The notes: generated by a model not told the origin, from the letters alone. DNA of 64,000 bases from Mizuhopecten yessoensis (GCF_002113885.1 NW_018480074.1:186001-250000), one strand, 5' to 3'; positions 1-64,000 are shown, numbered from the stretch's first letter. Translations and numbers: made by a program.

Positions 1-120
1 ATTTTACTCTCTTTCTCCTGGTTTAGCCCTTTGGTTTTTCCTAGAAATATAGTGGGAATGTTGAATTAAGCCTGTATTAATATAAGCCCATTAAGAGGAG
101 TCATTATGTTCACTTCTTAC

Positions 121-3100
121 CTGTAGCTGGAGTCCGGTCCAGCAATGTGGCAAATAGAAACACGTCACCTACGTCGCGTTCGACAAAGACATCTTGGACC
201 CGTATAGGCGAAACACTCATTTTCTCTGCCATGAGTAACCGTGTCTTCAGTTTAAATATATCGGCTGTATCCTGGTTATATAAAGCTGCAGAAAAGATAT
301 AAATGATCAATATTAAAAGTTAAAAAATAAAAGCAAAATTTTATAAATTAAAACTGATATCTTTACGCGGCCTGAACCAGTTACTGTGATGTGCTTACCG
401 TTTGTCTTTAATGGACTAGATAAGCCAGTATAACATTGAAATATAATCACGTTCGTCTAATCTACTGATCAATGCCCTTTTTATTTCAACATTTGACAAA
501 CACAGCAACTTTAACGTTGTTAAAAGTGCCCTAAACGATACCCTGTACCTCAAAATTACAAGTCTCTGCAATATGCAATCTCAAAGAAATGGTATATACA
601 TATTGTATTGTTAATAATAAATAAGTACACTGGTGGTATTGACCAATCAAACCGGTTCATCTTATTCATTGCATCCAAACTATCGCTCATTTTAATATGC
701 AATATCTACATGGAAACAGGTTTAAAAACTTTTCAATATTCAATAACTACATACTTTGGAAGTAATCTTTGTTAGAATTTAATATTCATATACATCCAAA
801 GGAATGGTAACTAATGTTGATTTTCTAACATATAACTTGATTTTAAGCATTGTATTTTAAATACGCACCTGGGAAGCGGATGTTGAATTGAAATTTAGAT
901 TCGGGTGGATAACAGGATGAGATTTGGTATGAGGAGAGGTCTGCATGTTGATTGTCAAAGTCTATAATGTTGTAAACTCGGTAGAAATCAGCCTGTAAGG
1001 ATAAAATGAGTTCTGTTATTGCAATCAGTTATACCAATATATTTACAGTTGCTCAATTGCAATGCATTGAGAAGGCAAATGTTGACAACATTTGCTATTG
1101 TTACGTCATCAATCTCTTGTGACGTCATCAATTTCGTTGATGTCAACACTTAACTTCCTGTTCAAATAACGGTTCGAAATAACTAAATCAAGCGTAACTA
1201 CTCTATCAAAATGTAAATGTATATAATGAATATCTTAGCAAATGTTATTATAGCCCTATAACACACATTTATATTGCTGACAAACTCACATAAAGCCCTG
1301 TCGTGCTTTCTTAAGTTTTTCATGAATATCTAAGTGTGTTATAGGACCATAACAACATTTGCTAAAACATCCATTGCTTAAGTGTGTGTATAATGCTTCT
1401 ACATATTTTCAAATGTGTTTTGACCGCAAAGTCTTTCAAATGATCAGAAACGTTATTGGTAATTTGACATGTAGTATTAAAAAGAAATAACAAATACATA
1501 ATTGCATAATTTAATCAAAATTAGTAGCTAGTGTATTGTCATGCGATTTTAAATAATCTTTTAGTCTTGTGACCCTAAACATAAATGCATGTTCCAGTAC
1601 ATTGACACCTAGATGTTATGGCAAAGAGCATTTGACGTTACATCTATTAATAATAGTACTATAAATATTTCAATATTCATTAGTAATGATCTTAACAAGC
1701 ACGTCCATACCTGACTGTCATCACTGATATGACACACTCATTAAAAAATATATACACCTATCATACATAGGTTAATTATTATGAGTCATGTTAAGCATAT
1801 AAAATATATAATAAAAATTACAAACCGTGCGATGCTTAAGATACATTCAAATCATTGGCACGTCAGAAAGGCGAGGATTTATTACGCTTGCACAGACGGA
1901 AAGTAAACAAGAGTACCGCGAGCTGGAACAATACACGCCCGTCGAATGCCATATAGTGTTATACACTTTCTTACATTGAAATAAGATCTGCATCATGTAA
2001 ATGTAGAAGAAAATATCCGGACAAAAAATCAAATACTGAAATGAACAAAGGGCAATAACTTTTGCAAAAATCGTCGAATCAAAGTTCTTTTAAGGGAGAC
2101 ACAACTTCATTTCATGATTATTTAGCCTACTATGTTTCAAAGAAATCTGTCAAAAAATGTAGGAGAAGATCTCCGGACAAAAAAATCAAGTACTGAAATG
2201 AACAATGGGCGATAACTTTTGGAAAAATCGTCAAATCAAAATTCTTTTAGGGGAGACACAACTTCATATCATGATCATAATGTATACCTAGTTTCAAAGA
2301 GATCAGTCGAAAAATGTAGGAGAAGATTGCCGGACAAACAAAAGTTTACGCCGGACGGACGGACAACCCCATACCATAATACTTCCGTCAAATTTTACGG
2401 GCGTATACAAATGTAAAGCATCGCAAGATAACTATGCCTGATACACATATACTAATAACTTGGAGGTGATCAAGTATACCAAGGTTCAATGCGGCAAACC
2501 GAGAATCAATGTAGTACAAACACACAAGGCACGCAGTTCTTTACCCAACGCTGACACGTTAGGAAATATGAGGAACCTCGAAGACACCAATTAGTATCAA
2601 ATTAGAGCAATAATCTGTATCGTTAACCTTTAGATTCCATTAATAACTCCCGTCTTTCAGAGGTATAGCGTATAGTATTTTTTATATTAATTTTTACTAC
2701 AGTGTGACAATAAATGTACATGTGAATGAGGTAACCTACCCATGGAGTATCGCTGGCAACTGTCAGTCTGATGGGAACAAATTCGTCAGTATTTGTCCCA
2801 TGATTGGGCACATCATACATGCTCCTCTGCCAAAAAAATTGTTTGTGTTATATTGCTAAATATTGTAATTGCTCCCATTAAATGTACAACACATTTGCAG
2901 TTTTTGATGATAAAATTCCATTAACAAACAAACATTCTTGCCTATACAAAACACCTTATTGAAACTTGGAGGTCGTTTTGACGCAAAGTGTTTCCCTTTT
3001 CTTTGAAGATTACTAGTTCAACCACCGAATCATATTTGGTCAAAATTGAACTGGAAAAGACAAGGTAGTTACAAACAGCAAGAAAGTGTATATGGTTGTT

Positions 3101-6100
3101 ATGCAAGAAAGAAACGAGGTACTGACGGCCAGGACGAAAGTGTCAATTGCTGTTATATTAAGGTATAGACTAGTTACTTACAGCCAAAAATAAAACGCTT
3201 CTGGTTGTTCCGGTATAGACTAGGTACTTACAGAGAGGAAGAAAGCTTCAATGGTTGTATTGATAGGCTGATTCTGACCCTCAACGTAAAAATGCGTCAT
3301 TTTGGAGGAGAACACATCACATTGCAAATCGCGACAAGGCCTCTGGAAAAATAAAAGTACTCATTTGTTTTAAAGAATGAAAGTTATCATTCTACAATAA
3401 ATACACATTGAGAAAACTTTCACGACTGTTATCTTCAATATAAGCTAGCCTAATATGACATGTATAATTATTTGATGTGAAAAGTGAATTTATAACACGG
3501 CTCGTTACGTTGAAGGACATATTCTCATCAAGACAATACCACATACCATTGTGCGTAATGATAATGTTCTTCAAATCTGGGATTGGTCTATTTCCGTAAG
3601 TAAATATCATGCTACCTACCAGCACTAGCCATACATACACTCATATATAGTCAAAGAAATGCCTATAACATGTCATAATACATTTTTCCAGTCCACCATG
3701 TGATTCAAAATATATAGTTATCTGAACTAGTTCTAAATATTATCAAGGACCAAAGAAAATGTGGCTGTATTATTATCACGAAATATCGATGCAAGGTGAA
3801 TCTTCGGAGTCAACTCAACCATGACGTATTCCGTCTTTTCGTATTGCAGAGTTATCTGCTCTTGTGAGCAGGTATTGATGGTTACGTCATTAGTTTGTGT
3901 GAAAAAAGTACGTCTTTTTCTCAAAAATTTATGACGTTACTCTCACAAACCAATGACGTAACAATCAATACCGGCTCACAAGAGCAGATAACTCTGCAAT
4001 ACGAAAAGACGCAATAAGACCAAACAATCACGATCAGTTAATTTGTCCACATCACTGTACAAAACCAAACCAGCCAAGAGGGCCAATCTCACACCACAGT
4101 TCTCGCAACATATCTTACATACATTTTAAATTACATATATCGGTACTAGTTTGGCATAACTGGTAAGTAAATGAGGCCTAAAAACACCCGACTGACCTGG
4201 CCTACGAATGTGAAGTTTTTGTTGATAGTGAAGAGCTGAAGGGGATTCTTCATCTGGAGCAGAAAACTACCATTGTTGTGTAGCAGTGTCTGGTTCTCCA
4301 TCGCACCAAATGTGGCGTTGTCTAGTGCCATAATGGTACAGTTCCCCATTATATTATCCTTCATGTATCTCACTCCTACAATACATAAACGCTCTCTCAG
4401 GAAAGTACGACCAGACGTTGGGTAAGATAAATCGATATCAGTTTGTTTTACCTACTGTTTGATTACTGTTAAGTTGCTTATTTTCGCGAGGGATTTAATT
4501 TCGCAATATTCGCGATAATCAAAGATAGCCCGAAATTAAATATCCAGAGAAAATGAATACCATGAATATACGAAGAAAGAGTAGATCTGTTTATCATTTT
4601 ACAGCCGAATTATATGATAAAACACCAATTCAGTCTCGTATTTTAAGTTATTTTGTTTATACACTTGAAGGCTAAATCCAATCACCCAAAAACAAAAACA
4701 AAACAAAAACAATTAAAAAACAAAAACAACAACAAAACTCACGGAAAAACCATGAAATGGAATTTTGTTGCGCGAAATTTCATTCCCAAGAAACTAGTTA
4801 TCATCGAGGCAACCGCAAAATATTAGCCCTGCGAAATTAAACAACTATACAGTAATTCATTCCGTAAACCATCATGATTTCAAATACTTTAATATCATAT
4901 TATCAATCTCGTTAAAACAGGGATTCTTGAACAATTCAGGGAAAACATAAATAATTGGTAAAATGGCTTTTAGATACACGATCATGTAAGCAGCCTTCAT
5001 GTAACTACAAGCGTAACTATATTTACTGGTAATAAAACTCTTAGATTCGGGATATCTTTTCAAAATTGTTATTAACGGAAATATCAAATAATTGTCTAAA
5101 ACATGTTATATGATATACTATATGTTCTGACGTTGTCATATGACGTCATTTTAAAGCCTGCATAACGTACATAAATATATATATAATATACACTACGCTT
5201 CATCTATGCATTACGGGTCAACCTTTCCCACAAGTATACAATAATGGTATGCAGAATTATATGTAACATGCTGGCAACTACACCAACTGACAGTTAAACA
5301 ACGTTACTTTATATATATATTTCGCACGGTACCTCCGTTGAAGTCATCTATCTGTGTGATGGGGTTGACGTTGTAGAACGGTGGACCTGGTCTGAGAGGA
5401 CGGTAGTCTAACCTCACCAGTCGGTAAGCCTCGTCATACCACACCTGTTTTACAATGCTAACAATTAATTATATTCTTCTACATCTATATACCTCTTGAT
5501 TTCCTTGTCCAGGGAGTTAGTCTTCTATAATACAGAAACTAAAACATCCTTGCAGACTAACTCCCTCGGCAGTTTCCGTCTCCCTCGGCAGTTTCCGTGA
5601 ATTTCTCAAGGAAATAACCGAGTAAATAGGTTAAAAGATAGGCGGAGTTTGACCCCTCCATGTTGATATCGATCGCGAGACTCCGGATTTAGCAAGTGTC
5701 TGCTTTCCCTTTACAAGGTCTATTTTCCTCGGCCTCGCCAAAAACATTGATAAAATACCTCAAGCCAATGGAACGAGATGACTATGGTAAACTGGATAAG
5801 CAATTATACGAATATTTCCGCAGTTCATTTTGGTTGAACGGTTCTTATATTGAAAAATATGAACACGCATGGTTTGTTTTCAAGTTTAATAATAATCAAG
5901 TTTAAAACTCATATTGCGCCAAAAAGCCTTTTAATGTTAAAATGTTGTGATAACTAACTGAATAAATCGCGATAAAATAAAAGACTTTATAACAAATGCG
6001 GTTTAATGAAAACATAAATTTATGGGACAAGACTTATTAATGATGGTATCCATACAATTGTCTAGTTTTGTACTTGTTCCACAATTACTTACATCGACAG

Positions 6101-9100
6101 AGGTCACGAAACCATCTTCAGGGGAGACAACCTCCTGTCTGTAGTAGAACTGCTTTGGTAGGGCAGGCATAGCCTGGCCCTTCTGACGGCCAGAACATAT
6201 CACTCCTGGTGGTGTCTGGCGAGAAAGAAGAGGTTCAGTATCCCATATTCATAAATAATGGCAAATACAACAATTTCGAGAGAAAAAAAATCACAGCAAG
6301 CACCGTAAATATTTCGTACAGAATGAGATAACGAATGTTCTATACTTCGGGTCCGAACCCCTACAGCTTACTTTTGTTCGCATTGCACGTGTTTACTATG
6401 AATGTATAATTAGCTGTTTCATCAGAAATAAGACCATATCAGGTTAGAGCCAGCCACTATGATAAATGCCGTTTGTTGTTTTTTATTGACATTTCAAAGC
6501 GATTAAATCAGCTTCGAGATAAAGAAGAAAGATTGTGTAACACACAATATCCAGATACATAAGTCTATATATCTCTGTGGTCATTGTTGTTACCTCAAAC
6601 TGTTGATTATCCCCAGCAAATGGTTTAAATGCATAGAAGTCGTAGACATGATGAAAGTTCTGAGCTCCACCAGGCTTGTTCATGACGCCTTTAGCATCTG
6701 CTCGAACAGGTACACTCAAAAATTCGGATGATGTGTGCCAAATGGAATCTACAACAAAATGGATCAGATTGTGACGGATTCATCGTTCATCGTTCCTTCT
6801 TCTGTTTCTTACTGAACATTAAGTTTCTCTTTTTGTACCAGATAAATGGAAGCTGAGATTAGCCTACTTACATACCAAAAGGAGTTACCGTGACCTACTT
6901 AATTAAGGAATTTAATGGTGACATATTTACATGAAAATACCATTAAATGTTACCCTATATACCAGTAAAAATAACAGCAAACACTGACCTACTGGTGGTG
7001 AGTAAAGTGTGTCGCCCTTGCCTCATTCGTTTTAATCAGTGTGACCTACTTTTCTGCATACTATTAGACAAGGTTAACCTGCTATATCTTTTTCTTTTAA
7101 TTGGGGTTTCACGTCCTGGCAACAGTCATGGTAATTTGACGGAAAGACAGTAGATAGGAAAGACAGAGTAAAGGTAGTTATAGTCGACATGTTAACCTTA
7201 TTAATAGAAGTTACTTTTGACCTCCTCACCTTAGTGTGAGCTAATTTAACAATTTAAAAACCCTATTGATAAGACAAGCATACCCACATAAATGCATCCC
7301 AAGATAAATATGAAATTTATTTATGTCCTACTTCCCTCAGAAATACTTGTCGAGAGTGACCTACTTACCCTAGTTGTAGTCGTCAAGTATGACCTACTTT
7401 TCTTATTTATGGTCGTCAAGGGTGACCTACTTATCTTAGTTATAGTCTTCGAGTGTGACCTACTTCCTTTAGTCATTGTAGTAGGAGATGACCTATAACT
7501 TACCTCAGTAATAGGTGTCAGGTGTTACCTATTTACATTAGTCATAGTAGTAGAAGATGACATATATATCATCACAAAGTGACCTACTTACGTTAGTAAT
7601 GGAACCCGTGAGTGACCTACATACATGATAAGACAATGTGGTAGGAAACCTTTTAACTTTACCAGAGAAGTAGTAGTCGACGGTGAAGTTGGCGTCTTTC
7701 CTGGCCCAGTACAGACAGGCTTGCCAGTGGTTTACACTGATTCCCCGGATTACATCTTTACCAATATATCTCTGCGGACATAACAACAATAATGTTTAAT
7801 ACACAATTTCACAGTAAAATAACGTTTTAATAAGTTGAGGACTATTTGACATGTGTTTTTGTTTTGTATTTCATTATTGCGTTATATTTTCATTTCCACT
7901 GGAGGTTCCTCAACAAGCATTACCATAAGAAATTAACTATGAACTATGTATGATTCTAGTATTATCAAATTTTGTGGTGACAACTAGTTTGACTCGCTAA
8001 CCAGAAGGTAGTTTGGGTAGATACGTGTTTCTATCATCAGTGATGATTGTAATTACCTCCCTTTATCTCTCATAAATCTGAAGGTGGTGTCAGATATGTC
8101 TTCATCATTATTAATGTTTGTGATTACCTTCCCATATACCTTCAATATCAAGGCACTATAGCGGAACAGGTGTATCTATCACAACCCATACGAGGGCAAT
8201 GTAACTGGTTATTACTGATATCATTATACATTTATAAGATTATTTTTAATTAACTTTATATGTTTTACAATAATCATTAAACAATTTATAAAAACTTATA
8301 TCAATCACTCTTACTGGTCCTTGTTTAAGCGCGCTGGTGGTCTTAAGGTGGGAGTAAATCGGAATTCCCGAAGAATGCCCACATGGTCGGGCAGATGTCC
8401 CAAATAACACTACGAGTCCGCTCGGGGGATTGAATCCCGACCGTCTTAGTGAAAGGCAAGTGCGCTATCCGCTGCGCCACCAGACCACCATATTTCTGAC
8501 CGACAGTAATTTCTCTCAAGAGTTCTCATTTAGTTACCTCTCCATATGATTGTCCAAACTTGAGGGCGGTGTTACTGGTCATTATATGTTTATATCCATC
8601 CGAGTCTTCCACACCAAACAGGTCGGAATACATGCTGTCCGACAATATGGACAGTTGGCAGACACCATCTGAGTGAGAGAAAAACAATCAAATTATTAAA
8701 AATATCAGCAATTTTGGAGAAACACGTTTATTGGCGAGATATGTGTTCATGCTATCTAATGTAAAAGTATTTATATTGAAATTCAACAACACGAAAATAT
8801 GTCATTTAAGTGTATTTGCTGTATGGATAGCATATCTTACTAATTCTATTCATTCTGTTATTACGTTTCATCAGCTATTTGGTGATGGTTCAGTGTGAAA
8901 TAAGTTTAAATAAATGTGATTTATCTACGGTATAGTCTATAAAACACCTTTCATCATTTCTGTTATGTTGAGTAAGTGATTAAGATTATTTTTTATGTTG
9001 AACACGCATTTACGTGTACAGGCTGGGATGCAGTCTATTACCTTTGCGATTCTTTTACTTTGGCTATCTTATGTCTTGACAACAAAATAACCTAATTCTG

Positions 9101-12100
9101 ATAACACCTTACTTGTGATGTAGTACAGTTCGTTGGATTCGTAGTTAAATATAACGCGGGTCTCTGTTCCTTCGCTATAGGTGACAAGCGTCGCCCTGTT
9201 GCCCGTGTTATCGAAGTACTCCACGACGTCCTTGGTTGTGTTGAGCTCCATCAGGTTCACCTCGAGGTTTGTCTGGAAGCTGTCAGGTAGCTGTGGTAGA
9301 CTTGGGCCATTACCTTGGACACCTGATGATAACAGATAAGGGTGAAACGCCCTAAAATCGTAAACTGGTCAACATAGCACTGTTATGAAAGTCAACTACC
9401 TTACTTATGATTGCCAACTGGTCAGCACATCATACTGCAGACCTAAAAACGTCAACTGGTCAATACAGCATACTGTAGAACTAAAAACGTCAACTGGTCA
9501 ACACAGCATACAGTCGACATATAAACGTCAACTGGTCAAAATAGCATACTGAAGACCTAAACACGTCAACTGGTCAATACTGCATGCTGCAGACCTAAAA
9601 AAGTCAAGTGGTCAACACAGCATCCTAGAAGACCTAAAAACGTCAACTGGTCAATACAGCATACTGTAGACCTAAACACGTCAACTGGTCAATACAGCAT
9701 GCTGCAGACCTAAAAAAGTCAAGTGGTCAACACAGCATCCTAGAAGACCTAAAAACGTCAACTGGTCAATAGAGCATACAGTCGAAATATAAACGTCCAC
9801 TGGTCAACAAAGCACTAAAATGATAGTCAACTACCTAACTAATGATGGCCGATTGGTCAACACAGCATACTGCAGACCTAAAAACATCAACTGGTCAATA
9901 CAGCATACCGTCGACCTAATAACGTCCACTGGTCAACAAAGCACTGAAATGATATTCAACTACCGAACTTATGATGGCCGACTGGTAAAACAGCATACTG
10001 CAGACCTAACAATATGAAGTGGTCAATACAGCATTCAGTCGACCTAATAACGTCCCCTGGTCAACAAAGCACTTAAATGATATTCAACTACCGAACTTAT
10101 GATGGCCGACTAGTAAAACAGCATACTGCATACCTAAAAACGTCAACTGTTCAACACAGCATACAGCCGACATCATAACTCCAACAAAAAACGTCAACTG
10201 GTCCACACAGCATACAGTCGAACTATAAACGTCCACTGGTTAACAAAGCACTGAAATGATATTCAACTACCCTGGTCAACAAAGCAATGAAATGAAAGTC
10301 AACTACCTTTCTTATGATTGCCAACTGGTCAACGCATCATACTGCAGACCTAACAATATGAAGTGGTCAATACAGCATGCTGCAGACCTAAAAAAGTCAA
10401 GTGGTCAACACAGCATACAGTCGAACTATAAACGTCCACTGGCCAACAAAGCACTGAAATGATGTTCAACTACCTAACTTATGATGGCCGACTAGTAAAA
10501 CAGCATACTGTAGACCTAAAACCATCAACTGGTCAATAAAGCATACAGTCGACCCATAAACGTCCACTGGTTAACAAAGCACTGAAATGAAAGTCAACTA
10601 CCTTTCTTATGATTGCCAACTGGTCAACACAGCATACTAGAAGACCTAAAAACGCCAACTGGTCAAAATAGCCTACTGTAGACCTAAAAACGTCAACTGG
10701 TCCACACAGCATACAGTCGATATATAAACGTCCCCTGGTCAACAAAGCACAGAAATGATATTCAACTACCCAACTTATGATGGCCGACTGTTAAAACAGC
10801 ATACTGTAGACCTAAAAACGTCTACTGGTCAATACAGCCTTCAGTCGCCCTATAAACGTCCACTGGCCAACAAAGCACTGAAATGATGTTCAACTACCTA
10901 ACTTACGATGGCCGACTGGTAAACCAGCATACTGCAGACCAAAAAACATCAACTGGTGAATACAGCATACAGTCGAACTATAAACGTCCACTGGTCAACG
11001 AAGCACTTGAATAATAGTCAACTACCTAACTAATGATGGCCAACTGGTCAACACAGCATACAGTCGATATACAAACGTCCACTGGTCAACGAAGCACTTG
11101 AATAATAGTCAACTACCTAACTAATGACGGCGTCTTGGTCAACACAGCATACTCCAGACCTAAAAACATCAAAGGGGCAATTTAGCATACAGTCGACCTA
11201 AAAACGTCCACTGGTCAACGAAGCACTTGAATAATAGTCAACTACCTAACTAATGATGGCGTATTGGTCTACACAGCATACTGCAGACCTTAATGATGGC
11301 GTATTGGTCAACACAGCATACTAGAAGACCTAAAAACGCCAACTGGTCAAAATAGCCTACTGTAGACCTAAAACCATCAACTGGTCAATACTGCATGCTG
11401 CAGACCTAAAAAAGTCAAGTGGTCACCACAGCATACTGAAGACCTAATAACGTCCCCTGGTCAACAAAGCACCGAAATGATATTCAACTACCCTGGTCAA
11501 CAAAGCACTAAAATGATAGTCAACTACCACAGCATACCGTCGACCTAATAACGTCCACTGGTCAATACAGCATACAGTCGACCTAATAACGTCCACTGGT
11601 CAACAAAGCACTGAAATGATAGGCAACTACCTAACTAATGATGGCCTAATGGTAAAACAGCATACTGCAGACCTAAAAAAATAGCATACTGTAGACCTAA
11701 AAACGTCAACTGGTCAATACACAATACTGTAGACCTAAAAACGTCAACTGGTCAATACACAATACTGTAGACCTAAAAACGTCAACTGGTCAATCCAGCA
11801 TACAGTCGATATATAAACGTCAACTGGTCAACAAAGCACTAAAATGATAGTCAACTACCTAACTAATGCTGGCCTACTGGTAAAACAGCATACTGCAGCC
11901 CTAAAAACGTCCACTGGTCAACAAAGCACAGAAATGATATTCAACTACCTAACTTACGATGGCCGACTGGTAAAACAGCATACTGCAGCCCTAAAAACGT
12001 CCACTGGTCAACAAAGCACCGAAATGATAGTCAACTACCTAACTAATGACGGCGTATTGGTCACCACAGCATACTGCAGACCTAAAAAGATCAACTGGTC

Positions 12101-13148
12101 AATACAGCATACAGCCGACCTATAAACGTCCACTGGTCAACAAAGCCCTGAAATGATAATAACTACCAAACTAACGATGGCCAACTGGTCAATACAGCAT
12201 ACTGCAGACCTAAACACGTCAACTGGTCAATACAGCATACTGTAGACCTAAAAACGTCAACTGGTCAATCCAGCATACAGTCGATATATAAACGTCAACT
12301 GGTCAACAAAGCACTAAAATGATAGTCAACTACCTAACTAATGATGGCCTACTGGTAAAACAGCATACTGCAGACCTAAAAACGTCCACTGGTCAACAAA
12401 GCACTGAAATGATAATAACTACCAAACTAATGATGGCCAACTGGTCAATACAGCATACTGCAGACCTAAACACGTCAACTGGTCAACATAACACTAACAT
12501 AACAGTCCACTACCTAACTTATAACGGTCAACTGGTCAACACAGCATACAGCCGACCTAAAAAAGTCAACTTGTCAACATAGTACTAACATAACAGTCCA
12601 CTTCCTACCTTATAACGGTCAATTGGTCAACACAGCATACAGCCGCCAAAAACAACGTCAACTCTTCAACATAGCACCAACATGATAGTCAACTTCCTAA
12701 TTAATGAAGGTCAATTGACCAAAAACACACAGCCGACCTGGAAATGTCAGCTGGTCAATATAGACCTAGAATGACGACCAACTACCAAACTAGTGACGAT
12801 CAACTGGCCAACACAGCATACAGCCGACATCATAACTCCAACTGGTCAGTGCAGAATTAAGAAACCGTCCTCTTTAATTAATACATTTCAGCTTGTAAAC
12901 ATATAAATAACACGGCAACCAGCTACTTAATAAAGGGCAATTATTCAATAATGAGATTGATATTCGAAATTAATTTCATTTGGAAGAAAAAGTTGAATCT
13001 TACTTGCGTGTGTTGTCAATTCATTAAATGAATCACAGTGATGTCCCTGCTGCTGAAACCTCGCGGACACCAGGACGGACGCCAATACAAAGACGGACAA
13101 CCACTGTAAAATGGAAGAGTGATGGAGAAATAGAACAGAAATGACCAT
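121..13148 (-). CDS. Multi-exon secreted or membrane glycoprotein with tandem ependymin-related (LolA/EPDR-fold) domains; 3' end lies beyond the left edge
   Basis: Twelve GT-AG-bounded exons with continuous phases: 13004-13148, 9113-9322, 8538-8668, 7663-7771, 6594-6748, 6093-6215, 5333-5444, 4197-4375, 3232-3342, 2740-2826, 869-992, 121-285 (1651 nt, 550 codons, no stop). N-terminal signal peptide (MVISVLFLHHSSILQWLSVFVLASVLVSA). Domain 1: PQLPDSF..EYFDNTGNR..FNYESNELYYITNGVC..YIGKDVIRGISVNHW..VPVR..YDFYAF..FETPPGVIC. Domain 2: PALPKQF..WYDEAYRLVRLD..DFNGGVRY..GNC..FVGQRPCRDLQCDVF..VPIRL..YNIIDFD..ISSC. Several N-glycosylation sequons. Family assignment is by motif recognition, not database search. 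Confidence 0.85.
1228..1373. repeat. Imperfect palindrome (hairpin-type non-autonomous element) in an intron
   Basis: gaatatcttagcaaatgttattatagccctataacacac is the imperfect reverse complement of gtgtgttataggaccataacaacatttgctaaaacatcc. Confidence 0.7.
1906..2411 (+). mobile_element. Helentron-associated/pearl-like non-autonomous element (HINE type)
   Basis: Starts AACAAGAG; subterminal inverted repeat acgcccgt/acgggcgt; ~157-bp internal tandem units (ccggacaaa at ~2017, ~2173, ~2331); (GGAC)n microsatellite; 3' stem-loop. This architecture is typical of mollusc HINE/pearl elements. Confidence 0.75.
3827..4016. mobile_element. ~190-bp foldback/MITE-like palindrome
   Basis: cgtcttttcgtattgcagagttatctgctcttgtgagcaggtattgat...gttacgtcatt pairs with aatgacgtaac...atcaataccggctcacaagagcagataactctgcaatacgaaaagacg. 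Confidence 0.75.
4464..4854. mobile_element. TA-flanked MITE (Tc1/mariner-like non-autonomous element)
   Basis: Left end tactgttaagttgcttattttcgcgaggg; reverse complement of right end tactgtatagttgtttaatttcgcaggg; TA at both termini. Confidence 0.7.
5494..5622. repeat. Nested inverted repeats with a 19-bp direct duplication
   Basis: atttccttg/caaggaaat and gggagttagtct/agactaactccc pair; ctccctcggcagtttccgt is repeated in tandem. Confidence 0.55.
6860..7650. repeat. Degenerate ~39-bp tandem repeat in intron 4 of the ependymin-like gene
   Basis: Recurring gtgacctactt...tagt..tagtc units, regularly spaced at about 39 bp across 7357-7530. Confidence 0.6.
8313..8489 (-). mobile_element. tRNA-derived SINE (V-SINE-like core)
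   Basis: Minus strand GGTGGTCTGGTGGCGCAGCGGATAGCGCAC (A box), GGGATTCAATCCCC (B box), then GGGCATTCTTCGGGAATTCCGATTTACTCCCAC, which resembles the V-domain consensus. A related copy lies at 62921-63056. Confidence 0.7.
9360..12850. repeat. Compound minisatellite of two related monomers (~38 bp and ~53 bp) filling intron 1
   Basis: Unit A: aactggtcaatacagcatactgtagacctaaaaacgtc. Unit B: cactggtcaacaaagcactgaaatgatattcaactacctaacttatgatggcc. The two are interleaved irregularly over 3.5 kb. Confidence 0.95.
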
Positions 13149-13599
13149 GCACTATAACTAGAAGGGAAGAGTAAAGTTCGTCAGTTCATAGTTACGGCGA
13201 CCGGTCCTGCGCTAAATATGAAATCTAAACACGGGTATAATTGTTGGTTTGTCTCGGGGGATTTGTATTGTGATGCTTAATAATGTTAAATGTATAAGTA
13301 CTTTCTAGCCTTGGTGACACAATTCCTATCAGAGACCAACTGATATATTAGTGGTATCATTGTGTTATCTTTTTATGTGGTGAGTATATATTTGTGAATG
13401 AGTATATGTATCATGTATACTAGAAATCAATACATCAGTAACCTCATGAGTATAATCATCACGCATATTTATGTTATATGAGATGTGTATGTTCACATAC
13501 AGTAAATGAGTGTCGTATGTGTATGTGCATATTAAGTAGGTTATTTTTCGTAATTGAGTAAATGTGTATGTTCACATGACGTCACTAAGATGTGTAAGC

Positions 13600-14890
13600 T
13601 CATATTACATCAGTCAGCAGATGTATGTTCATATTAAATATAAGTTTGTGTATGTTAATATTAGATATAAGTATGTGAATGTTCATATTAATTTTAAGCA
13701 TGTGAATGGTCATATTAATTATAAGTATGTGAACATTCATATTAAATATAAGTATGTGTATGTTCATATTAAATATAAGTATGTGTATGTTTATATTAAA
13801 TATCAGTACGTGCATGTTCATATTAAATATAAGTATGTGTATGTTCATATTAAATATCAGTATATGTATGTTCATATTAAATATCAGTATGTGTATGTTC
13901 ACATTAAATAAAGTATGTGTATGTTCATATAGAACGTAAGTAAGCCAGCATATGTGACTTATCACATCAATGTTAGTAAGCGAGTACATGTGTATGTTCA
14001 TATTGAATATACGTATTTGTATGTTCATATTAAATATAAGTATGTTTATGTGCATATTTGATATAGGTAAGCGAGTATATGTGAATTTACATCACATCAA
14101 TCTAAGTAAGCGATCAGATGTATATGTTCATATCAACAGAAGTAAACGAGTTTACGTGTATGTTAATATTAAATATAAGTTTGTGCATATTAAATGTAAG
14201 GATGTGTCTGTTCATATTAAAAACAGTATGTGAATGTTCATATTAAATAAAGTATGTCTTTTCATATTAAATATCAGTATATGTATATTCATATTAAATA
14301 TCAGTATGTGTCTGTTCATATTAAATATCAGTATATGTATATTCATATTAAATATCAGTATGTGTCTGTTAATATTAAATATCAGTATATGTATATTCAT
14401 ATTAAATATCAGTATGTGTCTGTTCATATTAAATATCAGTATATGTATATTCATATTAAATATAAGTATGTATATGTTCATATTAAATATCAGTATGTGT
14501 ATGTTCAAATTTAATATAAGGATGTGTATATTCATATTTAATATCAGTATGTGTCTGTTCATATTAAATATCAGTATGTGTCTGTTCATATTATATATCA
14601 GTATGTGTCTGTTCATATTAAATATCAGTATGTATCTGTTCATATTAAATATCAGTATATGTATATTCATATTAAATATCAGTATGTGTATGTTCATATT
14701 TAATATAAGGATGTGTATGTTCATATTTAATATCGAAAAAAAATGCGTATGTTCATATTAAATATCGGTCTGTGTCTGTTCATATTAAATATCAGTATAT
14801 GTATATTCATATTAAATATCAATATGTGTATATTCATATTAAATATCAGTATGTGTATGTTCATATCAAATGAAGTATATGTATGTCATA
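13600..14890. repeat. 27-bp AT-rich minisatellite
   Basis: Unit ttcatattaaatatcagtatgtgtatg; the 27-bp period explains the 9-aa periodic ORFs on both strands. Confidence 0.95.
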
Positions 14891-17449
14891 TAAAATATAC
14901 GTAAGCGAGTAAATGTGTGTGTCCAAATTGCATAAAAATATATATGTATAAATGATGTATACTTTTTCGTAATCATCTAGGCTGTGTATGTCATTGTATG
15001 CTAAAAGGATTTATATAGTTACAATTAAGTATGAAATTTTGCGTTATAAAGTTCGAACACTCCGTTTTTAATCCCAGCCATAGGGCTTCTCTGTAATATA
15101 TTTACATCACTTGTGTAACTTTATCACATTAATGTATATTTATCAATATATCAGTGATAAATAGAACGTCTAATATGCCCGGTATATGAGTGGGGATTGT
15201 ATAATATATACCTTAGATGAATTTTCTATCAAAATCGACTAGTGTAGACAAACAACGAAATTAGTTTATAACATAAGAACCAGAACATGAAGAGGGTATC
15301 TGGGATCCGTACCTACCTCCATCACTGTTGTTGGGTAGATGTATCACACAGACTGGGGTGTTTAGACGGCCGCCATTACACAACACTGAGACAATGGTAC
15401 CTGACGTCGTGTGCACCCGTATCACTATCACCTGTTTGTCCTATCTATATGATACATACGGGTGAATTCTCGTGTGAGCTGGTATCTCGTCCTAGCGGTT
15501 TATCGCGGCGATCTGATAGACGGGTCAGAGTTTACTTTACAACAAAACGTTACTGAGTGGTGGCTTTTCAGACGGTTATGATACAAGATCAGGGATGACG
15601 TCATAGAGTCCAGTCTTTAACTGTCTTGACCAATTGAATGATTTCATTATCGATAGCTTGTATGAACGCCGGAGTATGTCTTATTAGCCAAATTAGAAGT
15701 TGACAAACCTCCCTTCTAATATTGAAAGTTATAATTCTATTAAACAGATGTAAAAGAAGTTTAAAATGATTATCTGAATATGTGAAACTCAAAATATATA
15801 AATTATGAGATATTTGAACATTTCGAGAAAAAACTTAAATGAAACAGTTTAGGTTACATGTACCAACCAGAGCTGACTACCGGATAGGGCCTTCACTAGG
15901 ATGCATTAGATAAACATCAAAAGAAACGTAAAATGGTTTAGTTTTGATATTATCATATAATCGATATAGCACAGTTATTGGTAACCCCGGGAAACGTACG
16001 TAGCGTTTAGGTTCAATTCAAATTAGTTTATTATAGAGTCACATGTAAAAGGTACAAGTATTACAATCTCTAAAATATGTCTACTCACTCACCTTTACAT
16101 CCAGTCTATATTAGACTTACGAGACACTCACTCTTCCCCTATCATTCTTGACTGTAAAAGTATTACATATATGCACACATTTATGAATTTAAAAAAAAAG
16201 TTGCGACGTCGGTTAAGAATATTAACACAGGTTTTGGCAAAGGACCTCGCCAAGTAAGGGTTGCTTAGGTACGATCGATCTGTTTATTCCGTATTTGTAT
16301 ATATCCGACTATATATATTTATATATAAAAACTAAGGTTCCAGCAGCTAACTAATTATTTGCTTTAGATTTGCGTTAATAATCGATAGTTTGTTAACATG
16401 TATCTGGGTTAATTGGAAAAAAAATACTAGAATCATGTTTCAACTCCATAATATTTTTAAACAGATAATTATCTCTTAAGAGCGATTAGAAAGGTACACA
16501 AGAGAAGATAATATATTCATCAAACATTGATATTTATCTTTAAACGTTTTATTTCATAAAAAACCCATATGATAAATGATAAATGTGCATGAAAAAAATC
16601 TATATAACATTAGATGTATACATAAAAGTCTTTGTTGCGTTATGTATATATATGGACATCTGCACAACATATTATTTTTACATAAATTTCTACACGACAT
16701 TTTGTATAATTAAGTCTATACGACATTTTGGATAAGTAACACTTCTATACGACATTTTATATAAGCACGGAAATCTAAGTCCGTGGTATAAGTATATAAC
16801 ATAATGCACACATAACATTTCATATGGCAATATAAACAATGAAAGTTCCATATAACATAATATATACAAATACATTTCCTATTTGTTTCGTGTAAAAAAT
16901 AAAATTTAATGTAAAATAATCCATATCTGAAATTCCATAAAATCATACCTGTTCCATATTCACCATCAGACTATATTAATATTACCACGGAATTAGATTA
17001 GATATAAGTCCGTGATATAACATATTTGTTCTGAGGTAATTTTACAACATTATTAATACATAGAACATGTGCCATAGTCATAAACATAACAAAAAACTGT
17101 AATGTTTCATCGTAATTTTACAACTCACAAGTACGTACGTAAAGCCCATGCTCATACATAAACTATATCGTCATTTTAACTAAACAAGATTAGATCAGTA
17201 CTAAAATAGATCCCAAAGGTTTCCTTAAACGAACTAGAAAAAGGTTATCTAATTGTTTAGCCTGTAGCGATAACCGGATCATATACGATGTCTTGTGTCA
17301 GGTTAGCACACTCGCCAGGTATTTGTGAATTACCCCGTGTCGGGCCCCACTACAGGTAGATCCTCAGCTAACGTAGCTTAAAGCTGCCGTGTGGTAGTAG
17401 TATGTCACCTGAACACAGTTAAACCTGTCACCGCCCCAGCTCGTCCCCA

Positions 17450-17564
17450 GGACATGAATCAGTTTTCAAGACATGACCAAGTCTGGACGAAATAATACGG
17501 TTATATCGAGGAGTCTGTGTTTACAATGGGAAGGACGCCACGTGTACGGAACTCCGATCGGAAG
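17450..17564 (+). other. Probable 5' UTR exon of the methyltransferase gene
   Basis: GC-richer segment ending in the donor GAAG|GTAGGT (17564/17565); matching acceptor ctttaacag| at 19679, 68 nt upstream of the ATG. The exon start is approximate. Confidence 0.45.
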
Positions 17565-18229
17565 GTAGGTACAGTTATATATACCATATACAGCTATATT
17601 TATATATGCAGCGTACACATATATCAGCATGTTGTAAGGAGCGTTTCAAAAATTGGTGCACATGTTTATAGATATACGGCGTTCATTTGAGTTAATGTCA
17701 GGTTACACGCCCACTTAAAGTGTGAACTTACGTGACCTCTTGTGTCAGGAAGTTCGAACACACCTGGCTGATGGCGCTACCTATGCAGTCATTTTGAAGG
17801 AATCAATTTAACACCATTCACGAGTGTTTCTTCATTTAATACAACAAAAATGTATATATAACGCAGACATTTATGCAATGTCTGTTTAAACTGTGACACT
17901 AACGGTAAATTATTGATTCGGCGAGTAGGCTACTTAATATGAAGGGAAGTAATTCAAATAATACGCTAAACCTCTCACCGTTTACCTGTATGGGGCACCA
18001 GGAGGGGCTTGTGATACCCACTCTACGGGGCGTGGGGGAATTATCTAGTTATTGTACCACAAAGAGCATCAGTTTAAATAATTTGGCATAAGTAAATGGC
18101 GCTGTTTTTTCTCAAAACAATATAAACTTCAAACAAGAGCAAGATCAGGGTCAATAGTGTCGGGATCTAAACGAAGCATGCATGTCGTGTGCAGTGATGC
18201 AATCACGTGTAACAATCGTGTATAAATAT

Positions 18230-18610
18230 AGGATCTTACGTGAGTTTCTATTTCATATCAAATTTATGAAACTAGTCTAAGCATTTTTCAATTTAATTAG
18301 CGAGCCTCTGGCGCGCTCAAATGAAAAATTCGTGACGGGTTTCATAAATTTCATATGAAATGAAAATGGGTGTAATATCCTTTTTATCACATGATCAAGA
18401 TTTGTGGCATTTAAACGACAATTTTCATGCAACATTGAAATGTAAAAAGCCGCCATTTTGAGTCCCGTGCGTAAGTCTGTGAACTCATCTACTTGTCCTA
18501 GGCATGACGTCACGATTGAAACAATTGGAACTTACAACCAATCACAGGGCTGATATGTCATATTGCATGGGGTTATATTCACTGGATAACACAGTACACT
18601 ACGTGATCAA
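18230..18610. mobile_element. Dispersed non-autonomous element with a palindromic end; related copy inverted at 28810-29022
   Basis: Hairpin ggatcttacgtgagtttctatttcatatcaaatttatgaaac / gtttcataaatttcatatgaaatgaaaatgggtgtaatatcc. Segments attgaaacaattg..ccaatcacaggg..tatattcactggataacacagtaca recur as a reverse complement at 28820-28960. Confidence 0.7.
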
Positions 18611-19216
18611 TGGGTACATTGGAGTTAAATCCACCCTTTTCCGTAAGAAATATCTGATAATTTACACAGTTTCCAATATCAATAAATTCATGTGTGCGCC
18701 AAAGATCGTGCAAATCACGCATTGTTTGTGAACGAAATGGCTGCATATTCTGCCAATTAAAAATAACGTACCGGTAAGCAGCCATTTAACGACCTAGACA
18801 GATCTGTTACTACTTAAACAAATACGTATAGGCCAATATTCGTATCAATTAATACTGAAATTGTGCTAGGAAAATTAAAAGAAAAAATATTCTTTAAAAA
18901 CACACACCAAGTATCTACTGTACTAGTTTAAATGGGTTCCCATGCTTTTCTTTTTAATTAACAAAATACCAATTAAATACGAAAAAACACAATGTATTAG
19001 GTAATCTGACGGGCTGTTAGATATAACAGGGCCGTGCTATATTTCTCCACGTGGGTATAGGATGAATGCTTCAATTCCAATCTAATTAAAGCAGACCCTT
19101 AATTACGACAGTTCTCAACGTATATAAATGACAAATTAGGACAGGATGATTGCATATAATAACCCGTGCCTCACCAGTTCAGTTTCAGGTTAATTTACCT
19201 ATTGTATAGTATTTGG

Positions 19217-19452
19217 AAACTTTTATTTCGTCTTAATGACTGCACACACATAGCCTTACAGGTAAAGTTGGTTGGTCATTAAGACACTTTTTTTTATTTA
19301 TTTTTTATTTTACTGGTAGTTTTTATGGGGAAAACATAAAACTTTTATTTCGTCTTAATGACTGCACACACATAGCCTTACAGGTAAAGTTGGTTGGTCA
19401 TTAAGACACTTTTTTTTTTTTGATTTTACTGGTAGTTTTTATGGGGAAAACA
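19217..19452. repeat. ~122-bp direct tandem duplication, each copy with a gtcttaatgac/gtcattaagac hairpin
   Basis: Two near-identical copies start at ~19217 and ~19339 and differ mainly in the T-tract. Confidence 0.85.
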
Positions 19453-19747
19453 ATACCCCCTTTGAAAATGTTAAAAAAATCAGCTCAGAAACTTGACATA
19501 TGATGACGTGGACAAGAACGTATATTTATTCATCTTTGTATAGCTTGCTACGACCCATCACAAGATAATGAGACTCGAGTGAATTACCTGTATATATTTG
19601 TATATATAATGAAGCACACTTATACATATTTGATTTTTTGTGTGTCATGCTAACTTCATTAGAATGATATCTTTAACAGATGAGATGGAGGCTTTTCGGT
19701 GGAACAACATGAGTTAGGCGGCTGACGCGGAGTTCTGTGAGAATGAG

Positions 19748-20797
19748 ATGGTCGAACTACATCCCGGGCGACTGAGATGTAGGACGGTTGTCTACGTCGT
19801 AGTGATCCTGACTTTAATAGCGACAGTGTTTATATCTCGCTTATCTGTGTCGCGAAGGACTCCAAGGAAGAAAATTAAAGAAAAAAGTCGAAAAAGACAG
19901 CAGGAGAGGGACTATATAGACGTGACCAGGATAGAACACAAAGTCCAGACCCAATTCTTGGAACCCACGGATGAGGCCCTTAATGAGACCCTTTACGCAC
20001 CGACCTCGCGGAGGCGGAGGAAGAATCACTGCAAAGTGTTCCGGGGCTCGACTGAAGGCCCAAAACACTGTGTACCACTAAAGACAAAATATGGGGAAAC
20101 CCCAATCTGTATATTTGATCCGGTCGAGGATCGCATGATCTCATCCTACATCCGGGATTACGGTACATGGGAACCTGACTTGGTGAACATGACCATTGAC
20201 ATCCTCCAAGCCAACCCTGCTATGCAGTTCATTGACCTCGGGTGTAATTTGGGTGTATTCACCCTTTCAGTGGCTAAACTCGGCCGACGGGTGGTGTCCG
20301 TCGACATCTTGTCCCGGGCATTGGACAACCTGCAACACTCTTTAAAGCTGGGAAACCTGACCGAAAATGTGACGCTTATACTGAATGCAATGTCAAACAC
20401 GCGGGAAAAGGTCAAAATCAATTTAGTTCCTGACAATATCGGCGGCAGTCACGTGGGACAACATGGCGACATGGGACAACACGAGGAGCTGATATATAGT
20501 ATTATCATGGACGATCTCTTGGAGATAATCGACTCAGGGGAGGTTTTTGTCAAAATGGACATTGAGGGTCATGAACAGAAGGCTTTAGAAAACAGTAAGG
20601 AGTTTTTCCATAAAGCGAATGTCAAGTTTCTTTTGATGGAATGGATGCTACACAAAGGAAAGCCGAGTGGTGACAAAATTATCAAATACTTATTGTCCAA
20701 CGGTCTGCTTCCCTATCTAGACTACAACTTACGAGAAGTGCTACCATTAGGACGAGCCTCGTTCTGGCCAGACAACGTTCTGTGGGCAAAGAGATAG
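19748..20797 (+). CDS. FkbM-family (class I SAM-dependent) methyltransferase, type II membrane-anchored, 349 aa
   Basis: Uninterrupted ORF. Signal-anchor TVVYVVVILTLIATVFISRL, basic stem, SAM-binding motif FIDLGCNLGVFT, FkbM-type motif VKMDIEGHE, C-terminal NVLW. Confidence 0.9.
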   Translation: MVELHPGRLRCRTVVYVVVILTLIATVFISRLSVSRRTPRKKIKEKSRKRQQERDYIDVTRIEHKVQTQFLEPTDEALNETLYAPTSRRRRKNHCKVFRGSTEGPKHCVPLKTKYGETPICIFDPVEDRMISSYIRDYGTWEPDLVNMTIDILQANPAMQFIDLGCNLGVFTLSVAKLGRRVVSVDILSRALDNLQHSLKLGNLTENVTLILNAMSNTREKVKINLVPDNIGGSHVGQHGDMGQHEELIYSIIMDDLLEIIDSGEVFVKMDIEGHEQKALENSKEFFHKANVKFLLMEWMLHKGKPSGDKIIKYLLSNGLLPYLDYNLREVLPLGRASFWPDNVLWAKR

Positions 20798-21094
20798 CTT
20801 TTAGAAAGATACGTGAAAAGAACAAACATCCAAAACCACAAAAGATGTGCAATCGATTAACCTCTTTCCATGAAGCATGACCGAATCTAGTCCAAATGAA
20901 AGTAGTTCCTTATAATGTTGGTGCATGATACAGTATAAATACATGTGGTGTATTGATATGTTTATTTTTAAATGTCTGATTTTCATCATTATTCAAGATT
21001 TTAATATATTGTGTTAATAGCTTTAGGATTGTCTTTTTAAATATACCTGATTCATTGTATTTTTATATTGTTACCTCACACAAAGTTTTTTACA

Positions 21095-21624
21095 CACTGC
21101 GGGGCCCTGAAGGGGAACTTAGCTAAAAGTTTGCTTTAAAACGCATCTCCTCCGATGATATATCTGATATTTTGCTTTAAGACGCTAATTGCCTGAGTGG
21201 ATTGTACATTTGGTCAAAAACATTGCTGAGGAAGAACAAACATTGTTTAATTGAATGAGGTTGATTTGACCCCTGCGGTCCTAAGAAATGGTACAGCTAG
21301 ATTATCATATTCTATGGTGTAGTTTTCATAAATTGTTAAAACTTGGTTTCTAGGTTTGTAGAAGCTTATAGTTGAATGAAAATTAAAGTATTGTCTAATT
21401 ACACCCTGTAATATGACATATTACTAATTTCAAAATCTGTTAACATTGTAAATCAATGGAGGCCCCTGATTAGTTGAAAGTCAGATATTGTGGTCCCAGT
21501 TGGGTTAGAACATAGATCTTGTCTGGTTTTGAGGAAATTTCATATAAAGATATACGAATGCATTCAGTTGTAATGACTTATATATAAAACCAGGTGAACG
21601 ATACAGGTCCGATGACCTCTTGTT
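21095..21624 (-). mobile_element. Decayed HINE/pearl-like element in reverse orientation
   Basis: Ends ccaggtgaacgatacaggtccgatgacctcttgtt (reverse complement starts AACAAGAG, like the 1906 element); internal ttgacccc/ggcccc motifs. The left boundary is approximate. Confidence 0.5.
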
Positions 21625-21879
21625 ATATTTTCCCTTTGTTCCACGTGAAAAGCCTTAAGGACTTACAGCTTGCTGTATGTGAACTAGATCGTAACTATTA
21701 CTTTGTTCTCATTTAAGATTAACACTTATCAAATGACGTTATCGCTAGATTGATACAACGGATGATGTCCCATACATTCAGATTATGACCTGAATATGTT
21801 ATTATGATATAAAAATTGAGATTGATTGACCTATCTTGTTCCTGACAATGGAAATGTTAGTCGAATCTTTTCATCGCCC

Positions 21880-22110
21880 ATATTAATTTAAACAAAATAT
21901 GGTCCAAAGTTTCTGATTGCCATCCACTGAATGATATGAGCATATCATTAGGACCGCCTGTTTCAAATTCTCCATCCACATATTTACCACCAAAATTGAG
22001 TCAGGAATCCTCGATTGTTGCACACCATAATTGTGTTGATAAATTTTGGCCTTGAAACCGAAACATGTTCTGATCCCAATAGAAAGGGATTAGGGAATAT
22101 ATGGAGGGCG
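21880..22110 (-). pseudogene. Decayed Penelope-like reverse-transcriptase fragment
   Basis: Minus frame reads GFKAKIYQHNYGVQQSRIPDSILVVNMWMENLKQAVL, resembling the F.F.GK.Y.Q..G.AMGSP.S...AN.FME..E..A segment of Penelope RTs, but heavily degenerate. Confidence 0.4.
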
Positions 22111-22849
22111 AAGTGTCGTCTTCAAATAGGAATATCAAGATTGTCTTCGTTTACGCATGGTAACCAGCCTGGTATACGAACTGGTGTTCTGCTGTCGTGT
22201 AGACGATTCGTCCCAGACATGAGGTGTTCTAGTATAGTTTACATGGTATGACATTTGCGTTTAGTCTGATGATAATAGAATTCATTGAAATGTAACATTC
22301 TACATAAATGGGTGTTTATATGTAGTTTATAAAAAACTTTCATGCCACCCATATTTTTAATCCTATTAATGAGCATTCTATACTATAATCGGAGAACTAG
22401 AGGCATTTATGGAACGAATTATATTGATACAAGTATTACATATTTTATGTTATGAAAAGTTCAGAAGAAAATAATCTTCGGTTGAATTCGTTTTCCATGT
22501 TTTTAACATTATTACACATTTTTGATGAATACCATATTCTTTTATCATTTGCCGTGGAAGTCAACGTACTTTATGTAAATAACTTGATCTAGCAAGGCGA
22601 TACAATTATCCCCTAAATATATGTCGCTTTACAAAAGTGACAAGATATACAAGAAGATGAACACATGTCGTCTGATGACCAGGGAAGGATAGAAATAGTA
22701 ACTCAATATACATTGATTATCTATTTAGGCCTATTTAGATAAAAACAACAAGATGGTTCCGACGTGTTGATTTTTTTTTAAAAAGGAGGGAAATATAAAC
22801 AAAGGAAACATTAACAATGAGAACCTAGAAAAAGTACAAAGAAAATAAG

Positions 22850-23450
22850 ACCAGATGTTCCGGAGGTGTCAGCCATTTCTGCTTCATCGACAACACGGGC
22901 CATTTGAATCTAGTTAAAATCTAAGTAATGCCACGTCTTCATAGCGAGACCGGGGGTAAAGACAACGAAACCACAAGGACACTTGTGAGCGTATCAACAA
23001 CATCGACCTTCATATAACATAAGGAAATAGTATATTTTTAATGAGATCCCGATGGCGACTCTAAAACTTACCTATAATCTTCATCAATCTGAATCTTTAG
23101 AAGCCATGAGTTGTAAGTTTTATCGGTCAGCCGTCGACGTCTCTTACACAATCATGATATTTGGAGTAAGCACTTGAATATTAAATCTATTTCGATAACT
23201 ACACACCGTACGTTTGGAAAGCAGGTATGTTGCTACCAAGAAAGGATAATTTAACTATCGATAAAAGCTTAGTAGAAGGCCGTCCTTGTGGGTCATATGA
23301 TATAAAATGCATACTGTTGTTAAACCGTTGAGGCCAGCAAAGATGAACTTGATTGACACTCAGGAGATGACAAACACAAAACGACCAAAACAATATGTAT
23401 TGTGATATCAAAGAGGGGATCTTACGGTGATATTGTGCGATGCCCATGAT
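22850..23450 (-). pseudogene. Decayed Penelope-like retroelement 3' fragment (RT thumb region)
   Basis: Minus ORF end TKLLSIVKLSFLGSNIPAFQTYGV resembles the IVNFPFL.SNIP..PAYGV motif of Penelope-like RT C-termini; stops and frameshifts follow. Confidence 0.55.
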
Positions 23451-26400
23451 TATGTACCAATCTTGCGTTATTAAATTTTAAATAATTACCAAACTCTTTG
23501 AAGGTTGTCGTCATCATGAAAGATCAATATTTGGTTTTTAACTGGAAAGCAAATTTATCTTGTATCCATCTTTATATGAGCTGTCCCTTCCATAATATAA
23601 TGTATAAACGACTATGTTTCTTGGTTTTAAAGGCAAACAGCCTCTAATATTTCACAAAATATGTTGCCCGCACTGTTGCTATAACGTCTGTGCCTAAATA
23701 TTGAATCGAGGTGTCTCCGGACCCTTGTATATGTGTTCCTATTTTCTCATTTTGGCAAAATGTCCTTCAACTACCACGTTTTTTTTTATGTTTTTAAATG
23801 TTGTAAAGGTTTATGTTTATCAAATAGAACAATAAGAAAACAAATTTATCCGATGAAAACATTTAAGACTGAAGATTTATTATCAGAAATGGATCAGAAT
23901 CAGAAAGATTTTTGTTTTTAACGCTTTGAATAGATTTTGATACGTCGTAATTTACAAGCAGAGTTAGTATACCTATTATAGGATATGGAAACAAATCGAT
24001 AAATTGCATGTTAACTTCTAAGAAAAGAAATATCTTCAGTAGATTGTCCTTCATTTTTATCTGGCCCCAAACAAAATAATTCAACAATTTGCCAATCGGC
24101 TTATAAAAATCAAGGAGATGTAAATAGTTGTCAGAATATATTTAAGACCATTCTGTATTAATTTACAGAAAGGTTTAGTTTTGCAATATTTTACGAAGCA
24201 CTACGTAAGTTTTAGGTAATGGTGATCAATCATCAGATATTACAATGCACTATATATTATTGATGCACACAAAATATTTTGCTTAGTACTGTATATTAAA
24301 ATTAAATGTATTTCCTTTAACTTACCTTGTAAGTACAAAAGTTCAAATAAAGTTATTCATATCATTAAAAGAAAAAGCAATATATATCAATAAATACTTT
24401 ATATCAAACTTTAAAAAAATCCATACAAAATCACATTTTGTTGGGAAAGAAACATCCGGTGATGCTGAGCCCCGGAGAGATGATGCAAATAGCGTTTTGG
24501 TCATCGGTTCCCTAGCAGTATTGATAGAAATATCACCAAGCTTAAGTACAAATAATATATCTATGTCATCGCGAGTCATAAGCAGCAGTCGCCAATTCCT
24601 TACCAATAATTATAAAGTTCGGGGAGAATAAGATCTTGCTTTTTGATTGGTTGCTAGAGTAAAACGCCATTGTGTCATTTAAGTAAAGCCAAAGTTGATA
24701 CCAGAGTGCATGGCTACAGTACTGTTCATTCAAACGCGTCGAAATGATCTGAAACGACAATCAACAACTTATACAAAGTTTCCGATAAAATTAAAAATTA
24801 AAAATGGACCGGGTTCATTGCACGTCAATCTCTACTGTCCTGTTATTTTTCAAGCTGATTCGAAATTTAATATGGCCGGCCTGGCTAATGGTTGAACTTC
24901 CATCAAGTTGTTAATAGGAATCCTCTTATGACTTCACCTCAAGAATTGTTTGGGTCAATTTAAAATCCAAGAAAACTACCCTGTTGAGATAACAGGTTAG
25001 ACTGACCCAACGCATAGAATTGAAGCAAAACGGGTGCAAGTGTTCTTCTTATTCCCCCGAACAAGTGATGCTAATGTAATTCTTTGGGAAAATAGAAAAA
25101 TCAAATACTGCTATGATGAATGACCTTTCAGCTTCTCTTCATGTTCAAAAATGATTTAAAAGAAAACAAAGTCCTTATTTACGTTGCAGTTATATTTTAT
25201 CCATTCATAAGAAGTAATAAAAAATCATCAATCATCATGAAAATCGGTCAGTATCAATATAAAAACTATAATAACTCTCTACAAAACGCTTGGCTGTATA
25301 TATATGTACTGACCAGTCGTTGTAGTAAGGTTTGTAACAAGTAATCGATTGCCGTCCAAGCTGTTGCCTGAACCGCCCCTGACAATGGTGACATGTGCAA
25401 GATTTACACACATAATACTACTCAACATTTCTTCTCACCCACACCACCACACAAACGTGCTGAAACAGCACACACAACAACTGAATGATACCAAGATCAT
25501 CCTCAGAAAAACAAAATCTTGGAGGCGACAAAAAACAGAGTATTGACGCTAATCTCGCAGACGATCACACATATTCAATAGTGCGACGTTTCTCATATGA
25601 AGGGATCGATGGTTTAGATTGTTTCTGTACCCACGTTTGACGGTATTGGGCGCAGGTTGTAAAAGGCGACATCAGAAGACGACTACGGAATAAAACAGAC
25701 AAAAAGTGAATGCAGTGATATTATAGTTGGTGACAGATTGGACTGGTAAATGGGGAGTGACAAGGCACGCATAATGGTCTAGAGCATACAGTACCATCCA
25801 TGGAAAACGAAGTGAAGGGAGAACATTATTCCACTCTTAGGAAACACTAAGATAATTGTTGACATCAAACGACACATGTTGATCGATAATTGGTTTCTTT
25901 TCTGTTGAAATTTGGCCGAACTCTTTGACGGGTGTGGCTGGCTATTTTCCCTAACGTGATGGTGCTTACTAGTGTGTTTGTGGCCGTGGCCTGTCTGGTA
26001 GTCATGGTGATCGTCTACTGCCAAATACAGACTGATGTGTGTTCTAGAAACGGGAAAAAGGACGACGATCAAGATGGAGTACAAGGTACACACAGAAAGC
26101 TTTCCAAGGATTACACCCCACTGTAAGCTGTGCATGGTTGTATTGTTTGTGTCAAATTTATCAGTTTGAAGAGCAAAGGTGCAAATCTATAGTTATCATG
26201 GTTTTAACAGTACATCACGACGTCCTCAGTGCCAAAATGAGTAGTAATGTCTGGCCATTGCAAATTCCCTCGGACAAACGACACCGATGACACAACGCTT
26301 CAGAGCCATTTGGACATTTCCACGTGTGATTGGTTTATATCATAAGAAGGTAAATACATCATACGCTCACAGAACATGGGCGTAAATTGGCTGACTTTTT

Positions 26401-27379
26401 ATCTACGGATGGGATATATGACATTATGTGTAGGCGGAAAAATCTAGGCAGCCAGCAGGAATCAAAATGTAAAATCAATACGTCCTTCACCTCCATATAT
26501 GGATGGCAGTTAGAACATTGGTTCTATTTCACCTCAGTGTGATTGAGCTAAGGAAAACCCGGTAAAAGTAATAAAAGAAAAGGAATACTCTGTTTATACA
26601 CAACATTTATAAACAAATTGATATTGTATGCTTTTTGTGTAAATTCAACATGGGTAACAAAATATTCTATTTATATTGTTTAAAATGCGAAACAGCAGGG
26701 ATCACCTTAAACTCCGCTATATCTGACCGAATGAAGAAATAAAACATTTTTGCTATCATCTGGACTGATTCATTTGTTTTATTACAAACGTTTAAAATGT
26801 GTTCCCGCGTGTTTCTGACGTCCGGTCAGAGATGGGCATTGTGCAGACAGATACAATTTTATCTATGTCCATACGTGTGCACAATGAAAGAGACATATCT
26901 GTGACATAGACAAATGTATAGCATTGTATGATAACATGCCTGCAATTGTAACACATGCGTAAAATGCTTATCGTGTGCTGCCTGAAAAACCAAATCAAGC
27001 AGGAATAACGTCACAAAAACAATGATTTAAATTTTCATATTTCACAATAACATTTCATAACAAGCATTGTATTCAACAAGGATTCAGATATATATATATA
27101 TGTATACATAAAAAGAAGAAATAATAAGTTCACCTTGTAATATCATTAAAAGACACCGTTTTATTTGGAGTTAATTCGAGCTGCAATCATTTGGCATTAC
27201 TGCCGGGTAACAAACGAGAAGGACTTACCATGTTATAAGAAAAGTGAGCATATACTTAATAATAATATGTATTGTTTTCAATCAATTATTACTCAACCAT
27301 TAAAAAAAGTCGAGGAAGAGGATGAACAAATTCTGTATTACAATTGAATTAATATTAAAGGGTATATATTGCATTACCT

Positions 27380-27801
27380 TATAACAAGTCATGGGAATTA
27401 TCACTTAAAGTTAGATATTACAGTACTGTTTTACATGTCGTGGGAGTAATCAATAAAAGGTCAATATTACAGCACCGTTATTCATGTCGTAGGAATAAAT
27501 ACTAACAGGTTAATGGTATAGCACCGATAAACATGTCGTAGGAATAATCAATAAAAGTTATATATTACAGCACCGTTAGACATGTTGTAGGAATAATCAC
27601 CAACAGTTAAATATAACAATTCCATATTATATGTCGTAGGAATTATCACTAACATGTAAATGTTACAATTCCGTATCATATGTCGTGGGAATTTTACTAA
27701 CAGATTAATATTACAGTACTGTATAGCATGTCGTTGGAATTATCACTAAAAGTTAAGATATTACAGCACAGTAATGCATGTCGTGGAAATTATCTCTAAA
27801 A
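27380..27801. repeat. 49-bp tandem repeat (~8-9 copies), last unit interrupted by a transposon
   Basis: catgtcg recurs at 27434, 27483, 27532 and onward with period 49. Confidence 0.85.
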
Positions 27802-28548
27802 TATGGTGGCATATTTCTGCCATCCACTTGCGACTTACGAGTTACGTATGTCGACATAATTATTGAAAGATGTCGACATAATCTGAGAATATGTCGACAT
27901 AATCTGAGAAGATGTCGACATAACTTTTAAATTATGTCGACATATTATCACATTTGCCGAGATAATTTTGCCGAGATAATTATCTCGTAAGTGGGTAACT
28001 CGGCTTTTTATCGTGTTAATGCTCGGGTGTGACATCGACTTGCCACTTACGACTTGCCACTTACGACTTATTTATGTCGACATCCTAGTAGATTATTGCC
28101 GACTTACCAAAACGAGGCTTGTGCACGAGGACCGCGAAGGTGGGCTGATGGTGACTGAACAGTGGTGACTATACTGGTGAGTAACTTGGTAAAATCAATG
28201 TAAATATGGGAAATCAAAGATATGGATATTACAGTAGGTTACTATGATGTACAGAGTTTATCAATCAAAGAGGGATTTTACATAAATAAGTCGTAAGTGG
28301 CAAGTCGTAAGTCGATGTCACACCCGAGCATTAACACGATAAAAAGCCGAGTTACCCACTTACGAGATAATTATCTCGGCAAAATTATCTCGGCAAATGT
28401 GATGATATGTCGACATAATTTAACAGTTATGTCGACATCTTCTCAGATTATGTCGACATATTCTCAGATTATGTCGACATCTTTCAATAATTATGTCGAC
28501 ATACGTAACTCGTAAGTCGCAAGTGGATGGCAGAAATATGCCACCATA
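27802..28548. mobile_element. Non-autonomous DNA transposon with ~250-bp TIRs and 6-bp TSD (IS3EU-like)
   Basis: Termini TATGGTGGCATATTTCTGCC...GGCAGAAATATGCCACCATA; CTAAAA duplicated at 27796-27801 and 28549-28554; TIRs near-identical and carry repeated ATGTCGACAT palindromes. Confidence 0.9.
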
Positions 28549-28809
28549 CTAAAAGTTTAATTTTATATCAGATATAACAGGAGCTATACCTTTAATGGTT
28601 AAAATGGTTTAATTAGTGTCAAATACGAATAATGAAGCGAGAAGTGGTTCATTTCGAGTAAAAAGATGGAGGGTACGACATTTTTTTTTACATATTATAC
28701 AAGAATACCATAATACAATCACTTTCACATTTCATGCAATAAACACAAGAAGTCAAAGAGGAGCATTTGATAATGCAACGCAAAGCAGTCAGAGATGGCA
28801 ATATCATTG

Positions 28810-29022
28810 TTTTATCACATAATGTACTGTGTTATCCAGTGAATATACCCATGTCATTTTTTTGCGTATTAACACATGTAATATGACCTATCACCCCTGT
28901 GATTGGGTGTAAGGTTCAATTGTTTCAATTGTGACGTAGGACAAGTACATGACGTCACGGACTAACTCGCCAGAGGACTAGTTTCATAAATCTCATATGA
29001 AATGGAAACTCATGCAAGATCT
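28810..29022. mobile_element. Inverted partial copy of the 18230-18610 element
   Basis: Reverse complement agatcttgcatgagtttccatttcatatgagatttatgaaactagtc matches 18231-18277. Confidence 0.7.
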
Positions 29023-29348
29023 ATATATATTTACATTGCATATAGTATATAACATAATATAAATATACGGCACTTTCAATATTAATACTGTTATATTAAC
29101 AAGAAATTGTCAAAGTCATAACTTTACAATTCGAAGCATGGTACTCTAGTTATATATACAAGTGAAAAGCACTGATTTGCTTTCCAGATAGAAAATGCAT
29201 TGTATAAAAATATATTTATATTAATTCATGATATATGCAGGTTTAAAACTTCTAAATAAGGTTCGTTCTCGAAAATTAGGTTTTGATAAATGTGGTAAAC
29301 CTTTACATCTACAATCAACAAAAACAGACTTAAAAAAAAGAGACTTAA

Positions 29349-30758
29349 GGTGGCTCCACACATCGTCATCAGCGTCTATTTTCGTGACGTACTTCCGGAA
29401 GAAGTACAGCTCGGACTCAATTATCTTGATCGAAATGTGCATGTATACCGTGTCGTCATTTCCGTATTGCGTATCGGGCATTCAATATCGTAGTGCAAAT
29501 TATAGTAACACCGGGGCCGTTTTCGTTTAAACGGTCAAACTGATTGGACCACTGTTGTTCGTTTATTAAATAAAGTCGGACCTAGTAAAATCTGATGCTG
29601 CTTTCAGGCAAGCCTTGAGAAAGCCTTGCAAGGCCTGCATACACATTTGCAGGTCCACCAGGATTTATACCCGAAATGGTTACATTTACAAACGGTCAAA
29701 CCGGTTGTTCCGCATAAACGAACAGGCCCCTGGTAAACAATAGTACACGTGCGTGCCGATGATATTTCACTAGCACCCTATATCGAGATTTTACCGGGAA
29801 ATGTATAATCGTACGAACTTCAGGAATAAAGCTTTCCAATTCATAGACATAAACAGACTCACGGGAAGACAGTGACATGAGACCAGACGACCTCAAGAAG
29901 GTCATAAAGGAAACACATGGAATGCGGACGTACCGACCTCACATGTGCATATCACGTGCTTACACGAGTTCATCAGCTCGAAGTCGTTACGATTTTCGCT
30001 ATTGAGGGAGTTTCGCTCTGTCGATTAAATCGTGTTTACAAATGTAGTCTACTTACTCTGTGAAAATAATGTTTTGTAAAATATCAAGATACCTATGAAA
30101 TGCATGTGTGAGTGCACGTGAGAACGGCATACCATGCGATAGCCACTGGTCACATTTGTACCTGACATGTAATTATAAATATACCGTGAGTTAGCGGACT
30201 GTGGAATGATGTCCAAAGTGTACATGACTGAGGGTAATTTGGTTCCATTAAAGAACAATAAATTGATAATTTTGATATCATATTTTTTATTTATTTCCAT
30301 CATTTTTGTTATATGTAAACAGAGACTACTGTCATTGTGTAAATGTCATCCCTCTGCAAAAAGTGATTGTAAAATGTAAAATAAATTAATTATAAAGCCA
30401 TTGTGTTTATTTTGTTCTATTTCCCATTCTATATGTAGAAACTTTGTGTCCTGTTTGCTTTTAACTTGTAGATAATCACTTTTATTAGTACAAATTCAAT
30501 AAAAAAAACACTTTGTGTAACATGTGTTACATATTTTGCGATGAATAAAATATTTGTAGGGTTCATTAGAAATGCTTCTTTTCATTTTATTATTGTTGTT
30601 ATTGTTCCGAACAATGCCACACATGGTATTTTTTCCAAAAAAGTCCCCAAACTATCGGAATGTTTAGATTTTCATAAAATCAACTCTACATAGTTGCATA
30701 CCAGTATATGAAAGTTTCAACGAATTTTGCTGGTTAATTGCGAAAGTGGGTAGCCACC
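29349..30758. mobile_element. Kolobok-like non-autonomous DNA transposon (TTAA TSD)
   Basis: TTAA|GGTGGCTCCAC at 29345 and GTGGGTAGCCACC|TTAA ending at 30762; short TIR beginning with purines; no intact ORF. Confidence 0.6.
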
Positions 30759-31518
30759 TTAAATACGCTCTGTGTGTCTTCATTGTTTGCCGTTATATTT
30801 GATTGTTACAGTTGGTGAAGAGGACATAAATAATGTCGTAATAATTTTGGCTTAATATTTGTTGCATTTCTTGTTTCGGGCAATAAACATTATCTTTGAA
30901 TAAAAATCAGACTAGTAAAGTAATTGTTCGCAACATTTCAGTTCGTGAACTGAAAATTATTATTATAAACCTTGTAAATCATACAAGAGGGGTATTACTG
31001 GAAGACAATAACTTGTTTTCCGATCAGATATACATTAAAAAAAAGCAAAGAGAACTCAAAATGTCTGATAATATTTCAGTCGCGAGCCAAATGGGCTGTA
31101 AGGCGTGACAAAATATAAAAAAAATTGCAAATGTATTTACAATTATTGATTACAAAAATAAAATTTAGAACATGAATATAAAATTATTGAATATTGTAAC
31201 ATTTCACACGCCATTGACATGCCATTGATAACAATGGTAAACAATGTTTATTGAATCAATCATCTTTGATCTGTTACTGAGAAATTACAAATTAAGGGTA
31301 CCTCATGACACTTTAGTGATAAACAGAATTTGTTATTTTGATGATTTATTTCTATAATTCTCCAAAGTTCAAAAAATTGGGGTCTTTTCCTATGCGACGT
31401 CTTTTGGCCATATGTAATTTTGATTTTGATGAGAGATACACAAAAACATATGACAATATGACGATAATTTGTTTTACATTATTTTTTTCAATTTCTCATT
31501 ACACACCTTTGTGATAAG

Positions 31519-33210
31519 TCATTTTTCCTCTGATGTAAATTCACATGTATACTTGTAAACCTTGACATCTCCGTCATCAAATCCAACCCACACACTTCCG
31601 TCAGTATTCAGAGCGAGAGATCGCGGTGCAGCCTGACAATCACTAATCAACACCTTCAAAGGCCTACAAAGCGGATCTAACAACTGCACTGTTCGTGAGT
31701 GGTGTTCGGTAATCAGAATCAGGTTATTATGATTAAACATCACGTCGTTCACACAAAACTTTTCCGGTAGGTCTGGCATCTGTTCTTCAGCACTGACTGT
31801 TACCCCTAATCCAATACAGCGACATTCAAGCTTAAGCTCTCTATCAAAGACAACTAAATGACCTTTAAATTTTGTCGTGCCATTTATAATGGCGACATTC
31901 CCGGTGTTGCTGATGCAGATGTTACACGGTATATGAAATATGTCTTCACCATTGACATCTTTCTGAACACGAGCCAGCTCCTTGCCTTTACTGTTGTACT
32001 TGACCAGTACTGATGTTGTGTTCGGCTGTTTGGACAAGGTGGTTTTGTTTGTAAGGGTCACTAGGATGTCCCCATTCGATGTTGCACATATATTGTTAGG
32101 TGCTAATGGTTCGGTACGGATGACCGTAGACGTGGCAAGGAAGTGTTTGTCCTGTTTAGTCACCACTTCTTTGATGCACTTCTTTGAAGGACAAGAAACC
32201 ATGACTTGATTTGTTACTGGTGACACTAAAATGTCAGATACTGTTGTGTTACATGGTACACAATATTTAAGGATACCGTCCCTTCCAACAAGTTTGATGT
32301 TATCATCCCTGTAACACTTTAACCAGACGTTTCCGTCCACACCAGGTCGCATTGCGAATGCTGCAGAAGAAACGTCGAACTTCCTAATTGGTGTCAGGTT
32401 GAAGTCACATTTTATGCTTCTGGACGTCGATGCAGCTTTCAGCTCCGTGGAAATGTCAGTCGGACCATCTTGGTATATCTTAGGAGAAGTGTGTTTCTCC
32501 GGTCCATCCCCATACAGGTCAAGAGTACATACACTGGATGCACTGGATGGAATGTTACAACGTGACACAGCTGAATTTCCATAGGGATAGATGGTATCCT
32601 GAGCATATCCCTCCTGCTGAACAAGTTCTCCGAAAAGTGTTTCTATGTTATCTGTTTTGTCAGTGATATCTGGTATAAATTCAAGCCTGTTTACTTTTGG
32701 AAATTCCAATTGGACAACTTCCGGGGCTTTGATTTTCCAACCCTGTTCGATAACTTCCAATAAGTTATCATTAGCTTTAAGTCTTTCTATCCCATCTTGA
32801 AATTCTCGAATCTTCTGCAATTTTTCCGTGGTTTGTAATTTGAATTCATCTAGATCCTTGGATGTTATTTCCCTTTGTTTTTCCAATTGTGTTATGGTGT
32901 TTTCAGTAACCACATCCAGTAGCTGTCCGAGTTGTTCTCGTCTTTTGAGGACTTCTCGTTTAGAATTAACAAAAACGTTATCCTCCTGAATGAATCTTGT
33001 TGAAGTTACTTTGAGGTCTGACTCTAGTTCAGCAAATGGAACATTGTCCGATATTTTTTCGAGATTCTTGACAACGATCTTAGCAACAGTTTCAAACGAG
33101 CGGAAAATATGTCCGTCATGACATTGTTCGTCAATACACGTACTGCAGATACAAGCGTTGCATGATATACACACCATGTATTTATCTTTACCGTGGTCTT
33201 GGCAGGCCAT
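31519..33210 (-). CDS. RING-less TRIM-like protein: B-box zinc finger, coiled coil, NHL-like beta-propeller, 563 aa
   Basis: Single ORF. B-box CQDH-x7-CISC-x4-CSTC-x5-HDGH; helical heptad region (~aa 40-160); C-terminal repeats such as PNNICATSNGDILVT, PCNICISNTGNVAI, PRSLALNTDGSVWVG..VKVYKY. Confidence 0.9.
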   Translation of the reverse strand: MACQDHGKDKYMVCISCNACICSTCIDEQCHDGHIFRSFETVAKIVVKNLEKISDNVPFAELESDLKVTSTRFIQEDNVFVNSKREVLKRREQLGQLLDVVTENTITQLEKQREITSKDLDEFKLQTTEKLQKIREFQDGIERLKANDNLLEVIEQGWKIKAPEVVQLEFPKVNRLEFIPDITDKTDNIETLFGELVQQEGYAQDTIYPYGNSAVSRCNIPSSASSVCTLDLYGDGPEKHTSPKIYQDGPTDISTELKAASTSRSIKCDFNLTPIRKFDVSSAAFAMRPGVDGNVWLKCYRDDNIKLVGRDGILKYCVPCNTTVSDILVSPVTNQVMVSCPSKKCIKEVVTKQDKHFLATSTVIRTEPLAPNNICATSNGDILVTLTNKTTLSKQPNTTSVLVKYNSKGKELARVQKDVNGEDIFHIPCNICISNTGNVAIINGTTKFKGHLVVFDRELKLECRCIGLGVTVSAEEQMPDLPEKFCVNDVMFNHNNLILITEHHSRTVQLLDPLCRPLKVLISDCQAAPRSLALNTDGSVWVGFDDGDVKVYKYTCEFTSEEK

Positions 33211-34033
33211 TTGTACACAATACAGTATTCATTCATGTATAAAACTATGGAGACAGACACATGTGGAAGCCATTTTTATCACTAAATCTGTTACTGCGAT
33301 TCTGTATTTAAACGAGGAAGAAGATTGTGGGAAAACCCACAATTATTTTTACGATTTCTTGGTAAGTCCGGTTAGTTTAGTTTGTTTACTCGCCAACCCT
33401 TTCGTACGTTTTGCATAACATCATAAGCGATACAACCAATAGTGATTTGTAGAATTTATTGGTTTAGCGCCATTCAATGCAGAAGAAAATCACAAGTTAT
33501 GAATTGGACTTTGCCTATATAAATATATTAAGATAGCTCCGAGCAGAATTAAGTTAACAATACTAGCTAGCACTTTAAAGGGCACTATATGTATGTGTGT
33601 GTCTGTATATTGTGGAATTTGACACTTAAGCTACGTTGTATTTGCACCGGTCCCTTTTTAAGCAATTCATTTTATATTTGCAGGCTGCATGACTTCACTA
33701 TTAATTTACACTTTGATATTTTAGTTTGATGCCTGCGTTTGTGAGAGGGTCATTTATGAAATAATCAATTATGTGTTTATAGAGGTCGTTTAATAGTATT
33801 TGTAATTTAAGATTTTATTTACTCATGGATAATATTTGTATTTATAGCATATCAACAAAGCCTAATATTAAAATAAATCATATGTGTATTTAAATTGACC
33901 ATTACCTCTGTCCACGTGCATATGAGCAAACTTGAAAAAATCGCAGATTGGTCGTTTGTACAGAGGAAATTATTAATTTATTTTACAGAATTAAAAGAAA
34001 ATGATGATAATCAACACCATTCCACTTTATGAC

Positions 34034-34143
34034 CAATCTAATTAAAATTGTGTCTTTACATTGCTCTCGTTTACTGATATGCCGCTTTCACGTAACATTT
34101 TAGTAAACGTGAGCGATGTGAAGACATAATTTTAATTAGATTG
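34034..34143. repeat. 110-bp imperfect palindrome
   Basis: caatctaattaaaattgtgtctttacattgctctcgtttact pairs with agtaaacgtgagcgatgtgaagacataattttaattagattg. Confidence 0.8.
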
Positions 34144-36065
34144 CTTTACGACTTTCAAGATTTAAACCAATAATGTTTTTTTTGTTTTATTAAAGACATA
34201 GTTCAGTGTAATTAAATTGCATTCGTTAAATAGAATTGATGCTAATCATAAAAAATATTTCTCAAATCTTGGTCCTTTAGTATCTGATCAACGAAAGAAA
34301 TCCAATAATCAATCATTTAATAATTGTTTTATTTTTCAGCTAAGTTATCTGTTGAGTATTGTATAATATTAATGTGTCAAATATGATATAACTGCTTATG
34401 TTGTTACTGATAAAAGAATCAGGATCTTGTAATTGTCCTGACGCAGCCTGTATCTGCCGTTCCTGCACGTGTATTTCCCTGCCCTGTACTTGACGACCCA
34501 TACTTATCCAACACACAAGAGGTTTTCTACAGTTACAACAAATCTGCATTGTAAAAAAAGAACAGGATAAGCGAAGCTTAAAACCTTCTATTAAGAAATG
34601 TATTGTTACTCTTCACAGTAACAATGTTTTATCGCTTGGTCTGCTTTTAGCCAAGCCCAGCGATAAGACAAACATCAAACATCTTACATGTATTTTTGTA
34701 TCATTAGTTTGGGTATACACTGGAATTGTAACATTATACGCACCAGAAGGGGTATTCGTGAAATACGGATTTGTAGGAACTCAAAAGAAAAATTGACGTT
34801 TCTACTCTTTACACTACAATATCCGATTCAAAACACAGCAACGATATCTTTCTCTTTGTATTGTAGAAACAACATTTTTTCCCCCCAGAAAGGCGATCGA
34901 CGATATATACTGCACATAAAATCGTGAGAATGCATTATTCCTTAATGACAAATCTTTGCTAAGACTGTTGATAAACAATTTCCCTCTCCTGGTTTTATTG
35001 TCGCCATCATGATTCCATTGGAATATATTTTTTATAATATTTTCTTGCGTGCTTTGAATGACCTTGTTTAATTGTGCTAGTTTAAGTATGCATTGTTATT
35101 TCACTACAGTCACTACCCCGGTTCTCAGTTTGAGGACGTGGTATTATTTTGATTTGACCTAGATCTGTATAGCAGGTGTGTAATATATCACACAACATCA
35201 ATTTAATCTTGTTGAACAATTGGTCACATCTGCTTATACTTTTTCAAAGATCGCCTTATTAATCTTTCTTTTGTTCACGTTTTGTACGTGTTGTATCGAT
35301 TTTTGTGCGAATTACAGCTTTATTGACTTGGTTTTTCTACTTTTCTTGTATTAATATATGTATTTATCAATTGTTAAAAGCCGATTAAAATTCAATCAAA
35401 CAGATTCAGGGCATAGCTTGGAGAATTCAGATATCAATTAGCAGATATAATGATATAATCAAACAAAATCAGAGATAAGAACAAGGAAATGCTTAACCAG
35501 ATATAACAATAAAAAAACATAGCATAGACATCGGCATACTCTAGCTAGAAAACAAAAGGAAAGAGATAACAGAATTTTGTATAATACGTGGCTAGGATGT
35601 CTTATAATGCTTGTTCTTGAAAACAACAATAACATTTTCATAAATTTCAATTTTCACACTCCTTGTTCTTGATAAAATAAATACAGAAAAACAATATTTA
35701 AGAAAAATAAATATATAGTCGACAATCGGAGACATTTAATCATTCTGAAACAAGATTTGCCTCCCCTGTATTCAGTATAATATTGCAATGCGCCAGGCAG
35801 ACCGTGAATGAGTCAGACTACATGTGTATACACTGAGAATTATCACACAGGTCGACTGTGATAGTCAGTCACGCTTCAACTGTACTTTTCATACACCAAA
35901 AACCTGACCTAAAAACACTGCAACTGCCTTCATTCCTGCTGTGGATCTAAACAATGTAGACTTGGAACATAAGGGATCCGTACACGACAGACCTCGTCAC
36001 CTGTAGCTTTAAACAGGAACCTATTTGTTGTGTTATGTCTTGTATATAAATTGTTTGTTAAGACG

Positions 36066-39000
36066 ATGAGACTAAATACCTCCATTTTGGGGCCTGTTTT
36101 GGTGGGCGTGTGTATAGTGATACTGGCCCAGAACACAGGACAAGTACAAGGTATGTTTTTTCTAATAAATCTTGTTTTCGCATGCTTATATCAAATAATT
36201 TGGATTGTTGATGCAATGATTGTTTACTCCTTTCTTTGTATGTGTGATACTTGTTAGCTCAGTACATTATGTGTTTACATTGTCAAAAATAGCATTTGGT
36301 GGCGTGATATGCGACTAGTTAACTATTCATGCAATTGTTTTCGGCTTTGTTAGATATATACTTTAAAATAAACACGACTATATATATATGTTACATGTAC
36401 TTAAGCAAGGATCTAAGAATAACAAGTATAACATCACATTACACTATATTAATGCCCAGTCACTCGTCGACCTGGAACATCTTATGTATCGGAAATGCAC
36501 GAATTTAGATATCCGTGATGTTGCAAATAAATTCACAGATTAAAAAACATGCCTGCATTTCGTTTTGCTACATTCTGTTCTAGGATACATATGTGCTACA
36601 TCTGCATATAAATACATCTAAATATGGTTTATAAATATAGACAAATAATGCAATATATTATAGCAGGACTGGTATTATGTAAATATGTGGAGTGGAATGA
36701 CTTCATGATTGCAATAAAACATTTCACTTGTTTTTACTAACAGTTTAAGTTGACTATGTACAGGTGTAAATCTCTTATGTTTCCCTCATACTGACAGAGG
36801 TCAGTAAGGTGGGAGACAATACGACTATGTACAGGTGTAAATCTCTTATGTTACATTCATACTGACAGAGGTCAGTAAGGTGGGAGACAATAAGACTATA
36901 GCAGGTGTAAATCTCTTATGTTACACTCATACTGACAGAGGTCAGTAAGGTGGGAGACAATAAGACTATAACAGGTGTAAATCTCTTATGTTACACTCAT
37001 ACAGACAGAGGTCAGTAAGGTGGGAGACAATACGACTATGTACAGGTGTAAATCTCTTATGTTACACTCATACTGACAGAGGTCAGTGTGGTGGGAGTGT
37101 GATGTTATGCTTTTTACACAATGAAAACGGTGGGCCATCGAGTCTGATCTTCATAGGAATGTTATATCGCATCAAACAAACCATTAACCTGTTAACACAC
37201 CGGGTATCCCCGTGTCTACTTTGTATTTAAATGGCATTACCACAGTTTCCATACCTTTTATACCTGTTTGTTAGGTCTAAATACATAGAAGTGTAAAAAT
37301 ATATTGTTGCGATCGACCGACCAACCATATTTCCCTAAACCTGAAAATTAGTATAGTTTCTGTTTTCTGTTGCACACAATACAAAGTACATATATAAACA
37401 AAACATCATGAATCAGAAGCGGAAGATAATAATATTTTGTGTTCAGAGTATATAATGTATCTAGTGGTTTAAACTCTAGTAAGCTGATTGAGTGTTAAAA
37501 AGCACTGTTGCTTCTGTAGTTTTTTTTCTTAGGTAACATTTTTGAATTTCAATTAATGCAAACTTACAGCAAACGTCTTTTTCTAAGTGTAGATACATGA
37601 TGATGATTGACATAACTTGTCACCACGGTAACTGGGCAGGATATACAAATATCTAAACATGTATCAAACTACTACGGTATTAAGTATGGTGTGTACAGTA
37701 TACTGCCTCGTAGTGTTTACTAAAGGGTAACGTTCAATGTCCACAAAACTCGTTACAATGTCCTTAACAAACCTTAACCACTGCTACAGGGATTGGGGCT
37801 ATTTACCGTCCGAGACATTATTGTGAAACATGAATACATGTCACGACTAATTCTATATACCTTATCCTTTGTGTCCAGCGGATGGTATGGATGAAGGTTC
37901 AAATCAGACATGTTGCCTCTTTTTTCTTTACGAATAAATAAACCTTTATGAATTGCATTGAACAACAGCACACAGATAATGTTTACAAAAATGTATTTAA
38001 AGTGATTTTACTTTAAATATATTTGTTGAAAATTATCGGAAGTAGGGTTCGAGCTTGTTTGTGCGATGATAATGAATTTATATTAGTCTTATTCCATCAT
38101 AGTTGACACCAGGAATATACATGTATGTGCACTTCAATTAAAACAAAAGCAATAGCACAAACTCCAATAGCTTTAATATGATACGGACATATTTAATTTA
38201 CTCATGATGTAGATGATACTGTTAAATCAATTGGTGATACATCCGTTGATCAGGCAGGATACAAGTATCTTTGAAGAGTTCCGTTTGTAACTGACCTTTA
38301 TCACGATTACAGCTAGTGACCTACGTACCTGCTTTATTTGACGGGGGATATAATGGGTGTGACATCCTTATGGAGTACATGAGCTCATCTGCGGATGATT
38401 TGTCGTGACTCTCTTTGTCATTTTGTTGTGGTTAATCCTCATTTCCTGGTGTTGTACACTTGAATCACCCTTAAGTTATAATTTGTCCTGGTGTATGGAC
38501 GGTGTGATTTATATATACATGTTTCCCTTTAGTATACTGATGGATGTAGTCGGTCTAGTCTCGTCTCTATTCTGTTGTTTTTTTTTACTGTGTACACTTA
38601 TTTAAGCCTTCTTGTCTAGACTCATCTTTATTCTGTTCTGACTTTGTTTATTAGCAAAGAAGTAATAACGATAGTGCAGACAAAGGAATTTGTCAAATTT
38701 TCAAGGAAATGCGCCTCCTTTTCAAGACAGAAACATGAACACATATCAAAACATTAAACAAATAGTCACTACGAAACAATGCTCCAACACGTAATACATA
38801 AACAAACAACACAAGTATCACTTATGAAATATGCTGATGTTATTGAATAGCACCTCGGTTGGCTTGTAACCGAAGGTTTATCATCGTAACAAGACATCTT
38901 AAAGACGCAAGTGCAAGTCGACTAATGGAAAACAAGTGAATAAAGGTAGTGAGAAAATATATAACTGTAGATGTGAGTGTAAGCACGACAAGAGAAAAAA

Positions 39001-41154
39001 AAAGAAGCAAAATAGCGAATGGTGTGTCTGTTCTAGTGCCCATATTGGATCACAATGTCAATATTACTTAAGAGACCTTTGTATATATAGTGTTCTGTTT
39101 TAGTAAATACAATAATTCATATTCTCGTGTCTTAACACATCTTTATTTTGATCTGTTTTAATAGATATATTTAATAATGCCCGCGTGTCTAGTCCCATTT
39201 CTATTATGTTTTGTTTTACTATATAAACAAAGATATAATCACAGATAGCGTATTCATAAATAGCTTGGAATCCTATCACAATGAAAAAAAATTAACAAAA
39301 ACTAGTTTTCTAATTTATTGGAAAAATACATTTAGATACGTATGTATGTAAAGGTGCGAACAAATGCTTTTACATGTGTACATGAAATAACTATGTCAAG
39401 TGATTTGACGTCGGTAACCTACGTCGTAATGACGTCATATTGCATCATTGCTCCTTTTTCATTTTAGAACGAACGTACCATCCATTATAAATATCAATAT
39501 ATTGTTCACGACTAAATCTGCTTATTTTGGAAAAGAATATATCGATTTTGAATTTATAAGTTAGAGGAAACCTTCAATTATAATATCATATAAGTTGATA
39601 TTAAAACAGTTATGAATTTCAATAATTAAATATATTTTTGTTTCCGATATATTTCAAGGATGTTTACATCTTATCATTAAACGCCTCCATATATTGACTC
39701 TTTGTAGGACTAACGTGCATAGACTGTGCTGACTTCGTTATCAATGGATCAGCTGCCGGGGCTATAGTGACTCCAGTCCTGAACGCCATCCCGGGTATTC
39801 GGGATAGAAACTGTCGCACTGCAACCGCTCAATCAAATATTGACATGACCACATGTCCGTCAAATCCCACATCCGGGGACCGTGTGTACAGATGCGGAGC
39901 CTACACCGGCACACTCAATGTTGTTGGCCCATTGAACATTTTCGGTAAGTGTAATACTATTTAAGTAATTTATTTATCAGATCAAACATTTGAATAAGCT
40001 AAATATTTTATGCAATACTTGCTTAGGGCTTTGTCCAAATGTTTTTAAGTCTTTAGGACCCCAGTCCCACTGCATTGTCGTTTTTTATATGTACAGCTAC
40101 CTCCCCTTAACTTCCGTTTAACTATAACTGTAGCACATTTGAGCTAGCAAACATCCGTTGACCAGGTAGCTCAGGTGGTAACAGCAATAGTATAGCAACC
40201 AGAAGTCCAGGTTAAGAATACCAGTCAAGCCCCTCTGATTTGTTTACTCTCAGAACACTTTTATTGTATTGGTTATGTTTTGTTTGTTTTAATTTTAGTA
40301 TTTTTCATAAAAATCCCGCAATGTTTAGTTTTCTTTTCAGAAATGATTTATTAAGGTTATATGTTGGACAAATCAGTTCCCAATACTTAGTTACAGTTTT
40401 TGACAGTGGTATGGGGATCCTAAAAGAGTTCCAGGTAATGTCAGTATGCAATCCTGTTGAACCGTAACGGTTACCTGCGCTCTTAATAGATTGCAGTCCA
40501 TTGCGGGAAAGGCCGCATGAAATACCATCTGGGTACAGTGACGGAAGAAGCGTTCCGGAAGGTTAAACATTTCTGACACCACACGTAGTGCCGGTTTACA
40601 AGTTGCCCATAAAAAATGTTTAGTCATGAACCATTTGAGATTTCAAATACGATGAAACTGCTTACCCTTGGTAAACGTTATATATACCAAAATTGCGTTT
40701 AAAAAAGTAGAAAAAGAAAACAATCGAAGCAATAAAAAAAAGCCAAATTTCAATATGAAATTGGACTAAGCCCTAATATTATCCAATAACATGAGTATGA
40801 CTCCAGCTGGTCTTCATTTAATATAGAGATAGTTGAACTTAGAAATGTTTGTGAACTTAATATTAGTACTCGTTTGATCTTGTTTCAGATATTCCTGTTC
40901 ATATCATTGACCGTGAGTGTGTTTTGGTATACAAGGGTCTGAACGATGGTTGTCATCCCCAGAGTTTTGCCCAACAGGACGCCGCTACTTTCCAGAAAAT
41001 TTTCGAGAGACTTGATAGCTTAGGAGCCGTCACTTTCAGGGGAAGCATATGTCTGTCAGGCGACGTTTCTGCTGCCTCTAGCATACATATAGCGCATTCT
41101 TTAGTAATTTCGATAGTTGCTTGTTTTCTGTATATGTTATTTAGCTTGTCATGA
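36066..41154 (+). CDS. Three-finger (Ly6/uPAR-like) probably GPI-anchored protein, paralog A, 195 aa
   Basis: Exons 36066-36150, 39708-39944, 40889-41154, with phase-1 GT-AG introns. Signal peptide MRLNTSILGPVLVGVCIVILAQNTGQVQG; LTCIDC..C..C..YRC..REC..GC..IC; small-residue omega region SAASS followed by a hydrophobic C-terminus. Confidence 0.85.
36752..37090. repeat. 70-71-bp tandem repeat (~4.7 copies) in intron 1 of paralog A
   Basis: caggtgtaaatctcttatgtt recurs at 36761, 36832, 36902, 36972, 37043. Confidence 0.95.
40160..40233 (+). mobile_element. Decayed tRNA-derived SINE head
   Basis: ggtagctcaggtggtaacagc (A-box-like) followed by a degenerate B box, aggttaagaatacc. Confidence 0.4.
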
Positions 41155-41342
41155 TAAAAAAAATTATATGCAATGAAATTATGTATGTATCTATATATGT
41201 AAAATTGGTAAGAATGATTTGTTATAATGATATTTGCTCTATCGATTGTTTCATAAGTGTGAGGTTTGAAAAGGACACTTAACTGGTTTGTGAGGACATT
41301 TTTAGTTTATATGAATATATATCGGGTAGACGAAGCCGTGAC

Positions 41343-41931
41343 CAGTGTCCGTATTCATGAAAACGTTCCAATGTGCAAGCAAGGATCCCGTGTTCAATCC
41401 AACTTTCTTGGTACTGGCTTAAATCACGTGACATGATCAAAACGTCAAGAGTTTACATTGGAATCAACATTTGGCTCCAAGTCTCTCCAAAATTCTCCGA
41501 TGTCACGGAGTGAATATTATCAATTGATCACATGAACAAGAAAATTTGGATTGAGAACGGTTTAATAAATACGAGCCTAGTTTTATATAAGTATGTTACC
41601 AGATAGTTCTTTGATAAGAACTAAATATGTTTCTTGTAGAAAACTTACGAACGAAAGAGGTGTGGCGATTGAGAGTAATCCTGCGTTGGAAACATTTAAC
41701 TGTTCAGTGGGGGTTAAACTAAGAGTTCCTCAACTCTTGCAATCCCTAACATTTTATGTATATTTACACAAATGTATCTGACATAATGTATATTCATGTA
41801 TTATAAATTATTGCATCTTGAGAAAATGAAATTGATTGAAAAAAAATGTCCAAATGTTTTCCAAATCACTGTTTTTTTGTGTATAAATTTATCAAGTTTT
41901 AGCATGAGAACGGTTTCAAAATACGGGCCTA
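41343..41931. mobile_element. PIF/Harbinger-like MITE remnant(s)
   Basis: Left end gtccgtattcatgaaaacgttc; complementary right ends gaacggtttaataaatacgagcctag (~41580) and gaacggtttcaaaatacgggcctag (~41931). Confidence 0.45.
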
Positions 41932-44900
41932 GATACAAGATAACCTGTATTCATATCAGAACACCTCAAGATGAGTTAATCCCACCGTTGATTATATCCT
42001 TGTTCCATGTCCACATAAATCGCTTCGGTAGGTCCATTGCGCAAGACATTGTTGACAACTGTAATTGCGGTAATTCGGTGGGTCCTCCAGACTTGCTTGT
42101 GACCTTACATTCAGTCAAAACTGTATACAAGAATAGTAGCGTGCTTGAACCATTCAGATAACAAGAGTATAGACATTTGTGTGATACGTTCGCTTAAGGT
42201 AAAAATGGAATAATAGTATCAGCCATAATAACACTATATCTGTTCGAACACTGATATACGGTTTGAGGTACTCTTGTTTTGAAACGGTATCTTTTCAATG
42301 TACGAGATATTTTTAATTTTACAATTCTATATTTGATGTAACTTCGGAATTATCTTCAGCTATGGTATTAACCTGAAGCCAACATAGAGCCAAAGTTGAA
42401 TTGATACATTAACCCAATTACCCCTAAAGTCACATTTGAACCTTACCAAATCAATGACTTTGCAAGTCCAGTATAAATATATGCAGGGGTGAATGAGTTA
42501 ATGGTTCAATTTTTCAAATATTGTATTAGCACTTTGTTTATCTATATTTTTATATAAGCATGTGATGCCTTTTTTTTTTTTAATTAAGTTTTCCTTTTTA
42601 TTGGATCTGTTGTTCCTATTAAATTGAGCCTTTTTAACCATCCTACTTAACCATTGTTACATCGTACTTTAATGCTAGTATATTAGCACAGGGTAAAACA
42701 AATGCTCGTGTACTCAATGTTCAGGATTATATTATTTGTATGTTTTGCAAGCTTGTACTATTATACCATAAAACAGTTCTACCATGCATAATACAATTAA
42801 AACGATTGGTTGATAATAATGTCTTTTGTATATTTTTTTGTCCTGAACAAATTAAATTTTATTCATAATCGATCTTTTCGTTTCTTTATTATTTTTAAAT
42901 TAGCTGAATAAGATTAATAATGTTGACGGTCTCACGCTGGAAAACAATATTCATTGAGCTCAATTAAGTGTTAGCTTATCTGAATAATTACATAGTACGG
43001 CTATATATATTTTCAGCAATTTTTAATGAAAGAAAGCATTAAAGTAGTGGACACATTGACAGCAGATAACAAAGAAAAATGGATTATTATGAGTTTTGTC
43101 ATTTTTCCTCGATTCTTTTTATCATCATGATCAGGCAATTGTTACTTCAATTTATTTGTGTATTGATTTGATAAACGTTTATTTGGAACATAAGTATACC
43201 ATAAATACAAGAAAATAGAAAAAAATAGATAATACGACTTTAATATGTTCTCTCTCCTTTTTGTAATACATCGGATGTTTTAGGGTGAAAATCAAATGTA
43301 TACAGATGAAATAAAAAATTATTATAAATAAATAAAGATAAACAAAGAAATAAAAGTAATCCATTAAAATACATGCATTTTCTTTCATCACCCCTAGTGT
43401 TTCTTGTTCGACACACCAATTTTCTATTCGAATTACCTTGATTAGATGGAAACAAGACAAACGTGTATTTGCTGTTACGTTCTCCTTCGTTCTTCAACAT
43501 AAATCATTTCGTACCTATTCAGCAATGATAATGTAAGCCGAGTGACCTTTCAACAATTAATTTGATAGCATAACATACGTGTACGTGAGTTCATCAGTGA
43601 GCGAAATGTGTTTCATAATTAGATATATCAACTCGTATTGAAGTTCAAGAGAGCTCTTTTAAAATCCAGTCAATCAGTTCAATCCTGAACGTTTTACTAA
43701 AACAAAAAACTGTCACTGAAATACTTATACCAGAAAGCATTGACTTCTACAAATTTAAACAATAATTAGAATAATACAGATAACATGGCAAATTACACAC
43801 CTATACCCTTTCTGTAAAATCTTTAATAAATTTTATCAAAATGCATTATTAATAAAATAAACAAATACGCGTCCGTACTTCTGTGTATCATCTCGTGGAA
43901 TGCTACTATACCTGTTATACGATTAAAGAGCTAGGCTACAACCGAAACAAAATTCATACCTCATCATACTCAGAACAAACATATTTCATTTTCTTACAAA
44001 CTAATGAAACACAATTAAACAACAAACAAATGTTAAATTAATCTTGAAGGAGGATATAACATGCATATGATATCATCACTTAGGAATTGTTAAGTGACTC
44101 ATCATGATTGTGCTGTCTTTAAACTGTTGTATCATGATGCTTAATGTATCCAGATATAATTTATATCAATTTTAGCATATTTTTTTATTTACTTATTTGA
44201 TTTATCTATCAAAACAATCGATAATAGCAATATTTTTCAAGGTTAGATGTTTTTAACACTATGATATGTTTTTCCTTGAAAACATAAAAAAACTAACTTT
44301 ACAATTGATCAAACGCTTTTTTTATTATTTATTTACTATTGAAAATTCATTTAAAATGTATTAATTGAATATGTTATTTATACACTGACAATGAAACCCT
44401 TGTATCGGGAAGAAAAGACTTTGTTCATAGCTACTTCCAACATTCGGGCAGTTTTGTGGACAGCTTGCCAAAGTTCGTTCCATGCACATAACATTACAGC
44501 TCTGGCTTTAATACAGGTTAAGTGGTTATATATAGGCTTGGCAGCCTTTTATCCGAAAATGTCAAATTCAAATATAGGAACTGAAATTTAAAATATTATT
44601 GGTACGGTCATGCGTTATTACTTCCAGCGCCTCCTCAAAATAAGGATTTGTCCATATTAACTTTCAATTTCATGCATTTTGATTTTTTTTCTCCGCAAAA
44701 GTTGAACTTTGAGTTTCATCCAGTTGGAACTCTAGCTTTCATGTTATTGTGAAAAAAGATGCCCTTTTATTGCTGAAAAATGCATTACGATGACCATAAT
44801 AGGTATCTTACACCTTAGAGGTAGGGACAATATCATAGCTGTACTTTATTATGTTTGATATTTGATGTAACGATTTTTATTGTGACGTGTCGGCTTACCT

Positions 44901-45697
44901 TCATAGTGATTTATGTTTTGACTTATTGACTTATCTTTATTAAATATCTAAAGCACGTCTTTATTAATGCGTTTTAGGTGCATTAAATGTTCCTATACAT
45001 AGTTGTGATTTATAGCTTCATAAAATGTTCTTTCGTTTTGTCATGTCTTAATAAACATTTTATTAAATAAATGTTTCTACTAAAAGTATTGCATAAATCA
45101 TAAAAGATTATATACGTTTTTGTAGAATTTATTATAAATACATCCAATCATGGATGATCATAGTTTAATTTAAAGCAACTTTCATAAGGCTTGGCTTTCA
45201 TTGATCATAATGACTGCTAATAGATGGATAAAGGTGTTGGGAATTACCTTGAAGTTGATACTTTACCAATCAAGTGAGGTACGTTCTAGAAAACCGTAAT
45301 AATTTCTATCGCTTATAAACTTATTCACAATTAGGAATTATTACTACAGTTAACCGGAAATCAAGAACAACGACCGAAAATGTCTGTCAGTGTAGCCAAC
45401 CAAATCAGTTGTTGTTATGCTGGCCAATCACCGTCGCCCTTACAAATACGTACTTTCTCAAATATAGCTACGTTTATTGACACTCTCCTTACACCAAATA
45501 CTTGTCCTAAACAGTAGCATTAACTACGTATGTGTAGTGGAAGTATGCAAGGCAGAACTGTAGTTTAGGACAAGGCAATTAACGTAAGGAACTCGCTAAA
45601 GGTAGAACTGTAAACTTTAGATGTATAATTAGAATTCGTCCAAGGAAGAGCTGCAGCTTTCCCTCAAGGGATCCTTATTGAGAAGATTGGGAAAACA

Positions 45698-48600
45698 ATG
45701 ATACTTTACACCTCTATTACGGGGCATCTTGTGGTGAGCGTGTTTATAGCCATCCTGACTCAGAAAGCAAGACAGGTACAAGGTATTGTATTGATATATT
45801 TTTTTAAAGGTTTACTTATCTTTATATATATTTGAATGTTTTTGGTGTCCCCAGATGTTGTTCAATATATTTTATAATTATGTAAAGTAACTTTGTTTTT
45901 CATTTTCTTGACTTTGTGCTAATATATACTGATAAATTAGTTTAGTTATGCACAACAAAACCCCGAAAATATAGACTGCTTCAAGAGGAGGTGGAATTGG
46001 CATTAAAATCTGCAGCCTGTGTCTAATCCAATTATGCATTTGAAATTATAAAATACATCAGTAATGAAAAGTAACTTGGATGACAAAGAACTTACATGTC
46101 TATAAACACATACAGTAAACAAACATATTATTTTTGTCTAAAGTATTACAGATATAGTATAATAAATCAAATACATGCATGTATTCATAATAACTAATAC
46201 AATATATCTAATCTTGATCACGGTTTTCTACAGTATAACTGATGCAGTACAATAAATAAACAAGTGTTTGTCTTCAGTACAATGGTGGCATGTACTATGA
46301 CTAACTAAGTATGACAAAACTAGATAAGGTTGTTCGCAGTTTAACGGATAGAGTAAACAAATCATAAATGTCTACTGCAAACCTAATGTTTTTAGCGCAG
46401 TTAAAATCTAACTCAATCTGTAAAAATGACAAATTTTATGAAACAATTTGATGTTGAAATGTCGCATATCATTTCAATTATATAAACGTGTATGCTTGAA
46501 TGACCCCGAGCAATATTTTTAGAGGTCATGAGGTCAGCCTGTATACGCGAGCGTTACGTTAAGTACCTTACCACTGTTAAGCAATTACTTTATATAACTT
46601 TGCCATTGGCAAACACAATTCATTTAATTATTGCCTAACTTTATCTCAAAGTTGGTTATATAGTTTTGATAGTGTGATCTACTTTTACATTCAACTACTT
46701 ATGTTCGATTCAGGTACGTAGCAGCCAATAGTTTCCTATTTAAGCCACAGGAGAAGATTTGTTATATTGTACGCGTTTACCAGAAAAACATTCAGTTATT
46801 TTATTTTCATTTAACGGACAAAATGAACGTGGATTTGATTAAACCCCGGGAACAATATGAACCCTCGCCCATGGTAACTTTGAAACTGACCTATTCCGTT
46901 CAGGCCTGTGTTCAAACATCCGGTATATTTATTCAGTAATTTCTAAATATGCATTAGTCAGACAAATCATGGTTGCAATTTTTGTTTACTTTAACATTTC
47001 TCCTGACAAAAAAAAACCCAGCTTATCATATATATGATCATTTTCAATCCCGTATTTATTACAATTACAATATGGCTTTTATAGTATATAGCATATCTAA
47101 AACAGTTTTATGGAGTTCAAGACCGACATCGATTCATAAATAACTGTTAAGTTGGGGTGTCATACTGGTTACTTTTTCCCCTTTTTAAACATATTTGGCA
47201 CAAGCAGTTATCATATTTCCTGATAATGTCATTTGTTCTTGTAACCTGTTTCAGGTCTCAGATGTATGGACTGTACCAATGTAGAACTCGATGCTTCAGC
47301 CGAGGGGTACCTGGTGAACCCTATCCTGACTTTCATTCCAGGTATTCGGAATAAACACTGTGTGGAACCCACCGACGAGCATGACATTGACTTGATCACG
47401 TGTCCGCCAAACCCCGATTCCGGGGATTTGGTGTACAGATGTGGAGCCTACAACGGCAAAATCAATATCGCTATGTTTAGTGGCATTTCAAGTATGTATA
47501 ACATACTCACATGTATTCATAATGGCAACAGTAACTTTAATTTTGTATAGAATGTCCTTTCTAAGAAATATTGATCAAGATAACAAGGATCAAAAACCTA
47601 AGTGACTCATATTAGAATTGAAGTTCGATCAACCCCCACATCCACCAGATTTATTGTATAGTCTTCCAAAAACAACCCTGATAAATCTTAAAAATGGACC
47701 CTATTAACATTGAAATTCAGATGTGGAAATAAGTTATAATTACCTTGTATTTAAGGTACTGGAATGGTACAGAAAACTCCCACAGGCTAATGTACTAACG
47801 CCGTAAATAAAAGTCATAAGTCAGCAACCAATTGTCATAAGTCAGCATTTTAAAGTCATAACTCAGCATTCTTAAGTCATAGTTGAGCAGTCTGAAGTCA
47901 TAAGTCAGCAACCAATTGGCAAACGTCGGTCAGCAATATATAGCCATTAGTTAGCAATCTATAGCCCTAATGCAGCAACCTCAAGTCATAAGTCAGCAAC
48001 CTAAAGTCACAAGTCCGCAATCTAAAGCCATAAGTCAGCAATATATATCCATAAGTCAGCAATCTAAAGTCATTAGTCACCAATCCAAAATCATAAGTTC
48101 GCAACCTCAAGTCATAAGTTCGCAATCTAAAGTCATAAGTCATCAATCTAAAGTCATCAGTCATCAATCTAAAGCCGTAAGTCAGCAATCTAAAGTCATA
48201 AGTCTGCAATCTAAAGTCATAAAACAGCAATCTAAAGTCATAAGTCATCAATCTTAAGCCGTTAGTCAGCAATCTAAAGACATAAGTCTGCAACCAAAAG
48301 TCATAAGTTAGGAAACTAAAGTCATAAGTTCGCAATCTAAAGTCATAAGACAGCAATCTAAAACCATAAGTCAGCAACCTTAAGTCATCAGTCATCAATC
48401 TAAAGCCATAAGTCCGCAATCTATAGCCATAATGCAGCTAACTTATGGCTATAGATTTCTGACTTATACCATATATTATGTAAGTTTGGTGTCTCCTCAG
48501 TGTGTTAACGCTGTTTTATATATTTGTTCTGTGTTGTTTTACCCTAACCTCATCTCGCTATACATGACTGAGATGAAATATGGACTTAAAATGTTGGTGA

Positions 48601-48908
48601 TAACTGGTCAACTTGTACTAATAAACCTAACTTATCTCATTTCAGATAGTTCTCTTCGTGTGATTGACCGCCAATGTGTCTTAATCTACCAGGGTTTGAG
48701 ATACGGTTGTCATCCACAGACATTTGTCGAAGACTACGCGTCAGACTTACAGAAAATTTTAAAATCACTTGAAAATTTAGGAGCTGTTGATTTCCAGGGA
48801 AATATCTGTCTTTCTGAAGATATCGACTCTACCTCTAGCAGCAGCCGCGTTGTTTTTTCCTTGATGCTTTTAATGTGTTCTTATTTTCTGTGCTTACTTT
48901 TATCATAA
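45698..48908 (+). CDS. Three-finger (Ly6/uPAR-like) probably GPI-anchored protein, paralog B, 194 aa
   Basis: Exons 45698-45782, 47255-47491, 48646-48908. Exon 1 and 2 coding lengths (85, 237 nt) and phases are identical to paralog A. Same 8 Cys; 38/79 identities in exon 2 by manual alignment; STSSSS followed by a hydrophobic tail. Confidence 0.85.
47810..48470. repeat. 21-bp minisatellite in intron 2 of paralog B, ending in an inverted unit
   Basis: Unit aagtcagcaatctaaagtcat; terminal ttatggctatagatttctgacttat is a reverse-complement copy. Confidence 0.9.
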
Positions 48909-51900
48909 TAAATTATGAAGGAATGAAAGGTGTAACATATTACTAGTATATAGTTTGAAATTCATTCTTAAACTTTAAATCTATGTAAAAAGACCATGTT
49001 TGCAACATGAAATTGAGCCTAACTGTGTCAGAACATCAGTCAAAGGACTGAAATATACGGACGATCACTGTGGGTATACCAAAGTACAAAGTGTATTTAA
49101 AGGAAATGAGAACAAGAATAAGAAACTATTTAAACGAACTAATAAGCAGAACTTTCTTAGACGGGTAATGTATGGATGATTCTTTTAAAGCTTTATAAGG
49201 TCTTCATTGTCTAACATATACAAATTGTTTCTATACAAGCATAAGTAATTATTCAATATCATTATAGGACTTTTAATTCGAACAACATAGAATAGTATTT
49301 GTTTGACGACGTCTGGTTGGAATAATTTTAAAATTTAGAATTGAAATGTTTCATCAAGGCACGTAAGCATCCGTCTTGAATTTAACATTTTAATCAAACA
49401 ATTCTCCTATGTCGTGATGTATGCTGTTTACCTGTTTCATCTTTAAGAAATAGACATATTATGTGTCCGTGTATAGAAATATCGCAGCCCTGGTACTGCT
49501 TTTCACCCATCAAAAAGGGTTGCAGTTTACCAGACATTATTTCACTGTTTATATTACTAAATGTGATTTATGGTTGTACGATGTCTCTGGCCAGACCCAA
49601 ACTTGATAACCGGGGTAGTCCATACATATTTAATTAGAAACAGGTACTTCTCCATTTTAGACCGGTTGATATCTTCCAGACGTAGTTAGATATTACTAAA
49701 TAAACGAGGACACCACACAATGATAAAATAAAATAAACGAATATTCATTACAATTGACCAATAGAAGGTATAGATACCACAGCGTCAACAACAAAGAACA
49801 CGAACTCAAATACGTCAAGAAGAAAATAACAGAATATGAGGAAACATCAGGATAGAATATAAGCCGTCATCAACATAAAGTACTGCAGGAAAAATGTGTA
49901 ATAAAACGTTTATATACCTGAATACGTGTTTCAAACAAAACAAAGAAATAATCCGATTGCTTGCATCATATTTTATTTTTGCATAGGAGACTGTACAATT
50001 GGTTGTAAACAGTTATATAATATACCAAAAACATGTTTAATTGCTATTTTAATTTCAATAAATATTTGATAAAAAGACTAGATCAGATAAAAAAAAGACA
50101 TTGTATATGCATGAAAAGTAAAGTAAAAATTGAAATGTACGATAGGTTTGGTTTAAACGAGCAGAAGGTGTTTAACCCTTTCCAAAAGTAGCATGTAAGG
50201 TGTGACAATTAATATGAAAAAAAATAACAACAGCAAAATATGTAAGATTACAAAACTTTCAAGACTAGATGTATAACAAATAATATAAAAAAAAAACGCC
50301 ATGTACAAAATAAAATAATTGATAATTATAATGGGAACTTAACGCATTTCTCGAAGTGAACAAAGCTAAGACAGGATTTCAAACAATAAAAATATTATTA
50401 GCATCATGGTAAAAATGTTAAATTTGAATTAAAAAAAAAAAAAAATAGCGCTTATAAATTCTAATGTAATAGCAAAACATAATGGTGGAAGGTTATTTGG
50501 ATTTGTATGGAATCATGACAAAAATAATCGAATTTTTACTTAATCTGCCTTAAAATCATTTTAGCTCATAAGTTGTCCGGTGATTAAAAAGACAGAAATA
50601 AATGGATTAAACATTGAACACACTTTTGAAAATTGTAGGTTCATGATCTGAAAACATAAACACTAAATAGTTTTTTAAAAATTTAAACAGTGTTAACAGG
50701 CAAATACCATAAATACAAACATATTATCATGCAATCGTTTTAATTACTAATATCTTGACAAGATAATAAAAAAAAAAAAATTGTAAAATTCAGGAATGCT
50801 ACTATTGAATATTGTCATTTACTTAAAAAAATCTATGAAAACTGAATGAGAATTTACCAAAACCATATATTCGAGACGGCAAGAACATAATTTATTGCAA
50901 ACGGAAAAGAAAAAAATACACGGAACGACAAACATTCCGCGAATGAAAAAGAATCGACTTTTCCATAATTTTCGAAACATGAAATAATTTTGTTTATCTA
51001 TTGTTACAAAAAGAAAAAAGAAAATAGCAATAGTGCATTAATATTGGTCACATCAACTTTGTATATTTGTATCGACTGATTAAAAATTGATATCGAAACG
51101 TTTTGGTCAATAAAAGAAGTTTTATTTTTTTATTTTTTGACATTAGGAAGTAATTTTAATGAAGCATTTATAGAATTTAGCTTTTTGTTTTAGTTTGTTG
51201 GTTCAAATAAAAAGGAAAAAAAGGCATGACGTAAAAGGAACATAATACTCCCATCAATATTTCTAGAATCTCAACATCTTAAAGGAACTTTTTATTTTAA
51301 GGCCTTGCTTTAAAAGAATGTAGTCCTTACACAACTTTATGACTTATATACTAATTGGATTGCCAATACACATAGGAAAGGTTTTATAACTCGTTCTTTT
51401 CATCTTGAAGTAAAAATACCATCTATGGTAGAGTAGAAGCAGTGTGATCTTTAAAGTAATGATCAGAATCAAGTTGTACATCAATCCTACATATGTGTAT
51501 TTAAAGCTAGCTATTGTTGTTGAGACACAATTTTAAGAAAGCTGATTTTTAAAGCTTTAACCAAATACAATTATGCTTTTGAAACTAAACGACGTTCCAT
51601 ATTACATCTCATTATGAATATAATAACTATAATCTAAGTGCAAATTAGATAAAAAAAAAATGATACATGCAGTTACAAGACTTATGAATTGTACAAAATA
51701 TAACTCATTGCCACAGTAACCTACTGTATATCGTTATCTTATAACAAACTCTGTATGTATTGTTTATTATTGGTATTTCAACAACTGAAGGAAAACTAAA
51801 AGCTATTTGATCTTTGACCAAAAATATCAATAACACATCCTGGCTACACCCACATTTCTACACATTTACAAATCTTGAAGATACGCTATAGACACAGCCT

Positions 51901-52639
51901 ACATCAACAATAACACAAAAGGCTCGACATCTTTACTGCAGACAATGTGCGCACCCATTTCTATATAATGCATTTTGGAGATACCCACGTCACCATTACA
52001 TTCTCGAAATACACACCACATATACATAGTTTGATATACTTATTATATGTGTACCATATATAAGATCATTTGTAAATTTACAATTAACTCAATTTTACCA
52101 ATTCCGATAAAAAAAATTACACAACAGTTAAATGTTCGACTACGGGTTCCCCTTAAGCATCCTATCTCTTTCGAATTCTGTAAGGAAAAACATTCTGACG
52201 ATATACCTTGTAGATATGTTTATGATCCTGGACACACTAAAGCACATTCTAGACACATTCGCATTCATACTAACATCAACATAACAATCTTGACATTCTC
52301 TCATCTATAAAACACACTCTGGACACACATCAATATAACACACCGGACACATTCACATCAATATATGCTAACATTTCCACTGCAAGTTCCTCTTTAATGA
52401 GTATAACCAGAAGAAATTGCATGCATAGGGCGATGCACGCAAGTTGATCAGCGTCATTGAAGCCTTCCTTTCCTCCTCGAATAACATGAGACACACCGTT
52501 TAAAGCAAACATTTTTGTGACGTGAGGCTGTTCCTTGAATCTGCTTTGCATTGACGACACATGCACTTCAATATCGAAAATAAGGGAATATCTGTATCTA
52601 TATCAAAAATAACTTTAAAATTTAGGATGTAAATGTATG

Positions 52640-52780
52640 CATTGAACAACACTTTCCATTGTTCATGCCAGGATGAACGGAAATCACTTATAGACATATC
52701 TACCATGACGAGTTTCATGGAATATGTATGTAACCGATGTGCGTTCATAGAGGCATGAACATTGAAAAATGCCGTGCAAT
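52640..52780. mobile_element. Palindromic MITE-like element; relatives at 54600-54820
   Basis: atgtaaccgatgtgcgttcatagaggcatgaacattgaaaaatgccgt is shared with 54766-54815; the left arm is an imperfect reverse complement. Confidence 0.55.
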
Positions 52781-53050
52781 ATGGTAAAAGACCCTGAACA
52801 CATTCACAACTATAAATATACTAGATACTCTTACGTCAATTTCACAACCTGGTCACCCTCACATCAACGAAATACAGCTTGGACACATTCACTTCTATAA
52901 AAAAAACGTTGGACACAATAATATCCATAAAAATAAGTTTGGCCCGACCAAATTTTTTAATTATTACTTAAACATGACACAATTACATATATAAGCCACC
53001 GGGAAGCAATTAGATATTTATATACAACATACTTACTCACATTTATATAT

Positions 53051-53765
53051 CACATCCTGGACACACCAACATCTATAAACACATCCTGGACACACTAACA
53101 TCTATAAACACATCCTGGACACACCAACATCTATAAACACATCCTGGACACACTAACATCTATAAACACATCCTGGACACACCAACATCTATAAACACAT
53201 CCTGGACACACCAACATCTATAAACACATCCTGGACACACCAACATCTATAAACACATCCTGGACACACCAACATCTATAAACACATCCTGGACACACCA
53301 ACATCTATAAACACATCCTGGACACACCAACATCTATAAACACATCCTGGACACACCAACATCTATAAACACATCCTGGACACACCAACATCTATAAACA
53401 CATCCTGGACACACCAACATCTATAAACACATCCTGGACACACCAACATCTATAAACACATCCTGGACACACCAACATCTATAAACACATCCTGGACACA
53501 CCAACATCTATAAACACATCCTGGACACACCAACATCTATAAACACATCCTGGACACACCAACATCTATAAACACATCCTGGACACACCAACATCTATAA
53601 ACACATCCTGGACACACCAACATCTATAAACACATCCTGGACACACCAACATCTATAAACACATCCTGGACACACCAACATCTATAAACACATCCTGGAC
53701 ACACCAACATCTATAAACACATCCTGGACACACCAACATCTATAAACACATCCTGGACACACCAA
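53051..53765. repeat. Near-perfect 29-bp minisatellite (~24 copies) within a halo of degenerate units (~51830-55280)
   Basis: Unit acacatcctggacacaccaacatctataa; only two early units carry a variant (cactaac). Confidence 0.97.
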
Positions 53766-54599
53766 CCAAATATTTCAACATACCGCTTAATCATCCCAAC
53801 ATATGTATGACACAACTGCACACACTTACACCAATAGAACACATCATTTTAGCACATTCTGAACACAACCAAACTTTTCAACATATCGTTAGACATTTAA
53901 ATACATATGACACACCTAGACCCACTCACATCTATAAAACAAATCTCGGACGTACTTACATTATTATAACACATTCTGGGCACAACCAAACTTGTCAACA
54001 TACCGTTAAAACATCCAAATACATGAATATGTATGACACACCTGGACAAACTCACCTCTATATAACACAGCCTAGACACACATCGTTTTATCACATTTTG
54101 ACCACAGTCGATCTTTTTTTAACATACCGTTTAAACATTCTAACATATGTAGGGCACACATGTTTACACTAACATCTCCATAACACATCCTGAACAAATC
54201 TTAACACATTTTGGATACAACCAAACTTTTCAACATACCGTCAAAACATCCTTATATATATGTATAACAAGCCTGGGTACACTCATATCTATAAATATAG
54301 ACATACACCCTGAACTAGGACCACATGCATCGCTTAAATATGCTCTTGAACACACATAGCTGTATTACTCATCCTTGACGCACACACATCAATATAATAC
54401 ACTCAAGCCACATTTTCATCAATATAGCAAAACCTGGGCAAACATTCATATCGAAATAAAACATCTTGTACACACTCATTTATTTATCAAACATCCTTGG
54501 TCCACCCACATATTTATAACTCACACCTAACATATTTACATACATATGCCACACCTCGAACGTATTAAGATTATATACCAGACACACTCACATAAGATT

Positions 54600-54820
54600 T
54601 AAATGGCATTTTCCAACGTGAATGCTGGGTATGAATACAAATCGATTACACACATGAATATGTTGGTAACCGATTAGGGTTGATACCAGGCATTATCATT
54701 GAAAAAATGAACGGCATTTTCAATAGTCATGCCTGGTTTGAACGCAAATCGGTTACATACCATGCATGTAACATATCTGCGTTCACACTAGACATGAACA
54801 TTGAACAATGCCGTTCAATC
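54600..54820. mobile_element. Two tandem ~110-bp palindromic MITE-like units
   Basis: ggcattttc..atgc..gg..tgaa..caaatcg.ttaca / gtaac.gat...gtt..a..ca.gcat..cattgaa.aatg, repeated twice. Confidence 0.6.
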
Positions 54821-57000
54821 CATGTATTTACATTCCAAATTTTATAGTTTATTTTGAGCTATCTATAGGTATTCCCTTTCATTTTCAATATTAAGTGTCT
54901 GTCGTCAGTGCAAACAAGATTCCTGGAAAAGCCTAACGTCTTATGCTTGCTTCTAACGGTTGCCTCATGTTATTCGAGGCAGTGGAAGTTGCTTCGAAAT
55001 GACGCTGATCTTGTTGCGTCCATTGCCCTTTGAACGCAATTTCTTCTGGTAATGCTCATCGTAGAGGAACCTGCGGTGAAAATGTTAATGAATAACACAT
55101 CCTGCACACAGTCACGTCTCTTTGATACACTTCATAATACACGTCAAAACTTAACATCACACCCTGGACACGACCTTGTACGACAAACTAATAACATTAT
55201 GATAAGCACTGAACAGACCCACTATGTCACAGCACACCCTGGATACACTAAATCTTTGCAACACACCTAGGACACGACCATTTGATACAAAGCAGCACAA
55301 CCAATTGTCCATCACCTTTTTAAACTTTAATATATGTTTACTTGTATTAAAGTAATTTCATAGTTGTTTTTGTTGGATTGTGCGTTTTATCAAAATAAAT
55401 ATTTTTAGGTAAGAAAATTGACTAGATCAGAGGGATTGATCATTGAAAAAATTAACTGTCCTACAGATAAAAAAAAACACTGGCCAGGCCCATAGTGCAA
55501 GCGGCTGAATCAACACTTTCCTTGATACAATACACTTATATTACACATCCCAGACAACCCATATCAAAACGATTTATCAATATAATCTCTCAACCTGCAC
55601 ATATGTCATAGACACTTCCAAATCTTCGCGATGCCTTCCGGAAAGTCAATACCATTATAACTCGACCTAGACATACATCCACGTATATTTTGTCCCCACA
55701 TCCTGAACACAGTGCCATATCGCATACCATGTACACACCAATATGCTTTTGTTTGTGTAAATAACAGTTGTCCTTTTATCATATGGAATTATTATTCTAA
55801 ACAGTTCGAGGGCAATTTTTTTCCATTAAGATATGTATTTATTCATTTGATAAGCCATTTAAAAATAGTGTAATTCATCCCAGGAAATACCAAATTAACC
55901 TCAAAATTAAGAAAACCAGAAATAGAACACTAGTAAATTAAATAAGATGCCAAATATCAGATGTGAGCTTTTCTTTTCAATAAACCCGATATCTTCTATA
56001 AAAATATATAACAGATTGATGAGAGAAATATTGACTTGTTGGAGCAGTATGTTTAACCATTGTCATACGTAAAAAATATATTTTATATCAACAAATGTAA
56101 TACCTTCTTATTTCACACAGGCATAGTTGGAAGCTTACATTCATTTGTAATTATGATACATAATCTTAAAATTTCCAAAAAAACTGAAACATTAATATTA
56201 AAAACATATTTGTCTATTCTTAATCGAATGTTTGTATTTGAACCATATTTGACACTCAGAACTGTTATCCCTTTTTTTAATAGCGGAAGAATTACAAGTA
56301 CCATTTTATGATGCCATATTGCTATGCCAAGTCAGTGGACTAATTCCATCTCTTTTTAAACCAATTCTTTCTTTCTTACACTGAAAATGCACATGCGAGA
56401 TTGAATATGTCAAATTCTTATTAAAATATTGTGATTTTGAGTGAGATCGGTACCAAAATAGGATTCTATTCTATTATTAAATTTCTATACTTATTTTAAT
56501 CGATGCGAAAAAAAATCTGTTATCTGTTATATTGGTAAAAAACGAAGTTTTAATGTGATACTTATATGATTTGCCACACTGTAAGCAGGGATCAAAAACT
56601 GAATGATACAAGCTATACATAACGTTATCAACATTTTGTTTAATTTTGGCTAAAATACTCGCTAAGTTATTATTAGAGGAAACTGAAAAGATGTTAAGAA
56701 AGTAAAAACACTCAAAGTTGATGTGACGCAATACAATTCACTACCGCCCTCCATGTTGTTAAAATTTCTAGAAGGGTTATTGAAAGATTCTTAATAACAT
56801 TCCTTTAAGGACAACATACAAAACCGGAAATATACGACAGTCAGAACAAGTGTACCAAATATTATAATTATTGCGAAAGAACTTTTTTTTTTAAATATAA
56901 ACGTTACCTATTTTTGAATTCTTGGATCAATACACTATAAATATTTCAAAAAATACTTTGCTCTTGTTTTGCAACTATAGAAATGATTAGTTAATATTCC

Positions 57001-57102
57001 ATTGTATAATGTTAAATTGTATAATGATATATTGTATAATGTTATATTGTATAATGTTATATTGTATAATGTTAAATTGTATAATGATATATTGTATAAT
57101 AT
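57001..57102. repeat. 15-bp tandem repeat
   Basis: attgtataatg(t/a)ta(a/t), about 7 copies. Confidence 0.9.
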
Positions 57103-57408
57103 TATATTCCTATCAAAAGTTGTCTATATCTATTATTTACTTTTTCTTTTTTTCCCAAACAATGCATATTATCAATATCAACAATTTTACCAGATGCTAA
57201 AAATATAGACGGGAAAAAACTGATTATTGTCACGAATTGCAAGAACAACAAAAATGTTCTCCTCATGAAAATTGCAAATGTCAGAATGACATTCCATACC
57301 GATATTAACATTTGATTTTGTGCGAGATCAATTTAAAAGATTCCTATTCAAAATTACATCGGAAAATTGTATACTGTTGATGTTTGATGTTTTCAATGCA
57401 TTACATTT

Positions 57409-60400
57409 CTATTTTCCGAAACAACAGAAGAATCTGCTCTTCATCCCCTTTTTCTTTTGCTTCTTGGTTCTTGCATATTGGTCATCAGGCGTGACACTTT
57501 TTACCTCTCCAGATCCAGAACACTGTGGGACTAGGACTTCCTTGACTTCAGTAGGAAAATTTGGCAAGATGTCCTGCATATCAACTTTGATGTTGTCGTA
57601 CGATCTCGCTGGTTTTGGTGATCTTGCATTCCTCATCTGTAATTATAATTGTACTAAATTAAACAAATAATAATTGAATGATTTTAAAAACAAAACTAGA
57701 AAACGTCTGTAAGACATGAATGCCCCCGTCAACATGTAAAATTAGCTTCAGTGTTTGATGTTTCACGGGACGGGACGGATATGGGCAGATTGAGATATAA
57801 AATAAATTGTAAATGCCGACTTACTTGGTTAATCACATCCAGAGTTGATTTGGAAGGTTTGTATCTGAATGCATTGCAGTTCTCTGGAAGATAATGAAGG
57901 GAACATGAGTTAATGCAACAGAATACGTATGTGAATCACGTAGAGACAGGTGATTGTATTCTAATCATTGGGTTTCAGTTTTATAAATCATCATGCATAA
58001 TTATATGAATCCTGGAACGCATTCCTTCTAATATATAAATAAAGTTAATACTTAATTTTTTTTCATGAAGTAAACTGGTGATTTCACATGGTTGATAATC
58101 GGAAATCACACAACGGAACAATTTGGCCTAGTGTAGCGTAATCCGAACTGGATCTTTTTCAGTTGAATTTCAAAATAAAGTAGCATCTAAAAATGAAGTA
58201 ATTAAACGTGAATGGTAACTTCTAAACAAGAAGCTTACGATCAATGTATCGTGTGAAGAAAAGTTCCCTAAACTTTTGAGCACGCTCTTCATTACGCAGA
58301 CGAAGTTCTTCATTCTCCTCTTGCGGTGCACATTTCAACCAGCTTTTGGTCAAGGATACGTCACGAACTGATGTACAATTTCGGGAAAAAACAGTCAATT
58401 CAATAGTTTACATAACATATATGATTAAACAAGAATTCCACGGAAGTGGATGCATCGGCTGCGCAGGAAGCTGGGAGATTATGAAGAAATAGATACACTT
58501 TTCATTTCAAGAAATGATGTTAAAAGAAAGCAATAATCATAGATTATGTTTTTGGATGGCATCTTTTTGTTATATAATCTGTTATTCTGAGAAGAATACT
58601 CTGAGTTTTAAAGAAACTGCTATGGATACTCATTGTCTCAATTCCAAGTTTAATTTGTATGATTTGTCGGATGGTTTCCCATAAATAAATGAATAAACTT
58701 GTGGCTTATGATGTTAAACAGCTAGTGTTGTCAATAACATTTGAAAATTCATGTATGCTTAGCACTGCATGAAGTTTGAGTTTGATCGGCCCAAGGAAAC
58801 CAAAGTTATCACACGAAAACAGATTTTCTATTTATAGTAACAGTGACCTTGACCTTTGGACCTGAAACGCAATCCCAAGCAAGCACTTTTGGTAAGAAAT
58901 TTGAGTTTGATCGGCACGAAAACCTCTGTGCGGACGACGCCGACGCCGACTAAGCAATACCTATGTGTCACCAACTTTTCGCAGCCGACACAAAAACTAA
59001 ACCTAAAGACAATTTTTTCCTTTTTAAAAGTGCACTGCATTTTATCTGGATATTTGTGGGGTTTTTTTATATTAAAACTGTATGTTTTCCTGTTCACCTA
59101 AAGTATAAAACCTCCCACTGAAAGTGGAAATATGTGTGATCTCAAAAGATGTTATTTTAATGTCCAACATTACTTTCTGACTTTTAAAATTAATGCTTTT
59201 GTAGTATACATAAGATTTTTGTTTTTTTGATGAACAACGGTTTAACAATTAATTAATCCTTTAAAGATGTCTTTTATTCTAAAATTAAGTTTAAAAATGA
59301 TTGGTATGAAACAAGGTTTACAGAACACGCTACATCCTCATTTTTCTACCAAATTCCATATTTCTCGTTAATAATCGAAAAGACGTCTAAATATTTGTTA
59401 ACATCAAATTCCTCGTACTAAAACTGTTTGTATGACATAGATATTATAATAAGAACACATTCCTGCACTTTAAATTGAATATGGTATGATAAATATTGCT
59501 TACGAATCTGCAGTAACTCATTTTATGGCAACAGTTTTGATTACTTTTATGACTTGTCATATATATATGCACTTATATGTAATAAACAGTGGGAAAAGAC
59601 TTCAAATTATAAATAAGTGTATAATAACTCAACAACAGAATCCACGAAAATATCTATATTTTTAGTGTAAGTTATAAACATTTTAAAACTGATTGCTATA
59701 AAACCTAGTTCCAGCAGACAGGTAATTCGAAATGCATTACGGAAAGGATTTGGACGGATGACTTTTATGGCCCACTTGTCGGCTAACAGTGCTGAACCTG
59801 GCCTTGAGCTTGCTTCTTCCCGTGGAACGACATCATCTTTAAATCACAAAATTGTCATAATTTATACAGAATTTATAAACAACATCATACTTTTCTTGTA
59901 ATGATACATTTTATAACTTCAAAGCCGGTTATTTCATTAAAGAATGTAAGTATGCGTTGGTCAACTGACTCTTTTGAGCATGCTTGCATGGAAGGGTTTG
60001 AACTAGGTATGCTTGGAAACAGAAAACTTCAAAAGAACAAATTCAAACATAAATGTGTACCTATGTCTGTTGTGACTTTTGTCCTCACTTCAACCCGTCC
60101 TGGTTGTTTCGTTGCAGCTTCGTTCTTTGATTTCTTTACTGCTGCATCTGTTGGAAATAAAAACGAAAAGTGCTGAACAGATCCAGGTATTTGAGTAAGC
60201 AGGTCACAACAATAAATACTTTTTAACTTCAAGGACGGTAATTCCATTGAAGTAAGTATACATTGATCAGCTAATTATTTTAAACGGGCTAAAGGTAATA
60301 AGATTTTAACGTTGTTTATTTGGAAACAACAACATTTTAAATTCAAACAAAAATTGTGTACCTATATTTATCTCACGACAGGTTTTTGCTTTTGGTTTCA

Positions 60401-62621
60401 CTCTTACTGTCCGTGATCGTTTAAATGCAGGTTCGTTCTTTGATTTCTTTGCTGCTTCATCTATTGAAAATATAAACGAAAAGTGCTGAACAGATACAAG
60501 TATTTGAGTAAGCAGTTCACAACAATAAATACGATTTGCTAACTCCATACAAGATGACCGGTTTATACATTGTACAGTGCTCGGTTGAAACATATTATAC
60601 GTTCTAACTTCAATAGACGACGGCTATTCCACTAGAGTAAGTATACATTAATCAGCTACTTCGTTTGAGCGGGCTTGTGTAGTAGGATTTGAACGTTGTA
60701 TATTTGGAAACAGCAGCACTCCAAATTAAAACATGAATATGTACCTATATCTGTCTGAAAGGTTTTGACTTTTGACTTCACATCAACTGGTCCTAATTGT
60801 TTCATTGCAGCTTCATTCATAGCTGCTTCATCTGTTAGAAATATAAACAAAAAGTGATGAACAGATACAAGCATTTGAGTAAGCAGTTCACAACAATAAA
60901 TACGATTTTTTAACTCCATACAAGTTGACCGGTTTATACATTGTACAGTTCTCGGTTGAAACATATTATACGTTCTAACTTCAAAAGACGGTTATTCCAT
61001 TAAAGCAAATAAACATTGATCAGCTAATGTTTTAGCGGGCTTGGGTAGGAGGGTTTGAACTTTGTATGTTTTGAAACAGCAACAACCCGAATTAAAACAT
61101 GAATATGTACCTTTATCCGTTTTGACTTTTGACTTCACATCAACTGGTCCCGATTGTTTCATTGCAGCTTCCTTCATAGCTGCTTCATCTGTTAGAAATA
61201 TAAACAAAAAGTGCTGAACAGTTACAAGCATTTGAGTAAGCAGTTCACAACAATAAATACGATTTGCTAACTCCATACAAGATGACCGGTTTATACATTG
61301 TACAGTGCTCGATTGAATCATATTATACTTTTTAACTTCAAAAAACGGTTATTCAATTAAAGCAAGTATACGTTAATTAACAGATTTTTTTAGCAGGCTT
61401 GGGTAAGAGGGTGTATATTTTGAAACAGCAACACCCCAAATTAAAACATGAATATGTACCTATATCTGCTTTGACGTTTGACTTCACATCAACTGGTACC
61501 GATTGTTTCATTGCAGCTTCCTTCATAGCTGCTTCATCTGTTAGAAATATAAACAAAAAGTGATGAACAGTTACAAGTATTTGAGTAAGCAGGCCATAAC
61601 AATAAATATGGTCTGCCGTAGACATAACATTTTTCTCTTCACGATAATACATTCAGTCTTTAAATTAAACCATCACTTTCTGTATTTATTCTCGAGAACA
61701 ATAATTCTCGTTTGTCCGAATTATTTGTTCGCGTGAAATTAATTTGATTACGCGATTGATATTTTACTCAAAAAATAACAAAATGAATAAATAATTTATT
61801 CCTCTTTTTGCATTATTTAGTTAACTGTTTTAAATGGCAAGTATAGGACATGTGAGTGTAAACTACCTTAAGGGGAAATGCAACCTGCAATCGCATTATA
61901 TATTTATTGTGGCAACTTGCTATCTTTATTACCAATGGCTGCCATCTGAAAGCAGCCCATTACTTAATTGTATCCACAGTTTGATTTAATAGAGTTTTAA
62001 AATAATAATATCGGGACAGCAGAATTCAATTTGATATTACATGTATATATAATCATATTAGGTCTATGTTTTTCCATGAAAATCACAAAAAAAACCACCA
62101 AGAGATGCATATGACTCAATAGTAAATTATCAATTGAAATTAAGTATAAAGCACAATTTTAATGCTTGAGAGAATATAATGCTGATGCAAAGTACAAATT
62201 CACAAAGTGAAAGCAAACCTCTCATCTTTTATATAGCATATACATGTTAAGCCTCGTTCATGTTCAGTAACGTTGTATCTTTTCTCGGCTTTGGACAAAT
62301 AATATCTTCGTCTCAACAGATTCCTTTTTGGTGAAAGTGAGATTTTTTGTCATTGTAACTTTATAAATGACAACGTATACACTTCCATAAAAATACATAC
62401 GAAAGCTCGCGAGCAAAGATCACGTGATCTCGAACGTTAGTCCGTGTCATAAAAACAAACTCTTTTAAATTCATTAATCAATTGTTAACGTCTCCTTGCG
62501 CCGCTTGAACAGTTTATATCTCCCATAACTACTTACTTGCATCGATAGCATCCAAAGCGGTCAGTGTGGCCTCTGAGTATATATCATGTACCAATGTCTG
62601 AAAGGCCTCTTCAGACATCAT
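57409..62621 (-). CDS. Uncharacterised ~341-aa protein with a tandem array of duplicated symmetric exons and a C-terminal polybasic-CC tail
   Basis: Exons 62537-62621 (acceptor boundary at 62648), 61460-61537, 61111-61188, 60745-60831, 60362-60460, 60061-60147, 59741-59836, 58239-58367, 57825-57883, 57409-57636. All are GT-AG-bounded and phase-compatible: 1026 nt with a single terminal stop. Starts MMSEEAFQTLVHDIYSEATL (frame is also open to the acceptor, so an upstream coding exon is possible) and ends KKQKKKGMKSRFFCCFGK. Confidence 0.75.
58427..58997 (+). mobile_element. HINE/pearl-like non-autonomous Helentron element in an intron
   Basis: Starts AAACAAGA; subterminal IR cggctgcg/cgcagccg; gtgaccttgaccttt motif; (GACGCC)n microsatellite; terminal tgtgtc..gacaca stem. 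Confidence 0.75.
59940..61610. repeat. Five tandem ~310-370-bp exon-plus-intron units
   Basis: Acceptor-to-acceptor spacings 349, 357, 371, 313 bp; intron parts conserved (tttgagtaagcag.tcacaacaataaatac; tttggaaacagcaaca..aaatt.aaaca..aat.tgtacct). Confidence 0.9.
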
Positions 62622-62865
62622 CTTGGTAATAGACTTCGGATAACGATTCTGCAATAAGTGTCAAGTTTATTGTTAGTGCTGGATACACTTAACATATTAC
62701 GACTGTTTATGGCTATGATAGTCCACAGGTCAGTGATGCTCGCCTGATGATACATCATAACTTGTTAAATAATTGCAAGAATACAATACATTGATGTCTA
62801 TAGTTAACATTTGACATCCGTTTCTTTATATTGGATATCACAAATGATTTCTAATGGGAAATTAC

Positions 62866-62884
62866 GATTGATTGGTTGATTGAC

Positions 62885-62920
<36 letters not shown>
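62866..62920. repeat. (GATT)n microsatellite
   Basis: About 12 gatt units with minor variants. Confidence 0.95.
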
Positions 62921-63056
62921 CGGTCAGGTGGGTAGTGGATAACACACCTGCCTTATACCAAAACGGCTAGGGTTTGATTTTTCAGGTAGAGTATAGTAGG
63001 TCACATGTCCATAGGTTTTATCCGGATACTCCGATTTCCTCCCGCATTTAGACACC
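62921..63056 (+). mobile_element. Decayed tRNA-derived V-SINE-like element
   Basis: ggtgggtagtggataacacacctgcc (A-box-like), gggtttgatttt (degenerate B box), ggttttatccggatactccgatttcctcccgca (V-domain-like core). Confidence 0.6.
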
Positions 63057-63329
63057 ATGTGTGTATGATGATTGTGTGCGCTGGTGTTTCGTAGTATGAT
63101 GGTGTGCGAGTGATCATTTGGAATGGTGTGAAGGATGATAGTGCGCTATCGGTATGGGTTGATATTTTTTTCGGTTATAGCATATCATTATGTAAATGGT
63201 GATATGATGAATATAGGTGTAAAGATTGTTGGTACATAATACAGCAAACGTGGTGATGATGTGTAGAATAAGTGTGTCTGCGGAGGGGTGCTAAAACAAA
63301 GGGTGATAGGTGTGGTACTATGGTGTGAA

Positions 63330-64000
63330 ATGTGATAACGTGTAGTGTGATGATGTAAAGTGTAATGATGTAAAGTGTAATGATGTAAAGTGTGATGATG
63401 TAAAGTGTGATGATGTAAAGTGTAATGATGTAAAGTTTGGTTTGTGAAGTGTGATGCTGTGTGGTGTGACGGTGTGTAATGTGGTGATGTGTAATGTGAT
63501 AATGCGTAATGTGAAGTAGTGTAGTGTAATGTTGTGTGGTGTGATAATGTGTAGTGTGATAATGTGTAGTGTGATAATGTGTAGTGTGATAATGCGTAGT
63601 GTGATGTTGTGTAGTGTAATGGTGTGTAGTGTAATAATGCGTAGTGTGATGTTGTGTAGTGTGATGATGTGTAGTGTGATGGTGTGTGGTGTGATAATGT
63701 GTAGTGTGATGTTGCGTAGTGTAAAGGTGTGTAGTGTAATGCTGTGTGGTGTGATGATGTATAGTGGGATGGTGTGAGTAGTGTGATGATGTGTAGTGTG
63801 GTGTTGTTAAGTGTGATGATGTGTAGTGTGGGGATGTGAAGTGTGATGATGTGTAGTGTAATGGTGTGTAGTGTGGTGATGTGTAGTGTGATGATGTGTA
63901 GTGTAATGGTGGGTAGTGTGATGATGTGTAGTGTGGTGATGTGGGTGGGGTGATGATGTGTAGTGTGGTGATGGGGATAGAGGGATGATGTGTAGTGTGG
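63330..64000. repeat. 15-bp GT-rich minisatellite running off the right edge
   Basis: Unit gtgtagtgtgatgat and variants. Confidence 0.95.

What the first reader, a model, noticed from the sequence alone, without database searches (positions are those of the whole stretch)
57409..62648. Hidden orphan gene built on a tandem array of interchangeable phase-1 cassette exons
Seen in the sequence: the ORF track shows only fragments, but splicing joins 10 exons into one open frame. Five consecutive exons (78, 78, 87, 99, 87 nt) are serial duplicates of an exon-plus-intron unit: EAAMKEAAMKQSVPVDVKSNVKADI; EAAMKEAAMKQSGPVDVKSKVKTDK; EAAMNEAAMKQLGPVDVKSKVKTFQTDI; EAAKKSKNEPAFKRSRTVRVKPKAKTCREINI; AAVKKSKNEAATKQPGRVEVRTKVTTDI. 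All are multiples of 3 and phase 1-1, all length differences are in frame, and all have non-consensus donors (G|GTACAT or G|GTACAC). The next two exons (96, 129 nt) are also symmetric. Inference: any subset of these seven exons can be skipped without frameshift, giving a combinatorial, length- and charge-tunable Lys-rich linker, and the array may still be expanding by unequal crossing-over. I recognise no known family.
Basis: partly seen in the sequence, partly recalled or inferred. Interest (0 to 1): 0.8.

Follow-up and report, generated by a model that had tools for sequence, protein, structure and literature searches.

The report
Scallop gene with five duplicated exons
This is a real, expressed but already catalogued Yesso-scallop gene of unknown function in which one short linker exon was copied into five tandem copies; the copies seen in RNA are joined one after another, and mix-and-match splicing is not shown.

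Summary
On the minus strand, ten GT-AG exons (62621..57409) join into an open 341-codon frame. Five of them (78, 78, 87, 99, 87 nt, all phase 1-1) lie in a tandem exon-plus-intron repeat of about 310-370 bp that occurs nowhere else in the 988-Mb genome. Contigs from two public runs contain every predicted junction, so the gene is transcribed and spliced as read.

It is neither hidden nor a strict orphan:
- It is Mizuhopecten yessoensis LOC110443621, with two public models: XP_021343630.1 (283 aa) and OWF34903.1 (315 aa, lacking exon 2).
- It is a divergent member of a small family found only in scallops, with at least three paralogues in this genome and homologues in Pecten, Argopecten and Ylistrum.
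- Those relatives have six exons. Their single 54-69-nt phase 1-1 exon 2 is the ancestor of the array.

Combinatorial splicing is arithmetically possible but unsupported. Only consecutive junctions appear, and repeat exons are not under-covered. A Dscam-like either/or scheme is excluded.

The family has no Pfam, PDB or confident fold match. The protein is mostly disordered, with an N-terminal amphipathic helix and a basic Cys-Cys tail.

The 75 intron bases before each repeat exon are better conserved than the exons, and this is unexplained.

Verdict: an ordinary tandem exon duplication in a lineage-restricted gene, of modest interest.

The parts
62537..62648 (-). First coding exon: acceptor at 62648, ATG at 62621, donor after 62537 (GTAAGT). 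It encodes the N-terminal amphipathic helix and ends in phase 1.
   Evidence: An X2 contig covers 62537-62648 and joins it on both sides. It is homologous to exon 1 of the paralogues.
61460..61537 (-). Repeat exon E2 (78 nt, phase 1-1, donor GTACAT). It is missing from both public protein models.
   Evidence: The E2 donor is joined to an E3-type start in contigs of X1 and X2 (the 'goes back 78' joint; E2 and E3 share their first 39 nt).
61111..61188 (-). Repeat exon E3 (78 nt, phase 1-1, donor GTACAT).
   Evidence: The E3->E4 junction is in X1 and X2. It is present in P0002 and P0009.
60745..60831 (-). Repeat exon E4 (87 nt, phase 1-1, donor GTACAT).
   Evidence: The E4->E5 junction is in X1.
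60362..60460 (-). Repeat exon E5 (99 nt, phase 1-1, donor GTACAC). It is the most basic copy, with net charge +8.
   Evidence: An X1 contig of 233 nt holds the E4 tail, all of E5 and all of E6.
60061..60147 (-). Repeat exon E6 (87 nt, phase 1-1, donor GTACAC). This is the copy that aligns with the linker (exon 2) of the paralogues.
   Evidence: The E6->E7 junction is in X1 and X2.
59741..59836 (-). Exon E7 (96 nt, phase 1-1), equivalent to exon 3 of the paralogues (conserved K-W).
   Evidence: The E7->E8 junction is in X1 and X2.
58239..58367 (-). Exon E8 (129 nt, phase 1-1), the most conserved family motif: RDVSLTKSW.KC.P.E...LR...ER...R.L.
57825..57883 (-). Exon E9 (59 nt), carrying the conserved F-R-Y-K-x-S/T-K-S-x-L-D motif.
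57409..57636 (-). Last coding exon E10 (75 codons plus TAG). It ends in a polybasic stretch followed by F-F-C-C-F-G-K. The 3'UTR continues to at least 57200.
   Evidence: An X1 contig covers 57200-57636. The tail is shared with the paralogues.
59837..61616 (-). Tandem array of five exon-plus-intron units (349, 357, 371, 313 and 311 nt), preceded by a partial unit at the 3' end of intron 1.
   Evidence: The unit occurs only at this locus in the genome.
60148..60222 (-). One of five copies of a 75-nt intron segment directly upstream of each repeat exon. The others are at 60461-60535, 60832-60906, 61189-61263 and 61538-61612. It is 85-97% identical among all units, more than the exons are.
58400..59000 (.). 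Interspersed repeat of about 600 bp inside intron 7. It is not part of the gene's coding function and accounts for most of the RNA reads laid here from X17 and X22.

Best explanation
The stretch is the coding part of Mizuhopecten yessoensis LOC110443621, a transcribed gene with ten coding exons plus one 5' non-coding exon outside the window. It is a divergent paralogue of a small family found only in scallops. The family's usual members have six exons and 204-222 residues. They consist of an N-terminal amphipathic helix, a short linker, a conserved core (the RDVSLTKxW..C.PE.ED..LR motif and the FRYKxSKSLLD motif) and a basic C-terminal tail ending in cysteines. In this copy the ancestral linker exon (exon 2, 54-69 nt, phase 1-1) was amplified with its intron into five tandem copies. 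Unequal crossing-over is the likely mechanism. There were at least two rounds: an old one giving E5, E6 and a proto-E2-4, and a recent one giving E2, E3 and E4. Symmetry of the exons was inherited from the ancestral exon, so every copy kept the frame. In the RNA seen here the copies are spliced in one after another. This gives a 341-residue basic protein (pI about 9.3) in which a 129-residue Lys-rich, partly helical and otherwise disordered spacer separates the N-terminal helix from the core. Shown: the gene model, transcription, junctions, homology and the origin of the array. Inferred: that the array mainly acts as a longer spacer, that the Cys-Cys tail is a lipid or membrane anchor, and that the helix is a protein-docking site.
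For: Open frame and splice sites. All nine coding junctions are in contigs of two runs from two studies, with GT..AG ends; low-depth unspliced pieces lie alongside, as expected of pre-mRNA. A 5' leader exon with a GTAAGT donor lies 5.7 kb upstream, and an in-frame stop precedes the ATG. Identity with XP_021343630.1 and OWF34903.1. Family: exon-8 paralogues in the same genome; exon 1, 9 and 10 homology; a profile search of 1.84 billion proteins gives only scallop proteins at E<1e-10; a word search finds Pecten maximus and two M. yessoensis members. The paralogues have six exons, with a phase 1-1 exon 2 of 54 and 69 nt. E6 aligns to that linker. The unit is unique to this locus. Unit identities: E2/E3/E4 92-94%, against 69-81% to E5 and E6. 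dN/dS between copies is 0.4-1.1, indicating weak constraint as in a spacer. AlphaFold: a confident N-terminal helix (pLDDT 74-89), moderate-confidence helices in the EAAMKEAAMK parts, and the remainder under 50. Repeat-exon contigs have depths of 28-55 against 16-17 for the flanking exons. Coverage therefore gives no sign of frequent skipping.
Against: The tissue of the expressing runs is unknown, and two deep RNA runs showed no reads on the exons. Expression is therefore restricted, and isoforms elsewhere are unseen. Short-read contigs break at the near-identical exons and drop rare variants, so they cannot exclude skipping. Six joints were not displayed. The public 315-aa model joins E1 directly to E3. 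Weak GTACAY donors and a conserved upstream intron element are features often found at regulated exons. No experiment or known domain supports the proposed roles of the helix and tail.
Confidence: 0.75

Rival explanations
1. One reading: the five (or seven) symmetric exons are cassette exons used in many combinations, giving a spacer that is tunable in length and charge, in the manner of the titin PEVK exons.
For: All of E2-E8 are phase 1-1, so any subset keeps the frame. The repeat exons share weak GTACAT or GTACAC donors, whereas the ancestral exon 2 of the paralogues has GTAAGT or GTAAGC. The 75 nt upstream of each repeat exon are conserved above the exon level. OWF34903.1 lacks E2. Net charge differs between copies, from 0 to +8.
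Against: Only consecutive junctions are listed, in two runs. Repeat exons are not under-covered relative to the constitutive exons. The E2-less model can be a collapse of E2 and E3, which share their first 39 nt. The E1 junction contig cannot distinguish E2 from E3. NCBI lists a single isoform.
Confidence: 0.2
2. A Dscam-like cluster of mutually exclusive exons. A docking site in intron 1 would pair with the conserved selector element before each repeat exon, so that one copy is chosen per mRNA.
For: A site in intron 1 (61901-61933) is complementary to the conserved element (33 nt at 73%; 21 nt at 76%).
Against: Repeat exons are spliced to each other in the RNA contigs (E2->E3, E3->E4, E4->E5, E5->E6). 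That is incompatible with mutual exclusion. The duplex energy is matched or beaten by 15 of 200 dinucleotide shuffles and by 9 of 60 natural 924-nt chunks of the window. RNAalifold finds no convincing structure.
Confidence: 0.02
3. A decaying or functionless duplicate: a transcribed, rapidly drifting paralogue whose repeat array is neutral junk that happens to keep the frame.
For: dN/dS between repeat copies is near neutral at 0.4-1.1. Identity to the paralogues is only 24-32%. No orthologue was found in other scallops. Expression was absent in two deep RNA runs.
Against: The 341-codon frame is intact across ten exons, and all length changes are in frame. All 27 invariant family positions are kept in this copy. 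It is spliced and expressed in runs of at least two studies.
Confidence: 0.08

Closest known systems
Tandem exon duplication as a general way genes grow (surveyed in animal genomes by Letunic, Copley and Bork, 2002; recalled from memory, not checked here)
   Same: Neighbouring exons of similar sequence and equal phase arose by duplication of an exon together with its intron, and the reading frame was kept.
   Different: Many described cases are pairs used in a mutually exclusive way. Here five copies are spliced in series, in a lineage-restricted gene of unknown function.
Titin PEVK exons (short, symmetric, Lys/Glu/Pro/Val-rich repeat exons that are differentially spliced to set spring length; from general knowledge)
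   Same: Short symmetric exons of about 26-33 codons encode a charged, largely disordered spacer, so skipping would change length without a frameshift.
   Different: There is no sequence relationship. There are five exons rather than more than a hundred. Differential inclusion is documented for titin but not shown here.
Dscam exon 6 docking-site/selector system
   Same: There is a tandem array of duplicated exons, each preceded by a conserved intron element, and a partly complementary site lies in the upstream intron.
   Different: The exons are joined to each other in mRNA, and the complementarity is at chance level. It does not work like Dscam.
Scallop family of uncharacterised proteins: LOC110445128 and LOC110461769 (M. 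yessoensis), LOC117325652 (Pecten maximus), LOC132552435 (Ylistrum balloti), XP_069127946.1 (Argopecten irradians)
   Same: They share the N-terminal helix exon (85 nt, ending in phase 1), a phase 1-1 linker exon, the core motifs and the basic cysteine tail. The exon-for-exon correspondence is E1=1, E2-E6=2, E7=3, E8=4, E9=5, E10=6.
   Different: They have one linker exon rather than five, and 204-222 aa against 341 aa. Identity is only 24-32%. This copy lacks about 10 residues at the start of the core exon.
AKAP14/AKAP28 (PF14469)
   Same: It is the nearest cluster by protein-language-model features for the paralogue P0011 (score 0.84, which the tool calls a lead only). Both are small, and both have an amphipathic helix with paired hydrophobic residues every four positions.
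   Different: There is no Pfam match. The genome's true PF14469 gene lies at another locus, C4782. It is not a member.

Membership tests
Tandem exon-duplication array | Adjacent exons are homologous to each other, together with their flanking intron | tested here: met
   Five units align over exon plus intron. The unit occurs only at this locus.
Tandem exon-duplication array | Copies have the same intron phase and lengths that are multiples of three | tested here: met
   Lengths are 78, 78, 87, 99 and 87 nt, all phase 1-1. The ancestral exon 2 of the paralogues is 54 or 69 nt and phase 1-1.
Cassette (skipped) exons, combinatorial use | Transcripts exist that join non-neighbouring exons | tested here: inconclusive
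   No skip junction is among the 15 listed joints, and 6 were not shown. The E1 junction cannot tell E2 from E3. Contigs drop rare variants. One public model lacks E2.
Mutually exclusive exon cluster (Dscam-like) | Only one exon of the cluster per mRNA | tested here: not met
   The junctions E2->E3, E3->E4, E4->E5 and E5->E6 are present in RNA contigs.
Mutually exclusive exon cluster (Dscam-like) | Docking-site/selector complementarity above chance | tested here: not met
   The mean best duplex is -35.6 kcal/mol against -32.4 +/- 2.2 for shuffles. 15 of 200 shuffles and 9 of 60 natural chunks reach it.
Orphan gene (no relatives) | No homologue in the same or other genomes | tested here: not met
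   There are paralogues on C1046, C5330 and C5293 and homologues in four scallop genera. Nothing was found outside scallops, so it is a taxonomically restricted family.
AKAP28/AKAP14 (PF14469) | Match to the AKAP28 domain profile | tested here: not met
   There is no hit at E<=1 for the family proteins or at E<=10 for the exons. A genome scan with PF14469 hits C4782, C5182 and C1420 but none of the family loci.
AKAP-type anchoring protein (functional class) | Amphipathic helix that binds the PKA regulatory-subunit dimer | not testable with these tools
   The helix has paired hydrophobic residues at a spacing of four and is modelled with pLDDT 74-89. Binding needs an overlay or pull-down assay.

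The most novel reading that the evidence does not exclude
The array could be a regulated, variable-length spacer. Weak GTACAY donors and the strongly conserved 75-nt element before each copy would let the cell choose how many Lys-rich modules separate a docking helix from a lipid-anchored core. That would be a small PEVK-like length and charge dial in a scallop-specific scaffold protein, still expanding by unequal crossing-over.
Probability: 0.15. Interest if true: 0.5.

Novelty: new member of a known kind. Interest (0 to 1): 0.3.

Why it matters
It is a clean and young example of how a gene lengthens. An ancestral symmetric exon can be identified in sister paralogues, and it was copied four times together with its intron, with old and recent copies side by side. 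It also corrects the public gene models: both omit exon 2 and one omits exon 1, and RNA contigs support both exons. It defines a scallop-restricted protein family that no paper in the searched library mentions. If the copies proved to be differentially spliced, the locus would be a simple system for studying how new cassette exons and their intronic control elements arise. As it stands, the biology is ordinary.

Tried and rejected
- **Pfam:** scans of the single exons and of the family proteins gave nothing significant. A GIT_SHD hit at E 0.014 on exon 1 is below the cut-off.
- **PDB:** a sequence profile search gave only noise at E 1.1.
- **AlphaFold2:** with the 6-sequence alignment, mean pLDDT was 48 and pTM 0.21. 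I ran no fold search, because a low-confidence model gives meaningless matches.
- **ESM Atlas:** the nearest neighbours were AKAP14 and SPATA19 clusters at 0.82-0.84, below the tool's 0.9 lead threshold. Structure hits had TM of 0.33 or less.
- **AKAP28 membership:** tested and rejected.
- **Docking/selector pairing:** at chance level.
- **Conserved intron structure:** weak, at -13 kcal/mol over 286 columns.
- **Conserved 75-nt element in the paralogues' intron 1:** only 40-51% identity, so it is not shared.
- **Rfam on 57000-64000:** no match.
- **Paper search for six gene and protein identifiers:** 0 papers.
- **Search for short transcript-derived protein fragments with other exon combinations (P0009:1-120):** nothing found.
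- **Repeat unit as a transposon or satellite:** rejected, because it is unique to this locus.
- **Origin of the distant hit P0008:** the look-up gave only a run accession, with no organism.
- **The joined 341-aa model:** it was assembled only inside scripts, for the frame check and composition. It was not sent to any search or fold tool. Searches used single exons by reference, and the database proteins P0002 and P0009.
Full report
**What is there**

The region is eukaryotic and the gene lies on the minus strand.

| Exon | Window position (minus strand) | Length (nt) |
|---|---|---|
| E1 | 62621-62537 | 85 (from the ATG) |
| E2 | 61537-61460 | 78 |
| E3 | 61188-61111 | 78 |
| E4 | 60831-60745 | 87 |
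| E5 | 60460-60362 | 99 |
| E6 | 60147-60061 | 87 |
| E7 | 59836-59741 | 96 |
| E8 | 58367-58239 | 129 |
| E9 | 57883-57825 | 59 |
| E10 | 57636-57409 | 228 (including TAG) |

- Every intron is GT..AG.
- The exons sum to 1026 nt and read as 341 codons plus a stop, with no internal stop.
- E2 to E8 all begin and end in phase 1.
- The repeat-exon donors are G|GTACAT three times and G|GTACAC twice.
- TRF reports a 357-bp period over 60451-61608.
- A MAFFT alignment shows five exon-plus-intron units of 311-371 nt.

**Is it a gene?**

Yes. One look-up of public runs found several small runs of the same organism that hold 13-28% of the sampled words of the 5.2-kb stretch. The exons make up about 20% of it, which fits mRNA. 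I laid contigs of two of these runs (X1 and X2, from different studies). They contain the following joints:

- 57636/57825, 57883/58239, 58367/59741, 59836/60061, 60147/60362, 60460/60745 and 60831/61111. All have CT..AC ends on the plus strand, which is GT..AG on the minus strand.
- A joint that 'goes back 78' from 61537 to 61460.
- A joint from 61188 to 62537.

E2 and E3 share their first 39 nt. The 'goes back' joint is therefore the E2 donor spliced to an E3-type start. The last joint is exon 1 spliced to E2 or E3, and which one cannot be told (25 nt on that side).

X2 lacks the full E5/E6 and E4/E5 joints, but a 15-nt loose end shows E6 joined to E5. Low-depth contigs (2.5-3.1) over introns, against 16-55 over the spliced pieces, look like pre-mRNA.

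No second copy of exon 8 at high identity exists in the genome. The joints therefore do not come from a processed retrocopy.

Two deep raw-read RNA runs (X17 and X22, 19-24% sampled) gave no reads on any exon, so expression is restricted to certain samples.

A loose end behind 62648 led to a further non-coding exon at G000:C76747:254367 onward, about 5.7 kb upstream and outside the window. It has a GTAAGT donor. In the spliced leader an in-frame TAA lies 17 codons before the ATG at 62621, with no in-frame ATG between them.

**Is it hidden, and is it an orphan?**

No Pfam family matches any exon. Exon 8, translated by reference, finds the following in the same 988-Mb genome:

| Contig | Identity to exon 8 | E-value |
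|---|---|---|
| C1046 | 50% | 2e-6 |
| C5330 | 46% | 8.3e-4 |
| C5293 | 45% | 0.0102 |

There is a weaker match on C5486. A tblastn of all exons against 20 kb around these loci shows that the paralogues also share three other parts:

- the exon-1 helix;
- the exon-9 motif (FRYKxTKSLLD);
- the C-terminal tail (…RRRRFLSCFGK).

I aligned exon 8 with three paralogue pieces (A1) and searched the profile against 1.84 billion representative proteins. Eight hits had E<1e-3, and four had E<1e-10. The look-up named them:

- uncharacterised proteins of Ylistrum balloti and Argopecten irradians;
- a Ylistrum model fused to a fucosyltransferase;
- P0002, which is XP_021343630.1, 'uncharacterized protein LOC110443621 [Mizuhopecten yessoensis]', 283 aa.

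Its cluster mate P0009 is OWF34903.1 (KP79_PYT08691, 315 aa). P0002 begins at an internal Met of E3 and runs through E10. P0009 is E1+E3…E10. So the gene is already in public annotation, but neither model contains E2.

A word-index search with the family alignment added Pecten maximus LOC117325652 and M. yessoensis LOC110445128 and LOC110461769. All relatives found are scallops, and nothing outside Pectinidae reached significance. A search with P0002 alone found only itself. No orthologue of this divergent copy is therefore annotated in other scallops. No paper in the library mentions any of six identifiers.

**Origin of the array**

Mapping P0011 and P0012 to their loci shows six exons.

- Their exon 1 is 85 nt and ends in phase 1, like E1.
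- Their exon 2 is 54 nt (C1046) or 69 nt (C5330), phase 1-1, with consensus donors GTAAGC and GTAAGT.
- In the six-protein alignment, the last repeat exon E6 aligns with that linker (…KQPGRVEVRTKV… against …AEPSPVQLFVSG…).
- E7, E8, E9 and E10 align with paralogue exons 3, 4, 5 and 6.

The array is thus a five-fold amplification of the ancestral exon 2 with its intron, and the symmetric phase was inherited. The unit occurs nowhere else in the genome, so it is not a mobile element.

Identity between units:

| Comparison | Identity |
|---|---|
| Exons E2/E3/E4 among themselves | 92-94% |
| Exons E2/E3/E4 against E5 and E6 | 69-81% |
| Exon E5 against E6 | 71% |

E5 and E6 share a 9-nt insertion (KSK) that E2-E4 lack. 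At least one old and one recent round of duplication follow from this. dN/dS between copies is 0.37-1.10, which indicates weak constraint on the peptide.

**Splicing**

But the evidence available shows serial inclusion.

- All neighbour-to-neighbour junctions are present.
- No skip junction is among the 15 joints listed. Six more were not displayed, and I had only one call.
- The contigs over repeat exons are deeper (28-55) than those over E1 or E8-E10 (16-17). This is the opposite of what frequently skipped exons would give. Contig depth is a poor measure, and shared words inflate it.
- The E2-less public model may reflect real skipping or a collapse of two near-identical exons.
- Strict mutual exclusion is excluded by the exon-to-exon junctions.

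An inverted-repeat scan turned up a site in intron 1 (61901-61933) complementary to a conserved element before each repeat exon. This is reminiscent of Dscam docking and selector sites. However, the mean best duplex energy (-35.6 kcal/mol) is reached by 15 of 200 dinucleotide shuffles of intron 1 and by 9 of 60 natural chunks of the window. I reject that idea.

**An unexplained feature**

The 75 nt of intron directly upstream of each repeat exon are 85-97% identical among all five units. That includes the old pairs, whose exons are only 69-81% identical and whose remaining intron is 66-84% identical.

- The element is not shared with the intron before exon 2 of the paralogues (40-51% identity).
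- It has no convincing consensus fold.
- Selection on a splicing element (branch site, pyrimidine tract, enhancer) or local gene conversion could both explain it.

Together with the weak GTACAY donors, which the paralogues' exon 2 does not have, this keeps regulated inclusion alive as a minority reading.

**The protein**

The full model has 341 residues, pI about 9.3 and 13% Lys. Net charge of the repeat modules is 0, +2, 0, +8 and +4.

AlphaFold2 with the six-sequence alignment, with P0009 as target, gave mean pLDDT 48:

- a confident N-terminal helix (residues 4-40, pLDDT 74-89);
- moderate helices in the EAAM(K/N)EAAMK parts of the recent repeats;
- a helix in the core exon (pLDDT 53-59);
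- the remainder under 50.

I ran no fold search on such a model. The PDB sequence search was blank.

The N-terminal helix shows paired hydrophobic residues every four positions throughout the family. The tail is polybasic and ends in Cys-Cys-Phe or similar. From general knowledge, these suggest a docking helix and an S-acylated membrane anchor.

The ESM Atlas feature search put AKAP14 clusters nearest to paralogue P0011, at 0.84. The tool says that score is reached by a third of shuffled proteins. The AKAP28 profile matches a different locus of this genome and none of the family loci. The family is therefore not AKAP28, and an anchoring-protein role is only a hypothesis.

**Verdict**

It is an annotated, uncharacterised scallop gene belonging to a scallop-restricted family. 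Its exon array is a standard tandem exon duplication, with a nicely identifiable ancestor exon. Combinatorial splicing is not supported by what could be seen, and it is not excluded either.

- The joined 341-aa model was built only inside scripts, to check the frame and composition. It was not sent to any search or fold tool. Searches used single exons by reference, and the database proteins P0002 and P0009.

Noticed in passing
window 60148-60222, 60461-60535, 60832-60906, 61189-61263, 61538-61612 (minus strand): The 75-nt intron segment before each repeat exon is 85-97% identical among all five units. That is better conserved than the exons (69-81% between old pairs). It is absent from the paralogues' equivalent intron. 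Splicing element or gene conversion: undecided.
   Followed up: partly
window 58400-59000 (intron 7): An interspersed repeat of about 600 bp with internal tandem sub-repeats. There are at least 861 first-look candidates genome-wide at 73-96% identity. It is heavily represented in the RNA runs X17 and X22, with many loose ends, meaning it is transcribed from other copies. It accounts for the long intron 7.
   Followed up: partly
L020:1501-1621 (G000:C76747:254367-254487, outside the window): The non-coding first exon of the gene, with a GTAAGT donor and a short upstream ORF (ATG…TAA, 8 codons). A perfect palindromic TGACGTCA (cAMP-response-element consensus) lies about 115 nt upstream of the donor, near the likely promoter.
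   Followed up: partly
G000:C1046, exon 2 donor of LOC110445128 (L016, about 2220-2290, minus strand): About 21 nt spanning the end of exon 2 and its donor (…ACAACTACTTGTTTTAGGTAA) is duplicated in tandem, giving a second GT 31 nt downstream. This is a small local duplication at the same exon that was amplified in the window's gene.
   Followed up: no
P0004 (Ylistrum balloti XP_060075577.1): This public model fuses the core and tail of a family member (residues 1-~110) to a complete fucosyltransferase (PF17039 plus PF00852). It is probably an annotation fusion of neighbouring genes.
   Followed up: no
window 57001-57108, 62866-62918 and 63320-63999: Simple repeats flank the gene. There is a 15-nt minisatellite (7 copies) just past the 3' end, a GATT microsatellite (13 copies), and a 15-nt minisatellite of 45 copies running to the window's end.
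   Followed up: no
G000:C5486:834680-834778 and a second copy about 5 kb away (L015:4057-4149): Two nearby ORF pieces carry a weaker version of the core motif (W.SCPPHEEDAELREK…W). A 65-aa Logan protein (P0008) resembles them. This may be a more distant branch of the family.
   Followed up: partly
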